From NCBI GenBank assembly GCA_035761265.1, contig DASTRL010000250.1, positions 4,166 through 68,165 on the forward strand: a stretch of 64,000 bases of DNA. The letters are read 5' to 3'. This document shows, one piece after another, positions 1 to 64,000 of this stretch (positions are counted from its first letter, which is position 1; each line of letters opens with the position of its first letter). Under the pieces are notes generated by a model. The model did not search any database. It was not told the origin of the DNA and was given only the letters and a program-made list of their open reading frames with translations. A program made the position numbers and the translations under genes. The DNA is from Steroidobacteraceae bacterium. Its GTDB lineage: Bacteria > Pseudomonadota > Gammaproteobacteria > Steroidobacterales > Steroidobacteraceae.

Positions 1-1437
1 TGCTACGCCGGCGTGCTCGCCGCGCTGCTCGACCTGGATGTCGAGAAGATCCGCGGGCTGCTCGCCGAGACCTACGCGAAGAAGCCGCAGCTCGTGGACT
101 CGAACATGAAGGCCATCCAGCTCGGCTACGAGTACACCAAGGCGAACTTCGCCTGTCCGTTGCCGCTCAGGGTGCAGAAGCTCGACAAGACCCGCGGCCA
201 CGTCATGATCGACGGCAATACGTCGGCGGCGTTGGGTTGCATATTTGCCGGCGCGACCGTGGGCGCCTGGTATCCCATCACGCCTTCGACCTCGTTGATG
301 GACGCCTTCAAGAGCTTCGCCGACAAGCTGCGTGTCGATCCGGAAACCGGCAAGAAGAATTTCGCCTTCATCCAGGCCGAGGACGAACTGGCCGCCATCG
401 GCATGGTGCTCGGCGCCTCGTGGAATGGCGCGCGCGCGTTCACGGCCACGAGTGGCCCTGGCGTCTCGCTGATGAACGAATTCCTGGGACTCGCGTATTA
501 CGCCGAGGTACCCGCGGTGCTGTTCGACATCCAGCGCGTGGGACCGTCCACCGGCATGCCGACACGCACGCAGCAGTGCGACATCATGGAAGCGGCCTAT
601 GCATCGCACGGCGACACCAAGCACGTCTGTCTCTACCCGCGCGATCCGGAGGAATGCTTCTACTTCGCGCGCGATGCCTTCGATCTGGCCGAGCGGCTGC
701 AGACGCCGGTGATGGTGCTCTCCGATCTCGACATCGGCATGAACGACTGGATGTGCCCGGACCTGAAATGGGACGACGCCTACGTGCCCGATCGCGGCAA
801 GGTGCTGTCGAAGGACGAGATCCTCAAGCTCGAGAAATTCCACCGCTATCTCGACGTGGACGGCGACGGGATTCCGTATCGCACGCTGCCCGGCGTGCAT
901 CCCAAGGCCGCGTACTTCACGCGCGGTTCGGGCCACACGCAGTATGGCGGCTACACCGAGGATTCGGCCGAGTACCAGATCGTGCTCGACCGCCTCACGC
1001 GCAAGTTCCACACCGCGAAGCGCCTGGTGCCCAGGGCTGCGATCGAGCACGACCCGCAGATCGACATCGGGCTCGTCGCCTACGGCAGCTCGGACGGCGC
1101 GGTGCGCGAGGCGCGTGACATCCTGTCCGCGCACGGCCTCACGACCAACTACATGCGGCTGCGCGCGTTCCCGTTCGGCGAGGACGTGGAGAAGTTTCTC
1201 GAGGCGCACAGGCTCATCTTCGTCATCGAGCAGAACCGCGACGCGCAGATGCGCTCGCTGCTGACGCTCGAGACGCGCGTGGACAAACACAAGCTGCGAT
1301 CGCTGCTGCACTATAGCGGCCTGCCGATCTCCTCCGAGTTCATCGTCAAGGGTGTCCTGGCGGAAGTCGAGCCCAAGACCCGCAAGCCCGAGGTCGTCGC
1401 CGCGCCGGCCGCCAAGACCTCCGGAGGTGTGGCATGA
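1..1437 (+). CDS. korA: 2-oxoacid:ferredoxin (acceptor) oxidoreductase alpha subunit, 5' end outside window
   Basis: The reading frame is open from nt 1. The translation has the KorA-type block GNTSAALGCIFAGATVGAWYPITPSTS. Its stop overlaps the start of the beta subunit (ATGA at 1434-1437). Confidence 0.9.
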   Translation, partial: CYAGVLAALLDLDVEKIRGLLAETYAKKPQLVDSNMKAIQLGYEYTKANFACPLPLRVQKLDKTRGHVMIDGNTSAALGCIFAGATVGAWYPITPSTSLMDAFKSFADKLRVDPETGKKNFAFIQAEDELAAIGMVLGASWNGARAFTATSGPGVSLMNEFLGLAYYAEVPAVLFDIQRVGPSTGMPTRTQQCDIMEAAYASHGDTKHVCLYPRDPEECFYFARDAFDLAERLQTPVMVLSDLDIGMNDWMCPDLKWDDAYVPDRGKVLSKDEILKLEKFHRYLDVDGDGIPYRTLPGVHPKAAYFTRGSGHTQYGGYTEDSAEYQIVLDRLTRKFHTAKRLVPRAAIEHDPQIDIGLVAYGSSDGAVREARDILSAHGLTTNYMRLRAFPFGEDVEKFLEAHRLIFVIEQNRDAQMRSLLTLETRVDKHKLRSLLHYSGLPISSEFIVKGVLAEVEPKTRKPEVVAAPAAKTSGGVA

Positions 1438-2489
1438 CCTTCCTGCCGAAACCGAAAGTCCATCACCCCTCGTTGCCGAAGAATGCGCTCGGCCTGACAC
1501 GCCGCGACTATGAAGGGGGCCTCTCGACGCTGTGCGCGGGATGCGGCCATGACTCGATCACCGCGGCGATTATCGAGGCCACATGGGGTCTCGACATCGA
1601 GCCGCAGAACATGGTGAAGCTGTCCGGCATCGGCTGTTCGTCGAAGACCACCGCGTATTTCGTGAGCGGCGGGCACGGTTTCAATTCCGTGCACGGCCGC
1701 ATGCCGTCCATCGCGATGGGCGCGAATGCGGCCAACCGCAGTCTCACCTACGTGGGCGTCTCGGGCGACGGCGACACGCTGTCGATCGGCCTGGGACAGT
1801 TCTGCCACGCCATCCGCCGCAATCTGAACATGGCGTACATCATCGAGAACAACGGTGTGTACGGCCTCACCAAGGGACAGTTCAGCGCTTCCGCGGACGT
1901 CGGCACCAGGGCCAAGAAGGGCGAGGTCAACCAGCAGCCGCCGATCGATCCTGTGCTGCTGGCATTGACGCTGGGCGCGACCTTCGTGGCGCGCAGTTTT
2001 TCTGGCGACAAACAACAGCTCGTGCCGCTGATCCAGGCCGCCATCGCGCACAAGGGATTCGCGCTGATCGACGTGCTCTCGCCCTGCGTCACCTTCAACG
2101 ATCACGAAGGGTCGACCAAGAGCTATGAGTACACGCGCGAGCACTACGACGAGGCGGTGCACGCCGACTTCGTGCCGTTCCGCAAGGAGATCTCCGCCGA
2201 CTACTCGCCGGGCGATGCACTGCCCGTGGTGCTGCACGACGGCAGCCGGGTCCTGCTGCGCAAGCTGGATTCGAGCTACGACCCGACCGATCGCGGCGCC
2301 GCGACGGCCGCCATCCAGGAGCGCTTGAAAAAAGGTGAATTCCTGACCGGGCTCCTGTACCTGGATACCCAAGGCAAGGAGTTTCACGATGTCAATGAGA
2401 CACCGGCTATTCCGCTCAATCAGATTCCCCACGGGCGGTTGTCGCCGGGATCGGCTGCTCTCGCGAAAGTTCTGGCGCGATATCGTTAG
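1434..2489 (+). CDS. korB: 2-oxoacid:ferredoxin oxidoreductase beta subunit (TPP-binding)
   Basis: 351 aa with CAGCGH, GIGCSSK and SGDGD motifs typical of the TPP/FeS beta subunit. Translationally coupled to korA. Confidence 0.92.
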   Translation: MTFLPKPKVHHPSLPKNALGLTRRDYEGGLSTLCAGCGHDSITAAIIEATWGLDIEPQNMVKLSGIGCSSKTTAYFVSGGHGFNSVHGRMPSIAMGANAANRSLTYVGVSGDGDTLSIGLGQFCHAIRRNLNMAYIIENNGVYGLTKGQFSASADVGTRAKKGEVNQQPPIDPVLLALTLGATFVARSFSGDKQQLVPLIQAAIAHKGFALIDVLSPCVTFNDHEGSTKSYEYTREHYDEAVHADFVPFRKEISADYSPGDALPVVLHDGSRVLLRKLDSSYDPTDRGAATAAIQERLKKGEFLTGLLYLDTQGKEFHDVNETPAIPLNQIPHGRLSPGSAALAKVLARYR

Positions 2490-2540
2490 AGGCGCTATGT
2501 TTCGGCCCGAAATGAGGATTCGGCTGATCCAGGAGTCTCC

Positions 2541-2744
2541 ATGACCGAAGAAAAATCCCAGAAATTCACCAGCAAGGTGCGCCGTGGGCTCACCTGGGTA
2601 AGCACGGTGTCGTCCGCCGAGCTTGCGCGAGTCAAACAGGAAGCCGGCGGTGGCCGGATCCCGGGCATGACCGCCGCGCAGCTTTCGGACATCGAAGCCG
2701 CGCTGCTGTGGATCTCGCAGAACAAGGAAGAAGCGAATGGGTAA
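2541..2744 (+). CDS. small hypothetical protein (67 aa)
   Basis: ATG is preceded by AGGAG (2531-2535). The composition is coding-like. Its 3' end overlaps the start of the THX gene by 8 nt. No recognisable domain. Confidence 0.55.
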   Translation: MTEEKSQKFTSKVRRGLTWVSTVSSAELARVKQEAGGGRIPGMTAAQLSDIEAALLWISQNKEEANG

Positions 2745-2859
2745 GGGCGACCGGCGTACGCGGCGCGGAAAGTTGTACGCGGGTTCGTTTGGCAAGACCC
2801 GTCCGAAGGATCCCGCAAAGAAGAAAGCAAGAGCCGCAAAGGCGAAGAAGAAAGCCTAG
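2737..2859 (+). CDS. 30S ribosomal protein THX (40 aa)
   Basis: Hand translation gives MGKGDRRTRRGKLYAGSFGKTRPKDPAKKKARAAKAKKKA, the characteristic MGKGD-RTRRGK-F.GS.G..RPK signature of THX. An AAGGAAG RBS lies upstream. The ORF is below the 60-aa cut-off of the supplied track. A strong terminator follows. Confidence 0.8.
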   Translation: MGKGDRRTRRGKLYAGSFGKTRPKDPAKKKARAAKAKKKA

Positions 2860-2883
2860 CCAGACTGTCGATGCACAGGTCCC

Positions 2884-2914
2884 AAAGCCCGCCGCAAGGC
2901 GGGCTTTGTCATTT
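2884..2914 (+). terminator. Rho-independent terminator after THX gene
   Basis: AAAGCCCGCC-GCAA-GGCGGGCTTT hairpin (10-bp stem) followed by GTCATTT. Confidence 0.8.
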
Positions 2915-2933
2915 GGTGCGCTAACATTCCGCC

Positions 2934-4052
2934 GTGGCGCAGTTACGCATTCGCAAGCGCATTCGCTGGGGCCGCTGGATCCTCGCCATCCTGGTGCTCG
3001 CGATCGGCGGGTTCGCGCTGGCCATCAGCCACGATTCGGCCTGTCCGTCGCCCCCGAGGGTGGACGGCGAGAATCTCATGCAGGCCATCCACTACCGTTG
3101 CTACGGTCCGCCGGCGGTGCTGCAGCTCGAGCTCGACGCGCGTCCGGTCATCGAAGACCACATGCTGCTGATCAAGGTGAAGGCAGCGTCCGTGAATCCG
3201 CTCGACTGGCACTACATGCGCGGCGAGCCCTACATCATGCGCATGCAGGTGGGCCTCGGCGCCCCGCGGGATCCGCGCATGGGCGTGGATTTCTCCGGCA
3301 CCGTGGAAGCGGTGGGCAAGGCGGTCACGCGCTTCAGGCCAGGCGATGAGATTTTCGGCGGCGCCAGGGGCGCCTTCGCCGAGTACATCCGGGTGTCGGA
3401 AGACGATGCGATCGCCCGCAAGCCTGCTGGCGCCAGCCACGAAGAGGCGGCCGCGCTGCCCATCGCGGCGAGCACGGCCTTGCAGGCTTTACGTGACCAG
3501 GGGCACCTGAAGCCCGGGGAAAAGGTTCTCGTGAATGGCGCCTCGGGCGGCGTCGGCACCTACGCCGTGCAGATCGCCAAGGCCATGGGAGCCGAGGTCA
3601 CCGGAGTCTGCAGTACACGCAACGTGGACCTGGTGGCCTCGCTCGGCGCGGATCGCGTGCTCGACTACACGAACCTGGATTTTGTCCGGGACGCGGTCCG
3701 CTACGACCTGATCGTCGACACGGTCGGCAACCGCGATCTGCGCGACCTGCAGCAAGTACTCGCGCCCGGCGGCATCGCCGTGGTCGTCGGCGGCGCGGGC
3801 CGCGATCCGTGGATCGGTGCGCTGAGCGTGCCCATCAAGATCTCGACCTGGGGCCGGTTCGCGGACCGGCAGTTCAAGTTCTTCATCGCGGGGCTGAATT
3901 CGCGAGACCTGGAATATCTCGGCGAACTCATGGCATCGGGCCGGTTGCGATCGGTCATCGACCGGCGCTATCCACTGGCGCAGACGCCGGCGGCGGTGGC
4001 CTATGTGGAAGAAGGCCACGCGCGCGGCAAGGTCATCATCAGGGTGGACTGA
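2934..4052 (+). CDS. NAD(P)-dependent medium-chain dehydrogenase/quinone oxidoreductase family protein with N-terminal membrane anchor
   Basis: MDR-type sequence (YGPPAVLQLE, VKAASVNPLDW, GASGGVGTYAVQIAK). The GTG start gives a basic stretch plus a hydrophobic helix. An alternative start is Met49 at 3078. Confidence 0.85.
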   Translation: MAQLRIRKRIRWGRWILAILVLAIGGFALAISHDSACPSPPRVDGENLMQAIHYRCYGPPAVLQLELDARPVIEDHMLLIKVKAASVNPLDWHYMRGEPYIMRMQVGLGAPRDPRMGVDFSGTVEAVGKAVTRFRPGDEIFGGARGAFAEYIRVSEDDAIARKPAGASHEEAAALPIAASTALQALRDQGHLKPGEKVLVNGASGGVGTYAVQIAKAMGAEVTGVCSTRNVDLVASLGADRVLDYTNLDFVRDAVRYDLIVDTVGNRDLRDLQQVLAPGGIAVVVGGAGRDPWIGALSVPIKISTWGRFADRQFKFFIAGLNSRDLEYLGELMASGRLRSVIDRRYPLAQTPAAVAYVEEGHARGKVIIRVD

Positions 4053-4115
4053 GCAGCCGTTTGGCCCGAGTCGATGCGCGCTTGCGGCGCCGTATCCGCC
4101 TGGCCGCGCCCGGGC

Positions 4116-5213
4116 TCATTGCGCGGCCGTGACGCGCAACGCCTTGATCCCACGGTACTGGTGCACCAGTTCCAGCGCTGTCTTGTGGCCGGGCGGCAGC
4201 TCGACGTTGCTGGTGCCGAGCGGCGTCACGCGATCGCCCCATCGCACCACGTGGCCGGTGAACGTGAGACCGCCGCCGAACGAGGGCATGAGCAGCAGCG
4301 CATTCGGTTTCACGCGTCCTTCTTCCAATGCCTCGCACAGCGCCACGGGCACCGTGGCCGCGGACATGTTCCCGTAGCGGTGCACGTTGGTGAACACGCG
4401 CTCCATGGGCACGCCGGTCTTCTTGGCGACCGCCTCGATGATGCGCAGGTTGGCCTGGTGGGGCACGACCAGGTCGATATCCGCGGCGCTCTTGCCGATC
4501 TTCTTCAGGGCCTCGTCGCAGGCGAGAGTCATGCCGTGCACGGCCTTCTTGAAAATCTCCTGGCCCTCGAACTGCCATTCGGTCTGGCCCAGGATGCGGT
4601 TCTGGTGCGCGTAGCCCGCACCCATGCCATGCACGCGCAGGATCTCGCGTGACTCGCCGTAACAGCCGAGACGCTCGGCCAACAAGCCTTCCTCGCGGTC
4701 GGTGGCCTCGAGCACGACGGCGGCCGCGCCGTCGCCGAACAGCACGGCGACATTGCGATCCGACCAGTCCATGAAGGGCGAGATGATCTCCGAGCCGATG
4801 ACCAGCGCATTGTTGACCACGCCGGTGCGGATCATCGCTGTCGCGGTCGACAGCGAATACAGGAAGCTCGTGCAGGCCGTGTTCACGTCCATGGCGGCGC
4901 AGCCCTCCGCGCCGATGCGGCGCTGGATCCCGGAGGCCACGTTCGGGACCTGGTCGTCATAGCTCGTGGTGCCGACCACGATGAGCTCGATCCGGCGGCC
5001 TTCGATTCCGGCGCAGGCCAGCGCGCGAGCAGCCGCGACGTACGAAAGCTCGCCCAGCGGTACGTGCGAGATGCGCCGTTCACGAATACCGGTGCGGGTG
5101 AAGATCCACTCGTCGCTGGTGTCGAGAAAGGTGGCGAGATCCGCATTGCTGAGCACGGCGGGAGGCATGCACTTGCCCCATCCTGTGATGGCAGCGTGTC
5201 GCAGGGTTGGCAT
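4116..5213 (-). CDS. fabH: 3-oxoacyl-ACP synthase III family (FabH-like) with C-terminal extension
   Basis: Catalytic motifs are present: ACTSFLY (Cys), VPHQANLRI (His), RYGNMSAAT (Asn). Start chosen at ATG 5213 (MPTLRHAAITGWG) rather than the TTG at 5237 in the track. Confidence 0.88.
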   Translation of the reverse strand: MPTLRHAAITGWGKCMPPAVLSNADLATFLDTSDEWIFTRTGIRERRISHVPLGELSYVAAARALACAGIEGRRIELIVVGTTSYDDQVPNVASGIQRRIGAEGCAAMDVNTACTSFLYSLSTATAMIRTGVVNNALVIGSEIISPFMDWSDRNVAVLFGDGAAAVVLEATDREEGLLAERLGCYGESREILRVHGMGAGYAHQNRILGQTEWQFEGQEIFKKAVHGMTLACDEALKKIGKSAADIDLVVPHQANLRIIEAVAKKTGVPMERVFTNVHRYGNMSAATVPVALCEALEEGRVKPNALLLMPSFGGGLTFTGHVVRWGDRVTPLGTSNVELPPGHKTALELVHQYRGIKALRVTAAQ

Positions 5214-5235
5214 GACGGGAGGATAGACGCCTGGC

Positions 5236-5287
5236 AAAAAGGGGGACAGTCCCGGTTTCCCAGGAAAGGGGGACTGTCCCCCTTTTT
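5236..5287. repeat. imperfect palindromic intergenic element (25-nt arms, 2 mismatches)
   Basis: AAAAAGGGGGACAGTCCCGGTTTCC-CA-GGAAAGGGGGACTGTCCCCCTTTTT lies between the divergent fabH-like and ppa genes. It shares the CCG(G)TTTCC and AAAGGGG(G)AC sub-motifs with the element at 5940-6032. Confidence 0.8.
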
Positions 5288-5305
5288 CCCCTAGACTACG
5301 CGCCC

Positions 5306-5938
5306 ATGACTGAGCACAACTTTTCCCGCTGGCGCCCGCATCCCTGGCATGGCCTGGATCTCGGCGAGGACGCGCCGCGTATCGTCAATGCCTACATCGA
5401 GATCACGCCCTTCGACGTCATCAAGTACGAGATCGACAAGGTGTCGGGTTACCTGCGCGTGGACCGGCCGCAGCGCACGACCTCACAGCCGCCGGCACTC
5501 TATGGATTCATCCCGCGCACCTACTGTGGCACGCGCATCGCGAAGCTCGCGCCGGGCTGCGAACGCGGCGACGGCGATCCACTCGACATCTGCGTGATCA
5601 GCGAGCGGCCCATCGAGCGCTCGGAAGTGCTGCTGCGCGCACGCGTCGTCGGGGGCATCAAGCTCATCGACCGGGGCGAAGCCGACGACAAGATCATCGG
5701 CGTGCTCGAGGGCGACTATGTCTGGGATCACGTCAAGGACATCTCGCAGCTGGCGCCGGTGCTGGTCGAGCGGCTCGAACACTATTTCAGCACCTACAAG
5801 CTGGTTCCCGGAGAACCTAACAAGCTGCACATCGCGGGCAAGTACGGCTATGAACATGCCAAGGCGGTGGTCGAAGCCGCGCGCGAGGACTACCTGGAGT
5901 CGTTCGGCAGCCTCACCGAGGACCGGCGGCGCTCCTGA
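5306..5938 (+). CDS. ppa: inorganic pyrophosphatase (family I)
   Basis: 210 aa with family I PPase blocks ([36 protein letters not shown]). Confidence 0.93.
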
Positions 5939-5939
5939 C

Positions 5940-6032
5940 GAAATGGGGACATTCTCCGTTTCCTAGCAAAAGGGGACACACCTGAAAGAGGTGTGTCCCC
6001 TTTTGCTAGGAAACGGAGAATGTCCCCATTTC
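5940..6032. repeat. perfect 44-bp inverted repeat with 5-nt loop (possible bidirectional terminator / REP- or MITE-like element)
   Basis: The left arm (5940-5983) is GAAATGGGGACATTCTCCGTTTCCTAGCAAAAGGGGACACACCT and the loop is GAAAG. The right arm (5989-6032) is its exact reverse complement. It lies between the convergent ppa and the membrane-protein gene. Confidence 0.9.
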
Positions 6033-6393
6033 AGCGATGACGCAGGAACCGCATGAGCGCCGCGGCCACGAGCGCCGCGGCCGGCGCGAGGAACCAGGAC
6101 AGCGCCACGAACTGCGCTGGCAAGGGGCTCGCGAACGCGAAGCCGAGGAGCAGTGAAGGGATGCCGGCGAGCAGTCCATGCAGGAACGGGCTGTTGGCTC
6201 CCAGCACACCGGCCCATACACCGGAGAGGAACTGCACCAGCGCCCAGGTGGCGGCCATGCGTGCATCGGACGCTCCGCCCATGGCGAACAACACCAGGAG
6301 CGCGCCGCCGGCGCTGATGATGCCGCTCACCAGCAGCGCACCGGCGCGCAGGCCGCGTACCGGCTCGGGAGATTTCACGGGCTGAGTCTGCAA
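6031..6393 (-). CDS. small multi-pass membrane protein, function unknown
   Basis: 120 aa with three to four hydrophobic segments rich in Gly/Ala/Leu. The stop overlaps the last 2 nt of the palindrome. Confidence 0.6.
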   Translation of the reverse strand: MQTQPVKSPEPVRGLRAGALLVSGIISAGGALLVLFAMGGASDARMAATWALVQFLSGVWAGVLGANSPFLHGLLAGIPSLLLGFAFASPLPAQFVALSWFLAPAAALVAAALMRFLRHR

Positions 6394-6544
6394 ATGAGCG
6401 CCTCGGGATCGAATTCCGCACCGACGAGGCGTTCATTGTGCCAGCGCGCGGCGAAGGGCACTGCGGAAATCCGGGTACCGGCATTGCCGCACGCATGCGC
6501 GTCCCGTGCGCAAATCCCCGGCAGTTGCGCTACCGTGTGCTCCC

Positions 6545-8650
6545 ATGAAATACCTGTCATTTCTGCTGTTGCTTGCCGCGCTGATTTTCAGCGACGCGGT
6601 CGGCGCCGCCGACAAGCGCATCCCGACCCACGAAGACATCTGGTTGATGAAGCGTGTCGGTTCGCCGCAGGTGAGTCCGGATGGGCGCTGGGTGATCGTC
6701 TCCGTGGTCGAGCCTTCCTACGAGGACAACGAACAGCTCAGCGACCTGTGGCTCATCGATACCACCGCGCGCAATTCCAGCCGGCGCCTGACCTCGACGC
6801 GCCGGCCCGAGGTCGGCGTCGTGTGGAGCCCCGACAGCCGCCGCATCGTCTTCAGCGCGCAGCGCGACCTCGACGACGTGCCGCAACTCTATTCACTGGA
6901 TCTGGCGGCGGGCGGTGAGGCGCAGCGCCTCACGAATCTTTCCGGCGGCGCGCGTGTGCCGGTGTTCTCGCACGACGGCCGCTACATCGCCTTCGTTTCG
7001 CTGATGTACCCGGGCGCCACCGACGATGCGAGCAACAAGGCGCTGATCGAGGCGCGCCGCGCGCGCAAGTCCAGCGCCCGCATCTTCGATGGGTTCCCGG
7101 TGCGCAATTGGGATCGTTGGATCGACGAGCGGCAGCTGCACATCTTCGTGCAGGCGCTGGACGACGCCGGCCTGTCGGTCGGCCCGCCGCGCGACCTGCT
7201 GCTCGGGACCCGGCTGCTCGCCAACCCAGGCTTCTCCGGCCGCCAGACGGACGTGGGCGAGGACATGGAGATAGAGTTCACGCCGGACAACCAGTCCATC
7301 GTGTTCACGGCCACCGCCAATCGCGACAAGTCGGCGTATGCGTTCACGAATGCGGACCTGTTCATCTGCAGCATTTCGGGCGGCGAGCCGCGCGCGCTGA
7401 CGCAGGGTACGGCGAGCTGGTCCATGCCGCGGTTCACGCGCGACGGCCGCGCGCTGCTGGCCATCGCCGAGGAGCAGGGCCCGGCGGTCTACAACGCGCA
7501 GCGGCTCGCGGCCTTTTCCTGGCCGGATGTCGGCAGGCCGCGCATCATTACCGAAGGCTTCGATCGCGCCGTGAGCAGCTACGCGATCAGCCCCGACTCG
7601 GACGTCGTGTTCTTCACGGCCGAGGATGCCGGCAACGAGAAGCTGTTCTCGGTGCGCATCGGCCGCGGCACGGTCCAGCCGCTCGCCAGCACGATCCGCG
7701 GCTCGCTGAGCAATCTGGCGATCCCGGAGCGGGCCAGGAATACGGTGATGTTCGCGAACTTCGAGAACGCCGGCACACCGGGAGAAATCGCCGTGATCAC
7801 GCCCTCCGGCCAGATCCTGATGCTCACCAAGTTCAACACCGCGCGCGCCGAGCAGCTCGACCTGCCACCGATCGAGGACTTCTGGTTCACGTCGAGCCGC
7901 GGCAAGCGCATCCAAAGCTTCATCGTGCGGCCGCCGCATTTCGATCCCGCGAAGAAATATCCGCTGTTCGTGCTGATCCATGGCGGGCCGCACGGCATGT
8001 GGCGCGACCAGTTCTTCGTACGCTGGAACTACCACCTGCTGGCGGCGCCGGGATACGTGCTGCTGCTGACCAACTACTCGGGATCCACCGGCTTCGGCGA
8101 GAAGTTCGCGCAATCCATCCAGGGCGACCCGTTCAAGGGCCCCGCCGACGAGATCAACGAGGCGGCCGACGCCGCCATCCGCCGGTTCGCCTTCATCGAC
8201 GGCAGCCGCCAGTGCGCCGGCGGCGCGAGCTATGGCGGGCACCTCGCCAACTGGCTGCAGGGGACCACGACGCGCTACAAGTGCCTGATCAGCCATGCGG
8301 GACTCGTGAACCTCGAGTCGCAATGGGGTACCAGCGACACTATCTACCTGCGCGAGGTCAACTCGGGCGGGCCACCCTGGGAACAGGGGCCGGTGTGGCG
8401 CGAGCAGAACCCGATCCGCCTGGCGGCGAATTTCCGCACCCCGGTGCTGGTGACCGTGGGCGAGCAGGATTTTCGTGTGCCGCTGAACAACGCGCTGGAA
8501 TACTGGGCGGCGCTGCAGCGCATGCGGGTGCCGAGCCGGCTCATCGTGTTTCCCGATGAAAATCACTGGATTCAGAAGGGCGAGGACAGCAAGCTCTTCT
8601 ATGCGCAGATCGCGGCCTGGCTGGATCGCTGGCTGAAGTCCGGCCACTGA
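6545..8650 (+). CDS. secreted S9 family serine peptidase (prolyl oligopeptidase / acylaminoacyl-peptidase type)
   Basis: Signal peptide MKYLSFLLLLAALIFSDAVGA, an N-terminal beta-propeller-like region and a C-terminal alpha/beta hydrolase domain with GASYGGH (nucleophile Ser). Start moved to ATG 6545. Confidence 0.9.
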   Translation: MKYLSFLLLLAALIFSDAVGAADKRIPTHEDIWLMKRVGSPQVSPDGRWVIVSVVEPSYEDNEQLSDLWLIDTTARNSSRRLTSTRRPEVGVVWSPDSRRIVFSAQRDLDDVPQLYSLDLAAGGEAQRLTNLSGGARVPVFSHDGRYIAFVSLMYPGATDDASNKALIEARRARKSSARIFDGFPVRNWDRWIDERQLHIFVQALDDAGLSVGPPRDLLLGTRLLANPGFSGRQTDVGEDMEIEFTPDNQSIVFTATANRDKSAYAFTNADLFICSISGGEPRALTQGTASWSMPRFTRDGRALLAIAEEQGPAVYNAQRLAAFSWPDVGRPRIITEGFDRAVSSYAISPDSDVVFFTAEDAGNEKLFSVRIGRGTVQPLASTIRGSLSNLAIPERARNTVMFANFENAGTPGEIAVITPSGQILMLTKFNTARAEQLDLPPIEDFWFTSSRGKRIQSFIVRPPHFDPAKKYPLFVLIHGGPHGMWRDQFFVRWNYHLLAAPGYVLLLTNYSGSTGFGEKFAQSIQGDPFKGPADEINEAADAAIRRFAFIDGSRQCAGGASYGGHLANWLQGTTTRYKCLISHAGLVNLESQWGTSDTIYLREVNSGGPPWEQGPVWREQNPIRLAANFRTPVLVTVGEQDFRVPLNNALEYWAALQRMRVPSRLIVFPDENHWIQKGEDSKLFYAQIAAWLDRWLKSGH

Positions 8651-8669
8651 AGGAAAGAGAGCAAGGGAC

Positions 8670-9428
8670 TTGTCGGACGAGTGGGACTACTACTTCGCGC
8701 GGGTCAACGATGCGGTGGCATCGATCTTCGTCGACCTGGGGATCCGGCCGGAGGCGCCGATCGAAGCGCGACCGTGGCTGCTGTGGGTGTGGATCACGCT
8801 CGCGCACCCGAAGCCGGACGGACTCGCCACCAATGAGGAATCCAGGATTCTCAACGAGATCGGCGCCTCGCTGGACGCGATGATTTCCGCAACCTGCGGT
8901 GCGCAGATGGTGGGGCGCATCACCGGCGGCGGGCGGCGCGAGATCTATTTCTACGGCGCCGAGCCGGGAGAGCTGGAAGGTGCCGCCGCGCAGGCCCTGA
9001 AGTCGTTCCCGGACTATCGATACGAAACCGGCAGCGCGTTCCAGCCGGAGTGGGAACACTACCTGGAGCTTTTGTATCCCTCGGCGACGAACCTGCAACG
9101 CATGCAGAACCGCCGGCTGCTGGAGGAGCTGGCCTCGCAGGGCGACGTGCACGAGCTGCCGCGCAAGGTGGATCACTGGCTGTACTTCGCCGACGAGGAC
9201 GGCCGCGCCACCTGCCGCGACACGCTCACGGCCATCGGTTTCGAAGTGGAAGACGAAGCCGTGGCCGAGGAGGAGGGCGAGCACCTGCCGTTCTCGCTGG
9301 TGGTCTCGCGCGTGGACAGCGTCGATACGCACTCGATCAACGGCATCACGCTCGAGCTGGCGCGTCTCGCCGGTGAGCACCGCGGCGACTATGGCGGCTG
9401 GAGTTGCGAGGCGACTAGAGAGTCCTGA
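8670..9428 (+). CDS. DUF695 / RraB (ribonuclease E inhibitor)-like two-domain protein
   Basis: 252 aa with a TTG start. The N-terminal half resembles DUF695. The acidic C-terminal half (VDHWLYFADEDG...FEVEDE) resembles the RraB fold family. Confidence 0.7.
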   Translation: MSDEWDYYFARVNDAVASIFVDLGIRPEAPIEARPWLLWVWITLAHPKPDGLATNEESRILNEIGASLDAMISATCGAQMVGRITGGGRREIYFYGAEPGELEGAAAQALKSFPDYRYETGSAFQPEWEHYLELLYPSATNLQRMQNRRLLEELASQGDVHELPRKVDHWLYFADEDGRATCRDTLTAIGFEVEDEAVAEEEGEHLPFSLVVSRVDSVDTHSINGITLELARLAGEHRGDYGGWSCEATRES

Positions 9429-10020
9429 CGAAGACGAGCGTCAGGTTGTTGGCCGGCATGCGCACGACCTGCTGGCGCTGCAGACCGTGCAGCGCCGCGG
9501 TGCGTGTGACCTCGTCCAGATCGCGCAAGCCCCATTCCTGGTTGCGACGTTTGAGCGTGGCGTCGAAGTCGAGGTTCGACTGCACGGCGCTGCCATGCTC
9601 GAGATACGGCCCGTAGAGCACCAGCTTGCCGCCGGTGCTCAGGTGGCGCGCGGCCCCGAGGCATAACGCATTGGTCGCCGACCAGGGCGAGATGTGAACC
9701 ATGTTGATGCACAGCACCGCGTCGTAGCTCGCGGCCACCGGCCAGCGCGGCGCGTGCACGTCGAGGGCGATGGGCGGCTCGATGTTGGTGAGCCCGGACT
9801 CGCGAATGCGTGTCGCGATGGCTTCGACGTGCGGCGCGTCCGGCTCCGTGGGCTGCCAGCGGATGCCGGGGAGCTCCGCCGCGAAGAAGCACACGTGCTG
9901 GCCGGTGCCCGAGGCGATCTCGAGCACCGTGCCGCTGGCCGGCAACACGGTCTCGAGCACCGTGAGGATGGGGTCCTTGTTGCGCTCGGCGGCGGCGGAG
10001 GTCAGCAGCTCATTGGCCAT
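9415..10020 (-). CDS. class I SAM-dependent methyltransferase (DUF938 family)
   Basis: MANELLTSAAAERNKDPIL...VLEIASGTGQH is a typical DUF938 N-terminus with a SAM-binding GxGxG-like motif. Start placed at Met30 of the track ORF. Confidence 0.85.
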   Translation of the reverse strand: MANELLTSAAAERNKDPILTVLETVLPASGTVLEIASGTGQHVCFFAAELPGIRWQPTEPDAPHVEAIATRIRESGLTNIEPPIALDVHAPRWPVAASYDAVLCINMVHISPWSATNALCLGAARHLSTGGKLVLYGPYLEHGSAVQSNLDFDATLKRRNQEWGLRDLDEVTRTAALHGLQRQQVVRMPANNLTLVFVRTL

Positions 10021-10128
10021 GGTGCGTGGGAAGGTGGTGTCAGGCAGGGATTGCACGGGCAACCGTGCCTGACCGCGGGCACATCCGCAATCCCTGCCTG
10101 ACTCCACTTCGGGACGCCACTGCCGCTC

Positions 10129-10275
10129 CTATCTGCCACGCTCCGCGCGGATGCGCCGCACGACGCTCCACGCGAACAGGCTGATCACGCCTAACAACAC
10201 GCCCATGAGCACCGCGAGCCACCAATGAAAGCGCGCCGCTTCGATGAGGCCCCAGCCGAGGCCGATGGGCGTCAT
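10129..10275 (-). CDS. possible 48-aa membrane peptide downstream of hslU
   Basis: Hand translation gives MTPIGLGWGLIEAARFHWWLAVLMGVLLGVISLFAWSVVRRIRAERGR: one or two hydrophobic helices plus a basic tail. It is below the track threshold. No clear RBS. Confidence 0.3.
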   Translation of the reverse strand: MTPIGLGWGLIEAARFHWWLAVLMGVLLGVISLFAWSVVRRIRAERGR

Positions 10276-10301
10276 GACGAGCAGCAAAGGTCTGGCAATT
10301 C

Positions 10302-11639
10302 TCAAAGAATGTACCGCGACAGGTCTTCATCCTTGGCCAGGTTGCCAAGATGCTGATCGACGTATCCGGCGTCGATTTCGATCGCCGAGCCACCCTTCTC
10401 CGCGGCATCGAACGACACACTCTCGAGCAGCCGTTCCATCACGGTGTGCAGGCGACGCGCGCCGATGTTCTCGGTCTTCTCGTTCACGCTGAAAGCAATT
10501 TCGGCCAGGCGGCGCACGCCATCCTGCGCGAACTTCACGTCCACATTCTCAGTGCCCATCAGCGCCTTGTACTGCGTGGTCAACGATGCATCGGGCTCGG
10601 TCAGGATGCGCACGAAGTCGTCGACCTTCAACGAATCCAGCTCCACGCGGATCGGAAAGCGTCCCTGCAGCTCGGGGATCAGGTCCGAGGGCTTGGCCAT
10701 GTGGAACGCGCCCGAGGCGATGAACAGGATGTGGTCGGTCTTGATCTGTCCGTACTTCGTGGACACCGTGCTGCCTTCCACGAGCGGCAGCAGGTCACGC
10801 TGCACGCCTTCGCGCGACACGTCGGCGCCGAAGCTATCCTGCCGGCGGGCGACCTTGTCGATCTCGTCGATGAACACGATGCCATTCTGCTCGGCGTTCT
10901 GCAGCGCACGCGCGCGCAGTTCCTCCTCGTTGACGAGCTTGCCGGCCTCTTCCTCGACCAGCAGCTTCTGCGCTTCGCGCACCTTGAGCTTGCGCGGCCT
11001 GGTGCGCTGGCCGCCGAGGTTCGCGAACATGCTCGAGAGCTGCTCCTGCATCTCCTCCATGCCTGGCGGGGCCATGATCTGCACGCCGGGCGGAATCGAG
11101 CGCAGCTCGATCTCGATCTCGCGGTCGTCCAGCGCACCTTCGCGCAGCATCTTCCTGAATTTCTGGCGCGTCTCGTTGTCGCGCGCCGAGGGTTCCGGAT
11201 CGGTCGAGAACCCCATCATCTTGGGCGCGGGCAGCAGCGCGTCGAGGATGCGCTCCTCGGCGGCATCGCGCGCTCGCTCGCGCACCTTGGCGATCTCCTC
11301 GTCGCGCGCCATCTTCACGGCGACTTCGGCCAGGTCCTTGACGATGGAATCCACGTCGCGTCCCACGTAGCCCACCTCGGTGAACTTGGTCGCCTCCACC
11401 TTCACGAACGGCGCGTTCGCGAGCTTGGCGAGCCGGCGCGCGATCTCGGTCTTGCCCACGCCGGTCGGCCCGATCATCAGGATGTTCTTGGGCGTGATCT
11501 CCTGGCGCAGCGGATCCTGGATCTGCGCGCGGCGCCAGCGATTGCGCAACGCGATGGCGACGGCGCGCTTGGCGTCGTCCTGGCCGACGATGTGCTTGTC
11601 GAGTTCGGAAACGATCTGGCGGGGTGTCATTGACTTCAA
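10302..11639 (-). CDS. hslU: ATP-dependent protease ATPase subunit HslU
   Basis: 445 aa with Walker [16 protein letters not shown] and full-length HslU architecture. Overlaps hslV by 4 nt. Confidence 0.97.
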
Positions 11640-12181
11640 GCCCTGAGCTCCTCGATGACGAGGTTGCGATTGGTGTAGATGCAGATGTCGGCGGCGATGT
11701 TGAGGCCCTTCTCGACGATTTCGCGCGCCGACAGGTCGGTGTTCTCCGCGAGCGCGCGGGCCGCGGCCTGCGCGAACGGCCCGCCGGAGCCGATGGCCAC
11801 GAGGTCGTGCTCGGGCTCGATGACGTCGCCATTGCCCGAGACGACGAACAGGTTCTTCGTGTCGCCCACGAGCAGCAGCGCCTCGAGGCGGCGCAGGTAG
11901 CGATCACCGCGCCAGTCCTTGGCGAGCTCGATGGCCGCGCGCGTGAGATTGCCGAATTTCTCGAGCTTGCCCTCGAAGCGCTCGAACAGCGTGAAGGCGT
12001 CGGCCGTGCCACCGGCGAAGCCACCGAGCACCTTGCCATTGCCGAGCGGGCGCACCTTGCGCGCGTTGCCCTTCATCACCGTGTTGCCGAGGGTGACCTG
12101 ACCGTCGCCGCCGATGGCGACGGCGTTGTTACGCCGCACGGCAAGGATGGTCGTGCCGTGCGGATTGAAAACTTCACTCAT
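11636..12181 (-). CDS. hslV: ATP-dependent protease subunit HslV
   Basis: 181 aa. The N-terminal TTILAVRR has the catalytic Thr after Met-processing. Located upstream of hslU. Confidence 0.97.
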
Positions 12182-12187
12182 GGAGAC

Positions 12188-13105
12188 CTACGTCTTGCGT
12201 TTCGCCCGAGGGTGGGAAGCGTCGTAGGTGCGGGCCAGGTGGGCGAAATCAAGGTGGGTGTAGACCTGCGTGGTGGAGATGTCGGCGTGGCCGAGCAGCT
12301 CCTGCACGCCGCGCAAATCCTTACTCGATTCAAGAAGATGGGTCGCGAAGGAATGCCGGAACAAGTGCGGGTAGACGCGGCTCGGCAGGCCCTGGTGACG
12401 GGCCCATTGAGCGATGCGAAGCTGGATTGCGCGAGATTTGAGCCGCGAGCCGTTGCGGCCCACGAAAAGCGCGGTTTCGTCGATGTCGGCGAGCGTCACG
12501 CGCAACTTGAGCCACGCGCGTATGGCATCGCAGGCCTTGCGGCCCACGGGAACGACGCGGGTCTTCGCGCCCTTGCCGAGCACGCGCACCGTGCGATCGG
12601 CGAGATCGACGTCGGTGAGCGCGAGGCCCACGAGCTCCGCGAGCCGCAGGCCCGATGAATAGAACAGCTCCATGATGGCCCGATCGCGCACGGTGAGCGG
12701 GTCGTCGCCGCGAATCTCGAGCAGCTGGCTGATCTGATCGACGTCGAGCGTACCGGGCAGGCGCTTCGCGGCCTTGGGGGCGCGGATCTCGAGCGCCGGA
12801 TTGCCGGCGACGACGCCCTCGCGCACCAGGTAGCCGAAGAAGCCGCGCACCGCCGACAACCGGCGCTGCACGCTGCGCGGATTCAGTCCGCCGGCGTGCG
12901 AACGCGCGGCGAACATGCGCACGTGCTGGCTGTCGACGCGCCGCCAGTCGGCGACGTTGGCCTGCCCGAGGAAATCCGCGAGCGCGCCGACGTCGCGTGC
13001 GTAGTTAGACGAGGTGTGCGGCGAAAGCCGCCGTTCCTTGGCGAGATGCGTCAGGTAGCCGCCGATCCAGCGGCGGTCGAGCGATGCCTGGGGCTCACGT
13101 GTCAC
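12188..13105 (-). CDS. xerC: tyrosine recombinase XerC
   Basis: 305 aa with the R..HxxR..Y catalytic pattern (LFRHSFATHLL, TQVYTHL). Classic dapF-DUF484-xerC synteny. Confidence 0.93.
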   Translation of the reverse strand: MTREPQASLDRRWIGGYLTHLAKERRLSPHTSSNYARDVGALADFLGQANVADWRRVDSQHVRMFAARSHAGGLNPRSVQRRLSAVRGFFGYLVREGVVAGNPALEIRAPKAAKRLPGTLDVDQISQLLEIRGDDPLTVRDRAIMELFYSSGLRLAELVGLALTDVDLADRTVRVLGKGAKTRVVPVGRKACDAIRAWLKLRVTLADIDETALFVGRNGSRLKSRAIQLRIAQWARHQGLPSRVYPHLFRHSFATHLLESSKDLRGVQELLGHADISTTQVYTHLDFAHLARTYDASHPRAKRKT

Positions 13106-13162
13106 GGCGGGAATCGGCGCCCCACTTCATCCAGCAGACGGCGCGCCATCCGCGTGCACGTT

Positions 13163-13867
13163 TCACGGCCGTGAGAGGGCGTCCGTGATCAATTCGCCCA
13201 TGCGCTTCAGGAATTCGGTGCTCATGCCCGGATGGAAGCGCTCGCGCTCGGCGCTGCCCAGCGCGAGCAGGCCCATGGAGCCGGCATCGCCCAGCGGCAC
13301 CAGCGCCACCGAGCCGATGCTGGCGGCTTCGGGGCCGAACAGGAAATCGCGCTGCGAGTCGCGCACCTGGCCGCAGCGCGGTTTGCCGGTGGCGAGCAGC
13401 GCGTCGAAGGTGCGGATGTTGGCGTCGTCCGGCGGCAGCTTGCGCAGGAATGGCTCGTGGATGTCCGGCAGCGACTCGATGGGAGCCGTCAGCAGCAGCA
13501 CGGAGTTGAACGCGTCGAAGTCCTCGCGCAGCGATGCCTCGATGGCGGCAAGCGCGCTGGGCGCGGTGGAGGCGCGCAGCAGGCGGCGCGTGAAGCGATG
13601 GATGCGCTCGGCGAGCTGATCGTTGGCGCGGGCTACGGCGATGAATTCGGCGAGGCGGCGATCCGCGTCGCTCTTCTGCTCGCGCAGCACTTCGACCTGG
13701 CGCTCGACCAGTGAGACGGTGGAGCCCGTGCGCATGTGCGGCAATCGCATGCGCGCCAGCAATGGCTGGTGACGTTCGAAGAAATCCGGGTTGAGAGTGA
13801 GGTAGCGCTCGATGCGCTCTTCATCCGTCTGACCCGCCGGCAAACCACGTGCGGTTTGTGTGCTCAT
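13163..13867 (-). CDS. DUF484 family protein (YigA-like)
   Basis: 234 aa in the conserved position between dapF and xerC. Coiled-coil N-terminus plus a GAF-like C-terminus. Confidence 0.85.
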   Translation of the reverse strand: MSTQTARGLPAGQTDEERIERYLTLNPDFFERHQPLLARMRLPHMRTGSTVSLVERQVEVLREQKSDADRRLAEFIAVARANDQLAERIHRFTRRLLRASTAPSALAAIEASLREDFDAFNSVLLLTAPIESLPDIHEPFLRKLPPDDANIRTFDALLATGKPRCGQVRDSQRDFLFGPEAASIGSVALVPLGDAGSMGLLALGSAERERFHPGMSTEFLKRMGELITDALSRP

Positions 13868-13882
13868 TTTCCTGTGGACTCC

Positions 13883-14719
13883 CTAAATCTCCACGCGCCC
13901 CGTGAAAGATACAGCGGTCGGGCCTTTCATCCAAATGTGTTCGCCGGGTCCCGGCCACGTGAGCTCGAGTTTTCCGCCGGGCAATTGCACTTCCACCGTG
14001 GCATCGAGGCGTCCATGTCGTCTGCCGACCGCGACAGCCGCGCACGCGCCGGTGCCGCACGCCAGTGTTTCCCCGACGCCACGCTCGAATACGCGCAGTC
14101 GAACGTGCGTGCGATCGACGATCTCCATGAACCCTACGTTCACGCGATTCGGGAATCGCGGGTGCTTCTCGATCGCAGGTCCGAGTCGATCCACCGGTGC
14201 GCTCGCCACCGATGCGACCGTGAGCACGGCGTGCGGATTGCCCATCGATACCGCGCCGATTTCCACTTCCGTGCCCGCCACGGCGAGCGGATACACGTGC
14301 GCTTCCGCCGAGGCGTCGAAGGGCAGGGATTTGGGGTCGAAGTTCGGCACGCCCATGTCCACGGACACGAGCTCGGGGCCGTGCACCCGCGCGCGGATCA
14401 ATCCGGCCGGACTGTCGAGCACGATCTCGCTGTCGTCCGGCGCCAATGCGCCGCGGCGCTGCAGGAATGAGGCCAGGCAGCGTACGCCGTTGCCGCATTG
14501 CTCGACCTCGCCACCATCGGCGTTGAAGATGCGGTAGTAAGCCTGTGTGCCCGCGCGGCGCGGCGGCTCGATCACCAGCGCCTGGTCGAAGCCGATGCCC
14601 GTATGGCGTGCCGACAACGCGCGCCACTGCTGCGGGGTCGGCAGGTTACCCGTGCGCGGCGCATCGAAAACGATGAAATCGTTGCCGAGGCCGTGCATCT
14701 TGGTGAAGTCGAGCTGCAT
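13883..14719 (-). CDS. dapF: diaminopimelate epimerase
   Basis: 278 aa with HGLGNDF, the two catalytic Cys contexts (EQCGNG, LACGTGA) and full-length similarity to DapF. Confidence 0.96.
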   Translation of the reverse strand: MQLDFTKMHGLGNDFIVFDAPRTGNLPTPQQWRALSARHTGIGFDQALVIEPPRRAGTQAYYRIFNADGGEVEQCGNGVRCLASFLQRRGALAPDDSEIVLDSPAGLIRARVHGPELVSVDMGVPNFDPKSLPFDASAEAHVYPLAVAGTEVEIGAVSMGNPHAVLTVASVASAPVDRLGPAIEKHPRFPNRVNVGFMEIVDRTHVRLRVFERGVGETLACGTGACAAVAVGRRHGRLDATVEVQLPGGKLELTWPGPGEHIWMKGPTAVSFTGRVEI

Positions 14720-14749
14720 GGCACGAAGAATACCTTACGATTCGCGGTG

Positions 14750-15343
14750 ATGCGTCTCACTCCCTGGCTCGTCGCCGCCCTCGTCCTGTTCGCGTTGTGG
14801 CGCCTGTACTCGCAGCGTGACATCCATCACGGTCCTGGCGTGCTGGCAGCCGCCGAACCGGAGCAGCACCTGCTCGCCGCGGCGCCCGGCATCGAGCGCG
14901 ATGATTTCACGCTGCGGCCGCGCGCCGAGTTCAGCGCCACGGTGCGAATCCTGCGGCGCGAGGACTACTCGCTCGGGGCGCTGGCCCGGCTGGTGCCCAC
15001 GGACTTCGCGGTGGGTTGGGGACCGATGTCCGACAGCGCCGTGCTCGCGGGTGTCGAGATCAGCCAGGGCAACCGGTTCTATTTTTGGCGCACGGAGAGC
15101 TGGCCTGTGTCTCGTGAGGACATCGAAAGCCACTCCGCCAACTGGCACGTGATCCCGGGCAATGCGGCGGTGCGCGCGACGCTGAAGCGACTGCGCGCCG
15201 GCAGCGTGGTCGAGCTGCGGGGGCAGCTCGTGGACATCGAGGGCAAGGAAGGCGGCATGCGCACGTCACTGTCGCGCACCGACACCGGCCCCGGCGCCTG
15301 CGAGATACTGCTGGCCTCATCGGCTCGCGTGGTCGGATCCTGA
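14750..15343 (+). CDS. membrane-anchored hypothetical protein
   Basis: Start set at ATG 14750 (MRLTPWLVAALVLFALW, TM helix); the upstream part of the track ORF overlaps dapF antisense. No recognisable domain. Overlaps the next gene by 1 nt. Confidence 0.65.
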   Translation: MRLTPWLVAALVLFALWRLYSQRDIHHGPGVLAAAEPEQHLLAAAPGIERDDFTLRPRAEFSATVRILRREDYSLGALARLVPTDFAVGWGPMSDSAVLAGVEISQGNRFYFWRTESWPVSREDIESHSANWHVIPGNAAVRATLKRLRAGSVVELRGQLVDIEGKEGGMRTSLSRTDTGPGACEILLASSARVVGS

Positions 15344-15876
15344 TGAACCTCCGGCCCGACTTTCGATTGCGCCCGGCCGTCAGCGCCGATGCCGGCAGGC
15401 TCGCAGACTTCGGTGCGCGCACGTTCTCGGAAACCTTTGCCGCCGACAACACGGTCGAAGACATGCAAATGCACCTGGCATCGACATTCAGCCCGGAAAG
15501 ACAGCGTCGCGAGATCGAGGATCCGTCCATGCTCACGCTGGTCCTCGAAGATGCCGTCGGGCAGTGGGCCGGATTCGCGCAGCTGCGCACCGGGAAAATT
15601 TCCGATGGTGTGCCGCGCGAGGGCAGCATCGAGCTGTATCGCTTCTATGTCGACAGTCCCTGGCATGGGAAGGGACTCGCCGCCGAGTTCATGCAGGCCG
15701 TCAAGCGGCAGGCACGTGCCCGCGGCGCTTCGAGCCTGTGGCTGGGCGTCTGGGAGCGCAACGCGCGGGCGCAGGCCTTCTACCGCAAGCATGGATTCGA
15801 CAAGGTGGGCAAGCAGGTGTTCGTGGTCGGCCGCGACCCGCAGACCGACGATGTGATGTGGTGTCCGCTCGCATGA
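15343..15876 (+). CDS. GNAT family N-acetyltransferase
   Basis: 177 aa with a GNAT acetyl-CoA motif region (YRFYVDSPWHGKGLAAEFM) and RAQAFYRKHGF. Confidence 0.88.
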   Translation: MNLRPDFRLRPAVSADAGRLADFGARTFSETFAADNTVEDMQMHLASTFSPERQRREIEDPSMLTLVLEDAVGQWAGFAQLRTGKISDGVPREGSIELYRFYVDSPWHGKGLAAEFMQAVKRQARARGASSLWLGVWERNARAQAFYRKHGFDKVGKQVFVVGRDPQTDDVMWCPLA

Positions 15877-16262
15877 ATGCGCGCATCGAACACGTGGCGC
15901 TCTGGGTGCGCGACATCGAGCGGGTGGCGGCGTTCTACGAACGATTCTTTGGCGCGCGCGTGGGTGCGCGCTACGAGAATCCGCGCAAGGGATTCGCGTC
16001 GCGATTCGTGCGGCTGGGCGATGGCGCGCGGCTGGAGATCATGGCGCGCACCGACGTGACGGCGCGCGGCCTGGGCGAGCAGCTCGGGCTGGCGCACCTG
16101 GCCATCGCGGTCGGCAACGAATCGGACGTGGACAAACTGGCGGCGCGCTTCGTCGCCGAGGGCGTCGCGCTCCTCGACGGTCCGCGTCGTACCGGTGACG
16201 GTTATTACGAATGCGTGGTGCAGGACCCGGAAGGCAATCGCGTGGAAGTGACCGCAGGCTGA
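15873..16262 (+). CDS. VOC (glyoxalase/bleomycin-resistance/dioxygenase) family protein
   Basis: 129 aa starting MNARIEHVALWVRDIERVAAFY. ATGA overlap with the GNAT stop. Confidence 0.85.
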   Translation: MNARIEHVALWVRDIERVAAFYERFFGARVGARYENPRKGFASRFVRLGDGARLEIMARTDVTARGLGEQLGLAHLAIAVGNESDVDKLAARFVAEGVALLDGPRRTGDGYYECVVQDPEGNRVEVTAG

Positions 16263-18856
16263 TGAGGAAGTTGTCGGCCAGTTGCCTCGCGCTGACGCTT
16301 GCGATCTTTTCGCGGGCCGGTGACGCGCCGCAGGCCGATGCGGCGCCGGTGGACGGGCCGGCCGTCGTGGTCTCCTCCCAGACCGCCAAGCCCTGGACCC
16401 GCTGGTGGTGGCCCGGCTCCGCCGTCGATCGCGCAGGACTGCGCGCCCAGCTCGAGGCCTTCGCCGCGGCCGGTATCGGCGGCGTCGAGATCACGCCCAT
16501 TTACGGCGCAAGCGGCAGCGAATCGCGCGACGTCGAATTCCTCTCGCCTCGCTGGGTGGAGCTGCTGGCATTCACGTCTTCCGAGGCGAAGCGACTTGGC
16601 CTGGGCGTCGACATGGCGACGGGCACGGGCTGGCCCTTCGGCGGGCCGGAAGTCACTGCCGCGCAGAATTCCAGCGCCATGGTGCTGATCGACGGCGAAC
16701 TCGCCGGCAAGGCGACGCAGATGAAGGTGAAACGCGCCGCGCCGGGCGGCGCGGGGCTGGTGCTGGATCCTTACTCGACGACGGCGCTCGCGAGCTATCT
16801 GGAGCGTTTCTCGACCGCGTTCCGGAACCAGCCCCGCGCCAGCCTGCGCTCGCAGTTCCACGACTCTTTCGAGTATTACGCCGCCGGTTGGTCACCGGCC
16901 CTGCCGCAGGAATTCGCGCGGCTGAACGGCTACGACATCCAGACACACGCGCGAGAGTTGCTTGACGCCACCACTGACCGGGACACCTTGACGCGGCTCA
17001 GGGGCGACTACCGCCGCACGCTGGCCAGCATGCACCTCGACTACGTGAATGCCTGGGTGGCCTGGTCGCACGCGCACGGGTTCATCGCGCGCAACCAGGC
17101 GCACGGCGCACCCGGCAACCTGCTGGATCTCTATGCGGCGGCCGACATTCCCGAGACCGAGTCGTATGGCATGACGCTCTTGCCCATTCCGGGGCTGCGC
17201 GCCGCGCCGGAGGATGTGAATCCGGATCCCGACCCGTCGCAGAACCTGATCGCACGCTTCGCATCCTCGGCCGCGCACGTGAGCGGCAAACCACTGGCCT
17301 CGAGCGAGACCCTCACCTGGCTGCGCGAGAATTTCCGCGAAGCGCCCTGGGCGGCGAAGCCGCAGCTCGACCGGCTGTTCGCGGCGGGTATCAACCACAT
17401 CTTCTACCACGGCATCAGCTATTCACCGCCCGATGCCACCTGGCCGGGATGGTTCTTCTACGCCGCGACGCAGCTCGGGCCGAACAACCCGCTGTGGCGC
17501 GACTACGGCGCCATGAATGACTACGTGGAACGCGTGCAGTCGGTGCTGCAGGCGGGCCGTCCCGACAACGACGTACTGCTCTTCTGGCCCTTCGACGACG
17601 TGGCGGACGATGACGATGCCGGCCCGCTCATGCGCCAGCTCAGCGTGCATGAGAACCAGTGGCTCACCGGATCACCTGCGGGACGTGTCGCGATGCAATT
17701 GCTCGCGGCCGGTTACAGCTTCGATTTCATCTCGGATGCGCAGCTCCGCCAGTTGCGAACGCAAGGCGGCGAACTGCTGGCACCCGGCGCGCAATATCGC
17801 GTTCTGGTCGTGCCGAGGACCTCGCGCATGTCGCCCGATACATTGGCGAGGATCGATGCTCTTGCCGAGGCCGGCGCGCATGTGCTCTTCGATGAGCTGC
17901 CCGGTGATGTGCCGGGGTACGGCGACCTGCAAGCGCGGCGCGCGGCATTGCGGAGGATCCTCGAGAAGCCCTCGTGGCGAGATCGCCTCGCCGGGGAGTC
18001 GATGACGAGCGCACTGGCAAAGCTCGGCATCCCGTCCGAGAAGATGGCGCAGCTTTCATACACGCGTCGCGCGCGACCGGACGGCCACGACTACTTCATC
18101 GCCAATCTCGGCTGCTGCGAGCGCGCATCGTGGATTCCGCTCGCGAAGCCCGCCAGGTACGCCGAGCTGCTCGACCCGCTCGACGCGCGCACCGGCGAGG
18201 CGGCGCTTTCGCGACAGGCGGGGCGCACCAGCGTCTATCTACAGCTCGAACCCGGCCGGTCGGTGATCCTGCGCACGTACCGGCGGGCCCCGAAGCAGCG
18301 CCGACTCGAACCCTGGCGCTACGTGGCGAAAGCCGGCGAAGGCCAGCGGATCGACGGCGAATGGCAGGTGGAATTCCTGAGTGGCGGACCGACTCTGCCC
18401 GCGCCGCTGCGCATGCCGGCGCCGCGGAGCTGGACGGATGCCGGCGACGACGCGCTGCAGTCCTTCTCGGGCACGGCACGCTATCGGGTGGCCTTCGACG
18501 CGCCCGCGCGGCGTGCGGATGGCTGGCTGTTGGACCTCGGCGATGTGCGCGAGGCCGCGCGCGTCACGCTCAACGGCCGGTTCCTGGGTCACGCCTGGAG
18601 CCTGCCTTTCACGCTGCGGCTGCCGCCGGGTGCGCTGCAACCGCGCGCCAATGTGCTCGAGATCGAGGTCACGAACCTGCCGGCCAATCGCATCCGCGAT
18701 CTCGACCGTCGCAAGGTGGACTGGAAGATCATGAAGGAGATCAACCTGGTCGACCTGCGCTACCAACCGTTCGATGCTTCGGGCTGGAAAGTGGCGCCTT
18801 CGGGTCTGCTGGGCCCCGTGAAGCTCGTGCCGCTCGAGGTGGTCAGCCCCCGCTGA
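16262..18856 (+). CDS. secreted glycoside-hydrolase-like protein (GH106/alpha-L-rhamnosidase-like core with C-terminal jelly-roll sugar-binding domain; specificity uncertain)
   Basis: 864 aa from ATG 16262 with a signal peptide. Blocks WWWPGSAV, GIGGVEITPIYG and GTGWPFGGP, plus the C-terminal FSGTARYR...VTLNG...LEIEVTNL, are as in this hydrolase group. Confidence 0.75.
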   Translation: MRKLSASCLALTLAIFSRAGDAPQADAAPVDGPAVVVSSQTAKPWTRWWWPGSAVDRAGLRAQLEAFAAAGIGGVEITPIYGASGSESRDVEFLSPRWVELLAFTSSEAKRLGLGVDMATGTGWPFGGPEVTAAQNSSAMVLIDGELAGKATQMKVKRAAPGGAGLVLDPYSTTALASYLERFSTAFRNQPRASLRSQFHDSFEYYAAGWSPALPQEFARLNGYDIQTHARELLDATTDRDTLTRLRGDYRRTLASMHLDYVNAWVAWSHAHGFIARNQAHGAPGNLLDLYAAADIPETESYGMTLLPIPGLRAAPEDVNPDPDPSQNLIARFASSAAHVSGKPLASSETLTWLRENFREAPWAAKPQLDRLFAAGINHIFYHGISYSPPDATWPGWFFYAATQLGPNNPLWRDYGAMNDYVERVQSVLQAGRPDNDVLLFWPFDDVADDDDAGPLMRQLSVHENQWLTGSPAGRVAMQLLAAGYSFDFISDAQLRQLRTQGGELLAPGAQYRVLVVPRTSRMSPDTLARIDALAEAGAHVLFDELPGDVPGYGDLQARRAALRRILEKPSWRDRLAGESMTSALAKLGIPSEKMAQLSYTRRARPDGHDYFIANLGCCERASWIPLAKPARYAELLDPLDARTGEAALSRQAGRTSVYLQLEPGRSVILRTYRRAPKQRRLEPWRYVAKAGEGQRIDGEWQVEFLSGGPTLPAPLRMPAPRSWTDAGDDALQSFSGTARYRVAFDAPARRADGWLLDLGDVREAARVTLNGRFLGHAWSLPFTLRLPPGALQPRANVLEIEVTNLPANRIRDLDRRKVDWKIMKEINLVDLRYQPFDASGWKVAPSGLLGPVKLVPLEVVSPR

Positions 18857-18859
18857 GCC

Positions 18860-19282
18860 TCAGACGTTCAGCGCGCGGCGCGCCTTGAACATGCAGCGAT
18901 CCATCACGGTGAAAATGCCGGCGTCGCGCGCCCGCATCGCGGCGGCTGCGTCGACCACGCCTTCCTGGAACCACAACGCCGGCACCCCGAGCCGGATCGC
19001 CTCATCGACGATGGCAGACACGTGCTCCGGCCTGCGGAACACATCCACGACGTCGATGGGACCCGCATTCTTCATCGCCGATTCGAGGCTCGGCCAGGCG
19101 CGTTCGCCGAGGATTTCCTTTGCCACCGGATTCACCGGCACGATCCGGTAACCGAACTTCTGCAACTCCTCCGCAACGTGGTAGCTCGGCCGCCCCGGAG
19201 TCTCCGACAGCCCGAGTACGGCCACGGTGCGGATGCGCTTCAGGAATGCGTCGATTTGCGGTTTTGCGGGGTTGTCGAACAT
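18860..19282 (-). CDS. CoA-binding protein (YccU-like)
   Basis: 140 aa with IAVLGLS...RPSY...G(Y)...PVNP and Rossmann-like CoA_binding_2 signatures. Confidence 0.88.
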   Translation of the reverse strand: MFDNPAKPQIDAFLKRIRTVAVLGLSETPGRPSYHVAEELQKFGYRIVPVNPVAKEILGERAWPSLESAMKNAGPIDVVDVFRRPEHVSAIVDEAIRLGVPALWFQEGVVDAAAAMRARDAGIFTVMDRCMFKARRALNV

Positions 19283-19333
19283 GGCCTGCCTCGTCTTGTG
19301 CTAGCGTCCCAGCCGCTCAACTGGGAGGTTGAC

Positions 19334-20242
19334 ATGAGAGCATTGAGTATCGCCACCGCGGGTCTCGCGCTGTGGGCATCGTTCGGCTTCGCGGATCCGG
19401 CATGGGCCGAGGATCCCGCGCCCACCGAGGAATCATCCGACGAACAGGCCGCCCCCGAGGGGCCGGTGTTCAAATACCAGACCGGCAACATCGTGCTGCC
19501 TAACAAGGTGGCGACACTCCACCTGGCCGGAAACTACCGCTACCTCGATCCCGCCGAGACCGAGAAACTGCTCGTCGCCTGGGGCAACGAACCCGGCAGC
19601 GACACGCAGGGCGCCATCGTTCCGAATGAAATCGACCCGATGTCCGACGAGGGGTGGGCGGTGATCGTCACCTACGAAGACGAAGGCCACATCGACGACT
19701 CCGACGCCGCCGAGATCGACTACGACGATCTGCTCAAGGACATGAAGGAAGGCACCGAGGACAGCAACGAGGCCCGCAAGAAGGCGGGCTACCAGGCGGT
19801 GCACCTGATCGGCTGGGCCGAGAAGCCGCGCTACGACGCGGCGGCCAAGAAACTCTACTGGGCCAAGGAGCTGAATTTCGAGGGCAGCGCGGCACACACG
19901 CTCAACTACGACGTGCGCGTGCTCGGCCGCGAAGGCGTGCTCTCGATGAACGCGGTGGCTTCGATGTCGCAGCTCGCGCAGATCCGCTCCGACATGCGGC
20001 CGCTGATCGAAATCGCGGAGTTCAACGGAGGGCACCGCTACGCCGAGTTCAACTCGAAGACCGACCACATGGCCGAATACGGCCTGGGCGCGTTGATCGC
20101 CGGCGGCGTGGCCGCCAAGCTCGGCCTGTTCGGCAAGCTCGCGGCGCTGCTCGTGGCCTTCAAGAAGTTCATCATCCTGGGCCTGGTCGCGGTGGGTGGA
20201 TTCTTCGCCAAGCTGTTCAAGAAGAAGGACGCCGCCGCCTGA
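19334..20242 (+). CDS. DUF2167-like membrane-anchored protein
   Basis: Start ATG 19334 after GGGAGG. Signal peptide MRALSIATAGLALWASFGFA, a soluble domain and C-terminal hydrophobic helices (GALIAGGVAAKLGLF...ILGLVAVGGFFAKLF). Confidence 0.8.
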   Translation: MRALSIATAGLALWASFGFADPAWAEDPAPTEESSDEQAAPEGPVFKYQTGNIVLPNKVATLHLAGNYRYLDPAETEKLLVAWGNEPGSDTQGAIVPNEIDPMSDEGWAVIVTYEDEGHIDDSDAAEIDYDDLLKDMKEGTEDSNEARKKAGYQAVHLIGWAEKPRYDAAAKKLYWAKELNFEGSAAHTLNYDVRVLGREGVLSMNAVASMSQLAQIRSDMRPLIEIAEFNGGHRYAEFNSKTDHMAEYGLGALIAGGVAAKLGLFGKLAALLVAFKKFIILGLVAVGGFFAKLFKKKDAAA

Positions 20243-20799
20243 GCGAATCCACGCCGCGCCACCGCGTTCACCTCGAACCCGGCGGACACGAATTGCTCGT
20301 GTCCGCCGGCGAGAACGTGCTCGCGGCGGCGCTCGCGGCCGGCATCCCGCTGCCGCACAGCTGCCGCGCGGGGCGATGCGCCTCGTGCAAGGCGCGCCTG
20401 CTGGCCGGCGAGATCGCCTATCCGCAGGACAAACTACCGCCGGGCATCGTGGCCGCCGAGGCGGCGCGCGGTGAGGTCCTGCTCTGCCAGGCGAGCCCGC
20501 GCAGCGACCTGCACGTCGAAACGCGGGTTGCGGCAGGAACTTCGATGCCCGTCAGCGGCGTGGTCGTGGAACAGGTGACGCCGCTTTCAATCGGCGGCAA
20601 GAGCGTCCGCCTGCGATTGTTGGGAGCGGCGCCCTTGCGGGCGCGACCCGGACAGTTCGTCGACGTGCAATCCGCCACTGGGGAGTCCGAGCGCGTCGCC
20701 ATCGTGGCGACCGGCGCAGGCACGATGGAAATAGAGATGCACGAGCTCGATCCGCAGGTACTTGTGCGCATGCGCGGGCCGTTCGATGCGCCGCGCTAA
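20239..20799 (+). pseudogene. truncated 2Fe-2S ferredoxin / FNR-type reductase-like gene remnant
   Basis: It has a plant-type 2Fe-2S motif (HSCRAGRCASCK...LLCQA) followed by a FAD-barrel-like region. It ends at RGPFDAPR*, exactly where this family continues into the NAD-binding domain. No ATG/GTG/TTG precedes the first beta strand, only CTG at 20239. The low-GC islet starts immediately downstream. Confidence 0.5.
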
Positions 20800-21095
20800 C
20801 GCGCGTGCGGAATGCCGTTGGGAGTGCAGGGCGCTCAAGCAGAAAATTCGCTCACCAAGCGACGTAAACGAAGCCTGACTCCAGGTCAACTCGAATATCT
20901 GCCGCAAATGGCCTGAATCTCGGGCAAGCGGTTCCTGCCTAAAAAGATATTTCCTGTTAGGTGAGAGAACTCACCACTTCGCGACACTAGGTAGAGCGGA
21001 CGCTCCTTCGTTGGCATGGAAAGCCACAGATGACGACGCCTGACGCTTGTTAGGCGCGACGGAGCAGCGTTGCCGTCAGAAAGTCGGGAGGAAGA

Positions 21096-21218
21096 ATGAA
21101 TCCAAGATACTTCGGGATCATGAAGCTGTGCATCGCGGGCGCGCTGGTCCTCGGTCTCTCAGCGGGGAAGATCGGCGCTGCGACCACGCTGACCTATACA
21201 TACGATGCGAGCGTATAG
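21096..21218 (+). CDS. 40-aa signal-peptide ORF ending in a YD-repeat-like motif (small secreted peptide or Rhs/YD N-terminal remnant)
   Basis: A GGGAGG RBS lies 5 nt upstream. Hand translation gives MNPRYFGIMKLCIAGALVLGLSAGKIGAATTLTYTYDASV*. The ORF is below the track threshold. Confidence 0.5.
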   Translation: MNPRYFGIMKLCIAGALVLGLSAGKIGAATTLTYTYDASV

Positions 21219-21328
21219 GGTCGCCGGCGTTCACGGAGAATGTTCCATTCAATGGCACAACCCCTTATGTGGAGTAGCGCCCAATTCGCGTCCGAGCTTC
21301 TCCCGAGCAGATTGGAAAGCATTAGCGA

Positions 21329-22114
21329 TTGAAATTAACCGCACCTTCGAGCGCCAGAACTGGACTGGTGTTGCTATTTGCACTGGCTGCCTACATAGCT
21401 CCACTCCTGTGGTGGAGAATCTGTGTGCAAATCAATTCGACGATCTCTCCATCGTTGCCTTTGGCATTTCCGATGGCGTTCGCCACTCTCATTGCTTTCC
21501 GCCGGTGGCTCTTCAATCTCAACAGACACCAACTTGACAAGTTGAACAAGGTCAACGGCACGAGTGCGGCGCTGCTTACCGTTCTCGGGTTGGTGATTTG
21601 TCTTTTATCGATTCTTGTTTGCTTTGCATTTTCCGGCATACAGGCGGAACACCCCTCGCCGACTCCGGGCTTAACTGGTTTGAACGCTTGGAGTACCGCA
21701 TATGCGTTGCCGATTTATGGCGCGATTGTGGAAGAAGCCGCCTTCAGGGCACAACTTCAACTGCGAATGGAAAGCATGCTATCGCCTTTCGGCGCGATGT
21801 GCGCGTCGTCAGTCGCTTTCATTGCCATCCATACTGCAAACGAAGGTTTCTTCGCTTACTGGCCCTTATATTTGAGTATCACAATCGTCTGCGGGCTGTT
21901 GGTCTTGAAGCTTCGTTCGGTGTATTTCGCGCTCATTGTGCATTCGCTGACAAATCTGCTGGGTGGCGCAAGTGCGAGTTTGTTGAATGATTCTGCAGAT
22001 ATGCTTTCTGAATCTACGGCGCGAGTTGTCATCGTTTTCCTGCTCGTAAGCGGACTTTCGATTTTCTTCTGGTCCATTTTTCAAATCCGACGTGCTCAAC
22101 CGTCAACTTCTTGA
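21329..22114 (+). CDS. CPBP family intramembrane glutamic endopeptidase (CAAX protease / Abi-type, bacteriocin-immunity-like)
   Basis: Multi-pass membrane protein with the three CPBP motifs EEAAFR (EExxxR), FIAIH (FxxxH) and HSLTN (HxxxN). The start is uncertain: TTG 21329 or the downstream Met49. Confidence 0.8.
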   Translation: MKLTAPSSARTGLVLLFALAAYIAPLLWWRICVQINSTISPSLPLAFPMAFATLIAFRRWLFNLNRHQLDKLNKVNGTSAALLTVLGLVICLLSILVCFAFSGIQAEHPSPTPGLTGLNAWSTAYALPIYGAIVEEAAFRAQLQLRMESMLSPFGAMCASSVAFIAIHTANEGFFAYWPLYLSITIVCGLLVLKLRSVYFALIVHSLTNLLGGASASLLNDSADMLSESTARVVIVFLLVSGLSIFFWSIFQIRRAQPSTS

Positions 22115-22206
22115 TGCTGCAGGATTCTCCAGACACGTCGCGGCGATCAATATTCACCTACATGATGCCGCAACTACACAGCGGCTGACTTCGCGGGCTA
22201 AAGGCG

Positions 22207-22941
22207 TCAGATGCGGAACCGGTCCTTGAGGTCACCGGCCATGCGGCGGCTGACTTCCAGCGGTTCGCCCAGCCCGCGCAGGTGCACGAAATGCTGGCCG
22301 CTCGCATCGCGCGCGATGCGCTCCAGGTAACGCGTGTTCACCAGCGCATTGCGATGCACGCGCACGAAGTCCGCCGCGAATTCCTCCTCGAGCGTCTTCA
22401 GCGAGTCCTCGATGAGGTCTTCGCCGCGCTGGTGCCGCACCGTGGTGTATTTCTGGTCGGCCTGGAAGCACAGCACTTCCTCGATGGGGATCAGCTTGAG
22501 TCCGTCGCGGCCGCGCGCGCCGATGTGCGTGCGGCGCGGGTTCTCTTTTGCCGCCTGCGCCACTTCCTGCAACTGCGGGCGCGACAGGCGGCCGGCCTTG
22601 GCCAACGCGGCGCGCAGTTTCTCGGCGCGGATCGGCTTCAACAGGTAAGCGATGGCCTCGGACTCGAAGGCCTGCAGCGCGTACTCGTCGAATGCGGTGA
22701 CGAAGATCACGGCGGGCGGCTCGGGCAGAGCGGCGAGATGGCGCGCGACTTCCAGCCCGTCGATGCCCGGCATGCGCACGTCGAGCAGCACGATGTCCGG
22801 TTGCAGCGAGTCGCAGAGCTCGAGCGCGCGCTGGCCATTCTCCGCCTCGCCGGCGACTTCGAAGCCTTCCGCCTCCGAGACCAGGGAGCGCAGCAGCGCG
22901 CGCGCCGGCGGTTCGTCGTCGACGATCAGCACCTTATGCAC
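22207..22941 (-). CDS. LytR/AlgR family response regulator (REC + LytTR DNA-binding domain)
   Basis: 244 aa with a GTG start. The receiver has DIVLLDVRMPG and the C-terminal LytTR domain has FVRVHRNALVN. Overlaps the kinase gene by 8 nt. Confidence 0.93.
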   Translation of the reverse strand: MHKVLIVDDEPPARALLRSLVSEAEGFEVAGEAENGQRALELCDSLQPDIVLLDVRMPGIDGLEVARHLAALPEPPAVIFVTAFDEYALQAFESEAIAYLLKPIRAEKLRAALAKAGRLSRPQLQEVAQAAKENPRRTHIGARGRDGLKLIPIEEVLCFQADQKYTTVRHQRGEDLIEDSLKTLEEEFAADFVRVHRNALVNTRYLERIARDASGQHFVHLRGLGEPLEVSRRMAGDLKDRFRI

Positions 22942-24025
22942 GCGCGGCCTCGATGGGCTGGAACGGAAAGCGCAGCGTCACGATGTATTCCTCGTCGAAG
23001 CGCCCCGCCTTGACCGTGGACCGCTCGCCGTACATGAGATCGAGCCGCTCGCGGATGTTCGCGAGCGCCAGGCGGTTGCCGTCCCGCATCGTCACGTTGG
23101 CCGCCGGCAGCGGGTTGCGTACGACTATCGTGATCATGCCCTTGTTCAGTTCGCCGGATACGGTGACGACACCGCCGTCCGGGCGGGGTTCGACGCCGTG
23201 ATAGATGGCATTTTCCAGCAGCGGTTGCAGCGTGAGGCCGGGCACCAGCGCGTTGCGTGGCAATGAATCCACCTTCCACTCGACCCGCAGGCGCTCGCCG
23301 AGCCGCAACTGCTCCATGCGCTGGTAGGTGCGCGCCACGTCGATCTCGTCGGACAACGGGATCTCGTTGCGCTTCTCGGAGAGATTGGCACGGAACAAGT
23401 CGGCCAGGTCCTGCACGGCCTCCTCGGCGCGCGCGGGGTTGGTGCGTGTCAACGCGGCGATGGTGTTCATGCTGTTGAACAGGAAATGCGGCCGGATGCG
23501 CGCCTGCAGGGCGTGCACACGCGCCTTGGCCTGCAGCTCGACGTTGTGGCGCCACTCGTGCGTCACGTAGAAGTACCGCAGCGCCAGCGCGGTGACCACG
23601 AGCGCGATGACGACGTTGCGCAGCAGGAAAGTCCAGTGGTCCTGCGGGATCAAACCCGTGTCGTTGACCCAGCCGGCGCGGCTGCCGAACCAGTAGGCCG
23701 CGGCCGAGATCATCATGACCAGCGCGGCGGTCAGCCCCAGGACCATGGCCGAGCCCCGGCGCACGGACTGCCGGTTCAGATAGCCGCGCAGCATGCACAG
23801 CAGCGCGGCGCCGAACAGCCCGATCCACAGCAGGAACATCGAGGTGCGCGCCAGGTCGGCCCAGAATCCGAGCGCCGCCTCGTTGCGCGCCAGGGACAGC
23901 ACCAGCGCCGTGAGCTCGCAGATGATCACGATGGCCAGCACGGCGCGCGCGCGGCAGAAGTCGGGTAGATAGAGCTGCTTCGTCTGTTCCGCGCTCGTCG
24001 CGACCTCTCGCGCGGCGCGGCTCAT
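22934..24025 (-). CDS. sensor histidine kinase, LytS/AlgZ (His_kinase PF06580) type
   Basis: 363 aa from ATG 24025 with four to five N-terminal TM helices, an HFLFNSMNTIAAL H-box and an ATPase domain. The upstream extension in the track is an in-frame read-through of the preceding gene region. Confidence 0.9.
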   Translation of the reverse strand: MSRAAREVATSAEQTKQLYLPDFCRARAVLAIVIICELTALVLSLARNEAALGFWADLARTSMFLLWIGLFGAALLCMLRGYLNRQSVRRGSAMVLGLTAALVMMISAAAYWFGSRAGWVNDTGLIPQDHWTFLLRNVVIALVVTALALRYFYVTHEWRHNVELQAKARVHALQARIRPHFLFNSMNTIAALTRTNPARAEEAVQDLADLFRANLSEKRNEIPLSDEIDVARTYQRMEQLRLGERLRVEWKVDSLPRNALVPGLTLQPLLENAIYHGVEPRPDGGVVTVSGELNKGMITIVVRNPLPAANVTMRDGNRLALANIRERLDLMYGERSTVKAGRFDEEYIVTLRFPFQPIEAARA

Positions 24026-24903
24026 GAGGAGCCCGACGCCTCGAACAGCGCCTTCTTGAGCCGGTGCGCGGCGGAAATGTCCTCGTCGCCGAAGCCGAGC
24101 TTCATGAGCTCGGCATACTCGGCCAGCATGGACTCCACCACCGGCAGCTTCACGCCGAAGCGCGCCGCCATGTCGTGGCAGATCCCGAGGTCCTTGGCGT
24201 GCAGCTTCACGCGAAAGCCGGCGGGATACGATTCGCGGATCATGTTCGGCGCGCGGTGCACGAAGTACCAGCTCGAGCCCGCGCCGGCTCCCAGCGTGGA
24301 CACCACGCGATCGAGCGGCAGGTCGTGCGCGCCCGCAAACGCCATGGCTTCCGCGCAGGCGCGGATGATGCCGGCGCACATGATCTGGTTGGTGGCCTTG
24401 GTGGCCTGGCCCGCGCCGCTGTCGCCGAAATGCTCGATGGTCTTGCCCATGGCGGCCAGCACGGGGCGCACCGCGTCGAACGCACCGCGTTCGCCGCCGC
24501 ACATGATGGCGAGCGTGCCATTCTTCGCGCCCTCGACACCGCCGCTCACCGGCGCGTCGATGAAGCTCACGCCGCGCTCGGCCAGGAACTGCGCCGCCCA
24601 GCGCGCCGTGTCGGCGCTCACCGTCGAGCAGTCGATGACCGTCGCGCCGCGCCGCAGTCCGGGCGCCATGCGTTCCACGACCGAGCGCACGTCCGCATCC
24701 GCCGAAACGCACAGCACCGCGACGTCGAGCGACTTCGCGAATTCCTCGAGGGAGGCGGGAGCGGCGACGCCCAGCTCGGCGCCCAGTGCCAGAGCCTTCT
24801 GCGACGTGCGGTTCCAGACCGCGGTGAGCAGACCTGCCTTGTGGAGATTCCTCGCCATGGGAGCACCCATGGCACCGAGACCTGCGAAGCCGACGTGCGT
24901 CAT
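24022..24903 (-). CDS. NAD(P)-dependent beta-hydroxyacid dehydrogenase family (3-hydroxyisobutyrate dehydrogenase-like)
   Basis: 293 aa from ATG 24903. The N-terminal VGFAGLGAMGAPMARNL is a Rossmann motif. Its stop overlaps the kinase start (ATGA). Confidence 0.88.
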   Translation of the reverse strand: MTHVGFAGLGAMGAPMARNLHKAGLLTAVWNRTSQKALALGAELGVAAPASLEEFAKSLDVAVLCVSADADVRSVVERMAPGLRRGATVIDCSTVSADTARWAAQFLAERGVSFIDAPVSGGVEGAKNGTLAIMCGGERGAFDAVRPVLAAMGKTIEHFGDSGAGQATKATNQIMCAGIIRACAEAMAFAGAHDLPLDRVVSTLGAGAGSSWYFVHRAPNMIRESYPAGFRVKLHAKDLGICHDMAARFGVKLPVVESMLAEYAELMKLGFGDEDISAAHRLKKALFEASGSS

Positions 24904-25006
24904 AGGCGCGGGATTATCGATTTCGTCAGGCGTAAACGCCACCAAAGAGAACGCCGCCCGTTCCTCGACGGAAGGGGCGGCGTCCCGCGCGGATCCGGAG
25001 TGAGTG

Positions 25007-25480
25007 TCAGCCTTGCGGGCCGCAGATGGCTTCCACCTGCTTTGCGGCTTCGACTCGCTCGGCGGCGAGTTCCGAGTCGGAAAGATAGGTGCGCTTGCCG
25101 TCCTTGTCCTCGGTGTACAGGCGGCGCGAGTTGATCGCATTGTTGTACTGCTCGCGAGCCTGCTTGCAGCGCGCGGCGCGAGTGGCGGCGAGGTCCTTGG
25201 CGACGGTCTCGGCGGCGCGAGTGTCCGCCTGGCCCTGGGCGATGCGCTGGTTGCTGGCGGCGAGCTGCTGATTGCTCGCGGCCTGCTGCGCGGCGTAGCT
25301 GCGCGCGGCGGTCTCCGCGGGGCGCGGGGTGGTGGTGGCCACCCGGACGGCGCCCGGAATGGGCCGATCGGTGTACATCGTGTTGCCGCGTTCGTCGGTG
25401 TACTTGTACACGTCGCCAGCCTGCGCAGCTGCGCAAGTCAGAACGCCCGCAATGACGGCCAGGATCTTCCAGTGACGCAT
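25007..25480 (-). CDS. DUF4124 domain-containing periplasmic protein
   Basis: Signal peptide followed by VYKYTDERGNTMYTDRP, the DUF4124 signature. Gln/Ala-rich middle region. Confidence 0.85.
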   Translation of the reverse strand: MRHWKILAVIAGVLTCAAAQAGDVYKYTDERGNTMYTDRPIPGAVRVATTTPRPAETAARSYAAQQAASNQQLAASNQRIAQGQADTRAAETVAKDLAATRAARCKQAREQYNNAINSRRLYTEDKDGKRTYLSDSELAAERVEAAKQVEAICGPQG

Positions 25481-25625
25481 ACGCTTCCTCCGGGTGCCGG
25501 GATTATCGCAGGGAGTGCCTATGAGAACCCTTGACCTCCATCACAGACAAGCACCGATACCGGGGTCCTGTGGGAGATATTCAGGGGTCCCCCCGTGCCG
25601 ACCCCCATTTGCGGGCCCCCACAGA

Positions 25626-25659
25626 AAAGCCCCGGTGGCCTTGGGGCCGCCGGGGCTTT
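25626..25659 (-). terminator. Rho-independent terminator downstream of amtB
   Basis: AAAGCCCCGG...CCGGGGCTTT 10-bp stem. On the minus strand it is followed by TTTTCT. Confidence 0.7.
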
Positions 25660-25686
25660 CCTGGCTTTTTCGCCGTTCGTCGAGGA

Positions 25687-27084
25687 TCAGTCGTACGCGC
25701 GTTCGCCGTGCTCCGAGATGTCCAGGCCTTCGCGCTCCGTCTCCTCGTTCGGCCGCAGGCCGATCAGAGGCTTGAGGATCAGGAAGATGATGGCGGACAC
25801 CGTTCCAGACCACGCCAGCGTGATGGCGACACCCAGGGCCTGCACCCCGAACTGCGCGCCAATGCTCTCGAACGTGCCCACGCCGCCGAGCGACGGATGA
25901 CCGAGGATCGCGCACGACAGGGCACCGATGATGCCGCCGATGCAGTGCACGCCGAACACGTCCAGCGAGTCGTCGTAGCCCAGCATCTTCTTCAGGCCCG
26001 CGCAGGCCCACAGGCACACGAGTCCGACGACGATGCCGAGGATGATGGCGCCGGAAGGTCCGAGCACGCCGCAGGACGGCGTGATCGCCACGAGGCCGGC
26101 GACGGCACCTGATGCAGCGCCGAGCATGGTCGGCTTGCCGCGGAAGATCCATTCACCGAAGGTCCACGCCAGTGCCGCCACCGCGGTGCAGACGTACGTG
26201 TTCAGGAATACGAGGCCGGCGGCATTGTTGGCTTCCAGGCCCGAGCCCACGTTGAAGCCGAACCAGCCCACCCACAGCATCGCGGCGCCGATCATCACGT
26301 ACGGCACGTTGTGCGGCGGCATGGCCGCGGTGCCATAGCCGGTGCGCTTGCCGACAATCAGTGCGCCGACCAGGCCTGCGATACCCGCATTGATGTGCAC
26401 CACCGTGCCGCCCGCGTAATCGAGTGCGCCGAGCTTGAAGAGATAGCCCTCGGCGTACCAGACCATGCGCGCGATCGGCAGGTAGGCGAACGTGAACCAC
26501 AGTACCGCCCACAGCAGCACCGTGCCGAACTTGGTGCGCTCGGCGAAGGCGCCGATGGCGAGCGCGGTGGTGATGCCCGCGAACGTGGCCTGGAAAGCCA
26601 CGAACACGAACTCAGGGATCACGACGCCGCTGGTGAAAGTGGCCGCGTTGGAGTCCGCCGTGAGTCCGTGCATCAGGAAGCGGCTGGTATCGCCGATCCA
26701 TTCGCCGGGTCCGTTGAACGCCAGGCTGTAGCCGTAGATGACCCACAGCACCGTGCACACCGAGAAGATGATGAACACCTGCATGAAGGTGGACAGGACG
26801 TTCTTGGCGCGCACCATGCCGCCGTAGAACAGCGCGAGGCCCGGCACCGTCATCATGATCACCAGCAGCGTGGCGACGATCATCCATGCGGTGTCGCCCT
26901 TGTTGGGTACGGGAGCTGCCGCCGCGGCTTCCTGCGCGGCTGCCAGACCCGGTGCGAATGCGGCGAGGGCTCCGAACACCCCCGTGGCGAGCCACGCGGG
27001 CTTGCGTCCGAGCACCTTTGGCAGTGCTGCGCCGAGACTGCGCATCAGGCTGCCACCCTTCGTTCTCTTCTTATCTGATTGCAT
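25687..27084 (-). CDS. amtB: ammonium transporter
   Basis: 465 aa with a signal sequence plus 11 TM helices and Amt family blocks (DTAWMIVATLLV, AGGTVVHINAG, DSLDVFGVHCIGG). Lies 22 nt downstream of glnK. Confidence 0.96.
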   Translation of the reverse strand: MQSDKKRTKGGSLMRSLGAALPKVLGRKPAWLATGVFGALAAFAPGLAAAQEAAAAAPVPNKGDTAWMIVATLLVIMMTVPGLALFYGGMVRAKNVLSTFMQVFIIFSVCTVLWVIYGYSLAFNGPGEWIGDTSRFLMHGLTADSNAATFTSGVVIPEFVFVAFQATFAGITTALAIGAFAERTKFGTVLLWAVLWFTFAYLPIARMVWYAEGYLFKLGALDYAGGTVVHINAGIAGLVGALIVGKRTGYGTAAMPPHNVPYVMIGAAMLWVGWFGFNVGSGLEANNAAGLVFLNTYVCTAVAALAWTFGEWIFRGKPTMLGAASGAVAGLVAITPSCGVLGPSGAIILGIVVGLVCLWACAGLKKMLGYDDSLDVFGVHCIGGIIGALSCAILGHPSLGGVGTFESIGAQFGVQALGVAITLAWSGTVSAIIFLILKPLIGLRPNEETEREGLDISEHGERAYD

Positions 27085-27105
27085 GTAAAGCTCCTCAACG
27101 ACATC

Positions 27106-27444
27106 TCAGGCTGCCGCCGCGCCGGATTCGCGCGTGCGGATGCGCACGGCTTCACCGACTGACGCCAGGAAAATCTTGCCGTCGCCGGTCTTGCCCGTGC
27201 GGCACACATTGGTGATGGCCTCGACCACGGACTCGGCGGATGAATCGTCGAGCACGATCTCGACGCGCAGCTTCGGTACGAACTCCACTTGGTACTCCGA
27301 GCCGCGGTAATGCTCGGAATGACCGCGCTGCCGGCCGTAACCGGAGACTTCGGTCACGGTGATCCCCTGCACGCCCAGGCGCGCGACGGCCAGTTGCAGG
27401 TCGTCGAGCTTCCACGGGCGGATGATGGCAGTGATCATTTTCAT
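27106..27444 (-). CDS. glnK: P-II nitrogen regulatory protein GlnK
   Basis: 112 aa: MKMITAIIRPWKLDDL...TVTEVSGYGRQRGHSEHYRGSEY (T-loop Tyr51). Classic glnK-amtB pair. Confidence 0.96.
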   Translation of the reverse strand: MKMITAIIRPWKLDDLQLAVARLGVQGITVTEVSGYGRQRGHSEHYRGSEYQVEFVPKLRVEIVLDDSSAESVVEAITNVCRTGKTGDGKIFLASVGEAVRIRTRESGAAAA

Positions 27445-27517
27445 CGCTTTGGCATCGTTATCCGATGGATCGCGCACGCCGGGCGCGCGTATGCTCCCAA
27501 TCAACTTGTCATCGAAG

Positions 27518-27533
27518 TGCAGGTTCCATGCCA
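27518..27533 (-). promoter_or_regulatory. candidate sigma-54 (-24/-12) promoter of glnK-amtB
   Basis: The minus strand reads TGGCAT-GGAAC-CTGCA, with GG and GC at the canonical 10-nt spacing. It lies 74-89 nt upstream of the glnK ATG. Confidence 0.5.
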
Positions 27534-27678
27534 GCCCCGCGGCATGGCGATGGGGCCCGTCGCGGCGCGAAAGAACGCGGCGCGGCACGAATGGCGCCCA
27601 AAATTGGGGCGCCCCCGTGGCCCACGCGACAAAACGGGGCAACGTGATGTCTGATTGTTAGGAGACGCGCCGGTGGAT

Positions 27679-27942
27679 ATGCCCAGGGTCGAAGAATTGC
27701 TCCGCAGCCTGATGCAGGGATTGCCCCCCGGGCTCACATCCGGTGCTTCCGGCCTGCGAGAAGATCTCGAGAACAATTTCCGCGCGGTGCTGCGCGCGAA
27801 CCTCGGCAAGCTCGACCTCGCGGGCCGCGACGAATTCGATGCGCAGCGCAAGGTGCTGGAGCGCACGCGCGCGCGGCTCGAAGAACTCGAGAAGCGCGTG
27901 GCGGAGCTCGAGGCTCGCGCCTCCGGATCCGCCGGCCGGTAG
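27679..27942 (+). CDS. ubiK: accessory factor UbiK (BMFP/YqiC family)
   Basis: Coiled-coil protein with the conserved block FDAQRKVLERTRARLEELEKRVAELE. The start is ATG 27679, or GTG 27673/TTG 27655. Confidence 0.85.
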   Translation: MPRVEELLRSLMQGLPPGLTSGASGLREDLENNFRAVLRANLGKLDLAGRDEFDAQRKVLERTRARLEELEKRVAELEARASGSAGR

Positions 27943-27997
27943 AAATTCGCGACATAACGGCCGCAACCCAGGGAGGGGAAGGGGTCATGGTGGAATC

Positions 27998-29524
27998 GTG
28001 GACGTAGCGCGCGTCTGGAGCCGCGCGCAGCTCGGACTCACCGCGCCGCGCGTCGATGTGGAAGTGCACCTGGGCAGCGGCCTGCCGCAGTTCTCGATCG
28101 TCGGACTCCCCGCCACCGCGGTGAAAGAGAGCAAGGATCGCGTGCGCGCGGCGCTGGCGAACGCCAGGTTCGAATGGCCCTCGGGCCGCATCACCGTGAA
28201 TCTCTCGCCCGCCGATCTGCCGAAGGAAGGCTGCCGATACGATCTGCCGATCGCGCTCGGCATCCTGCTCGCCTCTTCACAGGTCAAGGTGCCCGCGACG
28301 CTGCTCGACAGCTGTGAGTTCTATGGCGAGCTCGGGCTCGCAGGGGAGCTGCGCCCCATTCGCGGCGTGGTGCTCGCCGCCGCGCATGCCGCGCGCGCCG
28401 GCAACCGGGTGGTCGTGCCCGTCGAGAATCTCGCCGAGGCGCGCATCGCCGCCTCGAGCGCGGCGCAGGGCTTTTCGAACCTGCTCGACGTCTGCGGGAT
28501 GTTCGCGACCGGTGAGATCACGGCTTCTGCCGTCGACATGGTGCCTCTTGCTGAATGCGCCGCCGTCTCCGCACTCGACCTGAACGACGTGCGCGGCCAG
28601 GCCGCCGCGAAACGCGCGCTCGTGGTCGCCGCGGCGGGTGGGCACAGCCTGCTGCTGATCGGCCCGCCGGGCACCGGCAAGAGCATGCTCGCGCAGCGTC
28701 TGCCGGGACTTCTCCCGAACCTCGAGGGCCTCGATGCGCTCGAAGTGGCCTCGATCGCATCGGTGAGCAACCGGGGCTTTTCGGCGTCCCAGTTCGGCCA
28801 GCGGCCGTTCCGCTCGCCGCACCACACGGCGTCCGCCACCGCGATCATCGGGGGCGGTCCGCATGCGAGGCCCGGTGAGGTCAGCCTCGCGCATCGTGGC
28901 GTGTTGTTCCTCGACGAGCTGCCCGAATTCAACCGCACCGTGCTCGAGTCGCTGCGCGAACCGCTGGAGAGCGGTGTGGTGGCGATCTCCCGCGCCGCAG
29001 CGCAGGTGGAGTACCCGGCACGCTTCCAGCTCGTGGCCGCGATGAATCCCTGTCCCTGCGGTTACCTCGGCGAGCCCACGGGAAACTGTCGCTGCGCGCC
29101 GCCGGAGATCGCGCGCTATCGGGCGCGCGTTTCTGGCCCGCTGCTCGATCGCATCGACCTGCGGGTGGCCGTTCCCGCGGTGCCCAGCGAAGAGCTGTTC
29201 GAGGAAGCCGCGGCGCACGACGCGGCGCTGACCAGCGCAAAGGCCTCGGCCCAGGTGTGCGCGGCGCGCCAGCGGCAGCACGCGCGCGCCGGCAAGCTGA
29301 ACTGCGACTTGGTCGGCCGTGAAATCCAGGAGTTCTGCCCGATCGATCGGCCGGGACGCAGGCTGGTGGCGCAGGCGCGGGCACGGCTTGCGCTGTCCGC
29401 GCGCGGCGTGCATCGCGTGCTGCGTGTCGCGCGCACGATCGCGGATCTCGAGGATGGAGGCGCCAGGAGCGTCGATGTCACGCACCTCGCGGAAGCATTG
29501 CAGTTGCGCCGCGCGATTAGTTAG
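27998..29524 (+). CDS. yifB: YifB/ComM family Mg-chelatase-like AAA+ ATPase
   Basis: 508 aa from GTG 27998 (VDVARVWSRAQLG). Walker A LLIGPPGTGKSML, Walker B VLFLDELPEF and a C-terminal Mg-chelatase domain. Confidence 0.92.
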   Translation: MDVARVWSRAQLGLTAPRVDVEVHLGSGLPQFSIVGLPATAVKESKDRVRAALANARFEWPSGRITVNLSPADLPKEGCRYDLPIALGILLASSQVKVPATLLDSCEFYGELGLAGELRPIRGVVLAAAHAARAGNRVVVPVENLAEARIAASSAAQGFSNLLDVCGMFATGEITASAVDMVPLAECAAVSALDLNDVRGQAAAKRALVVAAAGGHSLLLIGPPGTGKSMLAQRLPGLLPNLEGLDALEVASIASVSNRGFSASQFGQRPFRSPHHTASATAIIGGGPHARPGEVSLAHRGVLFLDELPEFNRTVLESLREPLESGVVAISRAAAQVEYPARFQLVAAMNPCPCGYLGEPTGNCRCAPPEIARYRARVSGPLLDRIDLRVAVPAVPSEELFEEAAAHDAALTSAKASAQVCAARQRQHARAGKLNCDLVGREIQEFCPIDRPGRRLVAQARARLALSARGVHRVLRVARTIADLEDGGARSVDVTHLAEALQLRRAIS

Positions 29525-29529
29525 GGCGC

Positions 29530-29567
29530 AAGGAAAACGGGCCCCGTGATCCGATCAGGGGGCCCGT
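29530..29567 (-). terminator. Rho-independent terminator downstream of cytochrome c5 gene
   Basis: ACGGGCCCC / GGGGCCCGT 9-bp stem (29537-29567). On the minus strand it is followed by TTTTCCTT. Confidence 0.7.
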
Positions 29568-29591
29568 GCTTCGAAGTCCGCGGGAAGCGAG

Positions 29592-30104
29592 CTACTTGTT
29601 CAGCTCGACGATGTGGTCGACCGCCTGCTTGATGAGGTCGTCCGGCCAGTCGGCGCGGCCACCCTTGGCGGGCATCACACCGGTCTTGCCGCTGAAGCCA
29701 TGCAGCGCGTGGTTGTAGAGGGTTTCCTTGCCTTGTGCGATGCGCGGACCCCAGGCGGACTTGTCGCCGACCTTCGGGGCGCCCGCGATGCCTGCCCCAT
29801 GACATGCCGCGCAGGCGGTTTCGTAGGCGGCCGTGCCGTCCTTCGGGATGGCGGCGGCGGGCTGGGCGGAGGCACTGCTCTCGATCTGCAACGCCGAGTT
29901 GTCCTGGCCGGCAACCGCCACGCGGGCGACGGGCTGCAGCCGCTGCTCGACGCTGGCCACGTAGCGCGGATCGTCGGTGACCTGCGCACCCTGGTGCTGC
30001 GCGCCGATGTGACGCGCGAAGGCGAAAAGCCCGATCGTGACGGCAAACAAAACGCCGAGAACGAGGCTGAAATTATTGAAGAATTGGGAGTCCTGCTTGC
30101 TCAT
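29592..30104 (-). CDS. membrane-anchored cytochrome c5 family protein
   Basis: 170 aa from ATG 30104 (the longer track ORF runs into the tRNA). N-terminal TM helix and a single CAACHG heme motif with a downstream Met ligand (GVMPAKGG). Confidence 0.9.
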   Translation of the reverse strand: MSKQDSQFFNNFSLVLGVLFAVTIGLFAFARHIGAQHQGAQVTDDPRYVASVEQRLQPVARVAVAGQDNSALQIESSASAQPAAAIPKDGTAAYETACAACHGAGIAGAPKVGDKSAWGPRIAQGKETLYNHALHGFSGKTGVMPAKGGRADWPDDLIKQAVDHIVELNK

Positions 30105-30132
30105 AGGGCGCGAAGTATATCCATCCAGTATC

Positions 30133-30209
30133 TGGCGCGCCCGACAGGATTCGAACCTGTGACCTACGGCTTCGGAAACCGTCACTCTATCCAGCTGAGC
30201 TACGGGCGC
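30133..30209 (-). tRNA. tRNA-Arg (anticodon CCG)
   Basis: Hand-folded 77-nt cloverleaf: GCGCCCG acceptor, GCTC/GAGT D stem, ACGGT/GCCGT anticodon stem with loop TTCCGAA, ACAGG/CCTGT T stem with TTCGAAT loop, encoded CCA. Nearly identical to enterobacterial tRNA-Arg(CCG). Confidence 0.95.
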
Positions 30210-30230
30210 GGGGGCCAGAATTCTAACGGT

Positions 30231-31205
30231 TTACAGCCAGCCTTTCCGCTTGAAGAAGACCCATGGCCCGATCGCCGAGATCAGCATCAGCCCCATGGCC
30301 GCCCAGAAGCCCCAGGTGTCGTGCAGCCAGGGCATTTTCGAGAAATTCATGCCGAATACGGCGCCGATCACCGAGGGCGGCAGCAGGAACACGGTGACCA
30401 CCGAGAAAATCTTCAGGATGTTGTTCTGGTCGATATTGATGAGGCCGAGCGTGGCATCGAGGATGAAGGACACCTTGGTCCCCAGGAACGAGGCGTGGTC
30501 GCTCATGGCGAGCACGTCGCGGGACAGGGTACGGAAACGCGCGCGCACGTCGTCGGCGATGGGAACCACCGTACTCTGCTGCACGAAGGTCAGCAGTCGC
30601 CCCAGGCTCACCAGGCTTTCGCGGGCCTTGGAGATGAGTTCACCGTTCTGTCCCAGGCGCTCGAGCACCTTGCGGAAGTCGCGGAACGCGCCCCTTTTGC
30701 GGCGCGAGGCGCTGAACACCTCGACGGATGCTCCATCGAGGTCCGTGGCCACCCGCTCGATGACGTCGGCGACGCGATTGACGACGGATTCCACGAGACC
30801 CGCGAGCACCGAAGGCGGCGAATTGCAGGAGTTCGGGTGGCGTTCCGCGTACGCGATGAACCGCCTGAACGGCAGCGGATCGACGTAGCGATTGGTCACG
30901 AGCTTGGCATTGGAAAGGATGAACGTGATCTGCGTGCTCTCGGGCAGGTCCGAATCCAGCTTCGTGACCACGGTGGCCGTCATGTACAGCGCGCCACCCT
31001 CTTCATAGAGCCGGTTCGACGCTTCGATCTCGCGCATCTCGTCGCGCGTCGGCACCTCGATCGACAGGAAGCTCTCGACCTGCTTCTCTTCGCTCGGCGT
31101 GGGCTCGAGCAGGTCCAGCCAGATGGCTTCGCCCGGTATGGCTGCCCCGGAGCGCAATTCGAAGCGCGCCAGTCCTTGGGGTTGAGGAACGAAGGCGCTG
31201 AGCAT
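30231..31205 (-). CDS. corA: magnesium/cobalt transporter CorA
   Basis: 324 aa with the GMNF signature (AVFGMNFSKMP) and two C-terminal TM helices. Confidence 0.95.
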   Translation of the reverse strand: MLSAFVPQPQGLARFELRSGAAIPGEAIWLDLLEPTPSEEKQVESFLSIEVPTRDEMREIEASNRLYEEGGALYMTATVVTKLDSDLPESTQITFILSNAKLVTNRYVDPLPFRRFIAYAERHPNSCNSPPSVLAGLVESVVNRVADVIERVATDLDGASVEVFSASRRKRGAFRDFRKVLERLGQNGELISKARESLVSLGRLLTFVQQSTVVPIADDVRARFRTLSRDVLAMSDHASFLGTKVSFILDATLGLINIDQNNILKIFSVVTVFLLPPSVIGAVFGMNFSKMPWLHDTWGFWAAMGLMLISAIGPWVFFKRKGWL

Positions 31206-31250
31206 CGGAGAGCCGCCCGGTTGCGCCCTGGGGTTCGCAGCGCGACCGCG

Positions 31251-31961
31251 CTAGCGACGCTTCTCGCGGGCAGCGAGATCGTTGATGAGCGCCAGCAGCT
31301 GGCTGCTGCCGCCCGCCTGCGAAACGCTGGTGGAGTACGTTCCGCCGACGATCATGGTGGGCACGCTCGCAATCCCGTAGCTCTCGGTGAACTCCATGGC
31401 CTTGCGCACATTGGCCTCCACCTCGGGAGAGTCATACGCGGCGCTGAATTGCTGCTCGGTGACGCCGTTCTCCTTGAAGAACGCCAGCTGCAGCGCGCGC
31501 GCCTCGGCCTTGTCCTGCGCAGCGAGCATTTTTCCGCCACGGTGAATCGTGTCGAAGACCTTCGGATGCAGATCTTCGCGGCCGAGTTTCTGCAGCGTAT
31601 AGAAGAGCCTGGCGTGCTGCTCGTGTATGGGTCCCCAGATCACCGGGATGCGCACGAATTCGATGAACGCCGGCTTGTCCTTCTTCCAGGCCTCGAGAAC
31701 GGGGTCGAGGGCATAGCAGTGGCCGCAGCCATACCAGAAGACTTCGTTGACCACGACTTTGCCGTTGGCCTCGTGCGTCCTCTGCGGGTATGCCAGCACG
31801 TCGTAGTTGACACCAGCCTGCCACTGGCTGGCAGCAGCCGGCGCTGCCGGCGGGGAGTTCGCCGAATTCGCGCCGGGTGTCGCCGCGCACGCGCGCATCG
31901 AAAACGCCGCGGCCGCCGCCGCTAGGGCGAGCACGCTCGCAATGACGATGCCGCGGTTCAC
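31251..31961 (-). CDS. dsbA: thiol:disulfide interchange protein DsbA
   Basis: Signal peptide and a thioredoxin fold with the active site FWYGCGHCYALDP. Confidence 0.93.
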   Translation of the reverse strand: MNRGIVIASVLALAAAAAAFSMRACAATPGANSANSPPAAPAAASQWQAGVNYDVLAYPQRTHEANGKVVVNEVFWYGCGHCYALDPVLEAWKKDKPAFIEFVRIPVIWGPIHEQHARLFYTLQKLGREDLHPKVFDTIHRGGKMLAAQDKAEARALQLAFFKENGVTEQQFSAAYDSPEVEANVRKAMEFTESYGIASVPTMIVGGTYSTSVSQAGGSSQLLALINDLAAREKRR

Positions 31962-31964
31962 GGA

Positions 31965-32633
31965 TTAACGCAGGCCCTGCACGTATGACGCCAGATTGCG
32001 GATGTCTTCGGGACTCAGCCGCGCAGCGATCGTGGTCATCATCGCGCTGTTGCGCGTGCTGTTCACGACGCCGGGATCGGTGCCATCACGGTAGCGATTC
32101 TTCGTCAGGTAATCCTGAAGCTGCTTCACGGTGTACACCGAATGCTGCGCACGCAGCGCCGGATAGCCGGCGGCCGGATTGCCCTGGCCCGCGGGACCAT
32201 GGCAGGCGGCGCAGGCTGGAATGCTCCGCGTGGTATCGCCGGATCTGTAGAGCGCTTCGCCCGCCTTCCAATAAGAAGGATCGGCTTCGAGGCCCGCGGG
32301 CGTCTGGGTCGCGAAGTACGCCGCCAGGTCTGCGAAGTCCTGCCCGGTGAGCGGGTCGACGATGGGCTGCATCACCGGGTTGTTGCGCTTCTTGGATTTG
32401 AACATCTCGAGCTGCTCGCGGATGTACGCGGCGTTCTGCCCGGCGAGGTTCGGCCATTCCGGATTGGTGCTGTTGCCGTTGACCCCGTGGCAGGCAGTAC
32501 ACACGGCAGCCTTGGAGGCGCCAGCCTCCGCGGAACCCACGATCGGACCCGCGCCAGCAGGGGCAGCCTCCTGCGCGGCGGCGACCTGGGCGAAGCTGAA
32601 CCCGACACTCAACAGCGCGGCGACAATCTTCAT
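31965..32633 (-). CDS. dihaem cytochrome c4
   Basis: Signal peptide MKIVAALLSVGFSFAQVAAA and two CxxCH motifs (CTACHG, CAACHG). The start is ATG 32633, or 32654. Confidence 0.92.
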   Translation of the reverse strand: MKIVAALLSVGFSFAQVAAAQEAAPAGAGPIVGSAEAGASKAAVCTACHGVNGNSTNPEWPNLAGQNAAYIREQLEMFKSKKRNNPVMQPIVDPLTGQDFADLAAYFATQTPAGLEADPSYWKAGEALYRSGDTTRSIPACAACHGPAGQGNPAAGYPALRAQHSVYTVKQLQDYLTKNRYRDGTDPGVVNSTRNSAMMTTIAARLSPEDIRNLASYVQGLR

Positions 32634-32652
32634 GGAAAATCGGCTCTCAATC

Positions 32653-33279
32653 ATGGTCTTGCGGGCTCCCTGGAAGGCCGCGAATTGTACACTAGCCTTC
32701 GTGCAATTCCCCAAAGCGCGCTTCCTGCTCTCGGTGGCGAACGCCGACCAGTTTCCCGCCGAGCCAGGCCGCGAGGTCGCGTTCGCCGGCCGTTCCAACG
32801 CGGGCAAGTCGAGCGCCATCAACTGCATCACGGCGCGACTCGGCCTGGCGCGAACCAGCAAGACCCCGGGCCGTACCAAACTACTGAACTTCTTCGAGCT
32901 CGAGCCCGGCCGTCGCATCATCGACCTGCCCGGCTATGGCTATGCCGAGGCGAGCCCCGCCGAGCGCGAGCAATGGACGCGCCTCATCGAGCTCCTGCCG
33001 GCACGGGAGTTTCTCACCGGCTTGTTCCTCATCGTCGACATCCGGCGGGGGATCACTCCTCAGGACGGACAGCTGATCGCCTGGGCGGCGGCAGCCGGCT
33101 GGCAGGTGCACGTCCTGCTGACCAAGTCCGACAAGCTCAATCAACGCGAACGCTCGGCGGCCCTGAAGGAAGCGCAGCAGAAGCTCGCTCCGGGCATGAC
33201 CGCCCAAGTCTTCTCGTCCCTCGACCGCACGGGCGTGAAAGAGGCGCAATCCCGCCTGCTCGCGATGCTTGGGAACTGA
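32653..33279 (+). CDS. engB: ribosome biogenesis GTP-binding protein YihA/EngB
   Basis: G1 AFAGRSNAGKSS, G3 DLPGYG, G4 TKSDK. The start is ATG 32653, or GTG 32701. Divergent from the cytochrome c4 gene. Confidence 0.92.
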   Translation: MVLRAPWKAANCTLAFVQFPKARFLLSVANADQFPAEPGREVAFAGRSNAGKSSAINCITARLGLARTSKTPGRTKLLNFFELEPGRRIIDLPGYGYAEASPAEREQWTRLIELLPAREFLTGLFLIVDIRRGITPQDGQLIAWAAAAGWQVHVLLTKSDKLNQRERSAALKEAQQKLAPGMTAQVFSSLDRTGVKEAQSRLLAMLGN

Positions 33280-33297
33280 GTTCCGGACTGTTCACGG

Positions 33298-33322
33298 ACG
33301 GCGCCGTTTCGGCGCCGTTTTC
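33298..33322 (+). terminator. Rho-independent terminator of engB
   Basis: ACGGCGCC-GTTTC-GGCGCCGT hairpin followed by TTTCC. Confidence 0.65.
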
Positions 33323-33342
33323 CACCGTGGGCGGCAGCCCTC

Positions 33343-33455
33343 AAAAAGAAAGCCCCGGTGGTAAACCACCGGGGCCAGACTAACCCGGCACAGGTCTCGT
33401 GAACCGGGCTACCCGCTCAGGGAGGGAAGCGGGGAGCGGTTTTACGCGCTCAGGT
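33343..33455 (-). ncRNA. candidate ~113-nt sRNA (sigma-E-type promoter to intrinsic terminator), syntenic with Spot 42/ErsA position
   Basis: A promoter-like element lies at 33458-33485. The predicted transcript has a hairpin exposing the C/U-rich tract CCCGCTTCCCTCCCT (about 33419-33434). A second hairpin is AGCCCGG...CCGGGTT. The terminator is GCCCCGGTGG-TTTA-CCACCGGGGC followed by TTTCTTTTT (33343-33375). No ORF with an RBS. The ends are predictions only. Confidence 0.45.
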
Positions 33456-33457
33456 GT

Positions 33458-33485
33458 TGAGACACCTGGCGTCCGAGAAAGGTTC
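33458..33485 (-). promoter_or_regulatory. sigma-E/AlgU-type promoter (GAACCT-N17-TCTCA)
   Basis: The minus strand reads GGAACCTTTCTCGGACGCCAGGTGTCTCAA. It matches the ECF sigma-E consensus GGAACTT-N16/17-TCnnA and lies 64 nt downstream of the OMP stop. Confidence 0.5.
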
Positions 33486-33548
33486 CAAAATTTCGAAAAA
33501 ACTTTGGCCCAAAATCATGTGGTTACGATGCGACCTGTGGTGCCGATG

Positions 33549-34115
33549 CTACAGAAACGTATACGTGACACTGAGCGACAAGGTGCGCATGTCGTTGTTG
33601 ACGTCGTCGTCGAACGACTCGGCCTTGAACTGCTCGTACTCCAGTCGCGCGCCGATGCTGCCGAAGTGCAGCCCGACACCCAGGCCGTACAGCGGCTCGA
33701 CGCCATCGTCGGAGGTGCTGCCAACCCCGGAGAGACGGAAATCCGAATCCCATTTGGCCACGCCGAGCTTGGCATACAGGTCGACGATGCCGACCTCCGC
33801 GATGAACAGCGCCGAGGCCGTGAGCGCGGTCGAATCGATCGACACGCCGCTGCCGTCATTGAACGACGCCGTACCCAGATCCATGTAGTTTGCCTCGACC
33901 GCGAGCCAGTCGAGCGGCCGGATTCCCGCGATGATCTTGAAGGAACTGTCGTCCAGCGTCTCGCTGTCGTTGATCTGATCGACGCTGAGCTTGAAATCCG
34001 TGCGGGTGACGCCGGCGCCCAGATAAAAGCCGTTGTCCGCGGCTCTTGCCTCGGGTGCAAAAGCGGCCAGTGCGATGGTGCCGAGCAGCGCGAGCGCGGC
34101 GAACTTCATGTTCAT
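33549..34115 (-). CDS. small outer-membrane beta-barrel protein (OmpA-like beta-barrel / porin family PF13505-like)
   Basis: 188 aa with a signal peptide ending ARA-AD, alternating amphipathic beta strands and a C-terminal aromatic (SLSVTYTFL). Confidence 0.88.
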   Translation of the reverse strand: MNMKFAALALLGTIALAAFAPEARAADNGFYLGAGVTRTDFKLSVDQINDSETLDDSSFKIIAGIRPLDWLAVEANYMDLGTASFNDGSGVSIDSTALTASALFIAEVGIVDLYAKLGVAKWDSDFRLSGVGSTSDDGVEPLYGLGVGLHFGSIGARLEYEQFKAESFDDDVNNDMRTLSLSVTYTFL

Positions 34116-34155
34116 GTGAGACCTCTCCTACGGTGGTTAGGAACAGCGGTCCGGA

Positions 34156-34183
34156 TTAGAGAACGAAATGCATTAACGGTTCC
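34156..34183 (-). promoter_or_regulatory. sigma-E-type promoter upstream of the OMP gene (GGAACC-N17-TCTAA)
   Basis: The minus strand reads GGAACCGTTAATGCATTTCGTTCTCTAAT. The predicted start is about 35 nt upstream of the ATG, with a GGAGAGG RBS in between. Confidence 0.5.
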
Positions 34184-34312
34184 TGAACCGCATGATCACA
34201 TTGTGACGCGCCGCTCGTTTCGCCGCACGCACTGTCGTCGCACGCCGACAAACAAACTCTGTTAGGCGGGGCGGGAGATACCGGCAGTATCACCGCACGC
34301 TACCGGGGCTCG

Positions 34313-37090
34313 CTAGTGCGCCTTGTCCCAATCCGGGCCCGTGCCCAGGTCCACCCGCAGCGGCACGCGCAATGCCGCGGCGTTCATCATGTGCTCGCGC
34401 ACCGCGGCGCCGACCTCGGCCACGCGCGCCGCCTCGACCTCGAGCACCAGCTCGTCGTGCACCTGCATGATGAGGCGCGCGCCGCCGCGCTCGGTGCACA
34501 TGCGATCGACGGCGATCATGGCGCGCTTGATGATGTCGGCGGCCGTGCCCTGCATCGGCGCATTGATCGCGGCGCGTTCCGCCGCCTGCTGGAACTGCTT
34601 GTTGCGCGAGTTGATGTCGGGCAGGTAGAGCCGTCGGCCGAACACCGTCTCGACGTAGCCCTGCGACCTGGCCTGCGCGCGCGTTTCCTCCATGTAACGC
34701 TTCACGCCCGGATAGCGCGCAAAGTACAGGTCGATGTACTCCTGTGCCGTGCCGCGCGGGATGCCGAGCTGCTTCGACAGGCCGAACGCGCTCATGCCGT
34801 AGATCAACCCGAAGTTCACGGCCTTGGCGGAGCGGCGCTGGTCCGCCGTGACGGCATCCAGCGGAGTGCCGAACACCTCGGACGCGGTGGCCTGGTGGAT
34901 GTCGCGGTCCGCGGCGAACGCGCCTAACAACCCATCGTCGCCCGACAGGTGCGCCATGATGCGCAGCTCGATCTGCGAGTAGTCCGCGGCCAGCAGCATG
35001 TGCCCCGGCGGCGCGATGAAGGCCTGGCGGATGCGCCGGCCCTCGGGCGTGCGGATCGGGATGTTCTGCAGGTTGGGATCCTGTGAAGAGAGCCGGCCGG
35101 TGGCCGCCACCGCCTGGTGATAGCTGGTGTGCACGCGGCCGGTCCTGGGATTGATCTGCTCCGGCAGCTTGTCGATGTACGTCGACTTGAGCTTCGACAG
35201 GTTGCGGTGCTCGAGGATCAGTTTCGGCAGTGGATAGCTCTCGGCGAGCTCCTCGAGCACGTCCTCGGCCGTGGACGGCTGGCCGGTCGGCGTCTTGCGC
35301 AGCACCGGCAGCTGCATCTTCTCGAACAGCACCGTGCCGAGCTGCTTCGGCGAGTCGAGGTTGAACGGCGCGCCGGCTTCCTTGTGCGCCAGCGCGAGCA
35401 GGTCCATGAGACGCTTCGCGAGCTCATTGCCTTGCGTGCGCAGCATCTGCCGGTCCAGCAGCACGCCGTGCTCCTCCATGCGGGTCAGCACCGGCACCAG
35501 CGGTTGCTCGATCTCCTCGTAGACCCTGGTCAGCGCCGGCACCGTCGTGATCTGCGGCCAGAGCACCTGGTGCAGGCGCAGCGTCACGTCGGCATCCTCG
35601 GCGGAGTATTCCGCGGCCTTGTCCACCGGCACCTGGCTGAAGGGAATCTGCTTGGCGCCCTTGCCGGCGACGTCCTCGTAGTGAATGGTGCGCATGCCGA
35701 GATACTTCTCGGCGGCCGAGTCCATGTCGTGGCGGATGGCGACGCTGTTCCACACGTACGACTCGAGCATCGAGTCGTAGCGCATGCCGCGCAGCGTGAT
35801 GCCGTGGTTGGCCAGCACGTGCGCGTCGTACTTGAGGTGATGGCCGACCTTGGCATGTTGCTCCGACTCGAGCAGTGGCTTGAGCCGCACGAGGCTGGCA
35901 TCGCGATCGAGCTGATCCGGCGCACCCGCGTAGTCGTGTCGCAGGGGCAGGTACGCAGCGCGCCCCGGCGCGATCGCGAACGAAACGCCGACGATTTCCG
36001 CCTTGGTGTACTCGAGGCTGGTGGTTTCGGTGTCCAGCGCAAACAGCTCCGCGCCCTCGAGCAGCTTCAGCCATTCCTCGAACTGCGCCGCGCTGGTGAT
36101 GGTGTCGTAGTGCCGCGGCGCCGCCGCGATGATCTGTGCGCCGTCATTGAGCACGGCGCCGGGCGCGCCCTCGATGGTCGGCTGCCCGCTCGCCGTCGGC
36201 GCGTCGGGCGCGGTGGGTGTGGGCGCGGATGTACCGCCGCCGTCCAGCTGTCGCAGCAGCGTCCGGAGCTCGAGACGCGTGTACAGCGTGCGCAGCGCCT
36301 CGATGTCGGGTGGCCTGCGGCGCAGCTCGTCCATCGACAGGGGCAGTGGGATATCGGTACGAATGGTCGCGAGCTTGCGTGCGAGATCCAGCGTTGCCAG
36401 GCCGGCGCGCAGGTTTTCGCCCACCTTGCCGCCGACATTTGCGGCATCCGCCACCAGCTTGTCGAGCGTGACGTACTGGCCGAGCCACTTGGCCGCGGTC
36501 TTGGGTCCCACCTTGTCGATGCCGGGAATGTTGTCGGAGCTGTCGCCCACGAGCGCCAGGTAGTCGATGATCTGTTCCGGCCAGACGTCGAACTTGCTTT
36601 TCACCCCTTCGCGATCGAGAACCGTGTTGCTCATGGTGTTGATCAGCGTGATCCGGGGCGAGACCAGCTGCGCCATGTCCTTGTCGCCGGTCGAGATCAG
36701 TACGCTCAGGTTCTGTTGCGCAGCCGCGCAGGCCAGTGTGCCGATGACGTCGTCGGCCTCCACGCCCGGCTCGCGCAGGATCGGCAATCCCATCCCCTTG
36801 ACCGCCGCGAACAGCGGCTCGATCTGCGCGCGCAGATCGTCCGGCATCGGTGGGCGATGCGCCTTGTATTCTGCGAACAGCTCGTCCCGAAAAGTCTTGC
36901 CCGAGGCGTCGAAGACCACCGCGATGCGTTCGGGCTCGTAGTCCTTCAGGAACTTGTTGAGCATGTTGAGCACGCCGAACACCGCACCGGTGGGCTCGCC
37001 GCGCGAGTTCGTGAACGGCGGGAGCGCATGAAAGGCGCGATACAGGTACGACGATCCGTCGACCAGCACCAGGTCGGGGCGTGGACTCAT
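34313..37090 (-). CDS. polA: DNA polymerase I
   Basis: 925 aa with 5'-3' exonuclease, 3'-5' exonuclease and polymerase domains (motif A DYSQIELR, motif B RRSAKAVNFGLIYG, motif C QVHDEL). Confidence 0.98.
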   Translation of the reverse strand: MSPRPDLVLVDGSSYLYRAFHALPPFTNSRGEPTGAVFGVLNMLNKFLKDYEPERIAVVFDASGKTFRDELFAEYKAHRPPMPDDLRAQIEPLFAAVKGMGLPILREPGVEADDVIGTLACAAAQQNLSVLISTGDKDMAQLVSPRITLINTMSNTVLDREGVKSKFDVWPEQIIDYLALVGDSSDNIPGIDKVGPKTAAKWLGQYVTLDKLVADAANVGGKVGENLRAGLATLDLARKLATIRTDIPLPLSMDELRRRPPDIEALRTLYTRLELRTLLRQLDGGGTSAPTPTAPDAPTASGQPTIEGAPGAVLNDGAQIIAAAPRHYDTITSAAQFEEWLKLLEGAELFALDTETTSLEYTKAEIVGVSFAIAPGRAAYLPLRHDYAGAPDQLDRDASLVRLKPLLESEQHAKVGHHLKYDAHVLANHGITLRGMRYDSMLESYVWNSVAIRHDMDSAAEKYLGMRTIHYEDVAGKGAKQIPFSQVPVDKAAEYSAEDADVTLRLHQVLWPQITTVPALTRVYEEIEQPLVPVLTRMEEHGVLLDRQMLRTQGNELAKRLMDLLALAHKEAGAPFNLDSPKQLGTVLFEKMQLPVLRKTPTGQPSTAEDVLEELAESYPLPKLILEHRNLSKLKSTYIDKLPEQINPRTGRVHTSYHQAVAATGRLSSQDPNLQNIPIRTPEGRRIRQAFIAPPGHMLLAADYSQIELRIMAHLSGDDGLLGAFAADRDIHQATASEVFGTPLDAVTADQRRSAKAVNFGLIYGMSAFGLSKQLGIPRGTAQEYIDLYFARYPGVKRYMEETRAQARSQGYVETVFGRRLYLPDINSRNKQFQQAAERAAINAPMQGTAADIIKRAMIAVDRMCTERGGARLIMQVHDELVLEVEAARVAEVGAAVREHMMNAAALRVPLRVDLGTGPDWDKAH

Positions 37091-37353
37091 GGCTTCGGCG
37101 GGTTGCGCTTGTCTTTGTCGTTCGTCCCGGGTGCGACGACTTCGGGGGCGGGCGAGGCCGGGCCTTCCGGCGCATCGACGGTCCGTGGCGAATTCGGCGC
37201 ATCACCCGGCTGCGGCGCCGGCGGCGTCTGCGTCGGGCGCGTGACGATTTCGCGGGCTTCGCCCGGTAGATAGAGCGCGCCTTTCTGCCCGCAACCGGCG
37301 AGCGCCAGCGCGACGAGCAGCGCCAGCGTGACACTTGCGGCCGGCCGGTTCAC
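37087..37353 (-). CDS. lptM: LPS-assembly lipoprotein LptM (YifL family)
   Basis: 88 aa from GTG 37353: MNRPAASVTLALLVALALAGCGQKGALYLPGE, with a lipobox plus the GCGxKGxLYLP signature, then a Pro-rich tail. Only the last 88 codons of track ORF 37087-38811 are used. GTGA overlap with the thioesterase stop and ATGA overlap with the polA start. Confidence 0.8.
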   Translation of the reverse strand: MNRPAASVTLALLVALALAGCGQKGALYLPGEAREIVTRPTQTPPAPQPGDAPNSPRTVDAPEGPASPAPEVVAPGTNDKDKRNPPKP

Positions 37354-37814
37354 TTCCACGAGGTCTTGTCCTCCGCGCTCGTACGCCATTCCACCACGGC
37401 CACGGTCAGACGCGATATGCACACCAGTCGTTCCCGCGAATCGCGGATTTCGATGCTCCAGACCTGGCTGCGGGCGCCGAGATGAAAGGGACGCGCCGTG
37501 CCGGTGACCACACCCTCCGACACGGGGCGCAGATGGTTGGCGTTGATTTCCTGCCCGAGGCAGCGCTGGCGCGAGTGATCGACCACGTAGTTCGCGGCCA
37601 CGCTGCCCAGGGTTTCGGCCAGCACCAGCGAGGCGCCGCCGTGCAGGTAGCCCATGGGCTGCTGCGTGTGCGCGGCCACGGGCATGGTGCCGCGCAGGTA
37701 GTCGGGACCGAACTCGGTGAACTCGATGCCGAGGTACGGCGCGAGCAGGCCCGCCTGGCTGGCGCGCGCATCTTCGATGGACGGATTGTCGGCGAACCAG
37801 ATGGCCATCTTCAC
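37350..37814 (-). CDS. PaaI/YigI-type hotdog-fold thioesterase
   Basis: 154 aa with the block GYLHGGASLVLAETLGS characteristic of PaaI-family thioesterases. Confidence 0.88.
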   Translation of the reverse strand: MKMAIWFADNPSIEDARASQAGLLAPYLGIEFTEFGPDYLRGTMPVAAHTQQPMGYLHGGASLVLAETLGSVAANYVVDHSRQRCLGQEINANHLRPVSEGVVTGTARPFHLGARSQVWSIEIRDSRERLVCISRLTVAVVEWRTSAEDKTSWK

Positions 37815-37847
37815 CCCTGAATAGCTGGCGCGTGGCGCCTCGCCCCG

Positions 37848-39032
37848 CTACTTGCGATATTTTTCCCCGACGCGCCGGTATGCCTCGCGGAACGGGATGC
37901 CTTCGCGCACCACCAGCGCATTGGCCTCCTCGGCGGCGTGGATCGAGGGGTCGAGTCTGATCCCCGCGGCGCGGAAACGCACGCCGGCGAGAGCCACGGC
38001 CATGATCCCGGCAGTCGCGAGCGCCAGGTCGATGCCGCGGAACAGCGGCGGCTTGATGAGCTGCAGGTCGCGCTGGTATCCGGACGGCAGCTTCGCGAAG
38101 ATCCCGAGCACTTCCGCGAGGCATGCATGCGCGACCGCGCTGCGTCCGCGCACCAGCTCGAACACGTCCGGGTTGCGCTTCTGCGGCATGATCGAAGAGC
38201 CGGTGGTGAATGAATCCGGCAGCGAGATGAAGGCAAACTCCTGCGTATAGAAAAGGAGCAGGTCCGACGCCAGGCGTCCCAGGTCCTGCACGAGCAGCGT
38301 GCATTCGAACAGCAGCTGCGCCTCGGCCTTGCCGCGCGACAGCTGCACGGCGGTCACCGGTGCATGCACCGCGGCGAATTCCAGCCGCGTGCGCGTCAGT
38401 TCCCGGTCCAGCGGCAGGCCCGGCGTGCCGTAACCGGCGGCGGAGCCGAGTGGATTCTTCGAGGCGCGGCGCGCACAGGCTCGCAGCCCCTCGGCATCGT
38501 CGCGCAGTTCGGCCGCGAAGCCGCCGGCCCAAAGCCCGACGGAGCTCGGCATGGCCTGCTGCATGTGAGTGTAGCCGGGCAGCGCCACCGCGCCCTGCTC
38601 CCGGGCGAGCGCATCCAGTGCCGTGGCGCAGCCTTCGGCGGCGCCCGCCAGGTCCGCGCCGGCGTCCAGTAGATAGAGACGCAGCGCGGTCAGCACCTGG
38701 TCGTTGCGCGAACGGCCGAGGTGCACGCGGCCGCCGGCGGCACCGATGCGCTCCGTGAGCCGCTTCTCGAGCGCAGTCTGCCCGTCCTCGTCCGCCAGTT
38801 CGATCTTCCATCGGCCCGCGGCATGCTCGCCGGCAATTGCCGTGAGCCCGTCGCGGATCGCCGCGAGATCGGCGTCGGAAAGCAGCCTGGCGGCGTTCAG
38901 CATTTCGGCGTGCGCGATCGAGGCGCGCGCGTCGTACTTCACCAGCCGTTCGTCGAGCGCGTAGTCCTCGCCCGCCGTGAAAGCGAGTACGCGTTCATCG
39001 AGCGGTGCGCCTTTGTCCCAGAGCCGCGACAT
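37848..39032 (-). CDS. argH: argininosuccinate lyase (short form, 394 aa)
   Basis: It has the fumarate-lyase superfamily signature GSSIMPQKRNPD and an N-terminal KLW.KG...D..V..FT.G.D block as in Bacteroidetes/Xanthomonas-type ArgH. It is shorter than the ~460-aa canonical enzymes. Confidence 0.9.
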   Translation of the reverse strand: MSRLWDKGAPLDERVLAFTAGEDYALDERLVKYDARASIAHAEMLNAARLLSDADLAAIRDGLTAIAGEHAAGRWKIELADEDGQTALEKRLTERIGAAGGRVHLGRSRNDQVLTALRLYLLDAGADLAGAAEGCATALDALAREQGAVALPGYTHMQQAMPSSVGLWAGGFAAELRDDAEGLRACARRASKNPLGSAAGYGTPGLPLDRELTRTRLEFAAVHAPVTAVQLSRGKAEAQLLFECTLLVQDLGRLASDLLLFYTQEFAFISLPDSFTTGSSIMPQKRNPDVFELVRGRSAVAHACLAEVLGIFAKLPSGYQRDLQLIKPPLFRGIDLALATAGIMAVALAGVRFRAAGIRLDPSIHAAEEANALVVREGIPFREAYRRVGEKYRK

Positions 39033-39037
39033 CGCCT

Positions 39038-39967
39038 CTATTTACCGCTCTGCTGTTCGGCGGGGGAGAGTGCGTTCACGTCGGCCACGATCAGCGTGCC
39101 GGCACCCTCGTTGGTGAACACCTCGGCAAGGATGCCCTCGGGCGACTTGTACGACATCACGTGCACGCGACGCACGCCACCACGGATCGCATCCTCGATG
39201 GCCTTGGCCTTGGGCAGCATGCCGTCGACGATCTTCTTCTCCTCGCGCAGCCGCCTGAGGCCATTGAGGTCGGTGTAGGAAATGATGGAGCTCGGGTCGT
39301 CGATGCGCTCGAGAATGCCCGGTGCGCCGGTGCACAGCATGAGCTTCTCGGCCGACAAGGCCGCGCCGATCGCGGCCGCCACGGTGTCGCCGTTGATGTT
39401 GAGCAGGGTGCCGGTATCGTCGGCGGACAGCGGGCTCACCACCGGCATCAGGCCGTTGTCGAGCAGCTTCTGCAGGACCATGATGTCCACGCCGTCGATG
39501 TCGCCGACGAAACCATAGTCCACGGTTTCGCCGTCGACCTTCACCGGTGGGCGCTTGTGCGCGCGGATCAGGCCGGCGTCGACGCCCGAGATGCCCACCG
39601 CGTCGATGTTCATCTCGCGGCACAGGGCCAGCAATTTCGTGTTGATGAGGCCGTTGAGCACCATCGAGGTGGCGTCGATCGCCTTCTGGTCGGTGACGCG
39701 TCGCCCCTGGACCATGCGCGTCGGCACGCCGAGCGCCTCGGTGACCTCCGTGAGCTGCGGACCACCGCCGTGCACGAATACGACGCGCACGCCGAAGTAA
39801 TGCAGGATCGCGATCTGCTCGATGAGCCCGCGCACCGCCGCGGCGTCGGCGAATACGCCGCCGCCCGCCTTCACCACGAAGGTCTTGCCCTTGTACATGC
39901 GGATGTAGGGCGCCGCGGAACGCAGGCTGCGGATGGCGGCGGTGGGATCGGGGCGATGCATGATCAT
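39038..39967 (-). CDS. argB: acetylglutamate (N-acylglutamate) kinase
   Basis: 309 aa with an amino-acid kinase fold (VVKAGGG, VFVHGGGPQ, LNINGD). Confidence 0.93.
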   Translation of the reverse strand: MIMHRPDPTAAIRSLRSAAPYIRMYKGKTFVVKAGGGVFADAAAVRGLIEQIAILHYFGVRVVFVHGGGPQLTEVTEALGVPTRMVQGRRVTDQKAIDATSMVLNGLINTKLLALCREMNIDAVGISGVDAGLIRAHKRPPVKVDGETVDYGFVGDIDGVDIMVLQKLLDNGLMPVVSPLSADDTGTLLNINGDTVAAAIGAALSAEKLMLCTGAPGILERIDDPSSIISYTDLNGLRRLREEKKIVDGMLPKAKAIEDAIRGGVRRVHVMSYKSPEGILAEVFTNEGAGTLIVADVNALSPAEQQSGK

Positions 39968-39991
39968 TGCGTGACGTTCCGGAGTTGTGGA

Positions 39992-40999
39992 TCAGTGTTG
40001 CGGTGAGGAGAGCAGGCGATGCAGTACCGCGGTCTGCACCACCATGCGGTTGTAGGCTTCGCGCTGCACGACGCTGCGGCGGCCGTCGAGCACCTCGTCG
40101 GCGACCGCGACATTACGCCGCACCGGCAGGCAGTGCATGAGTTTGCAGTCGACCGCGGCGCGCGAGAACCAGGTGTCGCGCACGCACCAGTCGGCGAGTT
40201 GCGCGCGCGCGCGGGCGTCCGCGTCCGCATTGCCGTAGTGCGTGGTCGAGCCCCATTCCTTGGCGTAGATGACGTGCGCACCGTTCATGGCATCCTCGCG
40301 ATCCGAGGTCTCGCGCAGTGATCCACCCGAGGCGGTCGCGGCCGCAGCAGCCTTCTGCATGATGGCCGGCGGCAGCGCGAAGCCCTCGGGCCGCAACACC
40401 ACCACCTCCATGCCGCGCATCGCGGCCATGTGCACGGTGGCGGCGGGCACGGCGAGCGGCAGCGCGCGCGGATGATTCACCCACGACAGCACGAAGCGCG
40501 CTTTGCGCGGCACCGCGAGATCGTCGAGCGTCTTCCAGTCGGCCAGCGCCTGACAGGGATGATTGGCGGCCGACTCCATGTTGATGACGGGTTTGCTGAC
40601 GAGACCCACCATCTCCTTGAAGGAGGTCTCATTGAGATCGGAGTCGAGATCGATGCCGCCGGCGAACGCGCGAATGCCCAAAGCATCGCAATAGTGGGAC
40701 AGTACCGGGACTCCCTCGCGCACATGTTCCGCTGGCGCTCCATTCATGACGGCTCCGCGTCTGGTCTCGAGCTGCCAGGTGCCATTGCCGGCAGAGACCA
40801 CGAAGGAGTTTCCGCCGAGCCGCGCCATGGCCGCCTGGAACGAGGCGAGCGTGCGCAGCGAGGGATTGAAGAAGAGCAATCCCAGGATTTTCCCCGCCAG
40901 TGCCTGCGGCTCCGGATGAGTCTGCAGGCGTTCGGCGAGCTGCAGCAGCTCGACCACCTGCTCGCGCGAAAGGTCCGCCAGATCGAGGAAGTTCTTCAT
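39992..40999 (-). CDS. argF: N-acyl-L-ornithine carbamoyltransferase (ArgF', AOTCase/SOTCase branch)
   Basis: FFNPSLRT carbamoyl-phosphate motif, WQLETRRGAVMNGAPAEH block and HCLPVRRN. Closest by eye to the Bacteroides N-succinylornithine enzyme pattern. 4-nt overlap with argD. Confidence 0.88.
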   Translation of the reverse strand: MKNFLDLADLSREQVVELLQLAERLQTHPEPQALAGKILGLLFFNPSLRTLASFQAAMARLGGNSFVVSAGNGTWQLETRRGAVMNGAPAEHVREGVPVLSHYCDALGIRAFAGGIDLDSDLNETSFKEMVGLVSKPVINMESAANHPCQALADWKTLDDLAVPRKARFVLSWVNHPRALPLAVPAATVHMAAMRGMEVVVLRPEGFALPPAIMQKAAAAATASGGSLRETSDREDAMNGAHVIYAKEWGSTTHYGNADADARARAQLADWCVRDTWFSRAAVDCKLMHCLPVRRNVAVADEVLDGRRSVVQREAYNRMVVQTAVLHRLLSSPQH

Positions 41000-42168
41000 G
41001 CAATGTCCGCCAGCGCATCGCGCAGCCGGTCGATGTGTTCTTCCTTGAGGATGAAGGCTGGCAACAGGCGCAGGATGGCTGGATCGGCCGCCGTGCCGGT
41101 CAGGATGTCCCTGGCCAGCAGCGCCTTCTGCACATCCTTGGCGGGCCTGCCGAGGCGCAGGCCGTGCAGGAATCCCAGGCCCTGGAAGTCGACCACCGGG
41201 CCGACCTTGCAGGTCCTGCGCAGGTAGTCCGATACGCGCGCCACGTTCTCGAGCAGGCCCTCCTGCTCGATGGCATCGATGGTGGCCTCGGCCACGGCAC
41301 AGGCCATGGGTCCGCCGCCGAACGTGGTGCCGAGGTTCTCCGGCCTGAGCGACGCCGTGATCGGCGGCGTGAGCAGCAGCGCCGAGACCGGGAAGCCGTT
41401 GCCGAGCGCCTTGGCCGTGGTGATCATGTCCGGCGTCACGCCGTAGTAGTTAGCCGCGAACGGCGTGCCGGAGCGGCCCACGCCGCACTGGACTTCGTCG
41501 AAGATCAGCAGGGCGCCCGTCTCATCGCAGCGCCTGCGCAGCGCAGCCAGGAACTCCTGGCCCATGTCGAACGCGCCACCCACGCCTTGCACCGGCTCGA
41601 CGATGACGGCGGCGGTGTTCCCGGTGACGTGATTGGCGATGTCCGCCACGTCGCGGCGCCGGATCCAGCTCACGTCGAATGGCGCGCGCGGCAGGAAGAA
41701 CCACTTCTGCGGTGCGCCCCAGGTGGCGGAGGCGCAGGCAGCGGTGCGCCCGTGGAAGCTCTGCTCCACCGCCGCCACGTGAGTGCGACCGGGACGCATC
41801 TTGAACGCCAGCTTGAACGCGTTCTCGTTGGCTTCGGCGCCGGAGTTGATCCAGAACACGCTGTCGAAGGGCAGCTTCGAGAATTTCAGCAGTTTTCGCG
41901 CCGCGCGCGCGCGGACTTCCATGGGGACCGCGTTGGTCTGGAAGTTCATCTTCGCGGCCTGGTCGGCCAGCGCCTTCGTCCAGCCCTTGTGGCCGTAGCC
42001 CAGCGACGCCACGGCGTGACCGCCGTAGAGGTCCAGCACCTTGCGGCCATCGCGCGTGTGCAGCCACACACCCTCGGCGGCCACCACTTCGATCGGGTAT
42101 TGCGCGTACACCGGCGCCAGGCCGTCGACGGGCGAGGCGGGCGCTTTCAATTCTGCGTTCATGGTCAC
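40996..42168 (-). CDS. argD: acetyl/succinyl-ornithine aminotransferase (class III PLP aminotransferase)
   Basis: 390 aa with class III aminotransferase blocks (FWINSGAEANE, IFDEVQCGVGRSG, TTAKALGNGFP with the PLP Lys). Confidence 0.92.
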   Translation of the reverse strand: MTMNAELKAPASPVDGLAPVYAQYPIEVVAAEGVWLHTRDGRKVLDLYGGHAVASLGYGHKGWTKALADQAAKMNFQTNAVPMEVRARAARKLLKFSKLPFDSVFWINSGAEANENAFKLAFKMRPGRTHVAAVEQSFHGRTAACASATWGAPQKWFFLPRAPFDVSWIRRRDVADIANHVTGNTAAVIVEPVQGVGGAFDMGQEFLAALRRRCDETGALLIFDEVQCGVGRSGTPFAANYYGVTPDMITTAKALGNGFPVSALLLTPPITASLRPENLGTTFGGGPMACAVAEATIDAIEQEGLLENVARVSDYLRRTCKVGPVVDFQGLGFLHGLRLGRPAKDVQKALLARDILTGTAADPAILRLLPAFILKEEHIDRLRDALADIA

Positions 42169-42172
42169 GGTC

Positions 42173-43234
42173 TCACGTCCAACCGGCGGCGGGAGCCAGC
42201 AGGCCCGTGGTTTCCGGCAGATCGAACAGCCGGTTCATCCACTGCACGGCGCCGCCGGCCGCACCTTTGTTGAGGTTGTCGACCACGCTCATCACCGCGA
42301 TGGTCCTGCCGTTGGCCGTGGCCGACAGGTGCGCGTAGTTGCTGGCCACGATGTCTTTCACCCGCGGCGCGCCGTCGAGCACGCGCACGAAGGGCGCGCC
42401 GGCGTAGTACTCGCGCAGCAGACTCACGGCGGCCGCGGCGTCGCGCGGGCTCTTGAGCCGCGCCTGTACCGTCGCGTGAATGCCGCGCGCGAAAGGTCCG
42501 GAGTGCGGCACGAAAGCGAACTCGGCCTCGATCCCGGTGGTCGCCTTCGCGAGCGCCGTGATCTCCGGCGTATGCCGATGTCCCAGTGCGCCATAGGAAT
42601 ACAGGTCACTGTGGCGCGTGGGATGGTGCGTACCTTCCACCGGCTTGCGTCCCGAACCCGTGCTGCCGGTGACGCCACTGACGAACAAGTTGGGTTCGAC
42701 CCAGCCCGAGGCGAGCAACGGCACGCTCGCCAGGAGAATGGCGGTCGAGAAACATCCCGGATGACCCACGTGCGGCGTGCTCACTTTCTTAAGGTGCTCC
42801 GGCACGGCGCAGGTGAACTGCGCGAGTCGCGCCGGGGCGCCGTGCGGATGCTTGTAGACGGCCTCGTAAGCCGCCGCGGTGGCGAAGCGGAAATCGGCCG
42901 AGATGTCCACGAAACGCGGCCGGGTGCCAGCGCTCTCCGCGCCCTTGAGCAGCGAGTCGATCAGCGCGGCGGCTGCGCCGTGCGGGGCGGCGCAGAACAC
43001 CGCACTGGTCGGCTCGCTGGCGATCAGCGCCGCGACGTCCGCCTGCGATTTGAAGGCGATGTTGCCCAGCACCGCGGCGAGGTGCGGAAAGGATTTGCCC
43101 ACGAGCTCGCCGGGCGCGCTGTCCGACATGACGCCGGCGAGCGCGAAATTCGGGTGTCCGGTGAGCAGCCGCAGCAACTCGCCGGACACGTAGCCGGTGC
43201 CGCCCAGCACGATGGCGGGAATCTGTTTGCTCAT
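42173..43234 (-). CDS. argC: N-acyl-gamma-glutamyl-phosphate reductase
   Basis: 353 aa from ATG 43234. N-terminal LGGTGYVSGELLRLL NAD motif and active-site Cys in GHPGCFST. Confidence 0.92.
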   Translation of the reverse strand: MSKQIPAIVLGGTGYVSGELLRLLTGHPNFALAGVMSDSAPGELVGKSFPHLAAVLGNIAFKSQADVAALIASEPTSAVFCAAPHGAAAALIDSLLKGAESAGTRPRFVDISADFRFATAAAYEAVYKHPHGAPARLAQFTCAVPEHLKKVSTPHVGHPGCFSTAILLASVPLLASGWVEPNLFVSGVTGSTGSGRKPVEGTHHPTRHSDLYSYGALGHRHTPEITALAKATTGIEAEFAFVPHSGPFARGIHATVQARLKSPRDAAAAVSLLREYYAGAPFVRVLDGAPRVKDIVASNYAHLSATANGRTIAVMSVVDNLNKGAAGGAVQWMNRLFDLPETTGLLAPAAGWT

Positions 43235-43244
43235 GTGCTTCGCG

Positions 43245-44330
43245 TCACTCGTTCGCCGCGCGATCCATGGCGCGGGCCTGCGTGAGTCCCACGGACTGGA
43301 TGATGGAATCGCCCAGAGCCGCGCCGGCGGACAGCGCATTGAATGCGGGTACCTTGAGCTGCTCCTGGATGATCTGCACACCCACGGCGTTGTCCGTCGA
43401 CGGACCGGTGACCGCGATGGGCTCGATGCCGTACTTCTGGCGCAGGATGTCCACGCCGCCGTAGGCCGCCACCGGATCGTTGGCGGAGAGCACCACGCCG
43501 GTCATGGCCTTGCGCAGGTCCTGCTGCTCGAGGATGGCATCGACTCCGTAGGTTCCGAGCAATCCGTCGCCGAGCTCGAACACGATGACGTCGGGCTTCT
43601 TGTCGGCAAGCTCGGTGAGCATGGTGCGCGTGAGCGCCGGGCCCACCTTGCGCGTGGTCGAGACAATGCCGAAGTCCGTGAAGATGAGCGTGTTGCGCGC
43701 GCCGGCGTCCTCGAAGGCGAGGATGTCACGACGCAGCGAGACGCCCGTGGCCTTGAAGGCATCGACGACCAGCCCGCGGTGCCGCATGCGCGCGATGATG
43801 GCCGCCGCCGCTGCGGTCTTGCCGGCTTCCATGCAGGTGCCCGCGAGCGCGACCACGGGCACGCGCTGGGTGTCGAGCTTGGCTTCCGGGTCGAACTTGC
43901 GATAGCCGACACGCGCCGGTACGCCGATGCGTTCGCCGAGGTACGGAAAATCCAGCACGCCGCCGATCACGCGGCAGTCGAAGGGCTTGCCCTTGTCGGG
44001 ATTCACCGAGTCGCACACGCCGAGCACGCCGCCGATGTTGAGCATCTGCAGGACGTCGCCGGGCTTGACGCTGCCGGGCACGTGGCCCGAATAGCCGAAC
44101 AGCGCCTTGCGGTGCCCCAGCGCACCGGCAACGATGTCGCCCTTGCCCACCTTGGCCATGCGGCCGCTGGTGAGCTCCAGCGTGTTGTAGGTCGATTTGT
44201 TGGTCAGGATTTCCACGACCACCACCACGCCTTCCTCGGCGGGAATGTTGTCGGTGGCGACGCGCACCTCGTTGCCGAGACCGCAGGCCTGCGTGACCGA
44301 CGCGATCTTGTCGACGACTACCGTTCTCAT
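43245..44330 (-). CDS. uncharacterised two-domain protein with deviant Walker A (GT-x4-GKT), embedded in arg operon
   Basis: 361 aa from ATG 44330 (ATGA overlap with the argG stop). A beta-rich N-terminal half is followed by VVALAGTCMEAGKT and an alpha/beta C-terminal half. Composition and operon context favour this strand over the antisense track ORF 43197-44348. Confidence 0.8.
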   Translation of the reverse strand: MRTVVVDKIASVTQACGLGNEVRVATDNIPAEEGVVVVVEILTNKSTYNTLELTSGRMAKVGKGDIVAGALGHRKALFGYSGHVPGSVKPGDVLQMLNIGGVLGVCDSVNPDKGKPFDCRVIGGVLDFPYLGERIGVPARVGYRKFDPEAKLDTQRVPVVALAGTCMEAGKTAAAAAIIARMRHRGLVVDAFKATGVSLRRDILAFEDAGARNTLIFTDFGIVSTTRKVGPALTRTMLTELADKKPDVIVFELGDGLLGTYGVDAILEQQDLRKAMTGVVLSANDPVAAYGGVDILRQKYGIEPIAVTGPSTDNAVGVQIIQEQLKVPAFNALSAGAALGDSIIQSVGLTQARAMDRAANE

Positions 44331-45556
44331 TTGGCCGTACTCATCTGATTTCCTCCCGCCCGCGCATGGAACATGCCGGTGAGCGAGACGATCTTGGAGA
44401 ACCCGAGCGCATCCTGCGGCGACCACTCGCCCGCTGCCTCGCCGTACACGCCGCGCGACACCGCCATCAGCGAATGCGGCGACTCCACGCCCTCGACGAA
44501 CAAACTACCCGGGCGGAACAGCAGGTGGACCTTGCCCGTGACGCGCTCCTGCGATGACAGGAACAAGGCCTCGATGTCGCGGCACACCGGATCCAGCAAC
44601 TGTCCCTCGTGTACCCAGTCGCCATAGGGCCCCGCGAGCGATTCCTTGATGCGCTGCTGGCGTGGCGTGAGAACGAGCTTCTCGAGCTCGCGGTGCGCGG
44701 TGAGCAGCGTCTCGGCCGCCGGCGCCTCGAACGCGACGCGTCCCTTGGTGCCGATGATGGTGTCGCCGAGATGGATGCCGCGGCCGATGCCGAACGGCGC
44801 GCCCAGCGCCTCGAGCTGCTCGACCACGTCCACGGCGGACATCGTCCTGCCGTCGATGCCGACCGGGCGGCCTTTCTCGAAATGAATCGTGTGCTTGGCC
44901 GGCGCGCGCGGATTCGTGAAGGCGTCCTTCGACAGCACCCAGGCGTGATCGGGAATGCTGCCCTCCGAGGTCAGCGTCTCCTTGCCACCGATGGTCACGC
45001 CCCACAGGCCGCGATTGATTGAATACGCGGCGCCGAACGGCGGCACGGGCAGCTGGCGCGACTGCAGGTAGTCGAGCTCTTCCTGGCGCTTGAACGCCTT
45101 GTCGCGCACCGGCGCGATCACCTCGAGCTCGGGCGCGAGCGTGCGCAGCGCGACTTCGAAGCGCACCTGGTCGTTGCCGGCGGCCGTGCAGCCGTGCGCG
45201 ATGGAGTTCGTGCCGAGCTTGCGCGCCATCAGCGCGATGGTCTGCGCCTGCATGACGCGCTCGGCGCCGACGCACAGCGGGTAGAGCTGGCCGCGGCGCA
45301 CGTTGCCCATCACCAGGAAGCGCAGCACCTGCTCGAAATAGTCGGCGCGCGCGTCCACCTGGTGGTGCTGCACCGCGCCGAGCGCCAGCGCGCGCTCGCG
45401 CAGCGTCTTTGCACCCGCGGCGTCGATGCCGCCGGTGTCGACGGTCACGGTGATGATGGGGCGGCCATAGGTCTCCTTGAGCCAGGGCACCAGGAAGGAG
45501 GTGTCGAGGCCGCCGGAGTAGGCGAGGACGATGGGTGTTTTCTCGGCTGGGGACAT
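44327..45556 (-). CDS. argG: argininosuccinate synthase
   Basis: 409 aa with the N-terminal AYSGGLDTS ATP-PPase motif and full-length ArgG similarity. Confidence 0.96.
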   Translation of the reverse strand: MSPAEKTPIVLAYSGGLDTSFLVPWLKETYGRPIITVTVDTGGIDAAGAKTLRERALALGAVQHHQVDARADYFEQVLRFLVMGNVRRGQLYPLCVGAERVMQAQTIALMARKLGTNSIAHGCTAAGNDQVRFEVALRTLAPELEVIAPVRDKAFKRQEELDYLQSRQLPVPPFGAAYSINRGLWGVTIGGKETLTSEGSIPDHAWVLSKDAFTNPRAPAKHTIHFEKGRPVGIDGRTMSAVDVVEQLEALGAPFGIGRGIHLGDTIIGTKGRVAFEAPAAETLLTAHRELEKLVLTPRQQRIKESLAGPYGDWVHEGQLLDPVCRDIEALFLSSQERVTGKVHLLFRPGSLFVEGVESPHSLMAVSRGVYGEAAGEWSPQDALGFSKIVSLTGMFHARAGGNQMSTAK

Positions 45557-45562
45557 TTTTAT

Positions 45563-46021
45563 TCAGACTCCAAAAGCTTCGCGCAGCAGCGTGAGCACCC
45601 GCGCCTGGGCGCGCGCGTCCGCCGTGGCAATGAACATGGTGTCGTCGCCCGACACCGTGCCGACCACGTCGTCCCAGCCCGCCTTGTCGATGGCCGCCGC
45701 CACGCTCTGCGCGGCGCCGATCGTGGTCTTCAGCACGGTGATGGACGGCCCGGCGGTGCGGATCTCGCGCACGAACTGCGCGACGGTTCCGAAGTTGTCC
45801 TGGGTGCGCGCGGCGATTTCCGCGCTGTCCGGCAGCACGTAGCCCTCGGCGTGCTTGAGCACGCCGAGTTCGCGCAGGTCGCGGCTGATCGAGGACTGCG
45901 TCGCCGCGTGGCCCTCGCGCCGCAACAGCCGCACCAGCTCCTGCTGGCGGCGCACGGGTGAATGCCGCAGCAGGCGCACGATGGCGGTACGGCGCGCTTC
46001 GCGGTGATGGTCTGTGAGCAT
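45563..46021 (-). CDS. argR: arginine repressor ArgR
   Basis: 152 aa from ATG 46021 with a winged-helix N-terminus (QQELVRLLRREGHAATQSSISRDLRELG) and a C-terminal oligomerisation/arginine-binding domain (GTVSGDDT). Confidence 0.9.
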   Translation of the reverse strand: MLTDHHREARRTAIVRLLRHSPVRRQQELVRLLRREGHAATQSSISRDLRELGVLKHAEGYVLPDSAEIAARTQDNFGTVAQFVREIRTAGPSITVLKTTIGAAQSVAAAIDKAGWDDVVGTVSGDDTMFIATADARAQARVLTLLREAFGV

Positions 46022-46037
46022 GGACCCGGGACTACCA

Positions 46038-46073
46038 ATGAATAAAGTTCGCGGATGGTGCATAAAAATGCAC
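46038..46073. promoter_or_regulatory. putative tandem ARG-box operator upstream of argR
   Basis: A perfect palindrome GTGCAT-AAAA-ATGCAC (46058-46073) resembles the ARG box core TGAAT-wwww-ATTCA. A second, weaker half-palindrome TGAATAAAGTTC is centred about 21 bp away (46039-46050). Confidence 0.45.
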
Positions 46074-46128
46074 GAGCAGTCAACGGCGGCCCGCTGAATC
46101 CTCGAAGCGGGTCCGGTTGGAGGAGAAC

Positions 46129-46434
46129 TCAGCCTTCGGGACGGAGCGGATTCGTCGCCGCGTCGCCCACCACCGTGGTCCAGGCGCGCACCGTCCACTT
46201 CGTGACCAGTCCGCCTTTCACGTACGGGTCTTCCGCGGCAAAGCGCTCGACGACTGCTTTGTCGCTCGCCGAAAACCACAGTACGCCACCGTCGACCGGA
46301 TCGGCGAACGCACCGGCGAGCATCAGCTCGCCGCGCGCGTGCGCCGCCCAGGCATGTCTTAGATGCGGTCCACGAAACTGCGCGCGGCGCTCGAGGACGT
46401 CGGGAACATATGTATAGAAGAGCAGAAAATGCAC
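46129..46434 (-). CDS. YciI family protein
   Basis: 101 aa from GTG 46434: MHFLLFYTYVPDVLERRAQFRGPHL...GAFADP is the typical YciI-like fold signature. Confidence 0.8.
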   Translation of the reverse strand: MHFLLFYTYVPDVLERRAQFRGPHLRHAWAAHARGELMLAGAFADPVDGGVLWFSASDKAVVERFAAEDPYVKGGLVTKWTVRAWTTVVGDAATNPLRPEG

Positions 46435-46480
46435 GGCATTCTCCCGGCCGGGGGGGCGGCGTGCATGATATTTCAACGTT

Positions 46481-47617
46481 ATGCTTCGTGTTGTGCGCGC
46501 CGGTTTCGTGATCCCGACTCTGCTGCTGGCACTGAGCTTCGGTGAGAGCGCGTTCGCGCAGGTCGGTGAGCCTGCCGGATCCGCTGCTTCGGCCGAAGAT
46601 GCGGTCGCCAGGCACGTGTTCCCGTATCTCGCGCCGGCCAACGTGCCCAGGTTCCCGCGCCCGCCACGTCGCTACACGCCGCCGGACGGATTCGCCGGCC
46701 ACAAATGGGGCGACCTCCGTTCCACGTTTACCCGGCTTCCCGAGCAGCCGGCCGCCGTCCGCGCCGCCTGGACTCACGGCAAGCGGGTCGGAAACGAAGT
46801 GGTTTGCACCGGCCGGGACGTGCAGGCATGCACGGTCCAGGATTACCTCAACTCACAGCGCACCTGGCTGTTCGAGGGTGACGGCTTCCATGTGCTTTCG
46901 GAGTACTTGATCGAATCGCAGGGCTTCCGATTCCCGCAGAGCGGTGTGCTGCTTCATCCGGTGGTGTACGAGTTTTGCGCCAACTGGCACGGGAAGAGGA
47001 ACAGGGTCCCGGAAAAATTCGAGAAGATGAACCGGCTCTGCGGCATGCGCCTGTTGTTCGAGACCGAAAGTCTCGGGGAACTGCGCAAGCTGCCCGAGGA
47101 CCACGTTACCCAATACGACCTGGTGTTGTCCGAGCTCACCTCCCTGTATGGCAAGCCGGCGAATTTCACCTGGCGCGGCCACGTGACGGTGGAAACCGTC
47201 GCAGGTCCTGCGGTGTTCATGCCCAGCGTGGACCGAAAGTTCAAGACCTGGCGCTGGTGTCCGGCGCCTCCCGACGGGCTCATGACCCGTTGCGAAGCCA
47301 GCATCGTGCTGTCGATCGATCCCGACGTCGGTCGAGGCATCGTGCTGTTCTCGACACCGGCGATGTGGCAGTACGCGTTCGCCCGCGAAAGCAGCGAGGA
47401 TGCGGCGCCCGATGCGCTGTACACGTTGATGCACGCGCTTTCCTTCAAACATCGCTATGCCCTGGCGAAGCGCAAGGAAGCGGCCTGGAAGGCGGCCGAG
47501 GCGAAAAAGGCGAAGCGCGAGAAAGCCGAAGAACCGGGCTTGCCCGATGCCAAGTCTGCCGAAGCACCTGGCCAATCGAACTCCGTTTCAACCAGCAAGC
47601 AGGGGTCGATGCCGTGA
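46481..47617 (+). CDS. secreted Cys-rich protein, paralog 1 of tandem triplet (unknown family)
   Basis: It has a signal peptide. It shares blocks with the next two genes: Y-PP-GF-GH-WGDLR, FHVLSEY, HPVVYEFCANW, LCGMRLLF, TWRWCP, C-ASIVLS-DP. Lys/Ala/Glu-rich tail. Confidence 0.85.
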   Translation: MLRVVRAGFVIPTLLLALSFGESAFAQVGEPAGSAASAEDAVARHVFPYLAPANVPRFPRPPRRYTPPDGFAGHKWGDLRSTFTRLPEQPAAVRAAWTHGKRVGNEVVCTGRDVQACTVQDYLNSQRTWLFEGDGFHVLSEYLIESQGFRFPQSGVLLHPVVYEFCANWHGKRNRVPEKFEKMNRLCGMRLLFETESLGELRKLPEDHVTQYDLVLSELTSLYGKPANFTWRGHVTVETVAGPAVFMPSVDRKFKTWRWCPAPPDGLMTRCEASIVLSIDPDVGRGIVLFSTPAMWQYAFARESSEDAAPDALYTLMHALSFKHRYALAKRKEAAWKAAEAKKAKREKAEEPGLPDAKSAEAPGQSNSVSTSKQGSMP

Positions 47618-48771
47618 GAGTTCCGGTTTGCTTGTTGTGCGCGGCTGCTGTCGCAGGTGGGTCACCGCTGGTCCAGGGGCAGAGTGCACCGGCGGCCGAT
47701 GCCACGACGGCGCCCCCGGCCATTGCGGCGGAAGCGGTGCAATACCTGCCGCCTGCCGCGGCGCCCAGGCTCTCGCCGCCGCCAGCAAACTACTCGCCGC
47801 CCGTCGGCTTCGGTGGCCATGCCTGGGGCGACCTGCGCAAGGACTTCCAACAGCTGCCTGCTGAGGCCGCGAGCGTCACGGCCGCCTGGTCGCGCAGCGA
47901 AAAGGGCACGTCGGGTCTGCACTGCACGGGCAGCGGCAGGGCGGTGGTCTCCATCCCGCTGGACGCAGGTCCGATCGGCAGCGCCATCGGCGGCGGCGCG
48001 GCCAATGGTGTCGCCGGATGCAGCATGGCCGACGTCGCCAACAGCATGCGGCCGACGCTCGCGACTGCCGACTTCCACGTGCTTTCCGAATACAGCATCG
48101 CCGGGCAGGGTTTCCGCATGTCAGGCGTCGTGCTTTTCCCGGTGGTCTACGAGTTCTGTGCCCGATGGGAAAAGGGCAAAAGTGAGGTCCCGGCGAATTT
48201 CGAAGAGATCAACCGGTATTGCGGCATGCGCCTGCTATTCCCGATGGAATCACCTTCACAGTTGGCGAGCCTGCCGCCGGATCACGTCTCGCGTTTCGAT
48301 CTCGTGCTGAACGAGCTCGTGTCGCGCTACGGCAATCCTGACGATGCGGTCAGGGGCGGGCGGGACTCCGTGATCGAGGCCGTGACGCCGGGCGTGCCAC
48401 GTCGCGATCGCGATTTGCGCACCTGGCGTTGGTGTCCGATGTCGGCCCGGAAGAAGCAGCCTTCCTGCCCGGTCAGCATCGTGCTCGCCGCGGACCCCAA
48501 CGCGGCGCGCGGCATCGTGATCTTCGCGACGCCCGCGTTGTGGCGTTTCGCCGAAGCGCGCGAGACTGGTCTCGGCATGCCCGATGCGCTCTACACCTTG
48601 TTGCAGGGACTGCCGATCCCGGAACGCGAGGAGCAACGACAGCTCAAGCTCGCGGAAGCGAGCGCGGAGCAGGTCCGTGCGGCGGCGGCGGAGGCCAGTC
48701 GCAAGAGGCCCACGAAGACGGAGGTCAGCACGCCCAGGACCGTCTACGATATCGCGATCAACGAAGAGTGA
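47614..48771 (+). CDS. secreted Cys-rich protein, paralog 2 of tandem triplet
   Basis: The GTG start overlaps the paralog 1 stop (GTGA). Same conserved blocks, with a Gly/Ala-rich insertion in the N-terminal third. Confidence 0.82.
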   Translation: MRVPVCLLCAAAVAGGSPLVQGQSAPAADATTAPPAIAAEAVQYLPPAAAPRLSPPPANYSPPVGFGGHAWGDLRKDFQQLPAEAASVTAAWSRSEKGTSGLHCTGSGRAVVSIPLDAGPIGSAIGGGAANGVAGCSMADVANSMRPTLATADFHVLSEYSIAGQGFRMSGVVLFPVVYEFCARWEKGKSEVPANFEEINRYCGMRLLFPMESPSQLASLPPDHVSRFDLVLNELVSRYGNPDDAVRGGRDSVIEAVTPGVPRRDRDLRTWRWCPMSARKKQPSCPVSIVLAADPNAARGIVIFATPALWRFAEARETGLGMPDALYTLLQGLPIPEREEQRQLKLAEASAEQVRAAAAEASRKRPTKTEVSTPRTVYDIAINEE

Positions 48772-48792
48772 GACCGCCGTACCGTGCGCACG

Positions 48793-49665
48793 ATGAGACG
48801 TTACCTGATTTGTCTGATGCTCACCCTCACCGTCGCGAATGCTTCCGACGGGGGCAAGGGCGTGAAATACGTGCCACCCGAGGGATTCGCGGGTCACAAG
48901 TGGGGCGACCTGCGCGGCAGTTTCGACCGCCTTCCCGAGCAGCCGATCGGCGTCGCGGCAGCCTGGATGCAGCAGCAGCAGAAACAGACCTCGTTCTCCT
49001 GCGTGCCCAACACGCAGGTGGGCGCGCAGGTCAGCGGCGCCATCGACGGCTGCAATTTCCAGGAGACGCTGCTGAGGCTGCGCAGCGAATTCCAGGGCGG
49101 CGGCACCTATGTGTTGTCCGAGTACGCCATCGAGGGCCAGGCGTTCCGCTTCGGCGACGAAGCCAGCGGCATCGTGCTGCATCCGGTGGTCTACCAGTTC
49201 TGCGCGAACTGGAATGGCAGCCGCAAGCGCGGCGCCCCGCTGAACTTCGATGAGCTCAACAAGTTCTGCGGCGTGAAATTCATGTTCCAGAGCGAGACGC
49301 GCCAGCAGCTGCGCAAACTACCCGCGGATCACGAGACCACCTATGACCGCGTGCTCGAAAAGCTGCTCGCGAAATATGGTCGCCCGAAGGGCTTCCTGCG
49401 CCGCGGCCAGGTGATCATCGAGACGCTCGAGGGCGACTCGAGCGATCCGGCCGATCGCAAGTTCAGCATCTGGCGCTGGTGTCCGGCCACCGGCACCGGA
49501 CTGCGCACCGACTGCACCGCCAGCGTGATCCTGACCCTGGACCCGGCGACCGGCGTGGGCACGGTGCTGTACTCGACGCCGCTGCTGTGGGAGTACGCGT
49601 TCGCGCGCGAGAACTACGGGTTCAAGGGTGACCCGCTGTTCCGCATGCTGCATGCGCGGAACTGA
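48793..49665 (+). CDS. secreted Cys-rich protein, paralog 3 of tandem triplet
   Basis: ATG 48793 (or GTG 48784). Signal peptide MRRYLICLMLTLTVANA, the same conserved blocks and no charged tail. Confidence 0.85.
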   Translation: MRRYLICLMLTLTVANASDGGKGVKYVPPEGFAGHKWGDLRGSFDRLPEQPIGVAAAWMQQQQKQTSFSCVPNTQVGAQVSGAIDGCNFQETLLRLRSEFQGGGTYVLSEYAIEGQAFRFGDEASGIVLHPVVYQFCANWNGSRKRGAPLNFDELNKFCGVKFMFQSETRQQLRKLPADHETTYDRVLEKLLAKYGRPKGFLRRGQVIIETLEGDSSDPADRKFSIWRWCPATGTGLRTDCTASVILTLDPATGVGTVLYSTPLLWEYAFARENYGFKGDPLFRMLHARN

Positions 49666-50307
49666 CTAGCGCGCGTGGCGGAACGTCAGGTTGTAGCGGA
49701 AGCCTCCGGTCACCCGGTGCACGCCGGGCTTGAGCGGGCGCACCGCGTGATACACCAGGCGTGACGGTCCGCCCCAGACCAGCACGTCGCCATCGGCGAG
49801 CGGCACCGTCCTTCCCTTGCCGCCGCGCGTGAGCCCGTAGAACGCGAAGCTCGCGGGCAGTCCCATCGACACCGAGACGATGGGCTGCGCGTAGTTCTGC
49901 TCATCCGCGTCACGGTGCGCCGTGAGCCGGCTTCCCGGCGAGTAGCGATTCACGAGACAGGCATCCGGCGCGAAATCGCGGAAGCCACCGAGCGCGGCCG
50001 CGGACAGCGCCAGCTCGAGAAATTCGCCAGGCATGGGTGGCCATGCCCGCCCGGTCAGCGGATCGCGTGCATCGTAACGATATCCGCTGCGCTCGCTGAC
50101 CCAGCCCACGGGGCCGCAATTCGTCATGGCCACCGACATCGTCTGGCCGCCGGGTGTCACCAGATGCCGGAAGGGCGAGCTCTCCGCCACGCGCTCCACC
50201 AGCGGCATCAGGCGCGCCGAATCCGCGAAGCCGCGCAACAGCGTGATGCCAGGCCCGAGGGAGGCACCTGCGCCCGCACCGCGCGCAAACAAATCGAGCG
50301 TGCTCAT
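49666..50307 (-). CDS. alkB: alpha-ketoglutarate/Fe(II)-dependent dioxygenase AlkB
   Basis: 213 aa with the HRDADE (HxD) motif, a distal His (YHAV) and RYNLTFR. The start overlaps the tamB stop (ATGA). Confidence 0.92.
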   Translation of the reverse strand: MSTLDLFARGAGAGASLGPGITLLRGFADSARLMPLVERVAESSPFRHLVTPGGQTMSVAMTNCGPVGWVSERSGYRYDARDPLTGRAWPPMPGEFLELALSAAALGGFRDFAPDACLVNRYSPGSRLTAHRDADEQNYAQPIVSVSMGLPASFAFYGLTRGGKGRTVPLADGDVLVWGGPSRLVYHAVRPLKPGVHRVTGGFRYNLTFRHAR

Positions 50308-53300
50308 TTCTCGATGGTGTAGACGAGGTCGGCGCTGCGTTCCTTGCCGGCCTCGGTACGGATGGTCCAGCGGTCATCGAGCGTGTAGCGCATCTTGACC
50401 GTGTTGATGGACTCGGTGAGCGAGATGCCATAGCTCAGGTACAGCCGCGGCGAAAGATATTTTCCGAGCACCAGCGAGGTGCCGATGTCGCGATCGCTCA
50501 GGCTGTCGAAATCCGATTCCACGCTGATGTCGGGAATGCCGATCTTGTTGCCGAGCTGGGCTGCGATCAGCGCCGCGGCCTGGCTGGCCACCTCCTGTGA
50601 TGCGCCGCCATTGCCGCCGGCGCGGCTCTGGTTCTGCGCCGATTCGAGCGAGCCGCCGGCGAGGATCAGCGAGACGATCTGCGACTGCGGGATGGAGGGC
50701 TCCGAGAAGAAGGTCAGCCTGGGTTCGCGCAGCGTGCCGCGCACGTTGACGCCGGCCTTCACGTCGGGAAATTCCTTGACCGCGCGAATGTCGACCGCCG
50801 GGTCCACCAGCAGCCGGTCGCTGAAGATGAGTCGGCCGCGCTCGATCTCGAGCTTGCGCGCCATCGCCGTGTACTGGCCGTCCTTGACCTGCAGTTCGCC
50901 GGTGGCGCGCGTCGGCTGGTCCGGCAGCGTGCGCTCGGTGATGCTGCCGGTCACGTGGCCGGAGAGACCGTAGGTCTCGATGGTCACGTTGTCGCCGAGC
51001 GTCATGGTGATCTCGCTGGTGACACGGAACTGCTCCTTCTCGACCTCTTCGGTCGGGCCGACCAGTACCTCGTCCGCCGATGGCAGCACGGCGTTGGTCA
51101 GGTCCGCGGGGCGGATGCGCGCGAGCGGCACCTTGACCTCGCCTTTCACGAAGATGTCGTCGGCGGCGATGCGGAAATCCAGGTCCGGGGAGGCATCGAT
51201 GCGCGCCTCGGGAACGTCGACGACGCGCAGGTTCTCGCCGTCCAGCCGGATGTCGCCGTACGGTTTGCCGTCGCGCCACTCGATCCTGCCCGAGCTCGAG
51301 AGCGTGCCCGCACCGGCTTTGGCGGTGGAGCTGAAGTCCAGGTCGTTCGCTTCGATACGCGCTTCCACCTCGAGCGCGCGCAGCGCCAGGTTGAACTGGT
51401 ACAGGTCGAGCTCTGCATTCGACAGCTTGACCACACCGCTGGCGCGCGGCCGCCCGAGCGTACCGTCGAGGCTGATGTTCGCGTCGAAATGCCCGCTGGC
51501 GCGATCGATGTCGGGTGCGTACAGCGTGAGGAAACCGAGCTCGCGCGTCGCCATTTGCAGCTGGCCGCGCATCGGCCACTCCTTCATCTCGTTGCTGCCG
51601 CGTTCGGCGCGCATGCGTCCGGCGATGAGGCCGCGCGCCGCGGCATCCAGGCGTAACTCGCCGCTCAGGTGGTCTGGCTGCGCGTCGAGCGTCAGATAGC
51701 CGGAACCGAAGCTGATGACGTCCGTGCGCCCGCTCGCCAGCTTGTGGCGGATGGCGGCGTCCACCAGGTCCGCACGCGCCTCGCCGACGAAAGGCGCACC
51801 GCCGGTGCCGCCGAGTCGCGCGGTGGCATTGAGCGTGCCCTGGTACTCGACCTTCGGGGTGAGGCCGGCCGTGAGCGTGCTGATCGGCAGGTTGCGCGCA
51901 TCGGCGCGCGCGTTCCACGCGTCGGGGGTCCACGACGCTTCCCCGCACAGTCGCGCGACCTTGCCCTGCAGGCACAACGGCGCGACCTTCAGCGCTTGGG
52001 CGCTGGCGCTGATCGCCGCCGGCGCATCGAGTTTCAGGTCGAGGTTCGCCGTGTCGTCGACCGTCAGCTCGCTGACGGTCGCGTTCCAGACCTTGTCGAG
52101 GAACGATCCTTTGCCGCTCAGATGCAGGCTGTTCTGCGCGGCGAGCGCGTCGACGTTGAACGTATGGCTGGTGGTGGTGCCATCGAGCATCACGTTGAAA
52201 TGCGTGAGCTCGCGCTGCGCGGAGGTCAGGCCCGAAATCGAGATGTCGGCATGCGAGGTGCGCTGGCCGCGCCAGTCCACGTCGACGTTGGCCGCGAGCC
52301 TGTCGATCTTCAGATCGCCCTTCTCGATGCCGGCGCCCTGGGCGATGAGCTTGATCACCGGCGCGCCGGAGGAGCCGGAAATCCGTCCGCGCGAATGCAA
52401 CGTGCCGCGCGCGCCTTCGGCGAGCAGCGCGAGATTGTCGGCATCGATGCCGAACTGCAGGTCGAGCGCGCGATTCGGCCCGAGATCGCCGTCGATGGCG
52501 ACACTGGTGGTGCCCGCCCGGACCCGCACCGCATCGAAGTGCCAGTCCTCGCCCTGCTTCTCCACCCGGCCGCCGCCGCCCACCGAGCTGCCGCGCAACT
52601 TGCCCGCGAGATTGCTGAACGCGAAATCGAGGTTGTCGCTGCCGAACGGCGCGCCGCTCGCCTTCATGTCGAAATCGAGCGCACCGTGCAGGCCGGGGCG
52701 CACCGAGTCCGGGTTGAATCCCTGCACCGCTCCCGCGAGATCCCAGCTTTGCGCAGGCGTCCAGCGCGCATTGCCCGCGAGCACCGCCTCGCCGCCGAAA
52801 GCGCCGAGCTTCAGCTCCTCGATCTGCAGATGATCCTTGTGCAGCGCGCCGCGCATCGCAACGGTCATGGGATCGAGTCGTGGCACGTAGAGCTCGCCAT
52901 CGCCGCTGAGCGCATACGGCCACACGCCCTGCAGGCGATACTGCCCGCCGGGACTGCTGAAGATCTGCGGTGTCTGCGCGGTGAAGCGCGCGGCCAGTGG
53001 CCAGCGCAGGTCACGCCACGTACCGGAAAGCCCGAGCTTTGGCCCGTGCTCGACGGCCTGGATGGTGCCGGCGCCCTCGGCGTGACTGCCGGTGGCGCGA
53101 TGGGTGATCTCATAGTGCGTGGCGTTGACGACCTGGTCTGCGTAGTTGCCCGCGAACACCACGTCGAACAGGCCCGCGCCGAGCCCGGGCACATTCAGCG
53201 GACCGCGCCCGTGGAAGGCATTCATCTCGCCGCCGATGTCGAGTTTTCCGCTGATGGTCCCCAGCGCGTTGCCGGCGCCGAATGCCTGCAGGTCGAAATT

Positions 53301-54071
53301 GTGCACGTCGGCCGTACCCGTCCAGTGGAAGTTGCTGGAGAGCTCCAGCAGCTCGCCACGCAGATCGGCACGGAACGGAACCTGCAGCTTGCCGCTCAGC
53401 GGTAGTTTGTCGAGGTCGCCGTCGAAGGTCACGTCCGCGCGCCATTCGGGCTGGCCCTCGATGAGCATGCGCGTCGTGGTCTCGCCTCGCAGCTTCATCG
53501 GGTCTGCGGCGCGCAGCTCGCCGATCGCGCGCGAATGCAGGAAGCCGTAGACGATGTTGCCCTCGAAGATGCGGATCACGCGGTGGCCGACGATACCCGC
53601 GCCGCTGACATCGCTGAATTCGACGCGCCGGCCATTCGGCGCAATGATCACCAGCCGCGGCGTGGCGGCGCGTTCGGCGCTGATGCTCAGGAAGCCCGGC
53701 ATGAACTTCGGCGGCGTCTTCGGACGGTCCTTGGGCCGTGGCTTGACCTGCACCAGCACCTGGTCGGCCTCGGCGCGTCGCACCGAGATGCGACCCACGA
53801 GGATCGGCCAGAAGTTCACCCGCGCCCGGCCATTCTCCACGCGCACGTAGGTGATCTCCTGGTCGACTTCGACCAGGCGCGCATCGAAACCGCCGGCGAT
53901 CGTGCCGTGCACGCCTTCGATCTTCAGCGTGACCCTGCCCATGCGCTCGGGCAGCCGCGCCACCGCGAAGCGCAGCCCGGCCTCGGTATAGATGACCCAG
54001 GCGAGGAAACCGACGAGCAGGACGACCAACAACCCGAACGACAGGGCCGCGATCTTGAGCCGGCGCTTCAT
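50304..54071 (-). CDS. tamB: translocation and assembly module subunit TamB
   Basis: 1255 aa from ATG 54071 (MKRRLKIAALSFGLLVVLLVGF anchor), with a long beta-rich region and a DUF490-type C-terminus (LGKYLSPRLYLSYG). Confidence 0.93.
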   Translation of the reverse strand: MKRRLKIAALSFGLLVVLLVGFLAWVIYTEAGLRFAVARLPERMGRVTLKIEGVHGTIAGGFDARLVEVDQEITYVRVENGRARVNFWPILVGRISVRRAEADQVLVQVKPRPKDRPKTPPKFMPGFLSISAERAATPRLVIIAPNGRRVEFSDVSGAGIVGHRVIRIFEGNIVYGFLHSRAIGELRAADPMKLRGETTTRMLIEGQPEWRADVTFDGDLDKLPLSGKLQVPFRADLRGELLELSSNFHWTGTADVHNFDLQAFGAGNALGTISGKLDIGGEMNAFHGRGPLNVPGLGAGLFDVVFAGNYADQVVNATHYEITHRATGSHAEGAGTIQAVEHGPKLGLSGTWRDLRWPLAARFTAQTPQIFSSPGGQYRLQGVWPYALSGDGELYVPRLDPMTVAMRGALHKDHLQIEELKLGAFGGEAVLAGNARWTPAQSWDLAGAVQGFNPDSVRPGLHGALDFDMKASGAPFGSDNLDFAFSNLAGKLRGSSVGGGGRVEKQGEDWHFDAVRVRAGTTSVAIDGDLGPNRALDLQFGIDADNLALLAEGARGTLHSRGRISGSSGAPVIKLIAQGAGIEKGDLKIDRLAANVDVDWRGQRTSHADISISGLTSAQRELTHFNVMLDGTTTSHTFNVDALAAQNSLHLSGKGSFLDKVWNATVSELTVDDTANLDLKLDAPAAISASAQALKVAPLCLQGKVARLCGEASWTPDAWNARADARNLPISTLTAGLTPKVEYQGTLNATARLGGTGGAPFVGEARADLVDAAIRHKLASGRTDVISFGSGYLTLDAQPDHLSGELRLDAAARGLIAGRMRAERGSNEMKEWPMRGQLQMATRELGFLTLYAPDIDRASGHFDANISLDGTLGRPRASGVVKLSNAELDLYQFNLALRALEVEARIEANDLDFSSTAKAGAGTLSSSGRIEWRDGKPYGDIRLDGENLRVVDVPEARIDASPDLDFRIAADDIFVKGEVKVPLARIRPADLTNAVLPSADEVLVGPTEEVEKEQFRVTSEITMTLGDNVTIETYGLSGHVTGSITERTLPDQPTRATGELQVKDGQYTAMARKLEIERGRLIFSDRLLVDPAVDIRAVKEFPDVKAGVNVRGTLREPRLTFFSEPSIPQSQIVSLILAGGSLESAQNQSRAGGNGGASQEVASQAAALIAAQLGNKIGIPDISVESDFDSLSDRDIGTSLVLGKYLSPRLYLSYGISLTESINTVKMRYTLDDRWTIRTEAGKERSADLVYTIEK

Positions 54072-55933
54072 CACAGCTTCGGCGAGAAATTGAGATGCAG
54101 GCGCGGACCGGGACGCGCCGTGCTGCCGGGTGGAATGGTCAGCGCCTGCGCCACGTCGATGCCGACGGAGACCACGGGCAGCCGCAGGCGGATGCCGACG
54201 CCCACCGAATACATGAGCGGGTCGCCGAAGTTGTCGAAGGCATTGCCCACGTCGCCGAACACGGCAACCGAAAGACTCTTCCATGGCAGGTCGCGGATCA
54301 GCTCCACGGAGGCCGCGAGCAGATGCTTGCCACCCACCTTTTCCAGCACCGGCTCGCCGTTCTCATCGAACTTCGGCGAGCCGTCCGCGTTGGTGGCCTG
54401 CGCGACGGGTGAGAGGTCGTTGACACCGAAGCCGCGCACGCTGCGGTCGCCGCCCGCGAAGAAGCGCTGCGAGGGGGCCAGCCCGCTGGTGCGCGACAGC
54501 GCGGTCGCGCCCACTTCGCCGCGCATGTAGACGTGCCACTTGGGTGCGCGCTCGAAATCGAATACGCGCTCGGCCTGGACGTGTGCCTGCAGGAAGTTCG
54601 AGTCCGAGCCCAGCGCGCTGTGCGAGCCGCGCAGCTCCAGGAACAGCGTGCGGCTGAACAATGCCTCGCCGAGGTAGTTGGGGGGGACCAGTGCGAGACT
54701 GATGCCCGGGATCAGCAGTGTCTGTTCATCGATGCGGTCCGATTCCACGAACCTGGAGCGCGTGTCGAGCAGCTCGACATAGGTCACGCGCTGCCAGTCG
54801 TTCCTGCCGAACCAGGAGTGGCGCACGTGCGTGAACCCGGGCGTGAAGTTGATCGACTGGTCGTCGATGTCCGCGAGACGTTCGTGCTCGCCCGCGAGCT
54901 GCATCGTGAATTTCTCGGTGGCCGGGTCGCCGATCGGCACGATGTAGGCTGCGTCGAGCGACTGCGCCAGCGCCGCGGCCCGCATTTCCGTGCGGAACCG
55001 GTGCCCGGCCCGATTCACACGCCGGTCTTCCCAGGAAATCGTGCCGCGCGCCTGCGTGTCGGTGCCATAACCGACGCCGTACTGGATGCGGTGGCGGCGG
55101 TTGGGTTCGGCCGTGATGCTGATGGGAACGGTGTGGTTGTCGCGATCGCGGTCCTCGGGAAGCACCTCGACGGTGGCGAAATACAGGCTGTCGTCCAGCG
55201 CGAACTGCGTGCGCAGCAGTTCGGTGGCGTTGAACTTCTCACCCTCCTGATAGCGCAGGAAGCGGCGCGCCAGCGATTCGTCGATGGTTTCCTGGTCGAT
55301 CGTGGTGGCGCCGAAGGTGTACTGCTCGCCGGTCTCGAATTCGATGCTCACGTCCGCGGTGCGCGCCTGCGGGTCGACGCGCATCTCGTTCTTCGACATG
55401 CGCGCATCGAGATAGCCGTAGGTGGCGGCGGCACGCAGCAGTCCGCCCTTCAGCGACTCGTAGTTCGAGTGGCTCAACCGGTCGCCGACCTGGATGGGCA
55501 GGTCGTTGGTGATGTTCGTGAACACCCGGTCGGATGCGCCCGGCCCCGTGACTTTCACGTCGACCGATTCGACGATCACCGGCTTGCCGGGAACCACGGT
55601 GACGATCACGCGGTAGTTCTGAGCGGTGCCGCTTTCGCGTTTCACCTCGGTGGTGACGGTGGGTTCGTAGTAGCCGAAGGGGCGCAACGCGGCGCGCACT
55701 TCGCGCTCGCTGCGTTCCTGCAGGCGCTCGACGAACTCCGGCGACAGGTCGTCCGATTCCTTGTAGCGCTCGAACGATAGATAGGCGAGCACGTTGGTGC
55801 GGATGTCTTCCTCGACGCCACGCACCTCGACCTCCAGTCCCCCGAATGCCGGCCCGGCGAGCATCGCGAGGAGCAGCGTGAGCAACGTGGTGGCGGGCGG
55901 GCGCGTGCGATGGTTGTTATGCAATGTCGACAT
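54071..55933 (-). CDS. tamA: translocation and assembly module outer-membrane subunit TamA (Omp85 family)
   Basis: About 620 aa from ATG 55933 with a signal peptide, POTRA repeats and an Omp85 beta-barrel ending ...LHLNFSPKL. The stop overlaps the tamB start. Confidence 0.92.
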   Translation of the reverse strand: MSTLHNNHRTRPPATTLLTLLLAMLAGPAFGGLEVEVRGVEEDIRTNVLAYLSFERYKESDDLSPEFVERLQERSEREVRAALRPFGYYEPTVTTEVKRESGTAQNYRVIVTVVPGKPVIVESVDVKVTGPGASDRVFTNITNDLPIQVGDRLSHSNYESLKGGLLRAAATYGYLDARMSKNEMRVDPQARTADVSIEFETGEQYTFGATTIDQETIDESLARRFLRYQEGEKFNATELLRTQFALDDSLYFATVEVLPEDRDRDNHTVPISITAEPNRRHRIQYGVGYGTDTQARGTISWEDRRVNRAGHRFRTEMRAAALAQSLDAAYIVPIGDPATEKFTMQLAGEHERLADIDDQSINFTPGFTHVRHSWFGRNDWQRVTYVELLDTRSRFVESDRIDEQTLLIPGISLALVPPNYLGEALFSRTLFLELRGSHSALGSDSNFLQAHVQAERVFDFERAPKWHVYMRGEVGATALSRTSGLAPSQRFFAGGDRSVRGFGVNDLSPVAQATNADGSPKFDENGEPVLEKVGGKHLLAASVELIRDLPWKSLSVAVFGDVGNAFDNFGDPLMYSVGVGIRLRLPVVSVGIDVAQALTIPPGSTARPGPRLHLNFSPKL

Positions 55934-56018
55934 GACACCGCTGACGGGGCGTAAGGTGTGGAATTCTAATGAGAGTCGGCCACTTGCGCGCGGGTTCCGC
56001 GTCACCGTGTCGACCGGA

Positions 56019-56804
56019 TCAGGCCCCGGCGTTCAGCGAATATTCAGATTCGCCGGCCGCCGAACCGTCGGCGGCGAAGCGCCGCTCGGCGATCCGCAGC
56101 GAGTCGTCCGAGGAGATCGTGAGTACGGTGGAACAACGGGTGCCATAGCCGGGATCGGTCACGAAGGGCGCGGAGAGCTTGCGGGCCCATTCGGGGGACA
56201 AATCGCCCGGCGCCAGTGCATCCGGCGCCGCCGGCTCGCGATCGCCGAGCATGGCGAACAACTCGGTCGCCAGCGCGTCGGCATCGGCGGACAGCGGCAT
56301 CTCGAGCAGGCTGCTGAAGCGCGCGCGCACCCGGACCAGCTTCGGCCACGGGGTATCGAGGAACTCGTTCGACAGGCCGTAGATGCCGGGCGGCAGTTCG
56401 CGGGCAAACTGGTCGGCGCGATTCGACGCGTACCAGAGCGATTCGCGGTCCGCCAGCAGCAGGTTGAAGCCCGCATACCCCGGCGCATCGGTTTCCAGCT
56501 GGCGCAGGTGCTCGCCCGGCGGGAGGCCGTCCGCGAGGTAGCCGGGAATCAGCGCGCCGCGCGAGGGCGCGCCGCGGCGGCGGCGGCCGAATTCACGGAA
56601 ATTCGTCACCATGCCGACGCGGCCGCGCGGGTCCACCGCAAGCCACGTGCCCGAAGCCTGCAGGTCGCGCCCGCCGATGATTCCGGGCGGATCCTGCCAG
56701 CGCGCCAGCGGCGCCGCCGGGCGCGCGTGGAACTCGTCGCGGTTCGCGGCGACCACCAGTCGATGGCGCGCGTGGCATCGCCACGCGATGACTAACAAGC
56801 ACAT
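56019..56804 (-). CDS. NRDE family protein (DUF833/TANGO2-like)
   Basis: MCLLVIAW...VVAANRDEF carries the family-defining N-terminal Cys and NRDE motif. Confidence 0.88.
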   Translation of the reverse strand: MCLLVIAWRCHARHRLVVAANRDEFHARPAAPLARWQDPPGIIGGRDLQASGTWLAVDPRGRVGMVTNFREFGRRRRGAPSRGALIPGYLADGLPPGEHLRQLETDAPGYAGFNLLLADRESLWYASNRADQFARELPPGIYGLSNEFLDTPWPKLVRVRARFSSLLEMPLSADADALATELFAMLGDREPAAPDALAPGDLSPEWARKLSAPFVTDPGYGTRCSTVLTISSDDSLRIAERRFAADGSAAGESEYSLNAGA

Positions 56805-56810
56805 CGTGCG

Positions 56811-57743
56811 TCAACCGCGTCGTGGCGGTTCGTCCGCCCGGTTGAACCAGCCCTCGATCAGGCGGGCGGAAATGGCGCCGGCCGGTGGCAGCGCCGGGCG
56901 CCCGGCCTCGATGTCGGCGCGCGTGAACCAACGGGCATCCTCCAGCTCCCCGTCGCGCAACGTGATGCCCTCGGTGCGTGCCACCGCGCGGAAGCCCAGC
57001 ATCAGCGAGGAGGGGAATGGCCAGGGCTGCGAGGACTGGTATTGCACGTCGCCCACCTGCACGCCGGTTTCCTCGGCCACCTCGCGCACCACCGCATCCT
57101 CGAGGCTCTCGCCCGGCTCGACGAAACCCGCGATGGTCGAGTATCGCCCCTGTGGCCACGCCGCCTGCCGGCCTAACAAGGCCCGCTCGCCGCTGGCGTC
57201 GGTCACGAGCACGATGATGGCGGGGTCGAGCCGCGGGAATGTCTCGGCATTGCAGCCCGGGCGCGTGCAACGCATGACATGCCCGGCGCGCTGGCTGGCG
57301 TTGGGGGCGCCGCAAGCGCCGCAGAACCGATGGCGCGCGCGCCACAGAACCAGCGCGCGCGCATAGGCCAGCAGCGATGCGGAATCCGCCGGCAGCATCG
57401 GCGCGAGCGGCCGCAGCTCGCGCAGCTCCGTGGACTCGGGCAGCGCGAAATCCCCGCGCGACACGACTTCGGGAGACGCTTCGATCAGCACGGTGCGCTC
57501 GCCGCGGAACCATCCCAACAGGGTGAAGGACGCGTCGTCGGCGCCGGCAACCAGCGGGTCGCTGTTGCGCAGCAGCGCGATCTCGACCTCGGCGCCCACG
57601 CACACCAGTTGTCGTGCGCCCTCGGCGAACACGTAGCGCGTGGCCGGATCGGCACGCGCCGCGGCGATCCAGCCCGGGTCGTCGCGCAGCTCCGCGCGCC
57701 GGTCGAGGAACGGGCTGGAGAAAAGCGTCGGGCGGATGTTCAC
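56811..57743 (-). CDS. nudC: NAD(+) diphosphatase / NADH pyrophosphatase NudC
   Basis: Zinc ribbon CGACG...CTRPGC and Nudix box GFVEPGESLEDAVVREVAEETG, followed by the SQPWPFPSS NudC signature. Confidence 0.92.
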   Translation of the reverse strand: MNIRPTLFSSPFLDRRAELRDDPGWIAAARADPATRYVFAEGARQLVCVGAEVEIALLRNSDPLVAGADDASFTLLGWFRGERTVLIEASPEVVSRGDFALPESTELRELRPLAPMLPADSASLLAYARALVLWRARHRFCGACGAPNASQRAGHVMRCTRPGCNAETFPRLDPAIIVLVTDASGERALLGRQAAWPQGRYSTIAGFVEPGESLEDAVVREVAEETGVQVGDVQYQSSQPWPFPSSLMLGFRAVARTEGITLRDGELEDARWFTRADIEAGRPALPPAGAISARLIEGWFNRADEPPRRG

Positions 57744-57770
57744 CCGCCCGAATTTACCATCCGGGCAAAG

Positions 57771-58349
57771 CTAAGCGGGCGTCTCCCCGCCGGCGGATCT
57801 GCGCGAACCCGAGCATTCGTTGCAGACCGGCGTGCGCAGCGCGAGCCGGTCCGTGACCAGCACGCCCGCGCAATCGCGGCAGTGCGCGACCCGCAGCTCG
57901 TCACCCGCATGCAGGGCGGCCAGCAGGAACACGGCATGCTCGAAGGAGATCTGCGGCTCGCCGACCAGCGCGCGGTAGGTCTCGAATGCCTCGCACAGCA
58001 GGGTGCCCCGCGCCACGGTGGGCGCAGGCTGTGAACCGCGTTCGACGGTGATGGATTCACGCGTGATCAGGCCGAACAGGCTGCTGATGCTGGCGAACAC
58101 CGCCGCCTCGCGCCGCATGCGCAGGCTGCGCGTGAAGAAGGCCGCCTGGCGCGGCGACTTGCCGCGGTGGCGTGCGACGCCGGTGCCGCCGGCCTCGTAG
58201 AGATAGGTGCGATACAGCTTGCGTATGCGGTCGTCGGTGAGCCCGGTCCAGGCGCGGATGGTGTGCGTGCGCGCCTCGTGCTGGATGAATCTCAACGCGA
58301 GGTCGAGGCGCAGCCTGTCGCGGCTGTAGCGGTCGTCTGAAATGCGCAT
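57771..58349 (-). CDS. FlhC-like zinc-ribbon transcriptional regulator (orphan, no flhD)
   Basis: 192 aa from ATG 58349. An N-terminal helical region has ...LTDDRIRKLYRTY, comparable with FlhC ...LSRGRLIKLYKEL. The C-terminal CRDC-x15-CNEC Zn site has FlhC-like spacing. Confidence 0.65.
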   Translation of the reverse strand: MRISDDRYSRDRLRLDLALRFIQHEARTHTIRAWTGLTDDRIRKLYRTYLYEAGGTGVARHRGKSPRQAAFFTRSLRMRREAAVFASISSLFGLITRESITVERGSQPAPTVARGTLLCEAFETYRALVGEPQISFEHAVFLLAALHAGDELRVAHCRDCAGVLVTDRLALRTPVCNECSGSRRSAGGETPA

Positions 58350-58386
58350 GTTCGTCCTGCCCTGGAGTGGATTTCTGCGATCCTTC

Positions 58387-58410
58387 AATTTGGGAAAAAT
58401 TTCCCAAATT
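58387..58410. promoter_or_regulatory. perfect AT-rich palindrome in divergent promoter region (candidate operator)
   Basis: AATTTGGGAAA-AA-TTTCCCAAATT has 11-bp arms. It lies between the FlhC-like gene (start 58349) and the divergent ORF (start 58471). Confidence 0.55.
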
Positions 58411-58470
58411 TGCGTATGACTTTCAAGGGGACGCGGCGCAAGATATCTCGCGGGAAATGGGAGGAATGGC

Positions 58471-59130
58471 ATGGCGATCCGTGTGGCGTCCCCGGCGCGT
58501 GAAGAAGGGCGGCATTGGCTGCCGTCCCAGGGCGTGGATCCGGCACCCCTGACCGAACTCAATGCCGAGTGCCTCGGGTTGCTGTCCGAGCGGGCCGCCG
58601 CGGCCGGAGGCGCCGCGCTGCCGCCGCTGCTGGCCGCCCTGCGCACGGAGTGGATCCAACTACCTGTGCAGGCCGCGCGGCGCCTGGCGGCCGCGCCGTT
58701 CAGCCTGTTCGACGCCGGCTTCGGATTCGCACCACGCTGGCTCGGGCTGCGCGGCGGCGGCGTGCACGATGCCTCGCACCGCGCCGGTACGCCTTACTTC
58801 GATTCCAGCGACGCGCGTTCGCTCTCGCGTCGCATGCTGGTGTACGGCTGGCACCTGGCGCGCAGCCGACCACGCGCCGCTTGCCTGGTGTTCGGTGCCA
58901 CGATTTCCGCGGTGGAGTCGCTGGCCGCCTGCTCGCTTGCCGCGCTCGAGGCGGCCGCCGAGCGCAACGCGGAGACGTTGCGGCCGCGCTGGTCGAATCA
59001 GATCGGCTTCTGGCGCGAGCTCCTGTCGACGGCGTCAGCCGCCGCCGACAACCGCTTGCACGAGCTGATGCTCGGGGGAATCCAGCGTCTTGCCGCCGAC
59101 ACGCTGGCGGCGCATGCTCCTTCGCCTTAG
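58471..59130 (+). CDS. hypothetical Ala/Leu-rich helical protein divergent from FlhC-like gene
   Basis: ATG lies 6 nt after GGGAGG. 219 aa with no recognisable motif and no signal peptide. Confidence 0.6.
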   Translation: MAIRVASPAREEGRHWLPSQGVDPAPLTELNAECLGLLSERAAAAGGAALPPLLAALRTEWIQLPVQAARRLAAAPFSLFDAGFGFAPRWLGLRGGGVHDASHRAGTPYFDSSDARSLSRRMLVYGWHLARSRPRAACLVFGATISAVESLAACSLAALEAAAERNAETLRPRWSNQIGFWRELLSTASAAADNRLHELMLGGIQRLAADTLAAHAPSP

Positions 59131-59220
59131 CGCGGGTGGCTTCTCAGGGATGAAGGGCGCGCGCGAGAAAAAAGCGGTGCGGGCAGGAGCCCGCCAACTC
59201 AACATAACTCGGGGAGCATC

Positions 59221-61206
59221 ATGATCAGCCGAAAAACAGCCATCGCGGCGCTGGCCGCCGTGGGCACACTCCTTTCTTTGACTGCCGCGGGCGCCACGCG
59301 GCAGGACGTCGTCGCCCTCAAGGAGGCGGCGCGTACCGGCGAGGCGGCGCGCCTCGCGCCGCTCCTGTCGGTGATGCAGCGCGCCGCGGCCAAGCGCAAC
59401 CTGCAGACCGAAACCGCGCGCGGCACGCGCAAGATTCCGGGACTGCGCACGCGTGAGGGCTACGTCTCCGTCAGTGCATACGGCGATGACCTCGCCGGAC
59501 TGCGCGCGCAGCTCGTGGCCAAGGGCATGAAGGAGGCGAAACTGCACGCCACGGCGGTCTCGGGCCGCGTGCCGGTGAGCGCGCTCGCGGACATGGCGCG
59601 CACCAGCGGTCTCAAGTTCATGCGTCCGGCGCTGGCGATCACGCGCGCCGGCTCGGTGACCTCGCAGGGCGATCGCTCGCTGCGCGCCGATCTGGCCCGC
59701 GCGGAGAGCGGCGTCAACGGACGCGGCATCCGCGTCGGCGTGCTGTCCGACAGCTACGACTGCGCGACCGGACCGTTCGAGCCGGGTGCGCCATTCACGC
59801 GTGCCGCGCAGGACATTGCCCGCAACGATCTGCCGCGCGACGTGCTGGTACTCAAGGACATGTCCGAGACGCCTTCGCCGGACTGCACGGACGAGGGTCG
59901 CGCGATGATGCAGATCATCCACGACGTCGCTCCGGGAGCCTCGCAGGCGTTCTATACCGCGTTCGAGAGTGACGCGGATTTCGCCGACGGCATCCGCGCG
60001 CTCGCCGCGGCGGGCGCCAAGGTCATCGTCGACGACGTCATCTATTTCGAAGAGCCCATGTTCGAGGACGGCATCATCGCGCAGGCCGTGGACGACGTTT
60101 ACAAGGATGGCGTGGCGTACTTCTCGTCGGCCGGCAACGATGCGCGTGCCTCATATGAATCCGCCTTCCGGCTTTCCAACCAGGTCGGCTGGAGCGGCAG
60201 GCGCCACGACTTCGACGGTGGCCGGCGCGTGGATGGCCTGCAGGGCGCCACGCTCGGTGCGGGCAGCATCACCTGGCTGACGCTGCAGTGGGACCAGCCG
60301 TCGCTCTCGGCCAACGGCAAGCGCGGCGCGCTGAGCGACGTCGACGTGTTGCTCTACGATGCCAACGGCGAACTCGTCGACTTCTGCCCCGACTCGCCCA
60401 CGCTGCCGGCGAACACCGTTTGCCAGTTCCCGGGCGCCTTCCCCAACGTCGGGCTCGACGCGATCGAGTCCGCCATTTTGGTGAACACCACGGGTCAGGA
60501 CGTCGAAGTGCAGATCGGCATCGAGCTGTTCGAGGGCCCGACGCCTAACTACCTGAAATACGTCTGGTTCGATCTCGACGCCGGACTGTTCTCGGTCAAC
60601 GAGTACGACACCGCCAGCGGCACGGTGTATGGCCACGCCAACGCGGCCGGCGCCGAGGCGGTTGGTGCCGCGGCCTGGTACCAGACCGAGGAGTGGGGCA
60701 GCCCGCTGCGCCCGCAGTGCGTGCCCGCCTGCCTGAACAACTTCTCCTCGGCGGGCGGCGTGCCGATCCTGTTCGGCAAGAATGGCCGCCGACTGCCATT
60801 CCCCGAGATCCGCCTGAAGCCCGGCGTCACCGGCCCGGACGGCGGCAACACCTCGTTCGCCTTCTTCGACTTGAGCTTCGAGATCCCGGGCACCACCGAA
60901 CCCGATGGATTCCCGAACTTCTTCGGCACCTCGGCGTCGGCGCCGCACGTGGCCGCCGTGGCGGCGTTGATGCTCGATCAGAGGCAGCGGGACGTGGCGG
61001 CACGTAAGCGCTTCATCGGACCCCGGAATCTGTCACCTGATGTCATCTACTGGACTCTGCGGCTGACCGCCAATGACATGAAACTGCGTAATTTCGGGGG
61101 CGACATCGGCCCGCAACGGGTCGATAATGCCAACGGGTTCGATTTCGACACCGGATTCGGATTCGTGGACGCGCAGCGGGCGCTGCGCGCGACCCGGGGC
61201 TTCTAA
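59221..61206 (+). CDS. secreted S8 family (subtilisin-like) serine peptidase
   Basis: Signal peptide. Catalytic triad contexts VGVLSDS (Asp), IIHDVAPGA (His) and GTSASAPHVAAVAAL (Ser). Confidence 0.88.
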   Translation: MISRKTAIAALAAVGTLLSLTAAGATRQDVVALKEAARTGEAARLAPLLSVMQRAAAKRNLQTETARGTRKIPGLRTREGYVSVSAYGDDLAGLRAQLVAKGMKEAKLHATAVSGRVPVSALADMARTSGLKFMRPALAITRAGSVTSQGDRSLRADLARAESGVNGRGIRVGVLSDSYDCATGPFEPGAPFTRAAQDIARNDLPRDVLVLKDMSETPSPDCTDEGRAMMQIIHDVAPGASQAFYTAFESDADFADGIRALAAAGAKVIVDDVIYFEEPMFEDGIIAQAVDDVYKDGVAYFSSAGNDARASYESAFRLSNQVGWSGRRHDFDGGRRVDGLQGATLGAGSITWLTLQWDQPSLSANGKRGALSDVDVLLYDANGELVDFCPDSPTLPANTVCQFPGAFPNVGLDAIESAILVNTTGQDVEVQIGIELFEGPTPNYLKYVWFDLDAGLFSVNEYDTASGTVYGHANAAGAEAVGAAAWYQTEEWGSPLRPQCVPACLNNFSSAGGVPILFGKNGRRLPFPEIRLKPGVTGPDGGNTSFAFFDLSFEIPGTTEPDGFPNFFGTSASAPHVAAVAALMLDQRQRDVAARKRFIGPRNLSPDVIYWTLRLTANDMKLRNFGGDIGPQRVDNANGFDFDTGFGFVDAQRALRATRGF

Positions 61207-61302
61207 CCAGTCAGGTTGCACCGGCACCCGTTGCGGCGGGTGCCGGTCACTGCCTGGCCGGGGCGCCCGGGCAGTTAGACCAAGCTAAGGAGCCAGCCGA
61301 TC

Positions 61303-61986
61303 ATGTGCCTGCCTGCACGTGCAGTTGCCACGATTCTCGCGTCCACCGTGCTTTGCGCCGTGGCCCAGGCCCAGACGGGTCCCACCGATCCGGAAATCAT
61401 CGCGGGTGCCCGCACTGCCAGGATCAGCCTCGGCGGCAAGAAACCCGAAGGCTTCCTGACGGGAACGGTGCGGGTCACCGAAGACGGTCGCGTGCGCGAC
61501 GTGCTGGTGACCGAGAACACCTCCGACGGCTTGGAGCAGGAACTGGTCAAGGTGCTGGAGAGTGCGCGTTTTCGTCCCGCGATCGACGCTTCCGGCCGCC
61601 CGGTGGAAGGCAGCATCGAAATGAAGGTGGAACTGCGCGAGTCCACCGGCTCCGAGCCCAAGCCGGCGCGCGCCAAGCCGGATGCGCAGCTCGCCGACAA
61701 GGAAAAGGCGCGCATCAAGCGGATGCGCTGCTCGGACTTCCTCTGGGAGTGGAACCTGCTGCGCGAGCAATCGAACGACCCGGCGGCGATCGAATTCATG
61801 CCGCGCATGGCCACCGCCATGTACGCTTCCTTGCGATCCGAGGCCGGCGACTACGTCGACGCGAAGGTGTGGAAGGCCTCGCCGAAGGCCTTGCGGGAAG
61901 CCGCCGACCAGTGCAAGGACAATCCCGGCGCGCCCTTCTGGGACGGGATCTTCAAGAGCGTGATGGACGAAGCCGTTCCCAAGTAG
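61303..61986 (+). CDS. secreted two-domain protein: TonB-C-terminal-like domain plus Cys-containing helical domain
   Basis: Signal peptide. The block VRVTEDGRVRDVLVTENTSDGLEQELVKVLESARFRPA resembles the TonB_C fold. The C-terminal half (MRCSDF...QCKDNP) resembles HdeA-like small periplasmic domains. Low certainty on both. Confidence 0.6.
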   Translation: MCLPARAVATILASTVLCAVAQAQTGPTDPEIIAGARTARISLGGKKPEGFLTGTVRVTEDGRVRDVLVTENTSDGLEQELVKVLESARFRPAIDASGRPVEGSIEMKVELRESTGSEPKPARAKPDAQLADKEKARIKRMRCSDFLWEWNLLREQSNDPAAIEFMPRMATAMYASLRSEAGDYVDAKVWKASPKALREAADQCKDNPGAPFWDGIFKSVMDEAVPK

Positions 61987-62046
61987 GATTTCCCTCCCTT
62001 TTGGCTGATTGAATTCCCGGCGGGATGCTCCAAGCTCGCAGGTAAC

Positions 62047-62976
62047 ATGCACGCACTTTCGATCCGCGGACTGACGAAAACCTACAAGAACGGCGTCCAG
62101 GCACTCAAAGGCGTGGATCTCGACGTGGAGCGCGGCGACTTCTTCGCGCTGCTCGGGCCGAACGGCGCGGGCAAGACCACGCTGATCGGCATCCTGACGT
62201 CATTGGTCAACAAGACCGCCGGGACCGTGAAGGTGTTCGGCCACGACATCGATCGCGAACTCGAGGCGGCGAAGGCCTGCATCGGCATCGTGCCGCAGGA
62301 AATCAACTTCAACCAGTTCGAGACGCCGCAGACCATCCTGGTGAACCAGGCGGGGTTCTATGGCATCGAGCGCGGCCTGGCGCGCGAACGCACCGACAAG
62401 TACCTGTCGCTGCTGCAGCTGGATGACAAGCGCAACAAGATGGCGCGCGGCCTCTCCGGCGGCATGAAGCGCCGGCTCATGATCGCGCGCGCGCTGGTGC
62501 ACGAGCCGCGGCTGCTGATCCTCGACGAACCCACCGCGGGGGTGGACATCGAGATCCGCCGCTCGATGTGGGACTTCCTGCGCGAGATCAATGCCCGCGG
62601 CACCACGATCATCCTGACCACTCACTACCTCGAGGAAGCCGAAACGCTCTGCCGCAACATCGCCATCATCAACGGCGGGTTGATCGCCGAGCGCGACCGC
62701 ATGTCGAGCCTGTTGCGCAAGCTGCAGGCGGAGACCTTCGTGCTGAACCTGCGCGAAGCGGTGTCCAGCGTGCCGCAGGTGCCCGGCTACGAGTTCGACC
62801 TCATCGACGAGCACACGCTCGAAGTGGAAGTGTCCAAGGAGCAGAGCCTCAACGAAGTGTTCGCCAAGCTGTCCGAGCAGGGCATCGGTGTGCTCTCCAT
62901 GCGCAACAAGGTGAACCGCCTGGAGGAGCTGTTCATGAAGCTGGTGGAGCGCAAGGGCGGCGAGGCGCGCGCATGA
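62047..62976 (+). CDS. ABC transporter ATP-binding protein (ABC-2/YadG type)
   Basis: Walker A GPNGAGKTT, signature LSGGMKRR and Walker B LLILDEP. Confidence 0.93.
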   Translation: MHALSIRGLTKTYKNGVQALKGVDLDVERGDFFALLGPNGAGKTTLIGILTSLVNKTAGTVKVFGHDIDRELEAAKACIGIVPQEINFNQFETPQTILVNQAGFYGIERGLARERTDKYLSLLQLDDKRNKMARGLSGGMKRRLMIARALVHEPRLLILDEPTAGVDIEIRRSMWDFLREINARGTTIILTTHYLEEAETLCRNIAIINGGLIAERDRMSSLLRKLQAETFVLNLREAVSSVPQVPGYEFDLIDEHTLEVEVSKEQSLNEVFAKLSEQGIGVLSMRNKVNRLEELFMKLVERKGGEARA

Positions 62977-63794
62977 GCACCGGCGCCACCGAAGTGTCGC
63001 GCGCGGCCGATTCGCCCAAGGGCCTGGAGCGTGCGCGCTGGACCGGCCTCAAGACCATCATCATCCGCGAGTACGGGCGCATCATCCGCATCTGGGCGCA
63101 GACCATCGTGCCCTCGGCGGTCACCTCGGCGCTGTACTTCGTGATCTTCGGCAGCTTGATCGGGCGCCGGGTCGGACTCATGGATGGCGTGCCCTACATG
63201 CAGTACATCGCGCCCGGCCTCATCATGATGGCCGTGATCACCAATTCCTACGGCAACGTGGTGTCCTCGTTCTTCGGCGCGAAGTTCGGCAAGCACGTCG
63301 AGGAGATGCTGGTGGCGCCGCTGCCGAACTGGATCATCGTGCTCGGCTACGTCGGCGGCGGCCTGGTGCGCGGGCTGCTGGTGGGCGGCGCCGTGACCAT
63401 CGTGTCGCTGACCTTCACGAAGCTGCACGTGCACCACGCGCTGGTCATCGTGGCGGCGGTGGTGCTGACCTCGGTGATATTCGCGCTCGGCGGCTTCATC
63501 AACGCGCTGTTCGCCAAGAATTTCGACCAGGTGAACTGGATCCCGACCTTCGTGCTCACGCCGCTCACGTATTTCGGCGGCGTGTTCTATTCGATCACGC
63601 TGCTGCCGGAATGGGCGCGCCACGTGTCGTACGCCAATCCCATCCTGCACATGGTCAACGCCTTCCGCTTCGGATTCCTCGGCACGAGCGACGTGAACGT
63701 CTACGTGGCGTTCACCATCATGCTGGCGTCCGCCATCTTGATGTTCGCCATCGCCGTGTTCTTCATGAACCGCGGCACCGGCATGCGCGAATAA
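62973..63794 (+). CDS. ABC-2 type transporter permease (YadH type)
   Basis: 273 aa from ATG 62973 (ATGA overlap with the ATPase stop) with six hydrophobic segments. Confidence 0.9.
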   Translation: MSTGATEVSRAADSPKGLERARWTGLKTIIIREYGRIIRIWAQTIVPSAVTSALYFVIFGSLIGRRVGLMDGVPYMQYIAPGLIMMAVITNSYGNVVSSFFGAKFGKHVEEMLVAPLPNWIIVLGYVGGGLVRGLLVGGAVTIVSLTFTKLHVHHALVIVAAVVLTSVIFALGGFINALFAKNFDQVNWIPTFVLTPLTYFGGVFYSITLLPEWARHVSYANPILHMVNAFRFGFLGTSDVNVYVAFTIMLASAILMFAIAVFFMNRGTGMRE

Positions 63795-63801
63795 CCTCAG
63801 G

Positions 63802-64000
63802 CTACTGCGAGGCTTCCTCGGCCGCGGCGCGCGCCTCGGCGGCGCTCTTCTGCGCGTCCTCGATCTGCTTGCGGACCTTCTCTTCGGTTTCTTTCGCCTG
63901 CTTGGCCTGCTCGGCGGCGGACGCACCTTCGCTGGCGGCAGTGGCGCCGACTTCCGCCAGACCGCACCCGGCCAACAGCGTGGCGCAAATCGCGGCGAGT
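63802..64000 (-). CDS. small lipoprotein with Ala/Glu/Lys-rich mature part, 5' end outside window
   Basis: Hand translation in frame with TAG at 63802-63804 gives ...LAAICATLLAGCGLAEVGATAASEG...KQIEDAQKSAAEARAAAEEASQ*, with lipobox LLAGC. The track shows a different, Arg-rich frame, which I consider spurious. Confidence 0.55.
   Translation of the reverse strand, partial: LAAICATLLAGCGLAEVGATAASEGASAAEQAKQAKETEEKVRKQIEDAQKSAAEARAAAEEASQ

Follow-up and report, generated by a model that had tools for sequence, protein, structure and literature searches.

Anti-hemB was described in Weinberg 2007, which already favored an independent ncRNA. Its family (anti-hemB/ncS04, Rfam RF02837) includes ncS04 of Burkholderia cenocepacia J2315, a 105-nt transcript detected by Northern blot and dRNA-seq that has a primary transcription start site (TSS) by dRNA-seq and co-purifies with Hfq (Sass et al.). 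The level of ncS04 is flat in biofilm, stationary phase, starvation, NaCl, low pH, low iron, SDS and H2O2, and occlusion of ribosome binding sites (RBSs) by CU-rich unpaired regions has been proposed for the set of sRNAs to which it belongs (Sass et al.). The literature we searched names no regulator, target or function for anti-hemB/ncS04.

Spot 42 (spf) of Enterobacteriaceae is an Hfq-dependent, trans-acting repressor under CRP control that pairs through single-stranded regions. MicA, RybB and MicL of E. coli and Salmonella are Hfq-binding sRNAs transcribed from sigma-E promoters, and they lower the amounts of envelope proteins by means of single-stranded seeds at their 5′ ends. ErsA of Pseudomonas aeruginosa reportedly occupies the polA/engB gap. 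It is controlled by an envelope-stress ECF sigma factor (AlgU/sigma-22), depends on Hfq, represses translation of targets that include the porin OprD, and uses nt 26-56, which are U-rich and unstructured, for pairing. In the sX13 literature that RNA is Hfq-independent, and experiments show repression of mRNAs bearing G-rich RBS motifs by C-rich loops at the tips of its hairpins.

We analyzed a 64-kb stretch of DNA from a Steroidobacteraceae-like member of the Gammaproteobacteria, hereafter the window, whose minus strand carries a member of the anti-hemB/ncS04 family (Table 1). The RF02837 covariance model matches at 33344-33435 (-) over its full length, positions 1-81 (58.1 bits, E = 5.8e-11; Rfam gathering score 49.5 bits). 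The first-pass annotation had proposed an Rfam scan for Spot 42 and had not mentioned RF02837, the family that the scan returned. Membership in Spot 42 (RF00021) was rejected: the window reaches 23.7 bits where the gathering score is 80, the terminator drives that alignment, and in the reciprocal comparison our covariance model R1 scores E. coli spf at 11.8 bits. Our own models R1 (102.7 bits) and R2 (79.9 bits) bound the sRNA at 33343-33451, and the TSS of ncS04 was mapped at the equivalent place, giving a length of 105 nt (from the literature and our own count on locus L096). The predicted RNA holds no ATG, and its GTG frames are just 3 codons long or lie within the terminator, in line with the non-coding transcript claimed earlier. 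An independent sRNA gene with its own terminator, as the first-pass annotation had described, is supported.

Table 1. Features of the sRNA locus; positions are those of the window.
Feature	Position	Strand	Description and basis
polA	34313..37090	minus	Pfam DNA_pol_A and related domains; upstream, same strand
OMP beta-barrel gene	33549..34115	minus	188 aa; Pfam OMP_b-brl, OmpA_membrane
-35 box	33480..33486	minus	GGAACCT, sigma-E (ECF02/RpoE/AlgU) type; pattern match and conservation
-10 box	33458..33462	minus	TCTCA (GTCTCA with preceding G); 17-nt spacer from -35 box
Predicted TSS	~33451 (33450-33452)	minus	G; -10 spacing and conserved GAG opening P0
Predicted sRNA	33343..33451	minus	~109 nt; RF02837 match and own covariance models
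P0, 5′ hairpin	33434..33451	minus	GAGCG...CGCUC; absent from RF02837 model
P1 hairpin	33412..33433	minus	CCCGCUU/GAGCGGG; loop CCCUCCCU at 33426-33419
P2 hairpin	33381..33411	minus	GCCCGG...CCGGGU, loop UUCACGAGACCUGUG; 6/6 pairs covary family-wide
Rho-independent terminator	33343..33376	minus	11-bp GC-rich stem, loop UUUA, tail UUCUUUUU; terminator scan
engB/yihA GTPase gene	32653..33279	plus	Pfam MMR_HSR1; convergent

The family set used for comparison comprises at least 120 loci, an arbitrary subset retrieved with P1 as the search pattern. The subfamily of the window copy sits at the edge of the RF02837 model: passing members score 51-58 bits, one locus (L088) reaches 48.3 bits, and three others (L008, L053, L100) are missing from the gathering-level list. 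Like anti-hemB/ncS04, the window RNA (109 vs 105 nt) has a 5′ hairpin, a P1 hairpin with a CU-rich loop, a P2 hairpin and a terminator, and it shares the convergent engB and cytochrome c4 neighbors. It differs from the anti-hemB consensus in P2 and in a loop one nucleotide shorter than UCCCCGCuUCuCCUCCCUGaGCGGG. Unlike anti-hemB/ncS04, it has no hemB in the window, and polA lies ahead of it, joined in some subfamily loci by an OMP gene. Unlike Burkholderia ncS04, it carries a sigma-E-type promoter motif, and its host lies outside the Burkholderiales.

The promoter motif GGAACCT-N17-TCTCA, claimed in the first-pass annotation, is present on the minus strand at 33486-33458. Boxes and spacer were described correctly, and since the -35 box lies at 33486-33480 the start given earlier (33485) is one base off. 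The motif equals what we take to be the RpoE/AlgU consensus of Rhodius 2006 and Firoved 2002. The pattern GGAACY-N17/18-TCNNA has 3 matches in the window versus 0.92 expected, and 3 were reached in 7/100 shuffles, a weakly significant and at most suggestive excess over chance for the window by itself. Each of the three lies between genes, in the orientation of an envelope-related feature, namely the sRNA, the OMP gene (match at 34183-34156) and a tamA-like Omp85 gene (match at 55998-55970, 37 nt ahead of the ATG). Conservation of the box ahead of the OMP gene is absent in the other OMP-bearing loci.

Across relatives, the match upstream of the sRNA is far beyond chance. The first-pass annotation had proposed checking the conservation of the promoter, and we find both boxes kept in position and sequence in at least 41 distinct loci of several orders, as nGGAACTT-N16/17-TCnnA ending 20-24 nt before the conserved hairpin P1. 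In the 130 nt upstream of 128 loci, 47 of the ~51 matches listed end at this distance, and chance would yield ~2 matches at any position. In these loci (n at least 41) the -35 element, nGGAAC(T/C)(T), is held at constant distance while its flanks and the spacer vary; the -10 element reads (A/G)TC(T/C)nA, its end lying 20-24 nt ahead of CCCCGC. Carriers of the boxes include Steroidobacteraceae-type MAGs, Azoarcus/Aromatoleum, Accumulibacter, Rhodocyclaceae, Sulfuricella, Usitatibacteraceae and Burkholderiales MAGs. What is new here is that, as judged from sequence, the window copy and ~40 relatives bear a conserved sigma-E-type promoter, which suggests a candidate regulator for the anti-hemB/ncS04 family and leads us to infer that the window promoter depends on sigma-E.

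Alternatively, the housekeeping sigma factor could transcribe the same sRNA constitutively, which seems to be the case for ncS04, and GGAAC...TCnnA would then go unused by any ECF sigma factor. The copies in Comamonadaceae and Burkholderia have sigma-70-type promoters (in Burkholderia/ncS04 a sigma-70 extended -10), so sigma-E is dispensable for the family, and ncS04 was flat in every condition tested. That flatness, however, was recorded for a copy with the sigma-70 extended -10 and not a sigma-E-type promoter. No sigma-70-like promoter was found in 33100-34400, both boxes stand at fixed spacing in at least 41 loci from which sigma-70 hexamers are absent, and a like box precedes the tamA-like gene and the OMP gene in the window. 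We consider constitutive expression an unlikely account of the window copy.

The gene order in the window is polA-(OMP)-sRNA-><-engB. The first-pass annotation had likened this to the position of Spot 42, and the order and orientation polA -> sRNA -> <- engB/yihA are indeed identical to those at spf in E. coli. The gene upstream is polA in Steroidobacteraceae-type loci, which defines the polA-locus position of the sRNA, and the OMP gene is a variable neighbor (~11/26 related loci listed) outside the sRNA unit. The synteny partner that the family has kept is convergent engB, which occurs in loci of Steroidobacteraceae type, Burkholderiaceae and Rhodocyclales; in the window it is followed downstream by cytochrome c4.

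The stretch from polA through the OMP gene to the sRNA showed no terminator; that of the sRNA is the sole terminator-like site within 33100-34400, and OMP transcripts probably end there. Since the polA-OMP run is free of terminators and polA ends 58-99 nt before P1 in several relatives, read-through transcripts must include the sRNA, and the RNA might arise chiefly by processing of the OMP or polA mRNA, or be no more than the 3′ UTR and terminator of such an mRNA. Against this, the promoter is conserved directly upstream of the sRNA in all 26 subfamily loci listed, whatever the upstream gene, and ncS04 has a primary TSS by dRNA-seq. In Betaproteobacteria the upstream hemB is divergent, so read-through is impossible there. 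Because promoter and sRNA are kept where the OMP gene is missing, origin as a 3′-UTR product of that gene, which the first-pass annotation had raised, is unlikely to be the main route. Primary transcription and read-through processing could coexist; processing as the principal source strikes us as quite unlikely.

The predicted RNA has a folding energy of -57.5 kcal/mol (z = -5.1), and covariation supports four hairpins, P0, P1, P2 and the terminator. In the subfamily alignment 96.5% of cells are paired, with 58 double-change cells versus 22.9 in shuffles (0/500); the family-wide alignment has 487 versus 151 (0/500). We judged P0 both by a direct helix count and by model-based alignment: 93/110 listed loci have a helix of 5 bp or more directly next to P1, versus 30% at displaced anchors, a C-G pair is replaced by U-A in 11/26 relatives, and 4/5 pairs covary family-wide. 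The intrinsic terminator claimed earlier was recovered, with the DNA stem GGCCCCGGTGG/CCACCGGGGCT at 33376-33351 (11 pairs), loop TTTA and tail TTCTTTTT running to 33343; 7/12 of its pairs covary in the subfamily and 11/12 family-wide. A different first hairpin, ACCGCUC/GAGCGGGU, had been drawn in the first-pass annotation and is refuted as a conserved fold by covariation: it shows zero compensatory changes, and of its seven pairs one is broken in 23 and another in 11 of the 26 relatives. The C/U-rich tract that was said to lie in a hairpin loop is nevertheless exposed, as CCCUCCCU in the P1 loop of the covariation-backed fold. The window RNA is nearly fully paired, its exposed tract is this C-rich loop, and P1 has its only C-rich loop.

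P1 is invariant in all members among the matches listed, and its stem never covaries, unlike P0, P2 and the terminator; this invariance is partly circular, as P1 was the search pattern, and the RF02837 consensus independently shows P1 as highly conserved. An invariant stem and loop, together with the binding of ncS04 by Hfq, could mean that the RNA acts by binding protein, as a recognition hairpin or an anti-Shine-Dalgarno decoy, and not by base-pairing. But part of the invariance was imposed by the search, known protein-binding motifs (e.g., GGA repeats) are absent, and RBS regions are what sX13 acts on through its loops, as has been proposed for the CU-rich parts of related Burkholderia sRNAs. 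We hold action by protein binding to be improbable.

A cis-acting or antisense element would control hemB or the convergent engB rather than distant mRNAs. Among the matches listed, hemB adjoins the sRNA in 76/120 loci and convergent engB is the most conserved neighbor, and a 2026 preprint proposes antisense control of heme synthesis. However, hemB is found neither in the 64-kb window nor in the 25/25 subfamily loci among the matches listed, so there the sRNA must act in trans; adjacency to hemB is a feature of context, lacking in the window, and not part of the definition of RF02837. Loci that do have hemB carry it divergently from the sRNA and without overlap (the gap in L096 is 83 nt). Separate terminators serve the sRNA and engB, with 64 nt between the sRNA terminator and the engB stop codon, and Weinberg 2007 had come down on the side of an independent RNA. 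Antisense control seems to us very improbable. Reading of the promoter by the heat-shock factor sigma-32 can be given next to no weight: the boxes of one subclade (CTTGGAA-N14-CCCCATCT) also fit what we take to be the sigma-32 consensus, but the strict pattern occurs in 3/115 loci among the matches listed, the window not being one of them, and the window has AGGTG before the -10 box, not CCCCAT.

Our preferred reading, which we think reasonably probable, is that the locus is a stand-alone gene of the anti-hemB/ncS04 family for a ~109-nt trans-acting, sigma-E-driven, anti-Shine-Dalgarno sRNA. The RpoE/AlgU-type promoter GGAACCT-N17-TCTCA would direct transcription from ~33451, transcription would halt at the intrinsic terminator (33376-33343), and the RNA would adopt the P0, P1, P2 and terminator hairpins. 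The P1 loop, (C)CCUCCCU(G), would then pair, with Hfq, to G-rich RBS regions of target mRNAs and block the initiation of translation. An sRNA of this kind would presumably be induced by stress and serve as a regulatory RNA arm of the envelope-stress response, like MicA, RybB, MicL and ErsA. The loop CCCUCCCU is the putative seed, and it resembles the 16S anti-Shine-Dalgarno sequence.

Searches of the window for putative targets gave matches at chance level. Exact seed 8-mers are not enriched (16 observed versus ~27 in shuffles), and a duplex-energy scan of the GC-rich window returned 734 sites of -15 kcal/mol or lower. The RBS upstream of yifB/comM, offered in the first-pass annotation as an example of complementarity, is there (CAGGGAGGG-G-AAG at 27969-27981), but as a target it was rejected, its 9-mer match being at chance level and the seed 8-mers not enriched. 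Inspected by eye, neither the OMP gene nor the tamA-like gene has an RBS region with good complementarity to the loop.

The likenesses seen between the window sRNA and Spot 42, sX13 and ErsA are in position and design, and the profile searches did not demonstrate homology to Spot 42 or sX13. Like the window RNA, sX13 of Xanthomonadaceae is encoded after polA, on the polA strand, and has multiple hairpins and a terminator in ~115 nt. The sX13 model (RF02232, gathering score 50 bits) scores the window at 19.8 bits and relatives at 25.0 and 26.7; conversely, R1 finds sX13 in 39/45 loci at 17.5-27.1 bits with background reaching 20-22, and the family-wide model R2 leaves sX13 (17.5-24.3 bits) unseparated from background (21.3). 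Among 79 sX13 loci listed from a metagenome scan, none (0/79) had a sigma-E box and none (0/79) had engB downstream. Unlike the window RNA, sX13 consists of three stem-loops, each with an apical CCCC/CCCCC motif; some relatives of the window RNA have C-rich P2 and terminator loops. ErsA resembles the window sRNA in its AlgU/sigma-E-type promoter motif, which here is present and conserved and which the cognate sigma factor may use. In place of a U-rich single-stranded seed as in ErsA, the window RNA exposes a C-rich hairpin loop. ErsA may be regarded as a functional and positional analogue of the window sRNA, not as a demonstrated relative. MicA, RybB and MicL follow the same logic as that proposed for the window sRNA and are dissimilar to it in sequence and structure.

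These resemblances allow a speculation that we rate as rather unlikely, namely that the sRNA gene at polA/hemB-engB is one ancient locus of Beta- and Gammaproteobacteria, from which anti-hemB/ncS04, sX13, ErsA and Spot 42 descend and whose ancestor had a sigma-E-type promoter and a C-rich anti-Shine-Dalgarno loop. If so, promoters would have been swapped (sigma-70 in Burkholderia/Comamonadaceae, CRP in enterics) and seeds remodeled by lineage.

Anti-hemB/ncS04 is a widespread Hfq-binding sRNA that the 2026 preprint still reads as an antisense regulator of heme synthesis. The sigma-E-type promoter motif in a large part of the family, the subfamily without hemB and the P0 hairpin missing from the Rfam model would together recast it as a trans-acting envelope-stress RNA. 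With this locus, the repeated occurrence of sRNAs beside polA/engB (Spot 42, sX13 and, reportedly, ErsA) extends to another lineage, and the predicted promoters add a well-sampled case of promoter-class turnover inside one sRNA family.

A whole-window Rfam scan returned a single sRNA match above its gathering score, to the full model of RF02837 (anti-hemB, 'Burkholderia RNA 7') at 33344-33435 on the minus strand (58.1 bits, gathering 49.5, E = 5.8e-11), within the predicted ~109-nt sRNA of the engB/polA gap. This family identity had escaped the first-pass annotation, which looked to Spot 42 and ErsA; on the window sRNA the Spot_42 model remains far under threshold (23.7 bits, threshold 80), as do the sX13 (19.8 bits, threshold 50) and ncS037 (27.3 bits, threshold 112) models. 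Re-reading of the boxes and terminator placed the sRNA where it had been drawn to within one base, with the same terminator hairpin, loop and tail, and a reading of the predicted transcript agrees that it holds no ATG or credible ORF. The sRNA gene of the window is genuine and adds a new, divergent member to a known family.

Features of the sRNA gene and its neighbours (window coordinates)
Feature	Position	Strand	Basis or remark
-35 box GGAACCT	33486-33480	-	read from sequence
-10 box TCTCA, after 17-nt spacer	33462-33458	-	read from sequence
P0, 5' hairpin	33451-33434	-	RNAalifold
P1, loop CCCUCCCU	33433-33412	-	RNAalifold
P2	33411-33381	-	RNAalifold
Terminator	33376-33343	-	RNAalifold
Terminator hairpin, 11 bp, loop TTTA	33376-33351	-	stem closing GC-rich stretch
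Terminator tail TTCTTTTT	ends 33343	-	3' of terminator hairpin
OMP beta-barrel gene, 188 aa	33549-34115	-	flanking gene
polA	34313-37090	-	flanking gene
engB	32653-33279	+	convergent with sRNA
cytochrome c4, dsbA, corA	3' of engB		flanking genes
tRNA gene	30136-30209	-	RF00005, 67.8 bits; downstream of corA

The anti-hemB motif dates from a 2007 prediction, which considered it probably an independent betaproteobacterial ncRNA with a terminal terminator (PMC1950547). It is ncS04 of B. cenocepacia J2315, a 105-nt RNA encoded between BCAL0264 and BCAL0265, for which dRNA-seq mapped the TSS and Northern blot confirmed the size; it co-purifies with Hfq, and its level is flat in biofilm, stationary phase, starvation, glucose, NaCl, low pH and low iron and is not induced by brief exposure to SDS or H2O2 (PMC5688073, PMC4603805). 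The literature found on the family reports no regulator, target or function. A 2026 preprint links the family to low-salinity isolates and reads it as an antisense regulator of hemB, with no mention of promoter, sigma, RpoE, envelope, engB or Steroidobacter.

A search for the conserved P1 hairpin, in one genome per species, yielded at least 120 loci (L-numbers). Among the matches listed, a 24-nt P1 variant occurs in Burkholderiales, Rhodocyclales, Usitatibacteraceae and others, and the 23-nt variant of the window in Steroidobacteraceae and unclassified gammaproteobacterial MAGs. The window and 25 related loci form a subfamily (26 sequences) at the margin of the Rfam model: scores are 51-57 bits for L028, L019, L092 and L009 and 48.3 bits for L088 (gathering 49.5), and L008, L053 and L100 lie under the gathering threshold. 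The nearest relative among the matches listed is L028 (polA 84% identical), where the tRNA match downstream of corA is also seen; the exact OMP protein was found only on short metagenome contigs with the gene order of the window.

Convergent engB followed by cytochrome c4 is the conserved synteny partner of the sRNA among the loci listed. In betaproteobacteria hemB lies upstream and divergent (83 nt apart in B. lata); 76 of the 120 loci listed include it, none of the 25 subfamily loci does, and the whole 64-kb window has none. Subfamily members have polA upstream on the same strand. In between, only ~11 of the 26 loci carry the OMP gene; five of the remainder have 58-99 nt from the end of polA to P1. 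As the OMP gene and hemB are each absent from part of the sRNA loci, the sRNA is tied to neither and, judged from this gene order, the window copy would have to act in trans. L072, a Hylemonella MAG, has the P1 motif twice on one contig (58-81 and 245-268, 187 nt apart), so the sRNA gene may have been duplicated in tandem. A contig labelled Candidatus Saccharibacteria (L108) carries an anti-hemB copy with a 24-nt betaproteobacterial-type P1 loop and a sigma-70-type promoter, most likely a mis-binned MAG rather than presence in Saccharibacteria.

The 109-nt sRNA has a folding energy of -57.5 kcal/mol (z = -5.1), and the consensus fold of the 26 subfamily sequences (RNAalifold) has four hairpins. 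Paired cells make up 96.5% of this alignment, and double-change cells number 58 versus 22.9 in shuffles (0/500). Family-wide, in a model-based alignment of 94 distinct members that is itself fitted to structure, 96.3% of cells are paired versus 76.6% in shuffles, double-change cells number 487 versus 151, and covarying pairs occur in P0 (4/5), P2 (6/6) and the terminator (11/12). P0 is absent from the Rfam model, yet 93 of the 110 loci listed have a helix of 5 bp or more abutting P1, versus 30% at displaced anchors. The P1 stem and loop are invariant in the retrieved loci, which is partly circular because P1 was the search pattern; the Rfam consensus shows the same positions as conserved, independently of that search. 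The first hairpin originally drawn (ACCGCUC/GAGCGGGU) shows no compensatory change and is ruled out, two of its pairs being broken in 23 and 11 of the 26 sequences; the exposed CU-rich tract assigned to its loop sits in the P1 loop of the supported fold.

The exposed P1 loop resembles the 16S anti-SD and would pair with GGGAGG-type Shine-Dalgarno sequences, its complement. For this set of Burkholderia sRNAs, Sass et al. suggested that CU-rich unpaired regions occlude RBSs, citing Hfq binding for ncS04, and the apical C-rich loops of sX13 have been shown experimentally to repress mRNAs with G-rich RBS motifs. In the GC-rich window 734 sites pair with the sRNA at <= -15 kcal/mol, and exact matches to 8-mers of the seed show no enrichment (16 versus ~27 in shuffles); no target emerges from the window. 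The yifB/comM site put forward earlier (CAGGGAGGG, 27969-27977) is at chance level. Elsewhere in the window, a C-rich intergenic stretch (GGGGTCCCCCCGTGCCGACCCCCATTTGCGGGCCCCCACAG; 25540-25670, plus strand) adjoins a convergent ammonium-transporter gene (25687-27084, minus strand) and has a strong terminator at its end (AGCCCCGGTGGCC...GGCCGCCGGGGCTTT). Both of our sRNA models give it 20-21 bits; it could be another small RNA or just a structured 3' UTR.

Other sRNAs are known from the polA locus. The E. coli order polA, spf, convergent yihA/engB is exactly that of the window, but Spot 42 has no detectable similarity to the window sRNA by its Rfam model or a reciprocal search with our own model. 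ErsA, reported at the polA/engB position, is AlgU- and Hfq-dependent, represses algC and oprD, and has a U-rich, unstructured seed. The Spot 42/ErsA relation supported here is positional only. The literature places sX13 175 bp downstream of polA. Of 79 metagenomic sX13 loci, 71 have the end of polA ~195 nt upstream of stem-loop 2, and none of the 79 has engB nearby or a sigma-E box. The subfamily-built model matched 39 of 45 sX13 loci at 17.5-27.1 bits, against a background of up to 20-22 bits and 28-31 bits for the weakest true members; the Rfam sX13 model gave 19.8-26.7 bits on three anti-hemB members, and the family-wide model did not separate sX13 from background. With scores overlapping background, sX13 homology is not demonstrated. 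Betaproteobacterial sigma-E-type members (e.g. L010, L060, L089, L119) carry C-rich motifs in all three apical loops (P1 CUUCNCCUCCCUGA, P2 AAUCCCAAUU, terminator UUUACUCCCCUUUAG), and are more like sX13 with its three C-rich loops than the window RNA is. A conserved palindrome, GACAGGCGCAAYGCCTGT, lies across the annotated 5' end of sX13 in loci L128-L247 (for example at 1166-1182 in L149); if transcribed it would form a P0-like 5' hairpin, and otherwise it may be a protein-binding site.

A search of the 130-nt upstream regions of 128 loci listed for GAAC(T/C)N-N15-18-TCNNA gave ~51 matches, 47 with the -10 box ending 20-24 nt before CCCCGC, against an estimated ~2 expected by chance at any position. 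Common to 41 distinct loci listed is nGGAAC(T/C)(T)-N16/17-(A/G)TC(T/C)nA-N5/6-GAG, which equals the established RpoE/AlgU consensus. The G before GAAC (1.5 bits) and the two bases after it (1.3 and 0.8 bits) are informative although the search pattern did not fix them; spacers and flanks vary freely (0.0-0.3 bits per position). The 41 comprise all 26 subfamily sequences, including the window with GGAACCT-N17-TCTCA, and 15 betaproteobacterial loci (Azoarcus, Aromatoleum, Accumulibacter, Rhodocyclaceae, Sulfuricella, Usitatibacteraceae and Burkholderiales MAGs). The boxes recognized in the first-pass annotation are therefore present and conserved; their reading as sigma-E-dependent gains strong comparative support, and a sigma-E-type factor is the inferred user of the window promoter. 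Sigma-32 was rejected, its strict pattern fitting only 3 of 115 loci listed and not the window. Seven promoters of one subclade (L019, L023, L037, L057, L063, L103, L105) read (C)TTGGAACTT-N-CCCCATCTAA and fit the sigma-E consensus throughout; those of L023, L057 and L105 also fit the strict sigma-32 consensus, CTTGAAA-N13/14-CCCCATNT, and may for that reason be dual-use.

Within the window, GGAACY-N17/18-TCNNA occurs three times versus 0.92 expected, a mild over-representation, each time intergenic and co-oriented with an envelope-related feature (the sRNA, the OMP gene and a tamA-like gene). The OMP-gene box (GGAACCG-N16-TCTAA, 34183-34156, minus strand) lies 40 nt upstream of the ATG at 34115 and recurs in near-identical metagenome contigs; it is not conserved in the more distant OMP-bearing loci listed, L107 being the only match there. 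The tamA-like box (GGAACCC-N17-TCTCA, 55998-55970, minus strand) ends 37 nt before the ATG at 55933, in the 85 nt that separate a TANGO2-family gene from the tamA-like gene (POTRA_TamA_1 plus Omp85). That ATG opens a signal peptide, and the annotated GTG start (56005) is probably incorrect.

In 33100-34400 no terminator-like site was seen other than that of the sRNA, so OMP and polA transcripts probably stop there too and could add a processed pool of the sRNA. The predicted main route is independent transcription from its own promoter, because this promoter is kept whatever gene lies upstream and ncS04 has a primary TSS; of the two origins first envisaged, the OMP 3' UTR is unlikely as the main source. 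A small hairpin just past the engB stop codon (GGCGCCG-TTT-CGGCGCC then GTTTTCC, ~33300-33323, plus strand) is probably engB's own, separate terminator.

Elsewhere in the family, 38 loci listed, mainly Comamonadaceae, have sigma-70 promoters of the TTGAAA-N17-TAAATT type instead. Burkholderia, Paraburkholderia and Pandoraea promoters read TGGTATAT(C/G)AT, and by our count on L096 from the 105-nt length the ncS04 TSS falls just 3' of this box. Paraburkholderia loci such as L032, L039, L042 and L095 have GGAAACTT-N17-TCATA-N6-GAG overlapping the TGGTATATCAT sigma-70-type -10 box; this sequence resembles a sigma-E box that is decayed or hybrid and has gained one base in its -35 element. With both sigma-E-type and sigma-70-type promoters, one sRNA family shows promoter-class turnover, which makes the flat level of ncS04 a poor guide to the window copy.
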